Assembly (NCBI RefSeq): GCF_964188315.1
Contig: NC_135659.1
Coordinates: 50,902,001-50,966,000 of the forward strand
Length of the DNA stretch: 64,000 nucleotides
Reading direction: 5' to 3'
Source of the DNA: Podarcis muralis
Lineage: Eukaryota
This document shows positions 1 through 64,000 of this stretch, in pieces (the stretch's first letter is position 1; every line of letters starts with the position of its first letter). The position numbers and the translations under genes are program-made. Under the pieces are notes generated by a model, which made no database searches, was not told the DNA's origin, and was given only the letters and a program-made list of their open reading frames with translations.

Positions 1-10155: not shown

Positions 10156-13100
10156 ATGGGCTATTCAGCCCTAGCCACAACAACCTTGCTGCTGCTCCTG
10201 GCAATTGCTGCTACGCTGGCAGACGTGGCTGAGAACAGGACCCGAATATGCCAGCCTGCACCACTCTGGAAGATCAATGGGGTGGCCCCCATGGCTGGGA
10301 TGGAGGGCCAAGTGACAGTGGTGGCACTGTTGAAAGCCAGCTGACAGTTCTGCCTCAAGCAGGCCGCCAGGTGAGTTCATAGAGAAGATTGCCTGAGTCA
10401 GGAGCTGTTAGGTCGCAGCCACACCATACATTTGACGCACATGGCTTTCCCCAAAGAGTCATGGGAACCGCAGTTTAAGAGTGCTGGGAACTGTAGCTCT
10501 CTGAGGGGGTAAATCACAGTTCCCATAATGCTTTGGGGAAAGTCACACGCTTTAAAAAGATGGTCTGGATGTGACTAGAAAGTCAGATATGTGTTGGAAC
10601 CCTGTATCTGGTGTTCAGTGGCAATATCACAGCTCTTAAGGTCACATCTTTGTCCCTACGCTTTCTACCAGGAAACACAGAACTGAACTGATTGTTTATA
10701 AGCTCCAGTTCAACAATCAAAAATTGAGGCCCGGGCTACAGCAGGCCAGATATAACACGCATATAGATGGTGGTTGCAATTTTCCTGGTGAATTACAGCT
10801 CAAGTATAATATGTATCATGTAACTTATTGCTGGATCTATGTAGCAGGAACTGCTGTAATGGCAAATCCAGTGAACTGATAAATGAAGGGGCCTCCGTCC
10901 AGCAGTGCAGGCTCATATCCCACATGGTATATGCAGAGGGCAAGGGCTGGAACCTATAATTGTGCACTGCATTTCCTAAACGTTGCTTGTTCTTCCTACC
11001 CACCAGCCTTGGCAGCTTGCAGAGGAAGCTGTCACTTGAAGGAGTGACCAATGTCAGCTTCATGATTGTGAATGAGAAGACTCCTTTCTCCAGGGCCATG
11101 TACTGGGAGCTCAAACGGCATGCCCCAGAGGGAGTTCCTGTTTACCAGCAGCAGATTCTGGAGCCTGACGTCTGGCAAATTCTAGATGGGGACAAGGATG
11201 ACTTCCTGATCTATGACAGGTCAGTGCTTAAGGGAGCAATTCTAACTCCCCACCCACCCAGACTGATAGGGTTTTTGGAGAGTCAGGGCCACTGCTGTGC
11301 ATAGCAGCCGGGGCAGAAGGGAGGGAAGGCAGATCACTGAGCCAGCTTGGAGCTGGTGCAGCAATTGAGCCTGGAAGAAGCCCAGTTCTGGCAGTGGGAC
11401 CATCTCAGGATCCAATGAACTGCAGGGCGGCTCAGTCCAGCTCCTTCCTTGGCTGCTGAAAGCCCCTGCTGCCACCAGCAGGGATCCCATCAGCAGCACT
11501 AGCGGGGGCAGAAGAGGGTGCTCCGTAGGCAGCTGCTGACGGGAGGCCAATGGGGGTCTGCAGGCCTGGGCAGAAGGAAGGAAAGTAAGATACAGTGGTG
11601 CCCCGCAAGACGAATGCCTCGCAAGACGAAAAACCCGCTAGACGAAAGGGTTTTCCGTTTTTGAGTTGCTTCGCAAGACGATTTTCCCTATGGGCTTGCT
11701 TCGCAAGACGTTTTGCGATTTTTTTTCGCTCCCCCCCTCCCTTTTTCTAAGCCGCTAAGCCTTTAATAGCTGCTAAACCGCTAATAGCGCTAATCCGCTA
11801 AGCCGCTAATAGGGTTGCTTCGCAAGACGAAAAAACCGCTAGACGAAGAGACTCGTGGTACGGATTATTTTCGTCTTGCGAGGCACCACTGTATATGGAA
11901 TTCAGGATTCTTGAATACATTATCAAAAAGTCTGTTTGGGGACACATCTGGAAAGAAAGGACATACCATGATGTAAGTGTTTCTCTTTACCATCATGTCT
12001 CGCAACTGTTGTTGAGGAAAACCAGATTGTTCAGGCCAGGTTAGATTCATTTCCAGTGTAAATTAGTGGATTACAGGCTCTCCTGACACTAACTTTATGT
12101 CCATTTGTTTCCTGGCTCTCGGGCTTTGCAGGTGCAGCAGGCTGGCTTTCCACATCCAGCTGCCATACAGTTTTCTGCACTTGCCCTATGTTGAAGCAGC
12201 CGTGCGGTACACACACAGCAAAGACTACTGCGGCAATTGTTCCTGGTACCCCTCTAACAGCAGCCAGGAGGTAGGGACTTGAATCCCCTCATCAACTTCC
12301 TTTTCAACTATTTTATTTAAGCCAGACATTTCCTCATTTGCCCATCCTGAACTTCTGCCTGGGAATTCTAGGTTTCTAATCAGATCGGTCTTACAGCAGG
12401 GATGTGGGAGCAGAAGGTGGAAGGGAGGGTTTTATTATATTGGGCCACTACAGCAAGCAAGGAGAAAGGATGTTGAGATACCACAAAGCATCTTTCATCT
12501 TGACAGGAAGTAAACCATCTTGAAATAAAAACCTCAGAAGCAAATTGCAGATGGAGACACCAGGTCTGCCACAGTCACAGATAGTGTAGCGTGGAGGGGT
12601 CCAGGAGAACCCAGGTGGGAGGACATGCTAAAACCCCCCCCCCCACTTTCAGCTTCTCACACTCCCCCAAGTGCTTTTCTCCCCAGTTGAGTTCAGATAC
12701 TAAAAGTGAGATTGACTTGGAGAAAGACACTTTGGAACAGAAGCTGTGTGGCATCAAGTGCAGGAAAGGTTTGGTTCCCCTCACCCAGGCACCCCTTTTC
12801 TCTAAAGTCAACCCCACCTTCCTGTTTTGCACATGGTGAGGCAAGACCTGGATCTGCTGCTATCATGTACTGCTTGAGCCTCACCCAGTAGCCATTGTCT
12901 GCCCTCAGTTATTGAAAAAAATAAATTAACACCCTTAATTTGTCAGGTTGAAGTGCTTCCTGTTCCCAATGAATGGGAGCATATTGTTCCTTGGACAGAA
13001 GAAATAATAACTGCTGTCTTGTCCTGTGGTGTCACTTCCTGCCCCATCAGTGATCTGAAAGTTCATTCCTCAAGGTGGGATTGCAGGAGGCCCCTGATGT

Positions 13101-13893
13101 ATTACCTATTTTAGTTTTTTGCTGCCCCGATAGCCAATGCAGCAAAATATTATAAATACCTTTTAAGCCATTTCGACCATACCGAGAGTGAAGTCAAACA
13201 GATCTCCTTCCAGGAGTCGGTGCAGGTTTTTCTGATCTGGAGAAATCAAACCTTCTTCCCTCCCTGCTCTTTTGAGAGAGATATATACTTGGCTTAAACT
13301 CCTGTACAGCTTTTTGCCTCTCAAACTTTGGGCTTTTAAAAACCATTTCTACGCCTAAACATCCAGCATGTTTACTCATTTAAACTTCTATTTTACACAT
13401 TCTTTAAAACCACTTTTTAAGTGACTGCCAGGCAATCACCATTCTTCACAGCCAATTTCTCCTGAAAACAGAAAGTAGCAGTTGTTCTGAGCTCAGTTGA
13501 TTTTGGAAGTTTACATATTTTGTCAAAAAGGGCTGAATGCAGATCCCTTCAGATATATACATCCATCTTCACTTTTAAAAATGTGTTTCTGTCTTCACCC
13601 TAAGCCCATCTGTATACTAGAATCTTTCATTACCTTCACAGGTGAATAAGACAGCAAGTACTAACGTGACGACAACTGAGGCATCTGGACACAAAGAGAA
13701 GCACCTGGAAGAACCCAGGTACCATCACGATGAGCCAAGCCAAGAAGCACCTAACACCAAGCACATAGCCCATCACTATTCACATCATGGAGGAGTCGGC
13801 AACCATAAAGCCTTGGGTTTGAGCAGTACACACCAGCCAGTTCTCCACTCTCAGAATCGCTCACAGAAGCATCAAACAAGGGAATCCCCATAA
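10156..13893 (+). CDS. SELENOP2: Selenoprotein P2 (SelPb), 272 aa, with Sec encoded by UGA at 10342-10344 (codon 63)
   Basis: Exons 10156-10370, 11007-11219, 12132-12270 and 13642-13893 are all GT-AG, total 819 nt and are in frame. Signal peptide, VTVVALLKAS-U-QFC (UxxC), GDKDDFLIYDRC, LAFHIQLPYSFLHLPYVE, CGNCS and a His-rich C-terminus are present; there is no Sec-rich tail. A SECIS lies downstream. Confidence 0.93.
11593..11891. mobile_element. Tc1/mariner (Tigger-like) MITE in SELENOP2 intron 2
   Basis: TIRs CAGTGGTGCC(C/T)CGCAAGACGAA, TA flanks, internal CGCAAGACG and CCGCTAA repeats. Confidence 0.9.
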
Positions 13894-14389
13894 AACATTT
13901 AAACTTCAACGTATGCAACACCCAACTGTTAGCCATAAGCATACTTAGCACTAAGCAAGCTTTTAAGAAGAGCCAGGGGGCAAACTTACATGCATCAGAA
14001 GGAAGAAATATGATGGCTCAGTTTTCAGCAGGGGAAGGGAAGTGAATGTTCCACTCCCTAATCATTCAAGGTCTCTCAACAGATAGCAGAGGACACAACA
14101 AAAACTTTTGTTGTGTCATATATGTGATTGGAAAGTTTAACTGCTTGTCCACAATGAGACTTCTATCCTCATTTTGAATCTGTCTCCCAGTTAACCTCAT
14201 ATCCACCAGTTTTGTTCCACCAAGCCTTAAGGTGGTGTTCCTCTTGGGCTCGGATGGATTTTTAGATACATCCCATTTCTGTGGTGAGGACCGCCTAAGG
14301 AAGCCATCTTGTTTTCCTCAGGAACACAGAGCTGCTATGGTAATCAGCTTCTTGAGAAGCCAATTTTGACCCCATTTTTGCATTTCCTG

Positions 14390-14458
14390 CTTTTCTGCAC
14401 TCAATGAAGCATGTGATGTAAACTTTCTGTCACCACATGCTGACACCGTACATAAAAG
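14390..14458 (+). ncRNA. SECIS element (form 2) in SELENOP2 3'UTR
   Basis: ATGA at 14404, helix GCATGTG/CACATGC, apical AAA at 14420-14422 with AC/GT mini-stem, TGAC at 14441 completing the quartet, and lower helix CTTTTCTGCAC/GTACATAAAAG. About 500 nt after the stop codon. Confidence 0.88.
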
Positions 14459-17269
14459 CATGTCCTTGGAGATGGAAGGATGGGGATCAGAACTGGTATT
14501 AGCAGGAGGATGACTGACTGTGGCAGAGAAGGCTGACTTTGAGCCTAGGGCTCAAGATTTTGTACATTAAAGTCCATGCACACAAATTACTAGCTTGTAA
14601 AAAGACATTTGTTGTATTGCTGGAAGTAAAGAACATTTGCGGTTTGTAGGAATGGAAGTGGTGAGACAGAATTAGCCAAGTTTGCAGTTTGATAGAGGTA
14701 TGAAAGACAGAGAAGTCTGAGGTGAGAGTTGAGTTTGTCAGGGCTATGAGAGCTGAACAAGGGAAGAAAATGCCATTTGTCAGGAAAATTCATGAAAAGG
14801 GATGCACTGCTTGCTGATTAAAAGTAGTATAACTGTTTCTGGGAAAGAATGTTGGAAATAAATTCTCTGAAATGTTTGAAGTCTTTGCTCACAATACCTT
14901 AATGTACAAATGGTGCCATTTATTTCAGACAGTACACAGCATTGTAGAACACGTATTCACCTTCAACGTTTAAGAGATGTCCCATAGTTTATCTGCATTT
15001 TTGGCATACTAAGCAGTCCTTATTGAGAATAGTCCAGGTTCCTGTTATTTGTTGAAGGTCAGTGAATTGGTGCACACTGTACAAGTCCTCCACATCCCAG
15101 TTTTAGGAAGCTACTGCTACAAATATTTACGGGAGGGTGTAATCTGTCTTTATTGTATTGTTAATGCTGATATGTATCCACCTATAATCTGTTTATTCCA
15201 AAGTAACCCTAGTTAGTAAAGCCAGCTAGACTAGACTGCAAATGGTGGCAGCTGCCCATAGGTTTATGGCATTTCTTTGAAAGCCTCAATTCCTTTTTAT
15301 TACATCTCAGCTGGTGGCTAAAGGGACCAATCTTCAATTTACAGGACCTGCCATAGGTATAACATCTATAATAGGTAGCTCGCAATTATAACCCTGCTGA
15401 TTACACTCACACATGCTGTAGACTGGAGTGAAGAACTTATTTCAGCCCAAGGGCCACATTTGCTTCTGGGTAGCCTTCTGAGGGCTGCCTGCCAGTGGTG
15501 CACAGGGCCAGAGGCAAAAGGGAATGAAGCAACAATGGTTAATTTTACCTTGCATACCAGTAGGCTAGTTTCTTCATGCTCACACATTCCTCTCTATTCT
15601 TCACCCAGGCAAGCAAGAAGCATGATCAGAATTCAATGAAATAAATGAAATAAAACAGTTCTTCACCTGGCCCCAGATATTCATAAGGCTTGCTGCTGGT
15701 GTCAGGCAAGCTTTTCTAGGAAAGACAGGGCAGTATAGCTGGAAAGACCCAATCAGAGTCCCTGAAAGTGGGGAGATCTAAAGAAGGGCCTCCTGGTATA
15801 ATATTAGTAGTTCAGGAGGTTCTTGTGGAAGAAGGCAGCCTTTGAAATTCTGCAAGCAATAAAAGGGCATTAGGCTGTCAGTGAGGTGCTTATAGTTAAC
15901 AAGCCACCTTTGGTGTAAACAGCATACTTACTGCAGATTTATTTATCCCCTTGTGTATATCAAAACTTTCCTGATATCTGTACATGCTGGCTACTCTTAA
16001 CATACATGTATTAGAGCTATAACATAATTAATAGCTTTTGGTAATATGTCATATAATTAATCGCCTTCACCCAGGGCATAACCAGCACAATGGACTCTAA
16101 ATAAAATACTCTCAACTGTGATTCAACTTGCAACCTTAGTTGCTTAACAACTAGTTTAATGTTCTTAGCAGTCTTGCTCTCCACAATACATAACGTAGTA
16201 ACAAACAAAAACAATATCCCCACCCCACCGTGCAGCCATATGGTAGCTGCTATGATCTGGTGTAATATTTGATTACTTGCCCAACTGACATGCAAAGATT
16301 TAGCTGTCCTTCCCACATGCTGTTCCGTTCCCTTTTTATGTTCCTTTAGTTCATTTCCTACTTATGTACATACCTAGCTGAAATCATCCCTGCCCCCCAG
16401 AAATCTGCAGAGGCCCAATCTACAGCAGCTAGGTCATAATTTAATTGTTAAGAGACTATTTTCTTGCTGATAGTTTTGTACCAAACAAAGTAATTATATG
16501 GCTGGCTTGTTTTGGTTTTTTTAACATTCCAATTGTATTTACAATCTCTTCCCTTTATTTCTATGTACAGTATTACCATTATTAATTACCAAAGAAAAAA
16601 TATTCAGTAGTACTAGTGCTAAAAAAAGATGGGCAAAATTATGTTTTGCTTAGGACAACAACATTCCTACCTAATGCTGGCCTTGGGCTCTGATCCAGCT
16701 TTCCTGATGCTCTCTGCCCCAGCCCACAGCTCCCATTATCCAAACTAAACTCCTTTGCGTCATGTCCTGTTTGCTTACATTTGCAGCAGAGTCCACAGGT
16801 TCACAGCAAAACTGGAGCAAGGCTATTATTATCATGTTTAATGCTAATCTCATCTAACATGCAGGTCAAATATTTGCTAAAGATCCTCTTTAAACTGGCC
16901 CCTCTATTTGCAGCAGCCAGAAAATCTCTTATAGTTTGCCTGTTTATGCCTACTCAGAAAAAAGCCTCATTTGAGTTCTATGGCACTTACTGCCAAGTAT
17001 GTGGGTATAGCATTGCAGATGTAGTCTCTTTTTGATGGACAAGGCTGGCCCTACCATTGGGCAGAGTGAAGCAGCCACCTCAGATGGTAGATGGTAGGGG
17101 GATAAAAGTGGAGGCAAGATGTTGGAAGAGAATTGCCTGTGCCACACACAGCCTCCCCTGCTGCCCTCAGGCATGGTGGAGGATGCAATCCCATTGCGAA
17201 TGGAAAAAGAAGACATCTGAAGGCCGCCCTGCATAGGGAAGTTTTGTAATGTTTAATTATGTTTTTATA

Positions 17270-17350
17270 TATGTTGGAAGCAGTCCAGAGTGGCTGGGGC
17301 AACCCAGTCAGATGGGTGGGGTGCAAATAATAAAACTATTTTTATTATTA
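17270..17350 (+). mobile_element. LINE (L2-like) 3' tail
   Basis: GCAGTCCAGAGTGGCTGGGGCAACCCAGTCAGATGGGTGGGG...AATAATAAA plus (TTA)n. A closely related copy is at ~42280-42350 and a more distant one at ~50050-50160. Confidence 0.6.
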
Positions 17351-17973
17351 CATGTATTTTGCCTTGGTACTAAATCACATTAGGGTTTTGTTTGACTGCA
17401 TGGTTACAGAATCAAATCAAATAGATGCTCAGTTAAAGGAGCCTTAGCATTTAGGGTAGAATTGGTAGAACAGCAAAGTCTTTCCCACCGATTTTTATTG
17501 TTAAAGCTCTCCAGAGGGAAGCAGTAACAATATTATTGATGTTATCATCTTCCCCTCTAATAATTTTTCTCCATGGATATTGGAAGTGACTTTGACTGGA
17601 TGAGAAGCGTTTTGGGAGGAACTATGGAAAATTAAGTACTGAGTGAAAAGGAGGGTTCGGATCCTCTTACCTTCTGAATAATTTGCCTTAAAAATCAAAC
17701 CTACACAAGTCTACAGTGTGGGTAGTATAGCACACATAGAAAGGAGTGATAAAATTTGCTAGGCTACAGTCTGTGAGGAACAGTCCTCCTCCCTCCCTTC
17801 GTGTATGCTCTGTTTACAATTCCCCCTGCATTTGCACCCATAAGCTTGTCTCTTACTTGCCTAGCAGCGAGGACCATGAGGTTGTGTAAACATCTGTACA
17901 GCTTTTTTATCTTCTACTTAACATTGTCATTTGCTCTAGAGGCCCTTTAACCCTGTTCATCTGAGGGATCAGC

Positions 17974-18118
17974 NNNNNNNNNNNNNNNNNNNNNNNNNNN
18001 NNNNNNNNNNNNNNNNNNNNNNNNNNNNNNNNNNNNNNNNNNNNNNNNNNNNNNNNNNNNNNNNNNNNNNNNNNNNNNNNNNNNNNNNNNNNNNNNNNNN
18101 NNNNNNNNNNNNNNNNNN
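17974..18118. other. Assembly gap (145 N)
   Basis: Run of N. Confidence 1.
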
Positions 18119-20539
18119 GTGTCCATGTCTATTTCTCCATGGAATCCACACTATGGGCTGCCTTCAGGAGATGTAGTACTTCTGTTGGAAGCCTCAAAAG
18201 TGGGACAGCATTAGGCTTTAATCAGCAACGGAGGAGGCAGCTGAGGGGTAAATATGCTTTAATGCCTCTTAAGTACACTTTCCCTGCCCAATCCACTTTC
18301 CCCTGTTGGGCAGTGAAGTAAAAAGAAACAAAAACCTATCTAGCCAATTCAGAGGGGTTTTGTTAACTAGCTTCATTATTCAATTAAAGTGTCTAACGGT
18401 GCTGTAGCAACTCATTTATAGAAAATGGTCTGGCACATTTAAAGTTTACACATGTAGAGTAATTGCTTCCATTGGAATGTTATGTTCATATAGTATTCAG
18501 GAGTATTTACATAGGTGATACAATATAAAATCCAACATGCTAATGAGTTTCTAAAACTTATTTAAGAGCCATTCCCTATAGATAGCCCATGTTTGATTAT
18601 TCTTTAAGTTTGCAATTTTATACATACTGATTACAGTGTAAAATCTTACATGCACACTGAAATCACTAGGATTTTCTTCTGGATACGAATGCATGGGATT
18701 CTGCTTTGAATCTTTCACCATCTGTTCTATAATAAGAGTCCTCACATGTAATTCCCAAGTATAAAACTCATTTATCAAATAATTCATTCAAAGCAGTATG
18801 CTTCTGGTTTACAATGATATTCATTTTATAATGAGCTCAGAAAAGTTTAAGAAATTATTTCAAATCATCATTTTAAACAATATTTCTACTGACAACTCAG
18901 AAGTCCTCTCGTGAATATGTAGGTTTTATAATGTATAGCTTCTACAAAATATTGGTAGAGCTTCATAAAATACAGTAAGAATAATTACTTCACTCTAATG
19001 TATATGATTCTATTTTTGCATGAAAGTACATTTGAAAACTAGCTGTGAGCTCAAAACTCCTAAAAATAAGAACAGTCTTCTCCAGCACATCTAAATATTT
19101 TATTTTTGTTTTAGGTATGGGTTGCTGCAACTTTAATGGCAACTTTCTGCAATTTTAAATCCCACACCTACAAAAAAAAGTTTTAAGAACAGCTTACAAC
19201 ATATAATTTTAAAAAGCATAATGATTAATCTCCAGGTTCTGTGGCACCAGTTCTTATCCTGCTTATCTTCACGTGCTTTGGAGGTGTGGTAAGCTAGATT
19301 TCTACATCCATAATCGACAGTGTTATCTGCCAATATCATAATGATGTTGAAAAGTTGTGCGCTCCGCATGCAAGGATCAATGTGGCCATTGTTCTTGGTA
19401 CGCAAGTATGAAGCTCTTCTGATTCCTAATCCTCATTAATCTTACTCCTTGTACACAAGAAGAAATAGCAGCTGCCTTTGTTAGCTCCCCTCTATTTTTC
19501 TAGCAGTTAATTCTGTTTGTCTGTGTGATACACCAGATGCCTATTATTACCTTCACAGGTGTGTAACACAGCAAAGACTAGTATGATGGCAAGTGAGGAT
19601 ACAAAACATGGAGAATCAGAAGGAAAGGAGAGCCAAGGAACACTCAGCCCTGGGTACAAAGCTCACAGAAAATAGAAAACAGCTACAGAAGCCTTGGGTG
19701 TGTGCCAGCACATTTCAGCCACTCCTCTTAGAGCCACCCATAGAAGCAGGGCAAGGGGGATAAAGTGAAGGGACTGCCTCAGAAGAATGTACTTTGAATT
19801 AACCAGAAGTCTGCTAGTAATCCTTACTGCATTAATCCACTTGACGCTATCAATTTAAAAGAGGATCCCAGAAATAGGAGGTATTTGAATATCACCATCA
19901 TAATTGATGTTCTGTAATCTTAGAAAATCAAGTCCTTTTAATATAGTGCCTTGTGGGGACATTTCCTAATGTTAGGTGGCAGTGCCACATTGTGGGTTCT
20001 GTCAGTTAGTGCAGCAAGTACTGTTTCCCGCTTCCTCAGGATATTCCCCAAATTGCAGGATGTTCAACCTGAATGGGTTCTCAAGATCAAGCACTTTTTG
20101 CAGCTCTTTTGTTTTCTAATGCTTGGACAAGTAAAGGAAGTTTGCTTTTAAGATGCCATTTTATCAATTTATATATCATATATTACTCCTTTCATATTTC
20201 TGGGAAGTATGCTGATCCTCCAATTTACTGAGCGCAGGTGTGAAACATGTAATCTTGATCTACCTCAGTCTGGCTTCAGGTTGTTTTGGGACCTAGTCAG
20301 CATTAGTGGTCCTGATGGGTGACCTTGATCACAGGAGACATAGGAGGGTGTGACCCTGCAGCTCACTCTTTTTTGACAACAATCATGGTACCCACTTGGA
20401 CCAGCCATGTTGGCTGGGGATTTGTGGCACTGTACTTCACTGGTTCTGTTCCTTTCTGCAGGACCTTTCCAGACTATAAACCCCTGGCATTTTTACTATT
20501 GGGTCTCTCACGGTACCATCACATCCCCAATGCTTCTAA

Positions 20540-20880
20540 ACATCTACCAGGTTACCTAAATGACCACCTTATCCCTTATAAACCAGCCAGATCACAGCAC
20601 TCTTCTGAAGCCCTCCTGACATACTGGTAGATTAAGTTTCTATGGGAACCAACATTTAGCATAGCAGCACAGGTGCATTGTTTCAAGACTTACCACTTTG
20701 ATAATTTGCCACTGATAAAAGTTGCTTTCTCCAGTCATTTTGAGATGATTTATTTGATTCCTTGTTGGTAATTTGATCTGTATTTTATGTTGTTTTATTG
20801 TACTGTATACTGCCATGATTTTTTTCTATGACTTAGCAGTTCATACACTTGGAAACAGAAAATAAATAATGTAGAGAAAT
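20540..20880 (+). mobile_element. L2 LINE 3' fragment
   Basis: Translation GYLNDHLIPYKPARSQHSSEALL resembles the L2 ORF2 C-terminus, followed by a T-rich UTR and AATAAATAA. Confidence 0.5.
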
Positions 20881-21667
20881 TCCAGAACTGCGTAAGTACA
20901 CAAAATGTTGTGAGAGGGAAAGGACCATATCAGAGCCAGTACTGATAGGAAGGCAATTAGGACTACGCAAGGACTAAGATCAATGGATGATTTTAGGCTT
21001 GCGGTTCAGGTTTTGGATAGTGAAGGTCTGTAAGTCAATGAGTTATTAGACTGAAGGCTGCAGCATCTGTTACATGGCTAAAAGGGTTTGGCAACATGGT
21101 TAACAAAGTCTATGTAGCAGGGGTTGCATAAAGCTTAGGGTTTTTTACATGTTGAGATGTATTTGATTATCTTTTCACACCCAGCTCAGAAATACCATCT
21201 ATTACAAGCTATTGCATGTTCCTGCTATACTGAGATCACTCAATTAATTAGAGACATAGGATTCCCATTTCCCCCCGAGTTTAATGACAGTACAAAACAT
21301 CAGAAAAACCGACTGTTCTACATGCATCCCTGGGCCAATCATATACATGTTACTGGTCCTTTTTATCCACACTAGCACAAGGAGCAATTTCCCTTTCCTG
21401 GTTCTGATCAAAAGGACATATACTATTAACAATAGCTATTAAGTACTGACCAATGTTTCAGTTCATAATCCATTTACTCCAAAGCTGTCCTAGTAACGTA
21501 CATTGGATTGATCCAGAATAAATGGCATCTGAACTATAAACCAGTTAGCTCACAATAATTTTACTATTAAAAATAAAGGGAATGACAAGTACAGGTCTGC
21601 TTTTACTTATACAGGTTACAGAATAGATGCCTTGTACAAAAAAAAACACCCCAATCACACAGCACAT

Positions 21668-24600
21668 TTAGTTCTGCTTGGAGAAGTACTCTCTACTCTT
21701 CTGAACATCAGGCTTGATAGTGTCTTTCCCAGGATGCCAGCCAGCAGGACACACTGAGGAGATAATAATATTAACTTTTAAGTTACTCCTGGAGTACAGA
21801 CCGAAAACAGCATACAAAGAACTAAGTTGTTATGTCCATCACTAGACTTCACACAAGATGACTTGGATCACTACAACCTCCGTCATCTATTTGACTAACT
21901 TCTGGAACTAGCAGCAGTCACCACCCAATCTCTCCTACAGATGGGCTTCTTGATGCAATTGTGTACCTGAGATGTACAGGACAGCTGCCTCTTGGAAAAA
22001 CTGAAGTGATTCACAGCTTATGCATCTAAAATACTAGCCAAATAAATGCCTGACAGCAACAAAAGACTGAAATAATGACTGAGAGCAGGGAGGTTGGATG
22101 GAATACAGGCCAGAGCTGAGAGCGAAAGACTAGTATTATGTGTCCATTGAAAAATAACAGCTGAAAGAGCCGCTTTGAGGGACTGAATGAAATGGGAATG
22201 AGTTTAGAGAACCAATGAGAGGCATATGTAGAAAAGGATAGACATTATGAAAGTTAGAACAGTCTGTACACGTTATGTTCCTTAAGTAAATACATGTTTC
22301 TGTTTTAACTGTTCTGGTCAGGGTAGAGTCTAACATAAATATATCTCACTGACTAAGAATATAAAGGAGGAGCCCTATTGCTTTCTGTAATTAAATAGGT
22401 GGTTGATGCAGGTATTTTAAGGAAAGTCTTGATTCAGTGAAAAAGGAGGATTGCCCTTAGTGGCCACCTGGAAACAAACCTTTGCAAGGGAGCCTGCGAA
22501 TATCATAATATGGTGGGCAATGTGGCGGAATAGTAATATATACGAGTTATAACTGACATTTATTTGTTGGCAGTAGGGAAGAAAAGGGGGCATGTTGTGC
22601 CCTGAGGGGGCACAAAATATACCATATTTTTCTGTGTACAAGTCTAGGTTTTTTCCCCTAAAAAATTATGTTAAAAATTAGGGGGCGTCTTATATATGGA
22701 TAGTGCTGAGGTTGGACTAGCGATTGGTTGTTGCTGCAAAAATACATGGGGGTGTCTTATAGTCGGAAAAATATGGTATGTTCTGTAGGAAATGGCTTCA
22801 AACAAGAATCCCACAGAGAAGACAAGCAAATAATGTGAGGTGCCAACGCTTTCCCTAACACAGCAGCCCCCAAATGCAACATTTGAGATTTCTTCCCATG
22901 GGAATGAATGGTAGCTACTCACTTATGTGGGAAAATGCTACTGTGTATATGGGATACTGTCTTTACAGGGACAGCAGTTACTGTCTACCTCTGCCTCTAG
23001 TTTCTCGGTGGAAAGATGTTCTGCCCCTCCACCAGCTGTCAATACTATCTCTTATTTGTCCTGTAGATATGGCTAGAAACAAGAGAGACTCTTAAAAGCC
23101 TATTTCTATTTGCCTATTCCCGGACTTTATTTTAGCCATACAAGATGCTACTCAGGAACTGCATTTTTATCAATGAGATACTCTTTTAGAGAACTACAGT
23201 GGTACCTCGGGTTAAGTACTTAATTTGTTCCAGAGGTCCGTTCTTAATCTGAAACTGTTCTTAACCTGAAGCACCACTTTAGCTAACAGGGCCTCCTGCT
23301 GCTGCCGCGCCGCCGGAGCACGATTTCTGTTCTCAACCTGAAGCAAAGTTCTTAACCCGAAGCACTATTTCTGGGTTAGTGGAGTCTGTAACCTGAAGCT
23401 TATGTAACCCAAGGTACCACTGTATAGTCCTAGATTTTCACATTTATGTTTCTTTAAACATAGTATCCCCTTTTGCAGGGAAGAGGATACACTATGAACT
23501 GTTAAGTGCATCCTCCTTTTTCACTGAGAAACTTAACGGCAGTTCATGCTTGCCTAGCCTGAACATGACAGTCTTACCTTCTCCATGTTTGTCTGTAAAC
23601 TGAAAAGCCTGAACTAGCCGGAGTGTTTCATCAACTGAGCGACCAACAGGGAGATCATTGATTGTGATCTGGCGTAAGATTCCCTTATCATCAATGATGA
23701 AGAGGCCCCTAAAGAGAAAAGGCACACACACACACAAACACTTAAATGTATGGTGGCAGAATCCAAAAAACTACAAGCTAGCATTCAATACCAAGTTCTG
23801 TCCCCTTTTAGTTCTTCTGAAAACATCAAAACCAGTTCTCTTAAGATCTGGTACAACTTCTACCCTATATATAAATTAAAAGCAAAACTATATGGAGACT
23901 CATTTGCAATTCCAAGCACTAAAACCTATATAGAACATTTCATAAAGGAATGTGGTAAAACTTCCTACGTACAGACTCTTTACCTTTCACCCTTCAAGAG
24001 ACTTCTAATTTGAATGTTCAAACTTTTGTTACAAGATACGAGCACTATTCTAAAGAACAGTGTTTAAATTTGAATTGGTGTTTTTCAACCCAGGTGCTGA
24101 TAGCGGATCTGGGAAGATGCCAAACGGAGATTGCACATTCACTTTCCTCTTCCCAGTGAAAAGGACATTCATAATTAAGGGCAGCCTTATCAACAGAGCT
24201 AGTAAAGTGTGCATGTTGACTCAAAACTTGCATCACTTATTTTCTGTGGGCTTCTCCCTCTGATTAAGTTTTATCTTTTAGAACCTTTATCATGCAGTGC
24301 TCTATATACCACAAGTCACTAAGAGGCTGCAGTGGTAACCTTACCTGTAGGAAATGCCTTCATCTTCTTTTAATACTCCATACTTTTTAGAAATTTCACG
24401 GTTTGTGTCAGACACCAAGGGAATACGCATGCAGCCTAGTCCACCCTGTTTTTTGGGTGTGTTGATCCTGTTAACAAGAAGAAGAAAGGCTTTTATAAAG
24501 CAGGTTAGTATTTCAGTAATATCCTTGTCCTTCTGTACACTTACACATTCGACTGCAGCAGAATATCTAAGAGATTCAGTGGTCTTTGCAAAAAAGGCAG

Positions 24601-26111
24601 TGACCCAAAACTTTCTGTCTAGTTTCAAGCGCATGTCACTGGAGTGGTGTGGGAACAGCTTGCTATTGGTCTGGTTCCACACTGCTCCAATAAAGGAAAC
24701 CCACATGGTTCTTACCATTCTTACCATAATGGCCAGAGAAGCAGCTTCATTGGGTCTAAGGTTACAGCTCAAGCTGCTCAAGTTCAGGGACTTAAGATGA
24801 CTACACTTAAAAAGCTACAGGACCGGATCAGAACAGGATTGTGAAGGGTGGGCAAAAAACCCTTAACCAACCCCCTTTCTAGCACAAATTGATTTGTGAG
24901 CAGGATGGTGTTTTCTCTCTCTTGCACAGGACATGAGGCTGGGTTAGGGGGGAAAAGAAATAGCTGGCAATAGTTACTTGTTGGTAGCTGCTTCTTTCAT
25001 CCATTTAACAGGCTTATAACTTTTAATGTAGGAGACCCCCAGAGAATAAAAAGGCTTAGGTCCAAATATTCTTACCAGGCAAGATGGCAAAAGTGAGAGT
25101 CGACAGAAGCACCAATCACTTCACAGTTGATTTTTCTAAACTCCTCAGATCTGTCACTGAATGCAATGATCTCAGTTGGGCAGACAAAGGTAAAGTCAAG
25201 TGGATAGAAGAAGAACACAACATATTTCCCTGGAGAAGAAGGTAACAAGTTAAGATTCCCACTACAGCAAAGCTGGAAGCAATTCAAAAGTCACAAATTT
25301 CTGATTCCAAACATTAACAGCTTTGTGGCATTCTACCCCAGAGGTGAGGAGCCTTTTTTGGCATGGCAGGCCAGTTGTTTATCTTCTGCCACCATGGCTA
25401 GCAAACTTTGCACACGATCACCTTACTTGTCAGTCATCTGATGTCATACTGGCACCAGTTGATTTGACAGGTGAGTTGGCCCACTAGGGAGGGGAAGAGA
25501 GAGCTATATACATCACAAAGCAGGATTGAACTCCCTGGGCATCTGCCACACCTGAGGTCACATATGGGGCAGGTGGGTGTGGTTTAAGAAAAACAGCCTA
25601 GTGAGCCTAGTTTGGACTGTAGGCCGAAAGTTTCCCACCCATGCTCTCTTCTCTCCTTGATCTCCAAATAAACAAAAGAAGTGCTGCAAATAAAAGTCAT
25701 AACTATTTTCTTCCAAACTAGCAGAAGTGACACATGCAAGGACAACAAAATGACACATGCAAGGACAACAAAATACTAGAACAAAATAGGGTACCTACAT
25801 GCAGATGTGTTAGTAACTTTCTGAGGACTTATTTGCAATACTATCCAATGCATTTTTGTGAATGCCAACAAAACTTCCATTTCAGAATCAAAGAAGGTTA
25901 TGTTGTTAGTCCAGACAGTTAAGTTAGGTTTTTATACATGTCACATACTTATCAGTACCTCAATAAACCCTTGCCTACAAATACAACATGCTTTATTGCA
26001 CTTACCTTTGTACTGAGAGAGTGAGATTTCTTTGAATTGCCCATCTGGCATTACAGCCGTGGCCAGAAAGTCTGGGGCTGGCTTCCCAATGTGAGCATCT
26101 CCTGCTGACAT
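21668..26111 (-). CDS. PRDX1: Peroxiredoxin-1, 199 aa
   Basis: Exons 26111-26006, 25229-25076, 24467-24345, 23708-23578 and 21753-21668 total 600 nt, all [17 protein letters not shown] (peroxidatic Cys52), GGLG, GEVCPAGW (resolving Cys173) and the YF motif are present. Confidence 0.97.
22622..22776. mobile_element. Tc1/mariner (Tc2-like) MITE
   Basis: TIR CCATATTTTTC / GAAAAATATGG with TA flanks. Confidence 0.8.
23197..23422. mobile_element. Tigger-like MITE, copy 2
   Basis: CAGTGGTACCT TIRs, TA flanks. Near-identical to 37145-37370 and the reverse complement of 3426-3650. Confidence 0.9.
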
Positions 26112-26571
26112 TCTGACTGGAGCTGGAGAAAGTTTGAACTTGTTAGGTTCTGTGGCTTTTACGATGACCCCCCCCCCAGAAGAGGAAACCCATTAGCAAA
26201 AGTTTAGCATACATTTAAAATACAATTTAGAATGTGCTGGACTGAAGAGAACTACTGTAGGTTTGTCAAGATATTGTAGGAACAACTATTTCATTATCTC
26301 AGTATTTGGACCAAAAGGAAAAGAACCTTCACTATCTGTATATTCAATACTTTTTAAAAACACAATCGATATAGCACACAAAACAGATGTTAAATGTTCC
26401 ACATGCTTTAATTTAAGCAGTATCTGCTGAGTTATAAACTCCATGGGTACAAGTAAGTAAACTCTACTTTTACCATTCAGTATCTACTCTGCAGCACGGG
26501 GGAACCTTCAGCCCAAGAGGTTATTTCAGGCAAGCAAGCCAAGCCTATACTCTTTGATTTCAAACTACGTA

Positions 26572-27054
26572 TCGTATTTTTCGCCCCATAGGATGCACTG
26601 CCCTATAGGGCGCACCTAGTTTCTTTTTTTTTGGGGGGGGGGGATAAAGAAAAAAAATTATTTCCCCCCCCCCAGGCACGGGGCTGGCGCGGGGGAAGCC
26701 CGAGCTTCCCCCGACCCCAGAACAGCCTGCTATCCGCAAGCCTAGGGAGCCACGCCAGTCTCCCCAGGCTTGCGGAGAGCTGTGCGAAGCCCGGGCGCGC
26801 TCTTCAGTGCGCCCGAGGCTTCAGAATGCAGGCAGCTCTGCGCAACCTTAGGGAGCCCGGCGCGGCTTCCCGCCGAGCTCCCGAGGGTTGCGCAGAGCTT
26901 CCTGAAGCCTGGAGAGCGAGAGGGGTTGGTGTGCACCGACCCCTCTCGCTCTCCAGGCTTCAGCGAAAACCTGTATTCGCCCCATAGGACGCACACACAT
27001 TTCCCCTTCATTTTTGGAGGGCAAAAAGTGCATCCTATAGGGCGAAAAATACAG
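26572..27054. mobile_element. Tc2-like MITE with internal foldback
   Basis: TIR-like (T/C)CGTATTTTTCGCCC...ATAGGATGCAC / GTGCATCCTATAGGGCGAAAAATACAG, TA flanks. Internal perfect 24-bp inverted repeat 26902-26925 / 26940-26963. Confidence 0.85.
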
Positions 27055-27497
27055 TACATGGGCAAAGGAAAGCGGCCCCACCCACCAAAGTTGAACTGCA
27101 GAGTATGAAGTTGCAATAGGAGTCATAGGGCCCCTCTGCCAAAGGTTTGCATAAATAATGATGAGAAAGGCCAAATGCCATCATGCATGCCGCCAGAAAT
27201 TCATTTTAAAATATGTGATTCAACTAAGTTTATGTTGCCACATAATTTTAAATATCTGAACCTTAACACAACCAAATTTTCTACTGTGATTGCAGCCAAG
27301 CATCACACTGCATTAGCATAGTTTTTAAGATCTAATAAGACTCAAGAGTACATACCAATCACCTTTAAATGCCAACATTAATTGTCTCAACAGAGCAGAA
27401 GAAGATTAGATGTGTACATCCTGCCATCTTTAAGCAAACTGGAAAGATACTGAGGGAAGCACTCAGTCAAGTGTAAATGTATCAATTTTGTTTTATT

Positions 27498-27680
27498 CAT
27501 AGATTCACAGAACTGTAGAGTTGCAAGAGACCCTCAAGGGTCATCTAGTCCAGCCCCATGCAGTGCAGAAATCTCAGCTAAAGCATCCATGACAGATGGG
27601 CATCCAACCTCCACTTCAAAACCTCCAAGGAAGGAGAATCCACAACCTCCCAAGAAAGTCTGTTCCACTGTCCAACAAGA
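27498..27680 (-). mobile_element. CR1 LINE 3' end
   Basis: ATAGATTCACAGAACTGTAGAGTTGCAAGAGACCCTCAAGGGTCATCTAGTCCAGCCC is the reverse complement of a CR1 3' terminus. Confidence 0.75.
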
Positions 27681-29759
27681 GACACTTCAAGGGATAATCT
27701 ATACTAACAATAGGAACATGAAACTTAACAGCATTCTGTAGAACAAGAGTGGCTATTCTCCAGTTTAGGGCCTAATCCAACCCTCCCACAAGCATTTTTC
27801 CCCTTCCCACCATCACCCATTGATTTGACAGGTGAGTTGGCCCACTAGGGAGGGGAAGAGAGAGGCAAAATGAAAAAAATATTAGATGCAGAACTGGGTT
27901 GGGGAGTGGAAAACTGTACCCTCTAGACTAAAATCATTTTAGACTAAAATCATTTATAAAAGTATTTATATACCACCATCTGCTAAAGTATCAAGGTAAG
28001 TATATAATAAAATGCAAAACTATTAAAAATATAAAATTAAAAGTAATGTGAAATATGCATTCTAAGCATATTTAATAAGGATGGCTGCAAACAGTTCCCA
28101 AAGGAGCAATCTGATAACCACATGAGGAGTAATAATTCCCCTTCAGGTGATCTGCCTGGATCAGCTGCATAGGGAGGGTTGTCTGACTCTGAGTGCATGC
28201 ACATGTATGTGAAAGTGTGTACAGCCTTTGGGCCAAAAAAATAAAAAGGAATTTTAAACCACAATACATTTTAGTGGCTTTAGTAGCTCCTCATCAGTGA
28301 TTGAGGCGCATTTTGTGACAGGGAATTTCATTAGGGTAAGCAGTTTCTGAGCTCTGGGCGCAGTACTGCACCTAAGATTTCAGAATAAAAATGCAGAGTG
28401 GAAGGAAAGGAGGACCTTTTTCTGCTTCTCCACTTCTAGCTACTCTCTGAAGACTGGAGAAGAGACCCTCTTAAGAATATTAGGGGAAGGACTAGACCAT
28501 GTGAAAAATGAACATAACATTTTAGCTGCAGTTCATTTATTTTCAGCTTTGTATTCTTGTTACAAAAAAGTGAGCCTAAACATTCCGTTGTGGCACCCAT
28601 AACCTAGGTTTAAGGCGCCATTTAGCTCTGAGCTTTCATATCTCAGTTTCTAACACTGTTCCCCATACAACTTGGCTCTAGCACAAGGAAATAACAGCTG
28701 CGTTATTTTAAAAGTAAGCCTTGAGATTAGCTGTGTAATGCACAAGAAGTATTCCAAGTATAAACTTAGTACATCCCAAAACAGGCAACGGTGCACAAAT
28801 CAGAGTTCCAGATGATCATATCAACTTAACCCCCAATATGCCAAAAATAATAGTAACACTACTCAAATCAGTGCAATTAACTTTAAACGGTTTAGTTTTC
28901 CATTACGCAATTGTATGGAAATGAAACCGATAAGAGGAAACTCGTTCATAACTAGCTAGCCTTCGCCCATTTCAACTCTCTTGCACACTGTGCGTCCTGT
29001 TCATTCGCTCAATTCCATGGAGCTCAGTAGCACCTTTTCAGGTACCTGAGCCCAGGGCTACAACCTTACTCTATAATTACATTTAAAAACTGCCACCTCT
29101 CGTGGAACACAATACAACGGCCCCTAACCCGCGGAAGTAGCAGCCTTCCAACTCCCAAATTCCTTATTTTGTGTCCAAGCATCCCAACCTCTCTCCCTAC
29201 CAAGATAAATGCAGCTTCACGCCCAACCAAACCCACCATCAGCCCATTGAAACGACCAGCGGAAGGAGCCGGCGGGCAGCCCAACAGCAGCAGGCGCGGC
29301 CAGAACCGCGACGTCCTTTGAAGTTCATTGACTTAATAGCGCAATTTCACTTAATAGCTCGGGCGTCGATCGCACCCAGAGCTTTTCCCCACCCTGCAGG
29401 CTGCACTTCCCAACTTCCGAGCCTCTTTAAACCGGGATCTTTTGTTGCGCCAGGAAACCGAGGCGAAGAAAAACGAAGTGAAGTTCGACCAAGGCAGGAA
29501 ACTGAACTCAGCTCAGCTCTCCCTCCACCTGTTGGGCTACCAGGCGGCGGGGAGCAAAGCCCAGCTAAGTTACACACAAACACAGAGATCTCCATCAGGA
29601 AACAGTCTACAATTAATTTGACACACAAAACAGCAAATCTCAAATACTATAAGGAAGCACATTCTATTACAGCAAACGAACAAAACCTTTACGAACTGCA
29701 AGCCAGCCCTGCCCTGGCCCAGATTCTCATTTTGGACGGCGGAGAGAGGTATGCTTTAC

Positions 29760-29970
29760 CTAATGCGAAATTATCCGCTTCCTCAAATATTCTCTTGCCG
29801 CTCCCGGCTCGAAACAAAAAAAGATCCAGCCCTGCAGGCAGTGCCCCTTCTATTTTATACCTTCTCAACTCTCGCGAGAGCACGAAGCCGAAGAACTTGT
29901 CGGTTGGCGCCTCCTTCCCGGCTCTCCTGCTTTCTGGCGTAGCTGCTGCGCCAGCATGACTTTGCATTTT
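29760..29970 (-). promoter_or_regulatory. PRDX1: PRDX1 promoter and non-coding exon 1 (TATA box, ARE)
   Basis: Minus-strand TATAAAA at 29859-29853, donor TAG|GTAAAG at 29760/29759, ARE ATGACTTTGCA at 29956-29966, CpG-rich context. Confidence 0.7.
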
Positions 29971-30291
29971 GCCGCTTTTTGTTCGCCAGCATAACTTTTG
30001 GTGGTGCTGGTTTTAGAATCGGGTGTTGTTGTTTTTTGTAGTTGGTGGTGGGTGGGAATCAGGGCCAACTGTACTGCACAGATCTTGATAGTTTTTTGAG
30101 GAAAGGTGCCCCCTCCCCTTCGACAAATCGCGTGGGGAGGAGAAGAAACGTGAATTCCAGCTTCAGAGTGATGGTTGCATTAGACTCGTGTTTTATGGGT
30201 GATGCAAACCAGGCATGACTACAAAGCGGCGGCGAAGGTGGTTGCAGTCGTTTCACTGAAACTGTGTTGTGCAACCAATCTGAATTGAAAA

Positions 30292-30321
30292 TGCAAAGTC
30301 ATGTGAAAAATGCAAAGTCAA
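30292..30321 (-). promoter_or_regulatory. Tandem antioxidant response elements upstream of PRDX1
   Basis: TGCAAAGTCAT (30292-30302) and TGCAAAGTCAA (30311-30321), i.e. (A/T)TGACTTTGCA on the minus strand. Confidence 0.6.
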
Positions 30322-30995
30322 AAGACAGTTTGCTGTGTGAAAGGGAAGGACTTGGGGATTTGCCCAGTTAACACCACAGCTCGGTCACAACGATGGTGCT
30401 TGAGCGAAACTTGGGTCACATAAGGAATTCTGTTTTCAGATAGATATGTCACGTTGGCTGTCACATACCTCTGTTGCAAAAATGTGGAAACCTCGTGGAT
30501 TCTATTCATTCCTGTGATCCTTCATTTCACAACTTTAGTTTTTGGTGTAGACATGTACATTGCTTCTGCCTAGTTGGGTTCCTGCCATACAATTTACAAC
30601 TGAACTCCTGTTCCTTGCTGACACAGGAATAGCCATAATATATTTATTTAAGGATCATACCAAAGGCCTGTCCAGTATCATGTTCCCCACAATGCACAAT
30701 CAGGTGCGCCCTGGGAGGCCAAAAGCAGGAGGTGAGAACACATCCCTCTGCCTTTGTTACTCTAGAGCAGAAGTATCAAGGTACTTCTGAACCTGTAAGT
30801 GATATATAATCAACATGACTAACAATAGCTACCTACAGTCTCCCATCTTCCTCTATAATGAACTCAGAATTGCTGTCCCACATAAAGCAAAAGACAATGG
30901 CCTGTAAATCCTGAATACAAGCAGCATTCGTACACAAAATTCTCCATTTTGTGTCCAAGCATCCCAGACAACACACTGTTAACAATATGAGTAGT

Positions 30996-31307
30996 AAGGG
31001 TAAAGGGACCCCTGACTGTTAGGTCCAGTCGTGGATGATTCTGGGGTTGCAGCGCTCATCTCGCTTTATTGGCCGAGGGAGCCGGCGTACAGCCAGCATG
31101 ACTAAGCCGCTTCTGGCGAACCAGAGCAGCGCACAGAAACGCCGTTTACCATCCTACCGGAGCAGTACCTATTTATCTACTTGCACTCTGACGTGCTTTT
31201 GAACTGCTAGGTTGGCAGGAGCTGGGACCAAGCAATGGGAGCTCACCGCCAGCCTTCTGATTGGCAAGTCCTAGGCCCGGTAGTTTAGACCACAGTGCCA
31301 CCTGCGT
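30996..31307 (-). mobile_element. Sauria SINE (internally deleted)
   Basis: Reverse complement has CGCAGGTGGCACTGTGGTCTAAAC head, GTGCAAGTAGATAAATAGGTAC core and CCCTTTACCCTT tail. Confidence 0.85.
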
Positions 31308-34300
31308 TGTAGTAGTACTAGCACCTATTTTTTTTACTAGAAAATGCACTGATTGTAAGTAGTATAAAATTCAATAAAATTGCTTTGTCAGTTTTCTGCT
31401 GGAATTACAACACTGAATAGCCAATAGTTCTGTTCAAACAGGTTTTATAAAATGGGAGTTGCCTGGATGTGGATTTGTTCATAATCCTAGTTTACCCTTG
31501 GGCTGTTAGTGGTGAGAGAATGTTACTTTACCCTCAGAGGCATACACTATTATTAACCATTGATGTGCACATTATCCTGCAAGGCCAAATAAAGCCACAT
31601 TTTCAGTCACTTAAACTGTAACTGCAAGCAAACAGAAACTCAGTATTTTGTTGATTTAGCAAAAAACAACATTATCAACAGTGTTTGCAAGATACCAGTG
31701 CCATATTTCCTTGTAACCAGGGAGGCGGCATGTTACTGGATAATCTATTTTTCCTATTTTAAGGTTAATTATTTTAAAACCTCTGCTATTTATTAGTTAG
31801 TCTTATTCACATGAGCCATTCTCTTGTCAGTGTTACTTCATGCTACTTCAAATAACTTATTCATCTGTTCTCTTCAATTCAGGTATTTATTGTTGCTTTA
31901 TTTTCTCTCTGCTCAACTTTCTTCCTTATGCAACTTTTCTGTTCCTTTCCTCTGGGATATCTCTTTTTTACTTTGATTCCAAGAGACAGATAACACTGTG
32001 GAGAAGTAATCATGTGAGAAGCCAAATGGGGATTTGTTTCTGTACCTCTGAGAGGTATGGATTTGGGCCAAATGACTACAGTAATCACGAAGGTCGACTG
32101 AGAGAGGAATAATGAATCATTTCAGAGGCAAATAACACCTGCCCCAAGTCCCAGTTGCCTTTAAATGCATGTCAGTGTTTCCATTTTTTAAACATTTATT
32201 GAAACAATATTTCAGTTTTAATGCTATGCTACTTCTCAGATACAGGCTGCTTTAACATTATTGTAAAGAATCAAGAGTTTGAATTAGTATGTCTTATGGA
32301 ATAACAACACTCAGGACTGGTGATTATATAATCCAGGAGGAGGAAAAACGAGATGGGCAAACTAATTCAATAAATGTTTACTCAGAAGTAAGACACACAA
32401 AAAGTTCAATGCATACTACCAAGTAGGTTTGAACTCATTGAACTCAGTGAGGCTTACTTATGGATAACCAGGTTTAGTACTGAAACACTGTGCTAGATTA
32501 GAAGTATGACTGAACTGATCCACTATGATTTTTTTCATGGATTATGTTGCAAGAATAATGATCTGAAACTCAGTGTTTAATTCTTTTAAAAACATAATAT
32601 TATACAGGATAATATTCTTATCGTTTGGGTTTATGTTTAACTTTATTTTATATTATTTGAACAGTGTATCTGAAATTCACGACTATAAAATGCTAATCTG
32701 AGGGGGGAAAGGAATGATGGATTAATCAATAACAGCAGAATTAATGTCTAAAGTCCAAGCCACATGTACAAGTGTGCAAAATAGTAAGGAATGTGTCACA
32801 TATTACCAACTCCCTATACAAAAGGAAATTAATGTATTTATTCATAAATGTAAATTATATAATATCTCTCTGTGTAAATTCATAATCTAAAGAGGTCTAG
32901 AAACTATCCATTAAAAGTATCAATTAGGGAGATCTAGAAAACAATCTGGATTTTTTTAAACTAAGTGAAAGAACCGGAGCTGGTACAAGACTTTTTGCTG
33001 CCTGATGCAGAAAAGCAAATCAAAAAACACTACCACCACCCAATCCCTAAGGCTGGCCAAGTTATTTTGACACCAGAAGCAGAAAATCCCACATGTAGTA
33101 CATCTCCCTTGGAGTAAAAATACAATAACAATACATTAAATATCTTAAAAATTTTGCTACTCTTTCATGACACGCAATATCATCTGTCTGAGGCTGCTTC
33201 CTCACTCTACTTAATGTTACAACAGGTTCGGGGTGGGGGGAGAGGAATGCAGGTGTTACTGCACATGATTTATCTCCTTAAATTACTTCATATGCTAGTG
33301 GTCTACTAATGTGAGCCATATAATCTCTTCAGTGGGAGTTCATGAAGGGTCACAGGAACTACATTCATAATAAGAATTACTGTATACCAAGATACAGTGT
33401 TTCTAACTATTTTACAATTTATTATGGTTCATATTATGAATTGGATATATATGGGGGCACCAAAATATTTTAAGTGCTTAGGGCCTCTAAAACTCTTAAT
33501 CTGGCCCTGCCCAGATGACAAGCCCCACTTCTTGGCCTCGCTGATGTGATCCAAAGGAAAGCAGGGCAATACATTGGGCACCAGCTTGGCTGCAGGAGTT
33601 GCTGGAAGGAGTTGTACAAGATGCCATCCAGCCATTTTAGGGATTCCAATCCAGATTTGTGTAGTTTAATTCTTAGCCTTATCTTCTCCCTAAGATGTCC
33701 TGCAAGGCAGCGGGTAAGGAGGACAAATATAGACTTGATTATCAATGGCTGAGTTTGTCAGAAGCAAGTAGCAGATTGAGACTGCAATCCTAACTCTATT
33801 TACGTGATAGCAAGTCCATGCTGAATATCGTAGGGTTTACTTCTGAGTAGGCATGGTTGGTACTGCATTCTTGATCTCCAACCCATCTACGTAAATGAGG
33901 CCTGGTGTCTGTTGAAATTCCTTTATCCACACAACTCTTAGGTGCAAGAGTCCTATCCTCTTGCATCTGGCTACCTGTATACAGTATATAAATGAATGAT
34001 TTCTATTCACACTTGTGGAGAAAGGTAAAGTATTACATTTGAAAACAATTGCGTAGGGAAGGTAAAACATGCCTGCTCCAGAGACTAGACCCAGCCTCCA
34101 TTGCCAAGGGGTCTCACTCCTTACCACATTGTGCAATTATGACTAAAACAATGCCTATTATTATGATAGGTGGAGAAGATAAGGAAGAAATGTTTGTATT
34201 TTACAAAAACTTAATAAATTTTATTTCTTTGTCATACTGGGGAGGAGGGACGTGTCACTTCAGCCCATTCACACAACGAAATAATGCATGTGGGAGATGC

Positions 34301-34399
34301 AGCGTCAGCACTGTGTAGCTCAATTCACTGACAGCTATGCATTTTGCATTCACGTGAAGAGCCCTTGGCATATACTGACATATATATTTACACAGCCAG

Positions 34400-34430
<31 letters not shown>

Positions 34431-34437
34431 TGTGTGT
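34400..34437. repeat. (GT)n microsatellite
   Basis: About 18 GT units, one interrupted. Confidence 0.95.
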
Positions 34438-34648
34438 AGGATCCCAGAAACCATGGGTGGAACAAGAGCTCTACCTGCACACATATGTATGTGAGGTGAT
34501 AGTGGGACCCATGACAGGACTACACACTTCAACCTCCACAAACTGCTTTACCATTAAAAAAAGGATGTGAGTGGGTTCAAGCGAGTGGATTCAAGCATGA
34601 CTGGAAGTAGAATATAAGGTGGGGTATGTGTAGATAAAGGGGTGTAAC

Positions 34649-34797
34649 CAATGTTTTTTTCTGGGGGGACGTAGGGGTACACATACCCCCAAACATTTTG
34701 TGAATCTAAGTTTGGCCTCACTGAGGGGCAGTATTTCAAAATGAGTATGAGAATGTGAGTATCCCTAAACTTTTTTTAAAGAAAAAATAAAGCACTG
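34649..34797. mobile_element. hAT MITE
   Basis: CAATGTTTTTTT / AATAAAGCACTG ends. 8-bp TSD GGTGTAAC at 34641 and 34798. Confidence 0.85.
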
Positions 34798-35149
34798 GGT
34801 GTAACTATTCAGACAAGGAAATGTTGTTTTCTTTACTGGGTTATATGGAACAAATAGGTTGCAATCAGCAAATCTGAAAGAAACTGAAGCTATCAGAGGC
34901 AGGCATTTAGGCTTTTAGTCCCGGTCTCCTCATGCCCTTGAATGCACATTTCTCCCGTGTAAATGAATTGCTGCAAATGGAGTCAGGCAGGAGTAAAGAT
35001 ACCATTTGGCATTGTTTGTTATTGATACCACTGACAATCCTGGTAATAGCTTTCGCCACATTCCTTATCTAATTATGAACATCTTTCTAGCTTTGACTGA
35101 GATTAGGCAATCCTGGGATTCTGCCCTTTTATCATACTCTGGTTGCAGC

Positions 35150-35470
35150 ATGACCAGGCAAGTCCACCCCAACTGTCGTAGATAATACAGTATACCCAAA
35201 ACTTTCTTCAGTAAAGTTTTCTGCCAGTTTGTAATGGAAGCGATTTAATTCTACCAAAGCCTTTCCGAAAGAGGGGGAATACAGAGCAATCGCACCCACG
35301 TGAGCTGGAAAATGTTGAAAAGTGAGGAGTATACGGTTACATATCAAACCCGGAAACGGAAACGTTGAAGTTGGAGGCCGGGGGAGTTGTCGGTGTACAG
35401 TATTTTGAACTGCGGTGAGGGAAGGGAGCGCTCGAGGACGCGGCGCGCGGCAAACTGGTTGTGAGTTTCC
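35150..35470 (+). promoter_or_regulatory. AKR1A1: AKR1A1 CpG promoter and non-coding exon 1
   Basis: CpG cluster with CCGGAA (ETS-like), CACGTG, ARE-like ATGACCAGGCA at 35150-35160, and candidate donors GCG|GTGAGG (35415) and GTT|GTGAGT (35461). It is the nearest CpG island upstream of the first coding exon. Confidence 0.6.
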
Positions 35471-37144
35471 CGTGGTTAGCTAATCTCTTGCTTTGCCTGA
35501 CTTGATTGGCGTCAGTCAGATTCGTGTATAATCAGGAGGTGGGGTAGAAAATAGAGGAATCGCTCCTGTCCCGGAGGCTCTGCTTTTTTATTTTGATTCC
35601 CCTCCCCTTTTGGTGGGCTAGCTAGGGGATGGAAAAATTGTTAAAAGAAAGAGGGAGGGGGGAAAACAACAACAGCATGTACCACTAACGTGCATTAAGC
35701 GCAACGTGGTATTATGCGTGGCGAGTGAAACTACACGTGTTTGCCTTGAAGTGAGTTCCACATGGTCTTCTTTCCAACTAAGTGTTCATAGGAGTTACGT
35801 ATACAGCATTTGTTTGGAAATAAGTTCCATTGAAAGCTGTGGGTCCTCCCCGCCCCCCGTGAAGGTGTAGAAACTGCATTAAGAACTATGGCAGGCGATG
35901 CATGTATTCACACCAGTACAACCGTGTCTGTAGTGTACTTTGCAGCGACTACGTATCAAAATCCAGTTGTTTCCACACTTAACAGATATTTAATTATGGG
36001 TGCTGTAACCACTCTTCCTGGAGATTACTGCCACTGAGCACGCACCACCCCGGAGTAGCTTAGTTTACCCCTTGGCATTCCTGTTTAGAAATCCTTGGTA
36101 ATGTCTGCCAGTAATGTATGCATGGGCAAACCATATATTTTTTGGAGAAAGAGAAAAGGTTAAACTACTAATGTTTGTGGGTTGAGTGCATTCCCTTTTT
36201 AATTTTGAAATGGAGGTACAGTAACATATTTGGGGGATTCTCTACCAAAATGCAGGGAGTCTACATTTTGTATCACATGCCTCTGGGCAAAACTCTGCTC
36301 TCTTGCAAGCACCCACCCACTCCCCATGCATTTCTGTTGCGAGTGGTTGCAATAAACCTTGAGGCAAATGACAAGCATCCAGTAGCTAGGAGTGTGGTGT
36401 AACAATTGGCACTATGGCAAGTGGAGGCGCTAAGGGATTCCCTGAAGATTTGCTTGAGCAAGTTCTCTTAATTATTTTGCTGTCTCAATTATTCAGACTG
36501 CCTCAATTTGTACTTGGTTCAATTATATTTAAACTGAAAAAACTAAATTGCTCTGGTTGATCATATTCACAATTTAACCTGATTCAGAAACCATTTAACA
36601 GAGTGTTTAAAGAAAAAGTTTTGTAGGTTTTATCCTAAACATAAATTTGTCTAGAGGCAAGCTAACTAAAACCAGAGGGCATTTTTTTTCTGGGATTAGT
36701 GTGTAAACTAATTAGACTTGTAGTTTTCTCCTGCGTATGTAATGATCAGTAGAAATTGGGTGTGCATAGGATTGTTGCTCAGAGTACAAATATGCTGATA
36801 GTTGAGTTTTGGGGTGGGGAGGCAACAGCACCCCCAGGACCCCTATTCCCCTTGCTTGCAGGACAGAGCTGTGTGCAATCTCACGGAATGTATTTTCCCG
36901 AATGTCTTTTCCCTAACCCCAAACTAGACTGTAGCTCATATTTTTAGAAGATACTGACACATCAATAATATTGTGTGAATCAACTATTACGTGTAATGCT
37001 GTCAGCTGGTAATTTTGTTTTGGACAGCTTCTGTACTGTTCCTGCCCCTGCCGCCCAAAGTCCTGTGTGCCCTTTGCCCAAGTCTGCTCAGCAGTGATTT
37101 AAAGTCAACGCTTCTAAATCCACTATTATATCTGCTGGACTGTA

Positions 37145-37370
37145 CAGTGGTAGCTCGGGTTAAGTACTTAATTCGTTCCGGAGGTCCGTTCTTAACCTGA
37201 AACTGTTCTTAACCTGAAGCACCACTTTAGCTAATGGGGCCTCCTGCTGCCGCTGCGCTGCTGGAGCACGATATCTGTTCTCATCCTGAAGCAAAGTTCT
37301 TAACCCGAAGTACTATTTCTGGGTTAGCGGAGTCTGTAACCTGAAGCATATGTAACCCAAGGTACCACTG
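37145..37370. mobile_element. Tigger-like MITE, copy 3
   Basis: TIRs CAGTGGTA(G/C)CT and TA flanks. Same family as 3426 and 23197. Confidence 0.9.
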
Positions 37371-39075
37371 TATTTGCTTTCCAAAGCAAACAATTTGAAC
37401 CAGTGTGGCCTCATGGCTGGTGGTGGGTTAAACTAGCTCCTAGGAACCCTGAACTTAGTTCCTAACTTACACTGGACTAGCTTTATGGTGTTGGATAAGT
37501 CACTATCAGCCTCTGTTTCTATTTTACAGATAGAGAGTAACCCAGAACCATCTTGGTAATATGATAGACTTTGTAAACCATGCACTGTAAAGGATAATAA
37601 CTTTAGGAGAGATGTCTGGACCAAATCATAAATGAAAAAATTCATATAACTTGTCTTCAAAACAGAATCAATTATAGCCTTTGCTGTTTTAATTCTGCAA
37701 TCTATGCACTATAGCTGCAGTTGGAACTGGGTTTATTTGCCTCTGTGTCAGGTGAAATAGGATGAAACTGCTGGCATCTACTGATCAAGTTACTGATTAT
37801 ATATTATAACTTGCCCTGGGTTAAAGTTTAGATTGATGTTTATCTTATCTAAAGTGCAGAGCTGGAATGAATAGTATACATACTGTGCATATATAACTTT
37901 ATTTGTATGCCACATTTCCACAGTTTTTAAACTATGCTCAAGGCAGCTTACAACATGAAAAAAATACAGAACTGCAAAATAACACAAGAAGTAATAAACA
38001 ATAAATAAAATATTCAAAAAATATACAACCATATGGAATAATTTCCACATAAATCACAAGATCTAAAATAAAAACACAAAAGAACCGGCAACAACAGCAA
38101 CATGACCCCCCTCCAAAAAAACCAGTACCCCAGCCCAAGAGTCTGCTCATCAGCCTCTGCTAGTATACTGAATTGCACAAATCAAATCATATAGGTGCTA
38201 ATTACGCTTTGTCAAATGAGATTCTTGGACATTTTTAAAATAACAACATGTACTTTTCTTTGCTGGTTGTCCTCTTAAAGGCTTCCGTGTCATATTTTCA
38301 CAGGACAATGAATCAGTGTAACCAAGTGGTTAATGTGCTAGCTTTGTACATGAGTTTGAATCCTAGCATGTTTTTTTCAAGGACCTCCCCAGGAATAATG
38401 ATGAGGCTGAGGCTGCAAGTCATAATCACTTGGGAGTAAATGCCATTGAATTCAATTGGACTTTACTTCTGAGTAATCATGTATAGGGTTGCACTGCAAA
38501 CCTGTGCATGCTTCCTTGGGAAAAGAGCTTATTAAACTGAATGGGACTTGCTTATGATTATGTATAGGATTGTCTTCCACACACACATATATATATTTGT
38601 CCCTTCCAACTCTATGATTCTATTCTATGATTTTAAAGACAGGGAAGCTATGAATATACATGTGTTGTGAATATATAGTGTGGATAAGAGTTTTAAAGAG
38701 GGAGACTCGTTCTGCACACCAAGCCATTGTTTGCATGTAGGCCCTGTAACTTAAGCTCGTTTTCCTCATTGGCAGTATCCAATAGGCATTTATGATTATT
38801 TTATTAGAAATTTAATAGTAGAAGTAGAAATGTAATTTTCATCCTGCTTTAATTGTCTAATGGAGCTGGTGCTTAAATGGAGGAAGCAGTTTCATGGGAC
38901 ACTGCTATACAGCTGATCTCAGCAAAAGCTGAGGAAGTTGACGGAGACTGGAATCTCTTGAAACATAATTTCCTTTTACAATTCAGCCAGCAAAGCAGCT
39001 TTTAGCACATTGTAGGATGTTCCTCTTTGATAAACAAAATACTTTTCAATCAGCACATACAGTACAGTAAGTCAA

Positions 39076-39470
39076 GGGACGTGGGTGGCGCTGTGGTCTA
39101 AACCACTGAGCCTCTTGGGCTTGCTGATCGGAAGGTTGGTGGTTCGAATTCATGTGATGGGGTGAGCTCCCAATGCTCTGTCCCAGCTTCTGCCAACCTA
39201 GCAGTTCAAAAGCACACCAGTGCAAGTAGATAAATAGGCAAATAGATAAATACCTTCCCCTGCAGCGGGAAGGTAAATGGTGTTTCCATGCGCTCTGGCT
39301 TCCGTTACGGTGTCCTATTGCGACAAAGCGGTTTAGTAATGCTGGCCACATGATCTGGAAAACTGTCTGTGGACAAATGCCAGCTCCATCGGCCAGAAAA
39401 GTGAGATGAGTGCCACACCCCATAGTTGCCTTTGACTGGACTTAACCGTTCAGGGGTCCTATACCTTTAC
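39076..39470 (+). mobile_element. Sauria SINE (subfamily type 1)
   Basis: GGGACGTGGGTGGCGCTGTGGTCTAAACCACTGAGCC head. Closely resembles 4859-5236. Confidence 0.88.
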
Positions 39471-39474
39471 GTAA

Positions 39475-39845
39475 GGGACGCAGGTGGCGCTGTGGATAAA
39501 ACCTCAGTGCCTAGGACTTGCTGATCATAAGGTCGGCAGTTCGAATCCCCGCGGCGGGGTGAGCTCCCGTCGTTTGGTCCCAGCTCCTGCCCACCTAGCA
39601 GTTCGAAAGCACCCTTAAGTGCAAGTAGATAAATAGGTACCGCTTTATAGCGGGAAGGTAACGGCGTTTCCGTGTGCGGCGCTGGTGCTGGCTCGCCAGC
39701 TGCAGCTTCGTCATGCTGGCCATGTGACCTGGAAGTGTCTTCGGACGGCGACGGCTCCCGGCCTCTTAAGCACGCAACCCTAGAGTCAGTCACGACTGGC
39801 CCGTACGGGCAGGGGTACCTTTACCTTACCTTTACCTTACCTTTA
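39475..39845 (+). mobile_element. Sauria SINE (subfamily type 2), head-to-tail after the previous SINE
   Basis: Closely resembles 5251-5617. (ACCTT/ACCTTT)n tail. Confidence 0.9.
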
Positions 39846-40869
39846 TCTTAAACTAATCCAACAAAGAGTCGAGCAGAATGCCTTTTAATTACTTTCAGTT
39901 CCATGCACATGCAGCTGAATTCAGTGAAACCTGCATCTGAATAAAAATCCATTGAATCTGCAACTTTCAGGCAATGGGTGTGAAGGAAACAGGGAAGGGG
40001 TTAGTTAATGGTGGTATATTGTGTAAGTTTTGGACAGCGAACAGAAAGTTGAGAATGAAAACCTGATATTGCTCTGTAGATCTGCTTGTTATGAAACAGG
40101 CTCTGACCGTGGCTTTGGGACAGACCAAGAGACCTTGCCTTTATATGCTTCTCTAAGTTTGTCAGAAGATAAACTGATATCTTGTTCTGATAACAAGCGA
40201 GCATCAGGCTACAGGTACAGACCTGCCAGCCAGCTTATGCACAGATTTATTCATTGAAGTGCATAGACTTACGATATCTTCAAGTTACGGTACATCCTAA
40301 GGTACATGGCAGGAGAAGGAGAGGGTATGAGCTTGGGGAATACTATGCCTAAATCCTTGTGGTCAGTCATTTCTAAACTCAGACTTGCAGCATCCATGCT
40401 TCACTTTTTGGAATAAAGCAAGCTCTTCTAATTTATAAAGAATAACTTGAGCTGCACCTCTTATTTAAGGAAAGCCTGTCTTTACAGTACTAGCAGCAAA
40501 GGCACAACTCTCCCACCCTGCAGGTTACGTCTACAGTGATTCCTCTTAATATGCTGTTGGTTTAATACAGGTATTGTCCAAATATGGATTTTTATTTTGT
40601 GTGTGGGTGTAGATGTTTTTAAATAGTTGTAAGCCACTGTGAACATTGTGCCTGCCATGGAAGGGCAGGATTTAAATTTTCTACATTAATAAAATGGATA
40701 AAATGTAATATAATTCATCCTATTATATATTTACACTTTACATTCCACTCTGTCAGTTTCAGCTTAAATAAGAATAATAAGTCTACCACACATTCTGTTC
40801 TGTGTAGCAAAACAAATTGGTATAGCGTCCTAGTTAATATTTTTATTATTGCATTTATTTTAGGTAAAG

Positions 40870-43800
40870 ATGTCTTCCGAGGCCAACTATGCTTTGCTTC
40901 ATACTGGGCAAAAGCTGCCTCTTGTTGGATTGGGTACTTGGAAGAGTGACGCTGGACAGGTAAGCCGTGAATTTAGTGTTTGAGAGAGGGGAATTCTAGA
41001 ACTCTATGCTAAAACCATTCAGATTCTTATTCTTTTTCTTTTAATCTGTGGCTGCATAGAAAGGTGAGGTTGCATGACCAGGAGCTACTGTATGTACTCT
41101 GTGCATATAGAACATTTTTCAGTTTCTTAATTGTGATTAAATGACTGGGAGTTTTCCTCAGACACATGCATGTTGTGTTAGGAGCAAGGTGTAATAGAGA
41201 AGAGCACAATTACTTTTCTGGCATTTAAGCATGATACTGAATGTGTTCATCCAAGAGCAGCAGCCATGAAGAATGGAGATTGTGCATGGATAGCATTAAC
41301 CTACTTGTTGCACCTCCTCCTTCTCTCTTCATTTGCCTTCCTCTTTTTGATATGAAAGTACAAATGGATATTGAACTGAAATGGCTATCCTGAATGTAGA
41401 TACAGCAATGCAGAGTCAGTTCATGTTCTGATTTAGCTGGACAGGGGCAGAGATGTTGGTTGGGTTTGGCGTAGTGTCCACTTGAATCTGAGTCCATGTG
41501 CAATAGTGGCATGACTTAGTGATTCACTTTCATCTAGCAGTGAGAGACATGCTGCTGAGGTTCACTACAGAAGAGTCCAGAAGTCAAATTCTACCTCAGC
41601 CACAGACCTGCAGAGTGTTTCTGGAAATTGTAGCTCTGTGGGAGGTAAATTACAGTTCCCAGAATTCTCTGGGGGAAGCCATGTGGTATGAATGTGACCT
41701 TAATTCACATCTTTGCTTGTCCATTTGAACATAGGTTGGAACAGTCTCTGCCTCTGAATTCTCTTGCACCATCTTTTATTCAATACCTCTGTACTGATTG
41801 ATTTTGCACATTCCAAAAGCAAGATAAAGAAGGAGGAAGAACACCCGCTTTGCATAAATTTTATAGGTCCTATTAAACATCCAGTCTCCACTTCACTGAA
41901 GTTCCATTTGCTGGCTCTGCTTTTTCAGTGCAGTTATAGATTCTTACAACTTAGTGGGGTCCAAAATTACTTTTGAAGGGAGGCCAGTCATGTTACTAGT
42001 TGCAATTAATTTAGTCTCTTTTTCAGTCTGTTTGTCTCACTCTCTGTCTGACCCAGTTCTCTGTCTGACCCAGTTCTCTGTATTTTGTGTTCTCATTTTG
42101 TACATTTTTGTTGTGAACCACCCTGTGATCTTCAGATGACGGGCAGTATACACATTTAATTAATAATGATAATGATAATAATATCTTCAGGCACTGATAA
42201 TGGAGGTGACATTTTTGCATAATGTGTTTTTAAATGTTTAAAATCTAAATAATGATTTATTGATAATAATATTCAGTTGGAAGCCGCCCAGAGTGGCTGG
42301 GGAAACCCAGCCAGATGGGCGGGGTATAAATAATAAATTATTATTATTATTGATAATTGCTGGCAGCCAAAACTGGTTCTCCTGCTCTTAATCCCATTGC
42401 AACTGCAATGCTTATTAGGTGGAGACAGAACAACCAATTTAAATAACATGTTTTAAAGCTTTATTTGTCTTTATTTTACTTTGTAAAATGAAATGTATAT
42501 ACAACTTGATTGTTAAACAAAATGAAAACCTCAAAGCAATTTACAAAGTTTTAAAGGCATCTGCAAGTTTCATCTTCGGTAGAATTGCTCTCATTTGGTA
42601 GTGTGCCACATTTAATTTTTCTATAGTGATGACAACGCCTTGTGTAACCTGAAGTGTGTTGCAAGAATTTAATAAGCTGAACTTCCATTCACAGTGTATT
42701 TATAGCAATGTCTCCACTTTCTGAATAGTAATGGTGACCATAAAATGAATCATGCCAAGGCTAGAGGAAAGAAAAATCTTGCAGCTGGTGTTAAAGTGAG
42801 GGAAACAGAATTATTTTATCATTGTGACTAAGGGAAACTGATTTCTAATTAATGTGGCTTTTTAGAACATCAGAGCGTTTGTGACACACTTTATCCATTG
42901 CCCAGGCTTCCAATAAGCAAAAGGAAATTAAATCTAAGAGGCATCAGAGGCTCTGATCTTTTTCTTTTTAAAAAACCCCCAACAAAAACCTAAAACCAAA
43001 GGCTATTATCATCCTTTTGTGAATATTGTTTCATCTCCTTTCAAACAAAAAATGCAGGAGCTTTATCAGATGAAACATCATCTAGGCATATTATTTATTC
43101 TATTATTGCCATGGAAACCTTTGCTAAATGTTGTTTGTTCTTCTCATTGGAGAACTGGATAAAAACATTGCTTAAAAAAATAAAATAGGCATAGTTCCGG
43201 TGGGCGGAGGACATGGAGAGAATGAGAGAAAATGTATTGACCTTGCTGAGAATCACTTACATACACATTATCTCTTTGTGGATGTGCAACCAGACAATGG
43301 GACTTGTGGTAGTATGTGTATGGTGTTCACTGTTAAATGATGTCAGTGCTCAAGGTGGCATACATGATTCTTCCCTCCTCATTTATTCCCCACAACACAG
43401 TAAGGTAGGTTAGGCAAAGAAGTTGTGACTGACTGGCTCAGGGTCACCCAGTAAAGCTTCATGGCCAAGTGAAGACTTGAACCCTGGTCTCCCAGGTTCT
43501 AGTCTGACATTCTAACCACCTTAGCATAAATCACCTTAAAGTGTAAAGGGAAAAGGATAAAAAAGTGCAAATCTCTCATTTTATAAAATTATGAAACTTT
43601 CTCCAAGATGTATAGGCCTTTTGTCATAAGTTCTTGTAGATTTGGAATGGCACTGTCGGCTAAAATGAAGCAGATGTCTCCACATTCTTATTCAACAATC
43701 TCCCTATTTTTCTTACAGGTGAAGGAGGCAGTCAAATATGCCCTTAGTGCTGGCTATCACCACATTGACTGTGCTCCGGCTTACAGCAATGAAGGAGAGA

Positions 43801-46800
43801 TAGGTGATGCTCTCCAAGAGATGGTTGGAAATGACAAGGTAAAAAAAAAGGAGCGAGAATATTGCTGCTGCAAAAAGGCTGGGTGGGTGGAAGTTTCATG
43901 TTTATTTCAGATTGGCTCTGCTTACAAAGTGTAATTACATCTCCATATAAACCTACCAAGATGGCAATCAGCTATTGTTCCTGCTGCCTGCTGTGTGTTA
44001 GTGGGCTCTGTTGCTTTGACATTCTGCCTATCCCTTTGCTAAATGTCCTTTTGCTGCAAAAAAAATTCACAGGGCACATTAAAATATGTCTGTGTTGTTC
44101 TGTTGACTCTGGAAATGAACCTTCCTTAGCATAATAGCACAGAAGGCACACACAAAAATCTAATCAAGGGATGAGAAACTTCTTGAGCACTGAAAAGATT
44201 CCCTTCCCCGTTCTTTCTAAAAGGCCATTAAGCGGGAAGAGCTGTTTGTGACTTCCAAGTTATGGAACACCAAGCACCACCCAGAAGATGTGGAGCCAGC
44301 TCTAAAGAAGACCCTGGAAGATCTAAAACTGGAGTACCTGGACCTCTACCTCATGCACTGGCCACACGCCTTCGAGTGAGTGTCCGTAGGAAGGAAATGT
44401 GGAACATGAAACCACAGCAGCGCTTAGAGGGTATGGGAGGGTCAGATATCTTTCACCATCTGCACAGATAGGAATCTGTTGTCACAGAATGATGAGCCAG
44501 CCCTGTTGCCCCTTCTGTTCCTCAGGTTTACAGCAAACACCGTTCATTTTGTTTGCCTTCACTGTTGAGGGTTTGAGATTCTTCTTTCTTTTACAAAAGG
44601 AAAAGAAGGGAGGAAACAAAAGCCTAATGAATGAAAATGAATTCTTAAGAGGCCTATGGAAAAGAAACCTGTGGTCCTTCAGTTGTTGCTAGATGCTAAC
44701 TCCCATCAACCCCAACCAACTAGTGAGGGATTGTGAGAACTGTAGTCCAACCACAACTGGAGGACCATAGGTGCCCCACCCTGTTCTGTGCCAGCTTCTA
44801 GATTCTGTGCTGTTATAACCAAAGCTGTGGATTTATAGGAGTTACTTTTCCAAGGCCTAAGATGGTCAGTCATAACTCAATTTATACAGCCATAAATTTA
44901 TATGGGTTGGTTTGTAGTTAACAATTAGTTAACAATTAATATCATATCAACTACTTGACCACATTGTAAGTGGGAAAGGAGAAGAGTTTGTTCTGGATCT
45001 GGGTCACATGACATGGGATTTTAGCAGTGCTTCTACTGAGTTGAACTTAAATAGACTTAAGATTGTGCTAGTTATCTGTTTGCTTTGCACATTTTTTATA
45101 ATAGGCGGGGGGACAACCTCTTCCCCAAGAATCCTGATGGCACAATGCGCTATGACTACATTGACTACAAAGAAACTTGGAAGGCGATGGAGAAGCTAGT
45201 GGAAAAGGGTCTGGTGAAAGCCATTGGGTTATCAAACTTCAATAGCCGTCAGATTGATGATATCCTTGGCATAGCTTCTGTAAAGCCAGCTGTGCTACAG
45301 GTAAGGCAGATGCAGAAAAAGAGGGAGCAGGTTACTTTCTGAGATGGTTTTCTTGGCAGGCGAGAGAAGGTGGGCCATAAGGATGGATGCTTCTGTTCCT
45401 GTTGGGTGTGGGGTGGCTGTGCCATGGAACTGCCCCTGCAGAATGGAACGTTCTGTACAAAAAAGTCCGCTTGACTCTTCTAAGAAAGGTTCAAGTAGTT
45501 GGGACTTGCAGTTTTTAGTTAAAGCGTCTGTTTACTTTTAAGGGTTTGTTTCCTTTTAATATGAGAAATGTGATCAAAATAGCCCAGCTTTCCCACTCTT
45601 ACGTTATCAAGATTTCTCTTTCCTTTGGTGGTTTTGTTTTTAGCTTTGCCCATGCTGTTTGAGGCTGTTATTTTGAAGAAGCAGTACTAGAGTAGGGTCT
45701 TGACTCTTTCTCCTCACTCCATTTCCCTGATTTAAATTGGGCCCCCAACATATTGTTTGCTCCTTGGCAGAAAGTGAGGAGTGGAGGGAGAAGTGATGCA
45801 TTTATAGTGAATCTCTTGACAAAAAGATGTGATGATTTGAGTGAATGGGTACTTCAGACTCACTTGAGCCATTAATTATCTTTAAACTTATTTTTCATAG
45901 CATACTGTTGGTTCTGGTACCCAGTTTGAGAATTAACTGTGATAGATCCTGGTGAAGTGCTATCAGCGATTTGCTAAAACATGTGATCAATAAGCAGAAT
46001 TCTTATGGCAAAGGAAAGGGTGGTGTAGTCCTGCAGACTCTGAGTGGCTTGCATGATCCTCTGCAACAGAGACATTTGTTTAAAAAAACCCTCTCTTAAT
46101 AATGTTCTCCTTTCAACATTGATTTCAGCATGACACAACCGGTCTCACAGCATTCCTTACAGTATTTGCAAACGAGAGTCTGGTAATAGAAGGCATTTTG
46201 TAAAGCAATAGGGATCCTTAAGATCAGGTGTCTTGAGAAGGAAGGGAAGCCAAAACTTGATTGTTTCAGAAAATATATACTTTTTTTATACAAAAATTCT
46301 ATAATGGCATAAATGGTTTTACAAAGCTGTTATGCCTGGAGAGTGCGTTATCTGCATGTTGTCTTAAAATAAGCAGGACTGCTGCAGAATAAACAGGTTG
46401 CAGATTGTAGCTAGTATGTGTAGTAAAGGAAATGTTATCAGCCCCTGCAGGGTGGAGATAAAGAAATGGTCAGTGACTTGGGTTATTCTACTCCCAGTTA
46501 ATCCAGCCCCAACCGTGATCAATCTTGCACTTCTGCTTTAGAATGTTTATGCCACAAGTGGGAGGGTTTCCTCTAAGAGCAGAAATTATGTGGCTTGTGA
46601 ATGCCATACTGCCGTTTCTGCCCATATATGAATTGACCTGCATCTGCCTTTCCTGCTTCTGAAGTGCAGGTGGGTGTCCCCCCCTTTTTTGCAGTCTTCT
46701 CATTACTATATACTGCTTTTTTAAATAGGTGGAATGTCACCCTTACCTTGCCCAGAATGAACTGATAGCTCACTGCCATCAGAAAGGGCTGGTGGTAACT

Positions 46801-49800
46801 GCTTACAGCCCTCTTGGTTCCCCTGACCGGATGTGGAAGCACCCAGATGAACCTGTGTTGCTGGAAGAACCTGGGATAAAAAAGCTAGCTGAAAAATACA
46901 GCAAATCTCCTGCTCAGATTCTTCTCAGGTAATAGCAGGCTAGAATTTGGTAGAGGACATGGTGAGGACCTACTGGAACAAATGGATCTTTTTGATTTCT
47001 GTGCGAATTCACTATGAACTTTGTTTTAGCCCAAGGGGTGGGAAACCTCTGCTGTCGCCGCCCGCCCTGGGCAACTGTTGCAGGGCTACAACTCCTGTCT
47101 AACCAGCCAGCAAATTGAGCAGGTGGTCCAGAATCATGAGAGTTGTAGTCAAGCAACATCTGGAGAGTCCACAGGTTCCTCATCCTTGTTTTAGCCAAAA
47201 TGGTCTGTTTAGCTGACTTTGGCTTCTAAATGGCAGTAAAGCATTTTCAGCTGCCTCTCCCATTTCTTATTTTGGCCTTTCAAAAGGCTGAAAGGTTATG
47301 GTGAGCGGTAGGCTCTAAGTGGAAACAATACTCTGCAAGATAGAGTCAGCTCCTTTTAAGAGAAGAGATACTGGAGGAAACAAAAGCCCCCCAAGTGAGA
47401 AAGGAGAACGTAATATCCGAGAATATGCTGGGATTTCTTGGCTATATTGCAAGCATTATCAAGGCCCAAGTGGGCTCAACTTTTCAAAAATAACCATTCA
47501 TTTTGAGAATCCATTCTGAGGTTTCTCTGAAAGGAGCTGCATTGGAGCTCTGTCTTGCTCCCCAACAACTGATCTTTCCCAGAGCTTGGAGCTCTGTCGT
47601 CTTAAGATTATGCTGTGTCACACACTGAACCCCAAAGATGCCTTAGATTAGAAGGCATGAGAGGCCTGTGGAAACAAAGAGGATGGCAGCAGTGGCTGTG
47701 GCACGTACTATTTTGCTACCTGGATCGACTGTTTTGGATTTTATTTAGACATTGTGGAGGAATCACAGCTTCTCCTTTTAACTCTGATAGATGGCAAGTA
47801 CAGCGCAAAGTGGTCGTCATTCCCAAGAGCATTACTCCTGCTCGCATACTCCAGAATCTCCAGGTGAGTGAGTCCTCCTGCCAGGCCTTTCAGAAACAGC
47901 ACTGCCTTGGCTTGCAGTACTAAGGCTTCTGTTCTCCCTGTCTGTCCTTACTGACATTGTCTAAGTAAGGTGTGGTCCTACCATGTAGTAGTTTTATATA
48001 GCCAATGCATGCATATTTTCCAGTTCCAGTTCATTCTGTGCAGCAGCCACATGGTGCAGTGGTTGATCAACTCTTTTTCTATTATATGTATCAGCAGAGG
48101 CTTATCTGGGTATCTGATTTTTAGAGACTGGAGCATACTAGTTTAGCACATCCAGTCTTTGTAATCTACATGTTCAGTCTGCTGCAGCTGACCCTCAATT
48201 GTGTGCATTCATTGCCATCTGTTTCCAGTGCCTCAAAGGGATTTTCCTTTCCAGCTTTGATTTGGGTGGCTGTATTCTCTTAAAGCCTCACTTCAAACAA
48301 TTTTAATTGTACATGTTCTTTTTGGATTTAAATGAGTTCACCATAATCATTGATCTTTTTCTCCAGGGCTTTTCTCTATAGTCCAGGCAAAAATAAATCT
48401 CTGCCCTCCCCATTTTGAGAGCATTGCTGAAAAATTACTCCGTAATTTTATCACTAAGCCGGAACATGGCTTTTCAAGTGCTATTAAAATGAAGTTCAGA
48501 GTCATGTTGGCAATATTATAGTGTTTACAGGGAGATCCTCCCAAATGCTTTGGATTGTGTGCGTTGGAGTGGAGTGACTAGGAAGTTCCACTCTCTAGGA
48601 TGACAGGAGGCAGGATTAAGATTACCTTCATTTCAAGGAAGCTGGTTTATTTCCTGCCTCCAAAGAGACAGCAGGTTTTGCTTTTGCTTGAGATTAAAAA
48701 AACAACAACACAAAAATTGCATGACAACTACCAAACAGTGACAGTAACTCCATCTCCTGCATAGCAAAGTTAGGCAGGACAGGTGAAGAGATGAGCTGGA
48801 CAGGTACTCTCTCAGAAGCAGATCATTTAACTTTCATTCCAACTTCACTACTGAATGAGAGGGCTTTGTGTTGGGCAACACTGGTTTTGCTGAAGAAGCC
48901 TATGAGAGTTCTTTCTGCTGCACCCCACTTCACCACCACCCTGTCACCATGGCCAAGCCTTCAGCTGGTGCTTAACTAGGTTTGAGGAGCCTACAAATGA
49001 GAACTCCCTGATGGAAGTCAGAACTTTTTTCATTGGTCATCTTTGTGTCTGAAGATTTGTGGAGGGTAGCCAAGCCTCACATCACTAAATAAGTCTTCCC
49101 TAGGGAATTTGATTCTTAGGCCTGGCAACAAATTCAGGCTTCTGTTATTGAGGAAGAAACTGCCCTCTACCTCGAGGAAAGCAATAATAGCCTGTCCTGC
49201 CTTTTATTACATGCTCAAGGGTTGTAGGGCAGGCTATTTGAAATTATTTAGCTTGTGAGCAGAGAGGGTTTCCCTAGTGTCTGTTTTCCATTGCAAGTTG
49301 CTGTGCACAAATGGTTCTCTGTCTCATTTCCAAAAGCTGGGTCTGTTTTATAAATTCCATGCACAGTGGCCTTGCAAGGAAGCCCTTGCTTTTGGAGGAA
49401 GTCATCCATCTTAATTCTGCCTCCTGTCAACCCAGAGGGAGTTACTTCCACCTAATCTCTGCTATTCAGCTCCTTAAGGAGATTTGCTGATAACAGAGAA
49501 GCAAAATTTGTTTCTTTTCCACTTAGTCTTTAGTAGAGGAGATGCAGAAAAGAAGCATACTTCATATACACCAGACATGCATAGCTGCTGAAAACATCTT
49601 ATAGTGGATTAAAGCTGTTTTTTAAAAAAATAAGATAGCAGTAAGTAAAGAAAATGCTTATATGGTCCATCTTTTGCACAATGTAAGGTTAATGCTAACC
49701 TGCTCAATATAAGGAATGCACTGTGACTAGAAAGGCAGGGTAGAGAGGGTTGTGGATTAGTGTGAGTAAAAATCATATCTTAAATAATTCAATTTGAATT

Positions 49801-50113
49801 AGCCTGATCCTCTATTCCCTTTTCCCTTTCCTCTTCTATGAAGAAACCCATTAAGAGACCCCACATTTAAATTCTTCCCTGGTCTCCTTGCTGGCCCTAG
49901 TAGGACCAACTTGGCCAGTTAGCCCTGGTGATCATTTGATGTCTACTGTTTTTTTTTTCTTTTCCCAAAATGACCCCTGAATTTTTGAATTTTATTGATA
50001 TTGATGCTGCATTTTATGCTGTTTTTAAATTGCATTTTAATCAATGTTTTATATTTGCTGTTAGCCTCCCTGAGCCCGGTTTTTAAACTGGGAAGGGCAG
50101 GGTATAAATAAAA

Positions 50114-50159
<46 letters not shown>

Positions 50160-52112
50160 TAAAGTATCTGCTTCTGGTTTTAGGTGTTTGACTTCAACCT
50201 GACAGCGGAAGAGATGAGCTTTATCGGGAGCCTGAATAAGAACTGGCGATATATTGTTCCAATGGTTACGGTAATGTTGCCTCTTGCTCTCTAAGGCATT
50301 TTCACCATAATTGAGGCTTTGTATCATTCGCCTCCCACGAGGGTGTTCAACACTCTAACCCTTCTTATTCATTTATCCCTTAGTAACTGGCATTCAAACA
50401 AAACAGCTGAAGTAGAACTTGGGGTAACCCATTGTGTAGATGACAAGCTATTTACTTAACATGATTACTTCTTGTGAATTCTGTTGGCTAGCAAGCAGTG
50501 CATCATTTGATTTAATTTTTAAAACAGGTGTCAAACGTGTTGGTGTTTTTAGTTGTAAATTAGGCTTAAAATAATAAAATGAGAATTCCCTGGATGGCCT
50601 AGATCAGGGGTGTCAAACTCAAATTCATCGGGGGCCGCATCAGCAGTTTGGTCACCCTCAAAGGGCCGCTTGTATCTATAGGACTCAATATGCGCTCAAT
50701 ATAAAAACAAGTGGAGGTTTCCTGAATGCATGTAAAGTGGAGGTTTCCTGTGTAGAACGGCCGGCGCCGCTAGAGGGCAGACGTTCTCTGGCTTGTAGGC
50801 TGCAGCGCATGCACTGAAGAGGCGGCTTTCTTGTGTCCAAAAAAAAAAAAAAAGGGCGAGAATAAAAGGTGAAGGCTGGCGGTTGGCGGCGGCTACACGG
50901 GCCACATGAAGAGGTCTGGCGGGCCGGATTCGGCCCGTGGGCCTTGTGTTTGACACCCGTGGCCTAGATCCAGGTTTGGGGCAAGTACTCTTTGGTGAAA
51001 GAGCTCCAGAAAAGATTTAAAATCACAAAACGAGCAGTAAAGTGTCGGAATATAGGCTGTTAGATCTTTAAAATATCCCCTTCTAAGTTTCTTTCAAAGC
51101 TCCTACTTCCTCTTTGTGAAAGAGACCACGTTTGGCAAACTGAAAATGGTTTACTTACAAATTCTTCAAAGGTCAGATTTATGTGCTTTTCCAAAAAGCA
51201 GCAAGTAAAGTATCTCAGGTTGTCTGATGAGAGGGCTGGCCCTGGTAGCAGAGGATATGTGATAAAGATAGAGGATTTTCCTTCTGTGTAAAAATAGATC
51301 AGATATTTTTCCTTGCTAAGAGCAATGCATGAAGAGAATAAATTACTAATTTGTCCTTGGGAAGTTCTGTAGGTTTCATTTTGCTCCCTGCCCCCCCTTC
51401 CAATGGAATATTTAATGAACAAGCAATTTTTAAATTTGCTTTTGTGATGGTACAAGCTGTATTGCCTGTGTTGCATACCCCCTAGTGGCTCCTGAGATGA
51501 GGAAGAAAACTATTCTTTATCAACAGAACCTTATTGTACATTATCCAAGGGTTTCTATAAAAGCATCATGTTGACCTCTCGTCACCCTTGATGGTTTTCC
51601 TTTTCTCTGCGCTGTGTGTGTGTGTATCCTTCAAAACATGTTCCATTTCCCCCAGTGTAATCGTATTCACACCTATAAGCAATCTCATTTTACCATATGC
51701 AAAATACGATCAAAACTTTCTGTCATCTTCATTGGAGACTTGTTCGCATGCTCCAATGTTGTCAGTGTGTTTTATAAAAGGGCCTTAAATTGGGATCAAT
51801 GCTATTTCATTAGATTCATGGCCCGTACTCAGCTCAGTAGGATGAATTCTAATTTTGCCTTGCTAGTACAGTATATCCAACATTCTATTTAAGTTGCAAT
51901 TGCTATAGAAGATAGCTGCTCCTTTGGTCAGCTTCTATTAGCTGTGACAGTTTCCCCACTGGTTATGCACATGCACCTGAAAGATAGCATTCATTTTCTA
52001 GAATAACTGTAACAATTGTACTTCTTTTTCACTTTATCTTCTACAGGTCGAGGGCAAACTTGTTGCAAGGGATGCTGGACACCCCCTCTATCCTTTCAAT
52101 GATCCCTATTAA
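40870..52112 (+). CDS. AKR1A1: Aldo-keto reductase family 1 member A1 (aldehyde reductase), 327 aa
   Basis: Exons 40870-40959, 43719-43838, 44224-44375, 45105-45300, 46729-46928, 47791-47863, 50184-50270 and 52047-52112 total 984 nt in frame. [56 protein letters not shown] and the C-terminal [10 protein letters not shown] are present. AATAAA at 52248 and 52281. Confidence 0.97.
47032..47188. mobile_element. hAT MITE
   Basis: CAAGGGG / ATCCTTG ends. 8-bp TSD TTTTAGCC at 47024 and 47189. Related copies at ~666-770, ~44665-44785 and ~63720-63855. Confidence 0.8.
50118..50159. repeat. (ATT)14 microsatellite, tail of a LINE 3' end, abutting the AKR1A1 exon acceptor at 50184
   Basis: Direct reading. 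Confidence 0.95.
50605..50961. mobile_element. hAT MITE
   Basis: TIRs CAGGGGTGTCAAAC / GTTTGACACCCGTG. 8-bp TSD GCCTAGAT at 50597 and 50962. Confidence 0.92.
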
Positions 52113-55100
52113 CTCCAGTAGTTTAGAAGACAGAAGATAGAATTTCACTCAAGACTGCCATGGGTTATCAGACGTTTCTGGGATTTTTGTGTCTGTGGCC
52201 TTTATTTGTTTCTACATGTTTATAAAGAAATGAATGACAGGAATAGAAATAAATTGCAAGAGACATGTGTAAGCATTAAAAATAAATGCACAAGTTTGTA
52301 AGTCCCACCTTGGTCCAAAATTATGCTTATGCTATGACAGCAGTGTTAGCCTGATTTAACACTGAATGTGCTCTAATATCACAAGCTTGCTTGCAGCAAA
52401 CATAATTTGAAACAGGATGTGCTTGATATTGCTACTGCATTTAATGCTAGATGGAAATCACTAACCCCAATGTGTATTAACTGAACCATCTCCTCCAGCT
52501 GTGTATGAACTCTCAGGAGGATAGTTTAAAACAACCTTTTCACATTTTTCTGTCAATCTTTTCCAAAATGCCCTCCCTTATTTACATATGTTTATATGCA
52601 TGTACTTTGTAATGGAAGACCTTCTTTAATTAATTTTATTTGATTTTAAATTGTTTTTCTTTCCCATAAAGAAGAGAACAAAATAGAAACCAGAAAGGGA
52701 GAGAGAAAAGTAGAGAAAGGAGTACACATAATCTTAATCATCACTAGAATCCTGTAACAGGTCAGAGCTCATAGTGACCCATCATGCAAACAGGTCTATA
52801 TATGGAGTCCAAAATGTCTGAGGACTTGCCAGTCTGTCTCCTATGAAGAGCCACTTCCTCATAAGAAGCTACTGTAAACCAGTCTTCTGATCATTGTACT
52901 ATTGATGGGATTGAAAATTACTTCTAGTGCTGAAATACCAGCTGTTTTGCTGCCGAAATGGTGCTCATGATTTAGCTATGCAGTCCTTCAGTGAAGTGCC
53001 GCACCATGGAGAAGTAATTAAGTTAAATGTCTACATCCATGAAATTCTGATTTTTGATTTTACAAAAGGGAGCACAGTCACCCACTCCCTTTCATATTCT
53101 CTAGCTCCCTGTTCCCCTCATCCCTCAACTTACAAAAATCCAACTCAGTGTTATTCAGGATGTCCTTGTATAGAAAAACTATTTTGTGTGCGGGGCTGAA
53201 TCAAATCTTCAGATATTCCTGGTGACTTTGATACTCTAATAACATTATGTCCAAACATGTGCACAGGTATCTTATACTGGAGTTGAAGGGGTACTAGTTT
53301 TTAACATAACTTTCGGATTGCTGCAGTAGGTTAAAGCATTTTGAATTAAAAGCAGACATATATTGCATCTTCAGGGATCCAGATCCAAAATGCAAGCCAC
53401 AGTTTTGTTATTAGAATTTTTCTTAGTAAAATTGTCAGCTGTCTGGGTATATTGATATAATGATTCCATTGGTTGGAGTCTTAAGATACCTTGTCTGAAA
53501 ACCTATATTGTCTTTTTGGTAAATACATTCAGTTTTGTATATGCTAGCAAGTGTGTATATGTCTGATATTATTCCCAAGGAAGATTCACCTAGGTTGCAA
53601 TATGCTGCAGCTAGTGCACTCTTTGATACAGTGAGTGACTGCTGCATGTTTACGTGAGATTAAGAACATAAGAACCCTGTTGGATCACATCAAAGGCCCA
53701 CCTGACCCAGCAGGGGTGGTCCTCTGTAACATTTGATCCCCTCGAGTTTCTGAGGACTGGGCTTTGGGAAGGAGGTGTGAGGGCTCTGGCAGGGTCACGC
53801 AGTCCTCCTTTCTCCTTCCCAAAGCCTGGTTAACACTTTCCCAACTCTTTATTGATGTGCACAACTATGCAAGCTGTAAGGGAGAATCAAAAATGGTGTG
53901 AGACTGAAGAGATGATGTGCAAAGTTAAACTAGAAAAAAAAAAAGGCTGAGATTACATTTTCCCATGTCACTGGTGCCAATGTGCACCACAACCACTGTC
54001 TCCTCCATGGCTAACATCTATAACCTTTGCATTAGGCAGGCAATTTACCTTATCTACTGAATGAAGTTAATTATTCAGCCTATGAAAGTAAAGACCTAGC
54101 AGGATGACATTTGGGTAGGTAGAAGCTTTTACCAGGGAGCTAATAACACCGAGAGGAGCAGCAGCTGTTGATAGCAGAACAGTGATGAGGTTCTTAGCTG
54201 CATAATCCATGTCAGTGTCTACTCATTTAAAAATCTTCTCCATCACTAGTTGTTTTTAAATGACTCAGCTTTGAAAAAAAATACTCTTAACTGAAAAAGT
54301 ATATTGGAGTTCATACCATAGATGACAATACAACAGGTAATTAAAGTTTCAGATTGGTGGGCTGGTTCACAGAAGCCTTACAGCCAACATGGAAATTCAA
54401 GCACACACAAGACTTAATTTATGTAAGAAGATGTGGAAACAAACTGCAGACCAAACTTTACTCCAACTGTAATCTTTAGAGAACTTTGCATTAATACTGA
54501 TTAGGTCAGTATGTTTTGATTGGGAATTATTGCTGTCTAAAAGACATTGCTGTTATTACTAGTGCAGTTTCCCTTATTTTTGCTAGGTGGCCAGATACAA
54601 GATAAGGCTCCTGCACCCTTAATAGTTGTGTAGAAGAATTTTCAGCAGGTGTAAGCTTGTGTCTGCTAAAATTTGACCCTACACAACTATTAAGGGTGCA
54701 GAATCCTGTACTGCTTTTAACCCAGTTATTAGTAATATACGCTTTCAAGAGGTGTTAACTGTTCTCTAACTAGAGACAACTCCTAGTAGTATTGTTAGGA
54801 GGATTTTGTTCTATGGTAGCCGTTTGTGTTTACTCCCATAAGGCGACAATTTGTGCACACTTACAGCAGAGCCCTGTGCAGTTAGGTGTGCCTGAGACCT
54901 CTGAAATAAACATGTTTAGGCATGCTTAACTTTGCATAGGGAGATTGTGGACCTTGGAAGAATGCCTACCAAACACAATAGGCCATTCTTATAAGACTGG
55001 TACTGAACCAGAAAAAATGTTGCAGCATTTGACGTTTTGTCAGTTTCTTGGTCTTAATTAGCTACTGGCATGCGCCAGTAAGGTTAATTTCTAGTGCTGC

Positions 55101-55984
55101 AATCCTAAGCATACTGGTTAGGGAGACTACATAGCCTGCACATGTTCAGATACAATCTTTTATCAATAGCAACGTTATTGAGAGCTAGTGATGCAGCAGA
55201 TAAGTATTGCTCAGCCAGCTTAGCCAATTGTCAAGGAGGATGGGAACTGTAGTCTGGGAACCAAGGCTTGAAAAATAGGAGAACTGCAAATAAATAGGTA
55301 CCAAATCCTCACAAAGCTACGAAGCTTACCGTAGTCTTTGGGTCAATCACTTTCTAAGCCCAGTCTACTGGGCTTGAAATATGACATATCCAGTACGCAC
55401 ACATCTCAGTAGGGAAGACCTGGGCAGGTATTAACCTATGTGCGTTGTTTCCTCCACTCGCAGTGCTTTATTTTTTCCTAGCCTAAGCGAATGGTTTCCA
55501 TTTCCCTCTAAGCCGAAGACTGCGAGGTGCACTTGGGGACACCAGTGCATTGCCAGGCTAACCCTGCCCTCTGCCGGTAGAGACCCCGGCGTCAGAGAGG
55601 AGGGTCAGGTGAGTCGCGCCACTTCCACCCGCTCCCGGTCACACTGCAACCTCTTTAATTTGATGCACGGAACTCCGTGAGATCGGGAGCTGCCCTGTGT
55701 TGTGTTCATTCGTCACACCTGAAGCATGCGTGGTGTGATCCAGGACCTTGGTTTTTAAAGATACATAAACACAAATGGTCTTCTAAAAAACGCTGGAGGA
55801 AGGGGGTTGCCCAGCAGACTAGATGATCCGTGTCAGAGCAGTTAAAGATGTCAGAGGGTTAAGACAGTTTCTGACTCTTGTCTTTAGCCGCCCGCAGAGC
55901 TAAGAGATCTCTGAATGGATGCTATTTATTTCACAGCCTTTTCCAGTATGCTACCGTCTACGGACTACAAGCACTCTGACTTGG

Positions 55985-56344
55985 AACTACATTTTCCGGC
56001 ATGCTACAAAAGTCCGAGTCCGCGGACTACGTTTCCCAAAACAGCAAACAGAGGGAGAGAGGGAGTGAGGCGACGTTTCCAACATGCTCGAGGGTTTCTC
56101 TGGCATTCGTCCCGTTGGGCTTGGGGGGGGGGGTGTTGCGGTTTTTTACAACGCCTCAGGACGAGTTCCGGCTTCCCGAAAGGCCTCACAGGGAGGCGCG
56201 AGGCATGCTGGGAGCCGTAGTTCCTTTGCCTTGAGAGCGTGCCTCGCGCTGCTGGGGCGTGTCCTCAGGGGGCTATAAAAGCATCTGGAGGGGCGGTGGG
56301 CTGCGTTTCTCGGCTGATTGTTGTCACTCCGTCGGGGTCTTGAG
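55985..56344 (+). promoter_or_regulatory. NASP: NASP promoter (ZNF143/Staf motifs, TATA) and non-coding exon 1
   Basis: ACTAC-N3-5-CC(C/G)..ATGC-type motifs at 55985-56004, 56025-56045 and 56203-56222 (minus). TATAAAA at 56274-56280, donor GAG|GTGAGT at 56344/56345. The CpG island continues to ~57050 with E2F-like GGCGCCAAAA and GGCGGGAAA and a YY1-like CGCCATTTT. Confidence 0.65.
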
Positions 56345-58159
56345 GTGAGTTTGTGGGGCTGCCATCACCTTTGGCGGCGGCGCCGCTGGCGGGGTTCGGC
56401 TCAGGTTTTGTCTTTTCGGGAACTGGGTAAGGACGAAGGGAACGCTGAGTTGTTTGTTCGAGTAATGGGGGCGGCGGCGGCCACACAGGTATTCCTTCGT
56501 AGAATTTGTTCTCCCTCGGCTTCGCTTTAGGCGGCACATTCTGGTCCTCTTTACCTCATGGCGTTTTGTTTCATTCTCCACCCCCCCCTCCATCCTTTCA
56601 CCTCCTAATTCTCCCACCGGCGGTTTGGTGCATGCCGTTTTCTCACGGCGTGGGGGGCGGAGGCGGCCGTTCGCCTTAAAAACCGAGACGCCACGTGACC
56701 CGACTCGGAGTTTAGGCCGCCATTTTCAAGGCCCATCAATCCGGCGCGCGCAAAGGAGGGAGGGAGGGATAAGGGGGCGGGGGGAAGAGGGAATAAAGAG
56801 CCGCGTCACGTGGTAGGCAGCCTCGGCCTGTAGAAAGAGGCCCTTGAGATTCGGCGCCAAAAGATCTGACGAGGGGAGGGGCGGAGGCGGGAAACGAACC
56901 CCATTGTCTACTGAGGTAAACGTCTTTCTCCCAGAGAGAACTTTCTTAGCGTCGTTGGCGGCTCCGGGGGAGGAGTTAAGAGCGGCTTTTAACGCTCTGC
57001 CTTTTAACTCGTTCGATAAACCGAGCATATTAGTATTCTGATATATTTTTCGTGCGCTCCAAGGTGGGTGGGGGTGCTTAAGGCTTGTCGGGTCTACTCT
57101 GGGTTAATTCATTTGTGGTACCGAAAAGTAGCTGGTTGCAGCGGAACTGCGGGGTGAATTGGAAAATGCCTTCGTTACTGTAGTTTTTGGAAGGAACTGT
57201 CCGTCGACGTTTTCTCATCTCACCACAGTTAACGAGTGAACACTTAAAGAAACGGGAGCGTTCCTTGAAGCGCTATTCTGTTACTCGCCTTAGGACTAAT
57301 TGGCCTTCATTATTATTTTTCTGCTGGAGAGATTGTAACTTGTAAGAGTCTAGAAACTCGCATGGTGATAGTTCCTTAGCCAAGAGTCATCTGGATATTG
57401 ATAAAAGACATGTACAGCCGTGGTGTGGTGTGGTGTAGCCTATACAGTACAGACTTGATTTGTTTCTACACCTCCCCTTATGGAGCAAGTGTCGTTTAAG
57501 GGACTGGGGTCCCTCAGCAATATAGAGTAGGACTTCTAAGTCACTGTAATACTGCTCATTGTTTCCAATATTTATTGAATTTATGCTTTGCTAGACCTGC
57601 ATCCAGAACGCATTTAAAGCACATTGTTTTGCCGGAAGAATTTTGGAAATTGGTTTGTCAAGGATACTGGTACTGATAACTCCGCAAGAGCGGTAACTTC
57701 TGTTCCTGGGGTATGCTCTTTACATTGGTAACAAGCCTGTGTGAGGGGTCCATATAAATATACTAGTTAGGAGGGCTGTAATTTCAACTGGCACGTTGTA
57801 TACCTTCCACTACTGACAGCTTGGCATCTGTACAAAAATCCTTTAAAGTTCCTTTAAAATGAAATTGAAACTCTTAAATAATTTTCTGTGACTGTAGCAT
57901 GCCTCTTGAACAGTGCACAGGCTGTTTGATTGGGAGCTTTTTGACTTAACAGGGAAAGGTTGTGGCATACATGAAGGAGCCATCTGATAGTTATTTGCAC
58001 CACAAGCCTATGTGCCATTGGGGGTCCTTACTCTTAATTGGCTATAGTTCTATTTATAAAGCATACATTACAGTTATTGTAATGTTACAGTAACATTCCT
58101 AAGTATTCTTATACAGTTACATTCCTAAGTATTCTAACTTTAGAATTTTCAGTTTCAGA

Positions 58160-61100
58160 ATGGCAGAAGAATCTGCTGCTCCTTCTACTTCCGCTGACAA
58201 AACTGAGAGGTAAGATATAATTAGATGTAAGAATAGTGCATGTGAGTTTGAAATAGAGTAGTGTAACTATCTTCCTGTAATAGTCAGCTACTACTAGTTA
58301 CATTGATTGGAATAGACGAATGAAACGAGCAGTTTTTAAACACAGACACTCTTGATTTACTATAGTAAAACAGATAAATAATGACCAAGCTTGCTTCTAA
58401 CAGCTATAATGTTGTGGCTAACAACCTGGTTTCTTCCAGTAGCACCTTAGAGACCAACTAAGTTAGTTATTGGTATGAGCTTTCGTGTGCATGCACACTT
58501 CTTCAGATACCTGAAGTGTGCATGTACATGAAAGCTCATACCTTATGTATTAGTTGGTCTCTAAGGTGCTACTGGAAGGAATTTTTTTAATTTGTTTCGA
58601 CTACGGCAGACCAACACGGCTACCTACCTGTAACTAGAACCTTTTTTCTATTTTTCTAGTATGGATGTGGATGCAGAAGCCAAGAAATACCTCGGTTTGG
58701 GGCAGAAAAATTTGGTAATGGGAGATATTCCAGCTGCTGTTAATGCATTTCAGGAAGCTGCTTCTCTGTTGTAAGTAATGAGATTGATCCCCTCAGTTGA
58801 ATTTTCATTTGATGAAGGGAATTTAGCCTATCTTAGGGATGACAACCTTTTTTCTTTCTGTTATGGGTTGCATTCTCTTGGGTGTAGTTAGTGGAGAACT
58901 GCATGCTAGTGGTGCACAGAGCCAGAAACAAGTGTTCTGAATTAATATCTGCAATAAAGACTGCTTCATTTATTTCTTTTCCAAATTAGAATTCTTTCGT
59001 CTATGTAGATCTACCGAAAAGTAAACCCCACTGGGTTTTACAGGATTACTCTCAAGTTCAGTGGACCCTCGGGTTACGTACCTCTGGATATGTAACCTTC
59101 AGGTTACAAACGTGGCAAACCTGGAAGTATTTTTCTGTGTTTCGCCGCTCACGCATGCACAGAAGTGGCGTCTCTGGTTATGGATTTTTCGGGGTGCGCA
59201 TGTATGTATGTAGAGGATTATTTTTTTAACACAGCACCTGTTTTGGAAAATGAATGAAAGTAACTTTAGCACATTATTTGTTTACTTAATTATTGAATTT
59301 ATATTCCTCATGAGGAACCCCAGGGTGGCAAACAGATCCACACTTCAGAAAGCAAAGCAGAAACATTCTTAAACTGTTAGAACATTATAAAAACAATTAG
59401 TTTTTTAAAAAAATTTATTCCATCCAGTGATCTCAAGGTTACCAGGAAATTCGGCCACCAAATTCCTGCATAACCAAGAATATTTTCAAATTTCACATGA
59501 AAGTTAATAATGGCAATAGGCACAGCTCATTGGAAAGAGAACTAACACCAAAAAAAGCCCTGTTGTGGGTCAGTGCAAACCAAGCAGACCTGGTGGTCGC
59601 ATCACTAACAAGGCCTCATCTGCTTATTGTAGGGACTGAGATGATTGGTATTGGAGTATTTTTTAGATACTGTATTTAGTTTCCAAGCCTCCATGTGGGA
59701 GGTCACTAGAGCTTAGACAGCTGACACTAGGTTATCCTTGTCCAGTAACCAGACTTACCTGGGCATAACCAACTAGCAGTGGAAGCCACTCCAGTGAAAA
59801 GATGGAATTCAGGAGAACATCCAAAGTATATCTCCCCACCCCCAAATAATTTGGACAAAACTTTTTCTCAAGCCATATGGCCTGTGTATGTGTCAGTATT
59901 TCTGTTGAATACAGTATTGTCCATTTTAATACTTCCTGATACTGTGTGAAAAGGGCAGGGGATATAATCTGCAGGTAGATTAAAAAGAGTATTTTTAAAT
60001 AGATTTTAAAACTTGGTTTGGATTTTCTGGAATTTTAAATTTAATAAATTCTCAAATAACAGTGCTGTTAATATTATATCTTAACCAAAGCATGTTTGCT
60101 ACAGTTATTCTTTAAAATGAAGTAGTTTCTCTACCAGCTACATAGTTAACAGGCTTCCTATTTAAATCAAGAGCCAGTTCGATCATTTTTTCAAATGATT
60201 TACAGTCCAACTAGCAAACATAAATGTTTAGTTCCACTGAATGAAAATGATCTCTAGTCTGCTCAATAATAATAAGTTATTGCATTGTATTCTTCATTAA
60301 ATTATCTTTCCATTGATATATAATGTTACGGCATTACTCCAAAAAAAGGTGGTTTATGAGCCATCATTTCCTAAACAATGACACCTGATTGGCTCTCTAA
60401 AGCATTCATTTTACTGATTATTTGGCTCTAACTTTTGATAAGATACAGATAATTGAACAAACTTTGTTGCATTGCATTCTTCATGAAACTTTGTTTCCTT
60501 TGATACATAATTTTATGGTATTACTAAAAAAATTGTGTTATGAGCCATCAAACCTTGGAAATAAACTTTCCCCCAAAGGTTTCCACAATTTTGGCCACTT
60601 GTGTAAATGGGAAACATGACTTAAATTAATCCACCCTGCTAATCTGGTAATCTCTTTTTAGGGCTAATAAGTATGGTGAAACTGGAAATGAGTGTGCAGA
60701 AGCTTACTTTTTTTATGGGAAATCACTTCTGGAATTGGCAAGGTAAGTTAATGTGACCTGCTTTGGGCCACTTGGTGGTTTGAATAGTTAATCTAGATTA
60801 GGAAGGCTAACATAATTTTACATGGACTGGAATCCACTTCACCAGTTGCTGCTGCACACAGAACTGAAGTTACTTTTTGTAACTTTTTCTCAGAATAGTG
60901 GCAGCCATTCTAGAGCTACATAATCAGGTCAACAAACTTTGGTTGGTCTTCCTTGTCAACCAAATATGTATTTGCTTCCAGGACGCCTGGAGCAGGATCT
61001 GTTAACTGGCGTTCTTATGCTACATCAGTACAGCCTTGAGTTCAAGCTATTGAATGCTAAAACTGGTGAGGGAAAAGATAACAGCAATGCCTACTTACAT

Positions 61101-63003
61101 CTTCTAGAATGGAAAATGGTGTGCTGGGAAATGCCTTGGAAGGAGTGCAGGTGGAAGAAGAGGAAGAAAAAACAGAAGACTCAATGGTAGAAAGTGCTGA
61201 TAATATAGATGGTATGTAGTGCTGTCTTAACTCATGATAGAGATGCCAAGCTGTGTGTGTTCCAAGTGGATACTAGACAAGGGTCACTTTATTATTATCA
61301 AGTTGTTTGAATCTTAAACCGCAACTAAAAAGACTCTCTAAAAGTCTTTTTAATGATAAAATTGACCAAAAACTTGTTTAAAAAGCATAAAACCTGCCTT
61401 TTAACAAGGCCAGTGCGTCTACAAACCTATAGATTAAAGCATTGTTTTGAACCATGTGGGCCTAACTTTGTTTCTTAGTAAAGCATTGGTTTCTATGCTT
61501 CAAGATCTTAAGGACAGTCAGCTAATTGTTTCTAGAACCATGAACTAATTGGGCAAAGGTTCTGTGAACAAACTGAATAGTAACTCCCAGTATTACTGCT
61601 TATTGCAAAACTAGTGTATAGCACATTGTGGCCTAGATCATTTGGGCAGTGGCATCTAATAAGGTTTGATGCTGTGAAGATCATGTTGTGACAATAGGCC
61701 ACGTTCACTTAAGAAAGTGGATAGTTTGTCTAATTTTCAATATTTGCCCTGTGCCTCAGTTTATAGCATCTTCCTCTGCAATCCAGTGCAATGTCTTGTC
61801 TAGACAAAGCTTGGCATCTCTTGCTTGGCTGTTACTATGCTGGCATACAACTCATTGCTTAAGCGCAACTCCTTGCAAGCCCTGTTATGGAAGGCACTTG
61901 TTCTCAGTTTAAGGGTCCAAAAGGATTGTATTGATTGCTGTAACTTTGAAGCAAGACATCAGTGGGATGGAGGGTGGGATGTGAAGATCATGAATGTTTA
62001 TCACTAAATTCGAAGATTTGTTTGTGCTTGATCTTCCTTAAACATGTAGAAGAAGCAAGGGAGGAATTAAGAGAGCAGGTATATAATGCCATGGGGGAAA
62101 AAGATGAATCCAGAAAAAATCCTGAAGAGTCTTTGATGCATACAGGAGTGGAGATGCAGCTGAAGGATGTTGAAATGGAAGAAGTTGAGGAAGAAGTAGC
62201 AGCTAAGGAAGAAAAAGAAAAAGCAGCAGCTCTGGGTGGAGAAGATATCACTGTTGTGGAGAAAAAGGAAGAGCAAGAGAAGGCAGAAAAGCAGGTAGAG
62301 GCAGCTATGGAAGAACAAAAGGTCAATGAAGTAACTACTGAGGTAGCATTAGAAGATGGTGCTGCTAGGGAAGAGAAGCCAGTGGATGCAGAAGGGACAG
62401 CTGGAGAAGATAAGCCAGTGGTGGTAGAAGAGGCTAGGGAAGATGCTGCTGTACAAAGAGTGGTGGTTTCAGAAGATGCAGCTGTGAAAGTTAATCCAGT
62501 AATAGAAGAGGCTGCAGAAGCAGCTGGGGGAGATACTACTTTAGAAAAAGAAGTGGCTGCAGGGGAAGCACCTGGGAAAGAGAAGGTAGTTGAGATAGCA
62601 GCTCAAGAGAGGAGAGAAGAGGAGGTAGAAAAGCAGGCAGACACAATTGTAGAAAAGAATCCAATAGTAGAGGAATTGGTAAAAGCTTCAGGTGAGTTAG
62701 AGAGAGAATTCATGACAGCTGTTGAGAAAGTTGAAGGCCAGGCAGAAAAAGCAGAAGAACAGCCAGCCAAAGCTACTGCTGAAAAGACAGAGGACATGAA
62801 GCCTGCCACAGAACAGGTGGTGGTGAACTTGAAAGAGAAGGAAGAAACATTGGATTCAAGAGAAGGAGAACCTTCAGCTCCAAATGAAACTACTCCTTCA
62901 GGGAGCATCAAGCAGTCACATGAAATACAACCAGAAGAAAAAGCTGAAGTTCCTAAGGTAGAGAAGGAAGAAGAAAAGGATGACGAGATGGGAGAGGGCG
63001 AAG
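58160..63003 (+). CDS. NASP: Nuclear autoantigenic sperm protein (histone chaperone), 5' part; continues beyond the window
   Basis: Exons 58160-58209 ([17 protein letters not shown]), 58660-58770 ([36 protein letters not shown]), 60662-60742 ([25 protein letters not shown]), 61108-61211 ([13 protein letters not shown]) and 62050-63003 ([12 protein letters not shown]..., Glu-rich). All GT-AG and in frame. Confidence 0.95.
58434..58630 (-). mobile_element. Penelope-like element remnant (inverted pLTR fragments)
   Basis: GTAGCACCTTAGAGACCAACTAA and GAAAGCTCATACC motifs in inverted arrangement. The minus strand begins CAGGTAGGTAGCCGTGTTGGTCTGCCGTAGTCG. Confidence 0.75.
58472..58511 (-). ncRNA. 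Minimal type I hammerhead ribozyme
   Basis: Minus strand reads GGUAU-CUGAAGA-A-GUGUGC/GCACAC-GAAA-GCU-C-AUACC: stem I GGUAU/AUACC, conserved core, stem II, palindromic AGCU stem III, CUC cleavage triplet. Confidence 0.75.
59059..59200. mobile_element. Partial Tigger-like MITE
   Basis: CAGTGGACCCTCGGGTTACG resembles the TIR of the 3426 family. No matching right end found. Confidence 0.45.
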
Positions 63004-64000
63004 GTAACAGGGATAGAAGACACTTGTGGGTGGATCTATTTAGAGAGCTAACCCTTAGTAACTCTAATCCATTCAGAATTCTCTGTGCCACAGGGATGAA
63101 TCCACCCAAGGAGAATTTTGAAGCTGCAAGGAACAGTTGAATTGAAACAAAACTAACAAGTTGAGCAATAAATTATTGGCTTTTGGGGGGACTGGCTTGC
63201 ATGAGCAGCAAATATAGAAAGCAATGGCTCATAGAGAACACTGAATGGATGTTCACTGCATGTTTTTATGTTAATGCAAGATTAACTCTGAACAATTAAA
63301 AGCATAGTACTAGAATATATATTGACAACAAGATCCACAAAAATACAGCAACACAAAGGTGCTGGCTTATGGACCTGTATTAAACATCCTAAAACCTATC
63401 ATGCTTTCAGGCCTATAACTAGAAACAAGTGCAGGTAATAGACATCACAGCTTTCATGTCCTGCTTCTCTTGCTTTAGCATTGCTGTTTAACTACCTTAT
63501 AATACCTTGAAAATGTTTGTTTACAAGTGAGATTCTAAGTAGTGAAATAGTTGTAAAGCTGAAAAACCTTCGCATAATACAGCTGTTTAACAAGTATTTA
63601 GTCACTTTGTGTTCCTATTTGAAAAAAGTGACTAATAAGTGCAATAAATAATAGGGACACAGTCCAGTGGCAAGTTTGTTCTGGCAACTAGAGCCTTGTC
63701 CTATGCATTTCTAGTCCAAGAGTAGCTTAAAAGCATGACCCTCCAGATACTGCTGAACTAAAACTCCATAATCCCTAATTATTTTGCCCACGTTGGCTGG
63801 AGCTGGTGGGAGTTGTGGTTTAGCAACATCTAGAATACAAGATAGCCATCCCTGTTCTAGTTTGAAGTCCAGTGTTTACAGCAATACTTTTTTCCTTGGC
63901 TTCTGTAGTAGTTGTTACGTGAAGGCTGTTGAGCATAAGGCAGTTTGAGATTGTGCTTGCTGGGCATCTGGATTACTGAATAGCTGGTAGGAGGTCAGAT

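Follow-up and report, generated by a model that had tools for sequence, protein, structure and literature searches.

SELENOP2 in the wall lizard Podarcis muralis: a probable selenoprotein Pb gene with a form-1-like SECIS element

Gene structure

The window analyzed is a 64,000 nt stretch of Podarcis muralis DNA (assembly GCF_964188315.1, contig NC_135659.1, positions 50,902,001–50,966,000), and all coordinates given here are positions within it. The + strand of the window carries a reading frame of four exons that splice in frame to 819 nt, i.e. 272 codons followed by a TAA stop at 13891–13893. Coding exon 1 is at positions 10156–10370 and runs from the start ATG to a GT donor at 10371. Exon 2 is at positions 11007–11219 and exon 3 at 12132–12270; the last coding exon, exon 4, is at 13642–13893 and ends with the TAA. 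The exon borders are AG/GT throughout and thus display canonical splice sites. The sole internal stop in the 272 codon frame is codon 63, a TGA at positions 10342–10344 in exon 1. This is followed by CAG TTC TGC, which gives the motif U-Q-F-C with the predicted selenocysteine (Sec) as its first residue. The preliminary description of this DNA had placed the TGA, the three codons after it and the donor at these positions and had proposed in-frame splicing through three more exons to the TAA that ends at 13893; the sequence agrees on each of these points.

The exon 1 product has a hydrophobic N-terminus that resembles a signal peptide. The tail encoded by the last exon contains His, shows no further TGA before the TAA and evolves fast; the identity of this exon is 97.6% to P. 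lilfordi but only 44%–53% to other squamates. The five N-glycosylation sequons listed earlier (NRT, NVS, NCS, NKT and NVT) are present in the predicted protein, together with two more, NSS and NRS. Judged from these sequence properties, secretion and glycosylation of the protein are plausible.

The match of two transcript assemblies from relatives, L001 and L002, to the window ceases upstream of position 10134, where an AG acceptor is present in the window. The mRNA therefore probably includes a further, non-coding exon 5′ of the coding exons. A short-word BLAST search of the window with L001 and L002 did not find this 5′ exon. At the 3′ end, a candidate polyadenylation signal AATAAA is found on the + strand at positions 14857–14862, approximately 400 nt past the SECIS element described below. 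With this signal the 3′UTR would be approximately 1 kb long. Both the AATAAA and the block after it are conserved in Lerista, Gekko, Crotalus and P. lilfordi. Two ATTAAA motifs, at 14566 and 14817, are also downstream of the SECIS.

The neighbours of the gene are an HPDL-like open reading frame at positions 1133–2368 and the exons of a peroxiredoxin gene (PRDX1) at about 21.7–26.1 kb, both on the − strand. P. lilfordi has both HPDL and PRDX1 in this neighbourhood, Lerista and Crotalus share the PRDX1 side, and Alligator and pigeon share the HPDL side. A tblastn search of the window for a second SELENOP gene gave no intact paralogue. The same search shows a decayed exon-3-like fragment downstream of the gene. 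An exon-1-like match, VVLLLEAS, at positions 18173–18196 just past an N gap is followed by AAA and not by TGA, and it was dropped as a chance match.

Family membership

The predicted protein displays the SelP_N domain (Pfam PF04592). The pieces encoded by exons 1, 2 and 3 match the profile colinearly at profile positions 2–36, 47–116 and 118–161 with scores of 36.3, 86.9 and 54.6 bits, where the cut-off is 23.2; the E-values for the exon 2 and exon 3 pieces are 1.7e-24 and 1.3e-14. Residues 28–62 of the exon 1 product are those that align to profile positions 2–36. The gap in the profile, positions 37–46, is filled exactly by the ten residues beginning at the TGA, and by colinearity TGA-CAG-TTC-TGC occupies profile positions 37–40, where the family has a Sec/Cys-x-x-C motif. 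The orthologues have TGA at the Sec position; in frog and shark the homologues encode Cys there.

An IQ-TREE analysis of 19 proteins separates SELENOP1 from SELENOP2 with 100/100 support and places the window protein within SELENOP2, where its neighbours are the P. lilfordi, alligator and pigeon proteins and that of a squamate transcript. The closest named relatives carry the name “selenoprotein Pb”. The Sec content is also of the SELENOP2 type: the 272 codons include a single internal TGA, and a Sec-rich C-terminal domain is lacking. Similar to SELENOP1, the plasma selenium transporter, the window protein has an N-terminal thioredoxin-like domain of the same Pfam family with a UxxC motif, and the first Sec codon of SELENOP1 is at the matching position of the domain. 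Unlike the window gene, which has one Sec codon and one SECIS, SELENOP1 carries many Sec residues in a C-terminal domain and usually a pair of SECIS elements, and it is on the opposite side of the 100/100 split.

SELENOP2, or SelPb, is represented by the selenoprotein Pb of Alligator mississippiensis and of Columba livia and by sepp1b of zebrafish. The window gene is similar to the SELENOP2 genes of non-eutherian vertebrates in the SelP_N domain, the single Sec in UxxC at the same alignment position, the single SECIS, the lack of a Sec-rich C-terminal tail, the HPDL/PRDX1 flanks and the position in the tree. The coding exon structure is the same as in the compared squamates and alligator. It differs from other SELENOP2 genes in the C-terminal tail, which is poorly conserved even among squamates, and from those of other sauropsids in a SECIS that has no third helix.

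Conservation of the TGA codon and of the splice junctions

The codon that corresponds to codon 63 is TGA in six sauropsid genomes, those of Lerista, P. lilfordi, Phrynocephalus, Gekko, Crotalus and Alligator. The TGA is also kept in two spliced transcript assemblies, L001 and L012. In the codons 3′ of the TGA the changes among the compared species are mostly synonymous, and Ka/Ks is 0.07–0.14 over the 124 codons that follow it. The exon 1/2, 2/3 and 3/4 junctions are used by spliced transcripts of relatives (L001, L002 and L012), and L012 carries the SECIS on the same RNA. These transcripts are assemblies from species other than P. muralis. Two further sequences, L003 and L004, are of the unspliced genomic type and end in exon 3; they thus contributed nothing on the SECIS. 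Exon 1 of the pigeon gene was not found in its locus (L011). Other reptiles share the conserved TGA, splice junctions and hairpin (described below), far more than is expected by chance.

The SECIS element

The SECIS element is at positions 14388–14460 of the + strand. It is a single hairpin, located 511 nt after the TAA and, once the mRNA is spliced, approximately 1.1 kb past the UGA. Helix I is formed by pairing of 14388–14400 with 14448–14460. Above it is the core, where ATGA at 14404–14407 faces GA at 14442–14443 (within TGAC at 14441–14444), and helix II is formed by pairing of 14408–14418 with 14431–14441. An AAA at 14420–14422 is unpaired in a 12 nt apical loop and is 12 nt after the ATGA, within the 10–13 nt range for the unpaired AA(R) of SECIS elements. 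These features, the AUGA...GA core, the 12 nt distance to the unpaired AAA and helix I beneath the internal loop, are those of eukaryotic SECIS elements (Rfam RF00031). The motif positions ATGA 14404, AAA 14420 and TGAC 14441 had been proposed before and are confirmed in the sequence.

The fold of 14385–14465 has an energy of −19.7 kcal/mol, with z = −2.98 relative to shuffled sequences. A loose SECIS pattern matches three sites when both strands of the 64 kb are scanned, and only this site has 8/8 helix II pairs. The SECIS is the most conserved part of the 3′UTR and forms a conserved island. In an alignment of eight SECIS sequences, the T, G and A together with the G and A of the core are invariant, and the AA is also invariant across species. 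In the covariation test 86.6% of cells are paired, compared with 33%–47% when the partners are slid. Ten pairs have changed on both sides, and the observed covariation score was reached by none of 500 shuffles. A covariance model built without the Podarcis sequences finds the element with 67.8 bits (E-value = 1.2e-15) as the sole match in the window.

Rfam gave no SECIS match at the gathering threshold in the 64 kb window or in seven orthologous loci, and none with an E-value threshold on 1.4 kb. When 111 nt are searched alone, SECIS_1 (RF00031) scores 16.4 bits, which is below the gathering score of 35; the RF00031 model aligns from end to end, and the three motifs are in register. The score of the pigeon orthologue is similar (17.5 bits, likewise below the gathering score). 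Since this is so, and since the seven orthologous loci give no match, the low score reflects a weak model and not a weak element, and the threshold is uninformative for this SECIS lineage.

SECIS form in Podarcis

The preliminary description had assigned the SECIS to form 2, and this does not hold for the window element. A helix III of 4–6 bp is present in Lerista, Gekko, Crotalus, Alligator, pigeon and transcript L012, whereas 7 nt of helix III are missing from the two Podarcis sequences (the window and P. lilfordi), which have the 12 nt apical loop instead. Because these 7 nt are missing, the Podarcis element looks form-1-like, and form 2 applies to its orthologues only. Relative to eukaryotic SECIS elements of forms 1 and 2 (RF00031), it differs in its score below the gathering threshold and in a form 1 architecture despite orthology to form 2 elements. 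It is somewhat more likely than not that a 7 nt deletion in the Podarcis lineage turned an orthologous form 2 SECIS into form 1 without loss of the selenoprotein gene, which remained intact.

The Podarcis SECIS also differs from that of other squamates by two mismatches, A.C in helix II and C.U in helix I. Its fold energy of −19.7 kcal/mol compares with −22 to −42 kcal/mol in the orthologues. Loss of helix III and the two mismatches, as read from the sequence, could reduce the efficiency of the SECIS. Taken further, these differences from Lerista, Gekko, Crotalus, Alligator and pigeon would describe a real gene with a weakened SECIS and inefficient Sec insertion, where most ribosomes stop at codon 63 and decay of the gene has possibly begun. 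The mRNA would then face nonsense-mediated decay, because three exon junctions lie 3′ of the UGA. This is improbable. Two Podarcis genomes both preserve the frame, the TGA and every splice site, and between these the 91 nt SECIS region is 100% identical (the whole 3′UTR, 98.3%). Podarcis helix II has eight uninterrupted Watson-Crick pairs, and it is the Lerista helix that carries an A.G mismatch. In addition, several selenoprotein mRNAs carry form 1 SECIS elements that are fully functional.

That the TGA is a plain nonsense codon, in a pseudogene or in a gene for a 62 residue peptide with the downstream exons and the hairpin as remnants, is suggested by mechanical open reading frame calling, which halts at 10344, and by the lack of an Rfam SECIS call at the curated threshold, but it is extremely improbable given that lizards and alligator alike have TGA at this codon, the strong purifying selection on the codons 3′ of it (the pseudogene is rejected on these two grounds, the latter with the low Ka/Ks noted above), the spliced transcripts of relatives and the covarying SECIS.

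Proposed expression of the gene

The domain match, tree position, neighbourhood, conserved TGA and SECIS agree, and the window gene is thus identified, with high confidence, as a functional SELENOP2 (selenoprotein Pb) gene of the Podarcis wall lizard, in which Sec would be inserted at codon 63 by means of the SECIS. The SelP_N match, the tree and the conserved TGA bear out the identity and the single Sec in UxxC that had been suggested initially. The mRNA would consist of the four coding exons, probably with one upstream non-coding exon. By the mechanism established for eukaryotes, the SECIS hairpin would recruit SECISBP2 and eEFSec carrying Sec-tRNA, and the UGA at codon 63 would then be read as selenocysteine and not as a stop. 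The predicted protein of 272 residues would have the signal-peptide-like N-terminus, a thioredoxin-like SelP_N domain with the U-x-x-C redox motif, and a short tail containing His. The tissue of expression and a redox function are inferences.

Significance

SELENOP2 had been described in the preliminary account as known from fish and birds and absent from placental mammals. Presence in these groups and absence from placental mammals stand, but the distribution given was too narrow: SELENOP2 is also known from reptiles and from mammals other than placentals, and frogs and sharks have Cys forms (PMC3316567; bioRxiv 10.1101/2025.05.29.656587). As the same studies establish both the presence of SELENOP2 in reptiles and its loss from placental mammals, a specialist would not be surprised by the window gene. 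It is of a kind already known in reptiles, a real but ordinary lizard copy.

The main value is in annotation, i.e. a correct gene model where existing Podarcis models truncate the gene or splice around the Sec codon. Truncation or fragmentation of the gene by gene callers had been predicted, and both outcomes are found. The GenBank P. lilfordi model (P0134) starts at Met91, and the UniRef-listed P. muralis model (P0142) bypasses the Sec codon by splicing and extends into intron 3. The Podarcis gene is thus another instance of the database-wide mis-annotation of selenoproteins reported in a survey (PMC12822975).

That Podarcis has lost helix III is a minor curiosity of evolution. If the proposed change from form 2 to form 1 is true, it would represent a natural switch between SECIS architectures at one locus, and the switch could be used to ask what role helix III has in the efficiency of Sec insertion in vivo.

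Gene structure and reading frame

SELENOP2 is encoded on the forward strand by four coding exons at positions 10156–10370, 11007–11219, 12132–12270 and 13642–13893. The start codon (ATG at 10156) has an A at −3 and a G at +4, exon 1 ends at a GTGAGT donor at 10371, every boundary is of the AG/GT type, and exon 4 ends with the TAA at 13891–13893. The joined exons are 819 nt in length and give a spliced frame of 272 codons whose sole internal stop is codon 63, the in-frame TGA at 10342–10344. A mechanical listing of open reading frames cuts the gene at this TGA, beyond which the exon 1 frame reads CAG TTC TGC CTC AAG CAG GCC GCC AG. Direct reading of the sequence agrees with the preliminary description as to the ATG, the TGA, the UxxC motif, the donor and the TAA; the five N-x-S/T sequons named there are all found, among a total of seven.

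That description also predicted that gene models would be truncated or fragmented, which is the case in Podarcis, where both existing models are wrong. The P. lilfordi GenBank protein (P0134) begins at internal Met91. The P. muralis protein listed in UniRef (P0142) has an exon 1 identical to that of the window, but joins ...VVALL to GSLQRK... with removal of the Sec codon and then reads intron 3. The P. lilfordi locus itself displays 97%–100% protein identity and 98.3% 3′UTR identity to the window, which by these identities is wall-lizard (Podarcis) DNA. According to PMC12822975, the proportion of vertebrate selenoprotein genes with a good annotation is just 11% in Ensembl and 5% in GenBank.

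Relationship to the SELENOP family

The Pfam search was run exon piece by exon piece, and SelP_N (PF04592) matches the pieces in profile order. Residues 28–62 of exon 1 align with profile positions 2–36, exon 2 with positions 47–116 (E = 1.7e-24) and exon 3 with positions 118–161 (E = 1.3e-14). The intervening profile positions 37–46 are filled exactly by the ten residues U-Q-F-C-L-K-Q-A-A-S, thus the TGA is at the redox-active Sec position of the family. Searched exhaustively with HMMER, exon 2 has 129 relatives; many of these start at exon 2's internal Met or bypass the Sec codon by splicing. The named ones carry the label "selenoprotein Pb" and belong to squamates, crocodilians, birds, amphibians and fishes.

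A maximum-likelihood tree of 19 SELENOP family members, in which the window is represented by its post-Sec protein, separates SELENOP1 from SELENOP2 with 100/100 support. The window protein is inside the SELENOP2 clade, adjoining P. lilfordi, another squamate, alligator and pigeon. All features of SELENOP2 membership that could be tested are present, and the window gene is a known gene correctly read, not a novel type of system. SELENOP2 is known from fishes, reptiles, birds and mammals other than placentals, having disappeared before the placental lineage arose (PMC3316567); the distribution given at the outset was right for fish, birds and placental mammals but too narrow in omitting reptiles and non-placental mammals. 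In Anura and sharks the Sec has been converted to Cys (bioRxiv 10.1101/2025.05.29.656587), and fish SELENOP2 genes have one SECIS (PMC6301783).

Conservation and transcription of the UGA-containing frame

P. lilfordi, Lerista, Gekko, Phrynocephalus, Crotalus and Alligator all have TGA as the corresponding codon. Differences among these relatives in the eight codons 3′ of the TGA are mostly synonymous, and the donor site is at the equal place. Over the 124 post-TGA codons of the remainder of exon 1 and exons 2 and 3, Ka/Ks is 0.07–0.14 against six relatives. Public sequencing runs supply three contigs derived from RNA. These are transcripts of relatives and not of the species of the window; they are colinear with the spliced model over all three junctions and retain the in-frame TGA. 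Nucleotide identity to the spliced model is 79% for two of these (L001 and L002) and 80% over the coding part for the third (L012), where the orthologous SECIS and the TGA are carried on one spliced RNA. The coding unit of SELENOP2 in the window is intact and conserved, and its UGA occupies the Sec position.

The SECIS element

A hairpin is found 511 nt beyond the stop codon; the fold of 14385–14465 has a free energy of −19.7 kcal/mol (z = −2.98). Helix I pairs 14388–14400 with 14448–14460 (+), and the core internal loop places ATGA (14404–14407) opposite GA (14442–14443). Helix II has eight Watson-Crick pairs followed by an A.C mismatch and a further two pairs, and the 12-nt apical loop opens with U-AAA.

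Rfam shows no SECIS match at the gathering threshold, nor on 1.4 kb at E ≤ 10. When the query is cut to 111 nt, SECIS_1 can be aligned over its full length and its AUGA, AAA and UGA motifs coincide with those of the element, but the score is 16.4 bits and the threshold 35. This negative is down to the model and not to the window element, since the pigeon orthologue has a similarly low score (17.5 bits) and none of seven orthologous SELENOP2 loci passes the threshold.

Comparison between species settles the matter. Nowhere in the 3′UTR is conservation with Lerista, Gekko, Phrynocephalus, Crotalus, Alligator and pigeon as high as in the SECIS region, and the UGA, AA and GA bases do not vary among eight aligned sequences. 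Of the three-helix structure, 86.6% is paired, versus 33%–47% when the partners are slid. Ten pairs are altered on both sides, the observed covariation score is reached by 0 of 500 shuffles, and RNAalifold recovers helices I and II unaided. A covariance model trained on seven orthologues and free of Podarcis sequence finds a single match in the 64 kb, at 14385–14463 (+), with 67.8 bits (E ~1e-15); this score is partly plain sequence homology, and shows the orthology of the element besides its structural fit. The 3′UTR of SELENOP2 contains a conserved, covarying SECIS, in agreement with the element first placed at 14404/14420/14441. An AATAAA at 14857 is kept, together with the block 3′ of it, in four other squamates, thus the 3′UTR most likely extends to ~14880 and includes the SECIS.

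In two relatives the SECIS core is UUGA and not AUGA (CTCATTGA), i.e. at ~12129–12135 of the Phrynocephalus forsythii locus (L007) and ~1358–1364 of L012 (from SRR12676605). The rest of the SECIS is conserved in both despite this change, which is probably real as it is seen in two independent data sets. A U at the first position of the core is unusual among SECIS elements.

Neighboring sequences

An HPDL-like single-exon open reading frame of 411 codons with Glyoxalase-family domains is upstream of SELENOP2 at 1133–2368 (−), and a multi-exon 2-Cys peroxiredoxin of PRDX1 type (AhpC-TSA) is downstream at ~21.7–26.1 kb (−). This arrangement matches the order (MUTYH-)HPDL-SELENOP2-PRDX1 of other sauropsids, segments of which are found in Lerista, P. 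lilfordi, Crotalus, Alligator and pigeon.

Between SELENOP2 and PRDX1 there is a decayed SELENOP2-like fragment at 19285–19407 and 19546–19598 (+). Its exon-3-like stretch has 37% identity over 41 aa with three in-frame stops; ~140 nt further on, 53 nt match the intron 3/exon 4 boundary (79%). No exon-1-like or exon-2-like parts of this relic were found; an N gap (17974–18118) is upstream of it. The relic is also present in P. lilfordi (L006, 18011–18133), with a weaker exon-3-like match in Lerista (L005, 17228–17320), thus the duplication may be old.

Intron 2 of SELENOP2 has a 305-nt element at 11590–11894 whose terminal inverted repeats, 25 nt each, show 96% complementarity (ATACAGTGGTGCCCCGCAAGACGAA and its complement). 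The interior displays several copies of a TGC(C/T)TCGCAAGACGA motif together with GCCGCTAA repeats. The element looks like a MITE-type transposon insertion.

Proposed decoding and protein properties

The kink-turn core of a SECIS binds SECISBP2, through which eEFSec, loaded with Sec-tRNA[Ser]Sec, reaches the ribosome at the UGA codon. The UGA–SECIS spacing in the window (~1.1 kb) is well inside the range of other selenoprotein mRNAs. Codon 63 would be read as Sec by this route. As three exon junctions are 3′ of the UGA, nonsense-mediated decay would be expected to act on the mRNA under limiting selenium. The hydrophobic N-terminus (MGYSALATTTLLLLLAIAATLA) is a putative signal peptide, and the protein is predicted to be secreted and N-glycosylated. 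It has one Sec and no Sec-rich tail, and it would function as a redox protein via UxxC and not as a selenium carrier.

Change of SECIS form in Podarcis

The SECIS was initially described as form 2. A helix III of 4–6 bp follows AA(A/C) in Lerista, Gekko, Crotalus, Alligator, pigeon (CCGGG...CCCGG) and L012, and these orthologues are form 2. The window and P. lilfordi elements lack 7 nt at this site, thus helix III cannot form and the Podarcis element is form-1-like; a lone A-U pair drawn there by RNAfold is gone in the centroid structure. Podarcis also displays mismatches where the others pair (A.C in helix II, C.U in helix I) and has acquired A-U and U-A pairs at sites that are A.G and G.U in Lerista. 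The form-1-like SECIS is a derived state common to two independent Podarcis assemblies, and this change from form 2 to form 1 is the only point that is mildly new.

What the first reader, a model, noticed from the sequence alone, without database searches (positions are those of the whole stretch)
15689..19770. Unannotated, decayed tandem duplicate of SELENOP2 directly downstream
Seen: four segments are collinear with the four SELENOP2 exons. Exon 1: CTTGCTGCTG...TGG..AGATC...AAGGCAGC CTT TGA AATTCTG CAAGCA, retaining a TGA at 15843 near the Sec position. Exon 2: AGCTCTCCAGAGGGAAGCAGTAAC, ELWKI versus DVWQI. Exon 3: RCGKL...KDQCGHCSWY versus RCSRL...KDYCGNCSWY. Exon 4: shared acceptor ATTACCTTCACAG|GTG and AAGCCTTGGGT. 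Stops, frameshifts and no recognisable SECIS. Inference: an old lineage-specific selenoprotein duplication that was then lost, which I do not know to be described in squamates. Exons 1 and 2 are the weakest alignments (by eye).
Basis: partly seen in the sequence, partly recalled or inferred. Interest (0 to 1): 0.7.

Follow-up and report, generated by a model that had tools for sequence, protein, structure and literature searches.

The report
Decayed half-copy of lizard SELENOP2
About 5 kb downstream of the wall lizard's working selenoprotein P2 gene lies a dead, broken copy of only that gene's last two exons, apparently left by a very old duplication that also left traces in a skink; it is real and does no evident work.

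Summary
The finding is half right. DNA profiles built from six squamate SELENOP2 genes hit the window a second time at 19254-19401 (exon 3, E 9e-13) and at 19511-19749 (exon 4 plus 48 nt of its intron, E 3.5e-24). Both hits are on the + strand and collinear with the parent gene. The copy is dead. Exon 3 has three in-frame stops and +4/-1/-3 indels, exon 4 has nine deletions, and no SECIS is detectable.

No profile finds them. The N gap (17974-18118) interrupts no verified segment.

The relic keeps an intron, so it is a DNA-level duplicate and not a retrocopy. It is present in Podarcis lilfordi. A skink (Lerista) has an exon-3 end and a decayed SECIS at the same intergenic position. Gecko, two iguanians, a rattlesnake and an alligator show nothing. 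Trees place the relic outside the lacertid+toxicoferan SELENOP2 clade (89-93% support), although the AU test does not reject a lacertid-only origin.

Stranded RNA shows only antisense read-through from PRDX1 and no sense reads. My verdict is an ancient, probably partial, tandem duplicate that is now a pseudogene fragment. It is a small addition to selenoproteome history and is not functional.

The parts
10156..13893 (+). Parent gene: intact SELENOP2. It has four coding exons (10156-10370, 11007-11219, 12132-12270, 13642-13893), encodes 272 aa, and has the Sec TGA at 10342-10344.
   Evidence: Local splice and translation check. Pfam SelP_N matches exons 1-3 (E 5e-9, 2e-24, 1e-14). Orthologous exons were found in six other squamates and an alligator.
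14353..14529 (+). Parent 3'UTR block that contains the SECIS. It is conserved in squamates and was used as the profile for the relic-SECIS search.
   Evidence: blastn to Crotalus, Lerista, Gekko and Phrynocephalus. Alignment. It is the only window hit of the profile (E 9e-52).
19254..19283 (+). Relic of the 3' end of intron 2. An AG acceptor is still present at 19282-19283.
   Evidence: The nhmmer exon-3 profile hit starts 30 nt into the intron flank. The blastn match 12117-12158 / 19269-19310 spans the acceptor.
19284..19407 (+). Relic exon 3. It is about 69% identical to the parent in the alignment that also includes the flanking intron, and reads CGKLDFYIHNRQCYLPIS**C*KVVRSACKDQCGHCSWYAS. 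In-frame stops are TAA 19339, TGA 19342 and TGA 19348. Indels are +4, -1 and -3 nt. Homology is lost after SWY.
19408..19558 (+). Relic intron 3. It is about 150 nt long, against 1371 nt in the parent. The acceptor-proximal part (19511-19558) is still alignable, and the AG is at 19557-19558.
   Evidence: The nhmmer exon-4 profile, which includes 60 nt of intron, hits from 19511. Phrynosoma's intron/exon-4 junction matches 19510-19592 at 74%.
19559..19749 (+). Relic exon 4. It is 71.5% identical to the parent over 246 aligned nt (the alignment includes the intron flank). Nine deletions (7, 7, 1, 8, 3, 10, 2, 3, 2 nt) destroy the frame. The first stop in the entry frame is TAG at 19673.
15689..15860 (+). 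This is not part of the relic and is chance-level similarity.
   Evidence: 15% of random windows score as high. No hit.
17500..17640 (+). This is not part of the relic and is chance-level similarity.
   Evidence: 21% of random windows score as high. No hit.
17974..18118 (.). Assembly gap (145 N). It lies outside every verified relic segment and was not filled.
   Evidence: Flanks are collinear with L002 16688 / 16830.
19148..21273 (-). Low-level minus-strand RNA that covers the relic in antisense. It is continuous with the 3' end of PRDX1 (poly(A) site at about 21274) and is read here as read-through.
   Evidence: Depth is 4-25 with the first mate on + only, the same orientation as the PRDX1 exon (depth 180-300). 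There are zero opposite-orientation reads over 19148-19882 and no splice joints.

Best explanation
The stretch 19254-19749 is a non-functional, non-processed pseudogene fragment. It is the decayed 3' half (end of intron 2, exon 3, a shortened intron 3, exon 4) of a tandem DNA duplicate of SELENOP2, lying between SELENOP2 and the 3' end of PRDX1.

Shown:
- The homology is real.
- The intron structure is retained.
- The frame is destroyed.
- No trace of exon 1, exon 2 or a SECIS is detectable in Podarcis.
- No sense-strand RNA appears in two stranded libraries.
- The relic is present in a second Podarcis species.
- A second exon-3 end and a decayed SECIS lie at the same position in a skink.

Inferred:
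- The duplication happened once, early in squamate history. It post-dates the squamate-specific CSWY motif and pre-dates the lacertid/toxicoferan split, and probably the skink split.
- It arose by unequal crossing-over.
- It either copied only the 3' part of the gene (from intron 2 through the 3'UTR) or lost its 5' half early. Either way the copy had no promoter, no signal peptide and no Sec redox motif, and has drifted neutrally since.
- Other lineages have lost it beyond recognition.
- Today it does nothing on its own, and is merely traversed in antisense by PRDX1 read-through transcripts.
For: Homology:
- nhmmer gives E 9e-13 (exon 3) and 3.5e-24 (exon 4). These are the only extra hits in 64 kb.
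- tblastn beats 300 of 300 shuffles.

DNA-level copy: the intron-3 acceptor and about 48 nt of intron are retained.

Breakage: three stops plus frameshifts in exon 3, and nine deletions in exon 4.

SELENOP2 type and squamate type: KDxCGxCSWY. Turtles and birds have CSLY and crocodilians have CIHY or CFHY.

No 5' half: exon 1 and exon 2 profiles hit nothing downstream in any of the eight loci.

Age:
- The relic is 93-97% identical between the two Podarcis species, like the surrounding DNA.
- Skink L003:17281-17328 gives E 1.5e-8, and the protein-level match over 17213-17320 scores 38.5 bits against a shuffle maximum of 25.8.
- The skink SECIS-like block L003:21386-21497 gives E 0.0016-0.005, and 0 of 500 shuffles reach it.
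- In the exon-4 and concatenated trees the functional genes reproduce the species tree. The relic falls outside the Podarcis+Toxicofera clade (93/93 and 89/90). The two relics sit on one side of a branch (66/76).
- The relic's branch length of 0.32-0.45 is similar to that of fast-evolving functional exon 4 since the basal squamate node.

Expression: only antisense reads were seen.

Annotation: no gene is called there in P. lilfordi.
Against: - The AU tests do not reject a duplication confined to the lacertid lineage (p 0.09-0.15). They also do not reject the skink relic being sister to the skink's own gene (p 0.10-0.17).
- Long-branch attraction could by itself pull the two decayed relics together and toward the root.
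- The two relics do not align to each other by blastn.
- I sampled one skink, one gecko and three toxicoferans. The gecko and Phrynocephalus flanks end before PRDX1, so absence there is not complete.
- Partial duplication versus early 5' deletion cannot be told apart. No second copy of the neighbouring conserved block was found; a simple tandem model of a segment including that block would predict one.
- The tissues of the RNA runs are unknown, and SELENOP2 itself was not on the stretch I laid. Absence of sense reads is therefore weak evidence.
Confidence: 0.85

Rival explanations
1. A complete four-exon SELENOP2 paralogue (a 'SELENOP2b' selenoprotein with its own SECIS) arose in early squamates and worked for some time. 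It was then pseudogenised, independently or not, and its 5' half was later deleted.
For: The skink copy carried a SECIS, so the whole 3'UTR was duplicated. The Cys-rich CGxCSWY motif is still readable in both relics despite roughly 30-40% nucleotide divergence, which could reflect a period of constraint.
Against: There is no trace of exon 2, the best conserved exon, or of exon 1 in either Podarcis or the skink, while exons 3 and 4 survive. In the skink only about 350 nt separate the conserved non-coding block from relic exon 3, which leaves no room for a 5' half. No second squamate SELENOP2-like protein appeared among 249 homologues. A SECIS relic is equally expected from a partial 3' duplication.
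Confidence: 0.3
2. Two independent, lineage-specific tandem duplications, one in lacertids and one in skinks, which look alike only because both are decayed.
For: The AU tests do not reject lacertid-specific or skink-specific placement. The relics share only about 50% identity and do not align by blastn. The relic is absent from the gecko and three toxicoferans.
Against: Both relics have the same position (between the conserved block and the PRDX1 3' end), the same strand, and the same missing 5' half. The best trees put the Podarcis relic outside Podarcis+Toxicofera (89-93%) and join the two relics (66/76). A few nucleotide states are shared by both relics against all functional genes, for example TCT for TCC in CSWY and TTATCTGCC. 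Divergence from the same-species parent is as large as between squamate families.
Confidence: 0.15
3. The segments still function, either as alternative 3' exons of SELENOP2, as a non-coding RNA, or as a regulatory element kept by selection.
For: The region is transcribed at low level. The acceptor region is comparatively well kept (79% over 53 nt).
Against: All reads have the orientation of minus-strand PRDX1, and there are no joints. The reading frame is destroyed. There is no conservation in the gecko, iguanians or snake, while a true conserved element 2.3 kb upstream (16672-16938) is kept in all of them. The reads carry several indel variants inside the relic.
Confidence: 0.04
4. The relic derives from the other vertebrate paralogue, SELENOP (SELENOP1), or is a processed retrocopy.
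For: None beyond general SelP_N similarity.
Against: Its best protein matches are squamate SELENOP2. It has the squamate SELENOP2-only CSWY motif. Nucleotide similarity runs through the SELENOP2 intron-3 acceptor, so an intron is retained. The locus is HPDL-like / SELENOP2 / PRDX1 / AKR1A1 / NASP.
Confidence: 0.01

Closest known systems
SELENOP2 (SelPb, selenoprotein Pb) of squamates, the parent gene at 10156-13893
   Same: Exon 3 and exon 4 sequence, the exon/intron 3 boundary, strand, and the squamate-specific KDxCGxCSWY motif.
   Different: The relic has no exon 1 (signal peptide, UxxC Sec motif) and no exon 2. Podarcis shows no SECIS. The relic has three stops and more than ten indels, a 150-nt rather than 1371-nt intron 3, and no sense transcription detected.
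Duplicated (non-processed) pseudogenes and partial tandem gene duplicates in vertebrate genomes
   Same: Tandem, same-strand, intron-retaining copy with disabling mutations next to its parent.
   Different: It is unusually old for a still recognisable neutral relic: shared by two Podarcis species, probably shared with a skink, and about 30% diverged from the parent.
Salmonid SELENOP2b (Tico et al. 2026, PMC13134290) and the four salmonid SelP genes (PMC6301783)
   Same: A lineage-specific extra copy of SELENOP2.
   Different: The salmonid copies come from whole-genome duplication and are intact, expressed selenoproteins. This one is a local tandem fragment and is dead. The 2026 survey names lineage-specific SELENOP2 changes only in salmonids (a duplication), Anura and sharks (Cys conversions), Eutheria (loss) and lampreys.
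Loss of SelPb/SELENOP2 before placental mammals (PMC3316567)
   Same: An example of SELENOP2-family gene death in tetrapods.
   Different: In placentals the only copy was lost. Here the working copy remains and only a surplus copy decayed.

Membership tests
Functional SELENOP2 / SelP_N selenoprotein gene | Open reading frame across the SelP_N domain | tested here: not met
   There are three in-frame stops and +4/-1/-3 indels in relic exon 3, and nine deletions in relic exon 4. Pfam finds nothing in the stop-free pieces, though they are very short.
Functional SELENOP2 / SelP_N selenoprotein gene | N-terminal exon with signal peptide and UxxC (Sec TGA) redox motif | tested here: not met
Exon-1 protein HMM and DNA profile give no hit downstream of the parent gene.
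Functional SELENOP2 / SelP_N selenoprotein gene | SECIS element in the 3'UTR | tested here: not met
   The Rfam E-value scan of 13000-23000 gave no SECIS hit. That scan also failed to report the parent's SECIS, so it is a weak test. The squamate SECIS-block profile hits only the parent at 14353-14529. Pattern, folding and local alignment are at chance level. A decayed SECIS is present in the skink's copy only.
Functional SELENOP2 / SelP_N selenoprotein gene | Sense-strand, spliced transcription | tested here: not met
   There are zero reads of sense orientation and no joints over 19148-19882 in two stranded bulk RNA runs.
Duplicated (non-processed) pseudogene of SELENOP2 | Statistically significant homology to the parent gene | tested here: met
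   nhmmer E 9e-13 and 3.5e-24. 0 of 400 background windows and 0 of 300 shuffles reach the scores.
Duplicated (non-processed) pseudogene of SELENOP2 | Parent's exon/intron structure retained (not a retrocopy) | tested here: met
   AG acceptors are present at 19282-83 and 19557-58. Intron similarity is found upstream of both relic exons. A 150-nt intron lies between them.
Duplicated (non-processed) pseudogene of SELENOP2 | Disabling mutations | tested here: met
   The TAA and one TGA are shared with P. lilfordi.
Duplicated (non-processed) pseudogene of SELENOP2 | All parental exons represented (complete copy) | tested here: not met
   Only exons 3 and 4 are detectable. It is therefore filed as a pseudogene fragment or partial duplicate.
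Processed pseudogene (retrocopy) | Intronless, with poly(A) tail and target-site duplications | tested here: not met
   Intron 3 is retained with its acceptor. No poly(A) tract follows the relic.

The most novel reading that the evidence does not exclude
Early squamates had a second, complete SELENOP2 selenoprotein gene with its own SECIS in tandem between SELENOP2 and PRDX1. The lacertid and skink fragments are its remains. An intact, expressed copy may survive in a lineage not sampled here, such as tuatara, dibamids, other scincoids, teiids, amphisbaenians or anguimorphs. That would add a selenoprotein to the supposedly stable 24-25-member tetrapod selenoproteome.
Probability: 0.1. Interest if true: 0.55.

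Novelty: new member of a known kind. Interest (0 to 1): 0.3.

Why it matters
By itself this is a dead gene fragment with no evident function. Its value is historical. The two most comprehensive vertebrate selenoproteome surveys I could read (PMC3316567; PMC13134290) describe no SELENOP2 duplication in any tetrapod. This relic, together with the skink's exon-3 end and decayed SECIS, indicates that at least a partial tandem duplication of a selenoprotein gene happened in early squamates.

It gives a defined place to look in new reptile genomes for an intact extra copy: the SELENOP2-PRDX1 intergenic region. It is also a caution for annotation pipelines that might merge the relic exons into SELENOP2 models.

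Tried and rejected
2. Protein HMMs on six-frame translations with X at stops were too insensitive for the relics (iE 0.003-0.2). DNA profiles worked far better.
3. The Rfam E-value scan of 13000-23000 gave no SECIS, not even for the parent gene, so it is not informative here. A weak mir-31-like hit at 17101-17166 is far below threshold.
4. A crude SECIS pattern-plus-fold scan and local alignments of three SECIS sequences against 19760-21270 were at chance level. Two weak collinear matches at 19907-19938 are not significant.
5. An exon-3-only tree was unresolved.
6. A search for a second copy of the conserved block 16672-16938, which would be predicted if the duplicated segment included it, found none.
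7. A search for an exon-4 relic in the skink found none.
8. Direct alignment of the lizard relic region to the skink downstream region matched only the conserved non-coding blocks.
9. Origin from SELENOP1 and a retrocopy origin were rejected (see rivals).
10. The turtle locus (P0161) was not on record.
12. The joined four-exon protein was never sent to any search tool. All searches were exon by exon by reference. Exons were joined only inside a local script to check frame and length.

Full report
SETTING. The SELENOP2 N-terminus is identical to the Podarcis muralis UniRef entry. The DNA is 93-97% identical to P. lilfordi. The working SELENOP2 gene has four coding exons: 10156-10370, 11007-11219, 12132-12270 and 13642-13893. 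It encodes 272 aa with one in-frame TGA at 10342. Pfam SelP_N matches exons 1-3. A conserved 3'UTR block holds the SECIS at 14353-14529. Gene order in this and six other squamate loci is HPDL-like(-), SELENOP2(+), PRDX1(-), followed here by AKR1A1 and NASP.

OBSERVATION: WHAT HOLDS. A sensitive blastn of 9800-15000 against 15001-21500 gives four collinear, same-strand matches. Two lie in exon 3: 12117-12158/19269-19310 and 12218-12249/19370-19401. Two lie in exon 4: 13629-13681/19546-19598 (79%, E 4e-7) and 13808-13871/19689-19748.
- tblastn of the exon-3 peptide finds 19285-19407 as the only significant extra hit in the whole window (E 1e-4).
- None of 300 locally shuffled versions of the downstream region reaches that score.
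- DNA profiles built from six squamate functional genes are far more decisive. The exon-3 profile hits 19254-19401 at E 9e-13. The exon-4 profile, which includes 60 nt of intron, hits 19511-19749 at E 3.5e-24.
- These are the only hits in 64 kb besides the parent gene.

OBSERVATION: WHAT FAILS. Of random same-size windows, 15% and 21% score as high. They are absent from the tblastn lists. Neither protein HMMs nor DNA profiles for exons 1 and 2 find anything outside the working gene, either here or downstream in any of the seven other loci fetched.

THE GAP. N 17974-18118 lies between the unsupported 'exon 2' and the first verified relic base (19254). It interrupts nothing that is real, so the frame question is moot. 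Its two flanks are collinear with P. lilfordi positions 141 nt apart.

ANATOMY OF THE RELIC. An AG acceptor sits at 19282-83 and relic exon 3 spans 19284-19407.
- Relic exon 3 is about 69% identical to the parent in the alignment that also includes the flanking intron. It has +4, -1 and -3 indels and the stops TAA 19339, TGA 19342 and TGA 19348.
- Homology stops after ...CGHCSWY, and the last seven parental codons are unrecognisable.
- A roughly 150-nt intron remnant follows, against 1371 nt in the parent. Its last 48 nt are still alignable, and the AG is at 19557-58.
- Relic exon 4 spans 19559-19749. It is 71.5% identical over 246 aligned nt (the alignment includes the intron flank), with nine deletions of 7, 7, 1, 8, 3, 10, 2, 3 and 2 nt.
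- No SECIS was found by the squamate SECIS profile, by pattern and folding, or by local alignment.
- Because an intron and its acceptor are kept, this is a DNA-level duplicate and not a retrocopy.
- KDxCGxCSWY is the squamate SELENOP2 form. Turtles and birds have CSLY and crocodilians have CIHY or CFHY. The source was therefore squamate-type SELENOP2, not SELENOP1 and not a pre-squamate gene.

COMPARATIVE EVIDENCE. P. lilfordi has the same relic with mostly the same lesions (L002:18011-18145 and 18286-18399), and its annotation calls no gene there.
- The skink Lerista edwardsae has a second exon-3 end 3.8 kb downstream of its SELENOP2. The protein-level match is at L003:17213-17320 ('...DCYLPYYVEHTMSSAYHNSHGSCSWYNSNSNQE', with a stop). 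It scores 38.5 bits against a shuffle maximum of 25.8.
- nhmmer hits L003:17281-17328 at E 1.5e-8, and 0 of 500 shuffles reach it.
- The skink also has a decayed SECIS-like block at L003:21386-21497, with ATGA changed to GTTA and the TGAC quartet changed to TATT. E is 0.0016-0.005 and 0 of 500 shuffles reach it.
- In both lizards the relic lies on the + strand, between a squamate-conserved non-coding block (window 16672-16938) and the 3' end of PRDX1. Both lack any trace of exon 1 or exon 2.
- Gekko, Phrynocephalus, Phrynosoma, Crotalus and Alligator show nothing. The Gekko and Phrynocephalus flanks end before PRDX1.

TREES. On exon 4 alone, and on exons 3 and 4 concatenated, the functional genes recover the accepted tree (Gekko, Lerista, (Podarcis, Toxicofera)).
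- The Podarcis relic falls outside the Podarcis+Toxicofera clade, with support 93/93 and 89/90.
- When the skink relic is added, the relics share one side of a branch at 66/76.
- The AU tests do not reject a lacertid-only origin (p 0.09-0.15) or a skink-only origin (p 0.10-0.17).
- Long-branch attraction acts in the same direction as the result. The single ancient origin is therefore the best reading and is not proven.
- Relic-to-parent divergence in exon 4 (62-71% identity, depending on the alignment) is as large as between squamate families (58-71%). That fits an age comparable to the deep squamate splits.

EXPRESSION. Two stranded bulk RNA runs of the same species cover 19148-21205 at depth 4-25. 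All reads have the orientation seen on the last exon of minus-strand PRDX1 (depth 180-300, poly(A) site about 21274). There are no reads of the opposite orientation over the relic and no splice joints. The relic is therefore only crossed in antisense by PRDX1 read-through or a distal 3' end. The reads also carry several indel variants inside the relic (at 19172, 19218, 19338, 19457 and 19493), as expected for unconstrained DNA. Two caveats apply: the tissues are unknown, and SELENOP2 itself was not on the stretch I laid.

MECHANISM. The most likely history is a tandem segmental duplication by unequal crossing-over in an early squamate. It copied SELENOP2 from within intron 2 through the 3'UTR, or else a full copy was truncated early. 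The result had no promoter, no signal peptide and no Sec redox centre, so it has decayed neutrally since. It remains recognisable in lacertids (exons 3 and 4) and skinks (exon-3 end and SECIS), and has been erased elsewhere.
- The partial-copy sub-claim rests on two points. The 5' half is missing in both lineages, and only about 350 nt separate the conserved block from relic exon 3 in the skink.
- It is weakened by the failure to find a second copy of that conserved block.

LITERATURE. The 2012 and 2026 vertebrate selenoproteome surveys name lineage-specific SELENOP2 changes only in salmonids (a duplication), Anura and sharks (Cys conversions), Eutheria (loss) and lampreys. They describe no squamate duplicate or pseudogene. 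A full-text search for SelPb or selenoprotein Pb with pseudogene or lizard found nothing further.

PROCEDURE NOTES. The joined spliced protein was not sent to any search. Searches were made exon by exon by reference, and relic pieces were searched apart or with X at stops inside local scripts. The gap was not filled.

VERDICT. This is a real but half-sized relic, an ancient and dead partial duplicate of SELENOP2. It is ordinary in kind, with modest evolutionary interest.

Noticed in passing
window 16672-16938 (+); L003:16591-16853, L004:17881-18170, L005:19881-20149, L007:17423-17685, L002:15377-15643: A single-copy non-coding block between SELENOP2 and PRDX1 is conserved across lacertid, skink, gecko, agamid and phrynosomatid (67-77% identity), with a weak trace in Crotalus. 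It has invariant cores TTATCATGTTT and AAATATTTGC plus TGTTTGC, which look like forkhead/GATA-type sites. It may be a liver-type enhancer. It is not related to SELENOP2 exons.
   Followed up: partly
window 16082-16182: A second, smaller conserved intergenic block matches Phrynosoma L007:16591-16691 (72%) and Lerista L003:16452-16510.
   Followed up: no
window 19148-21273 (- strand RNA): PRDX1 transcripts continue about 2.1 kb past the main poly(A) site (about 21274) at roughly 4-8% of exon depth, and stop fairly abruptly near 19150. This could be read-through or a distal alternative 3' end.
   Followed up: partly
window 11590-11893 (SELENOP2 intron 2): A roughly 300-nt repeat-like insertion is absent at this site in P. 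lilfordi, where the alignment jumps from L002:10528 to 10535. An 81% copy lies elsewhere in that locus (L002:3388-3740). This looks like a recent species-specific mobile-element insertion.
   Followed up: no
L003:17213-17328 and L003:21386-21497 (Lerista edwardsae): The skink carries its own relic of a second SELENOP2 copy: the end of exon 3 with its donor flank, and a decayed SECIS about 250 nt beyond the PRDX1 3' end. No exon-4 relic is detectable. Hairpin-like repeats at 17957-18198 also occur in SELENOP2 introns.
   Followed up: yes
window 19172-19501: RNA reads from other individuals carry five indel variants and three base variants within about 330 nt of the relic. Three base variants are seen over the next 1.3 kb. 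The numbers are small.
   Followed up: no
window 44245-44343 (+): An exon with the aldo-keto reductase motif ([29 protein letters not shown]), presumably AKR1A1, turned up as a spurious tblastn neighbour. Together with PRDX1 and NASP it fixes the synteny.
   Followed up: no
P0001 (Logan contig, 1965 nt): An unspliced SELENOP2 exon-2-like sequence from an unknown organism is only 79% identical to Podarcis. It has a crocodilian-like ...IYDK exon end but a squamate/turtle-like EILEPDVWQILDGDKDD. It could come from a deep reptile lineage such as tuatara, or it could be a divergent paralogue.
   Followed up: no
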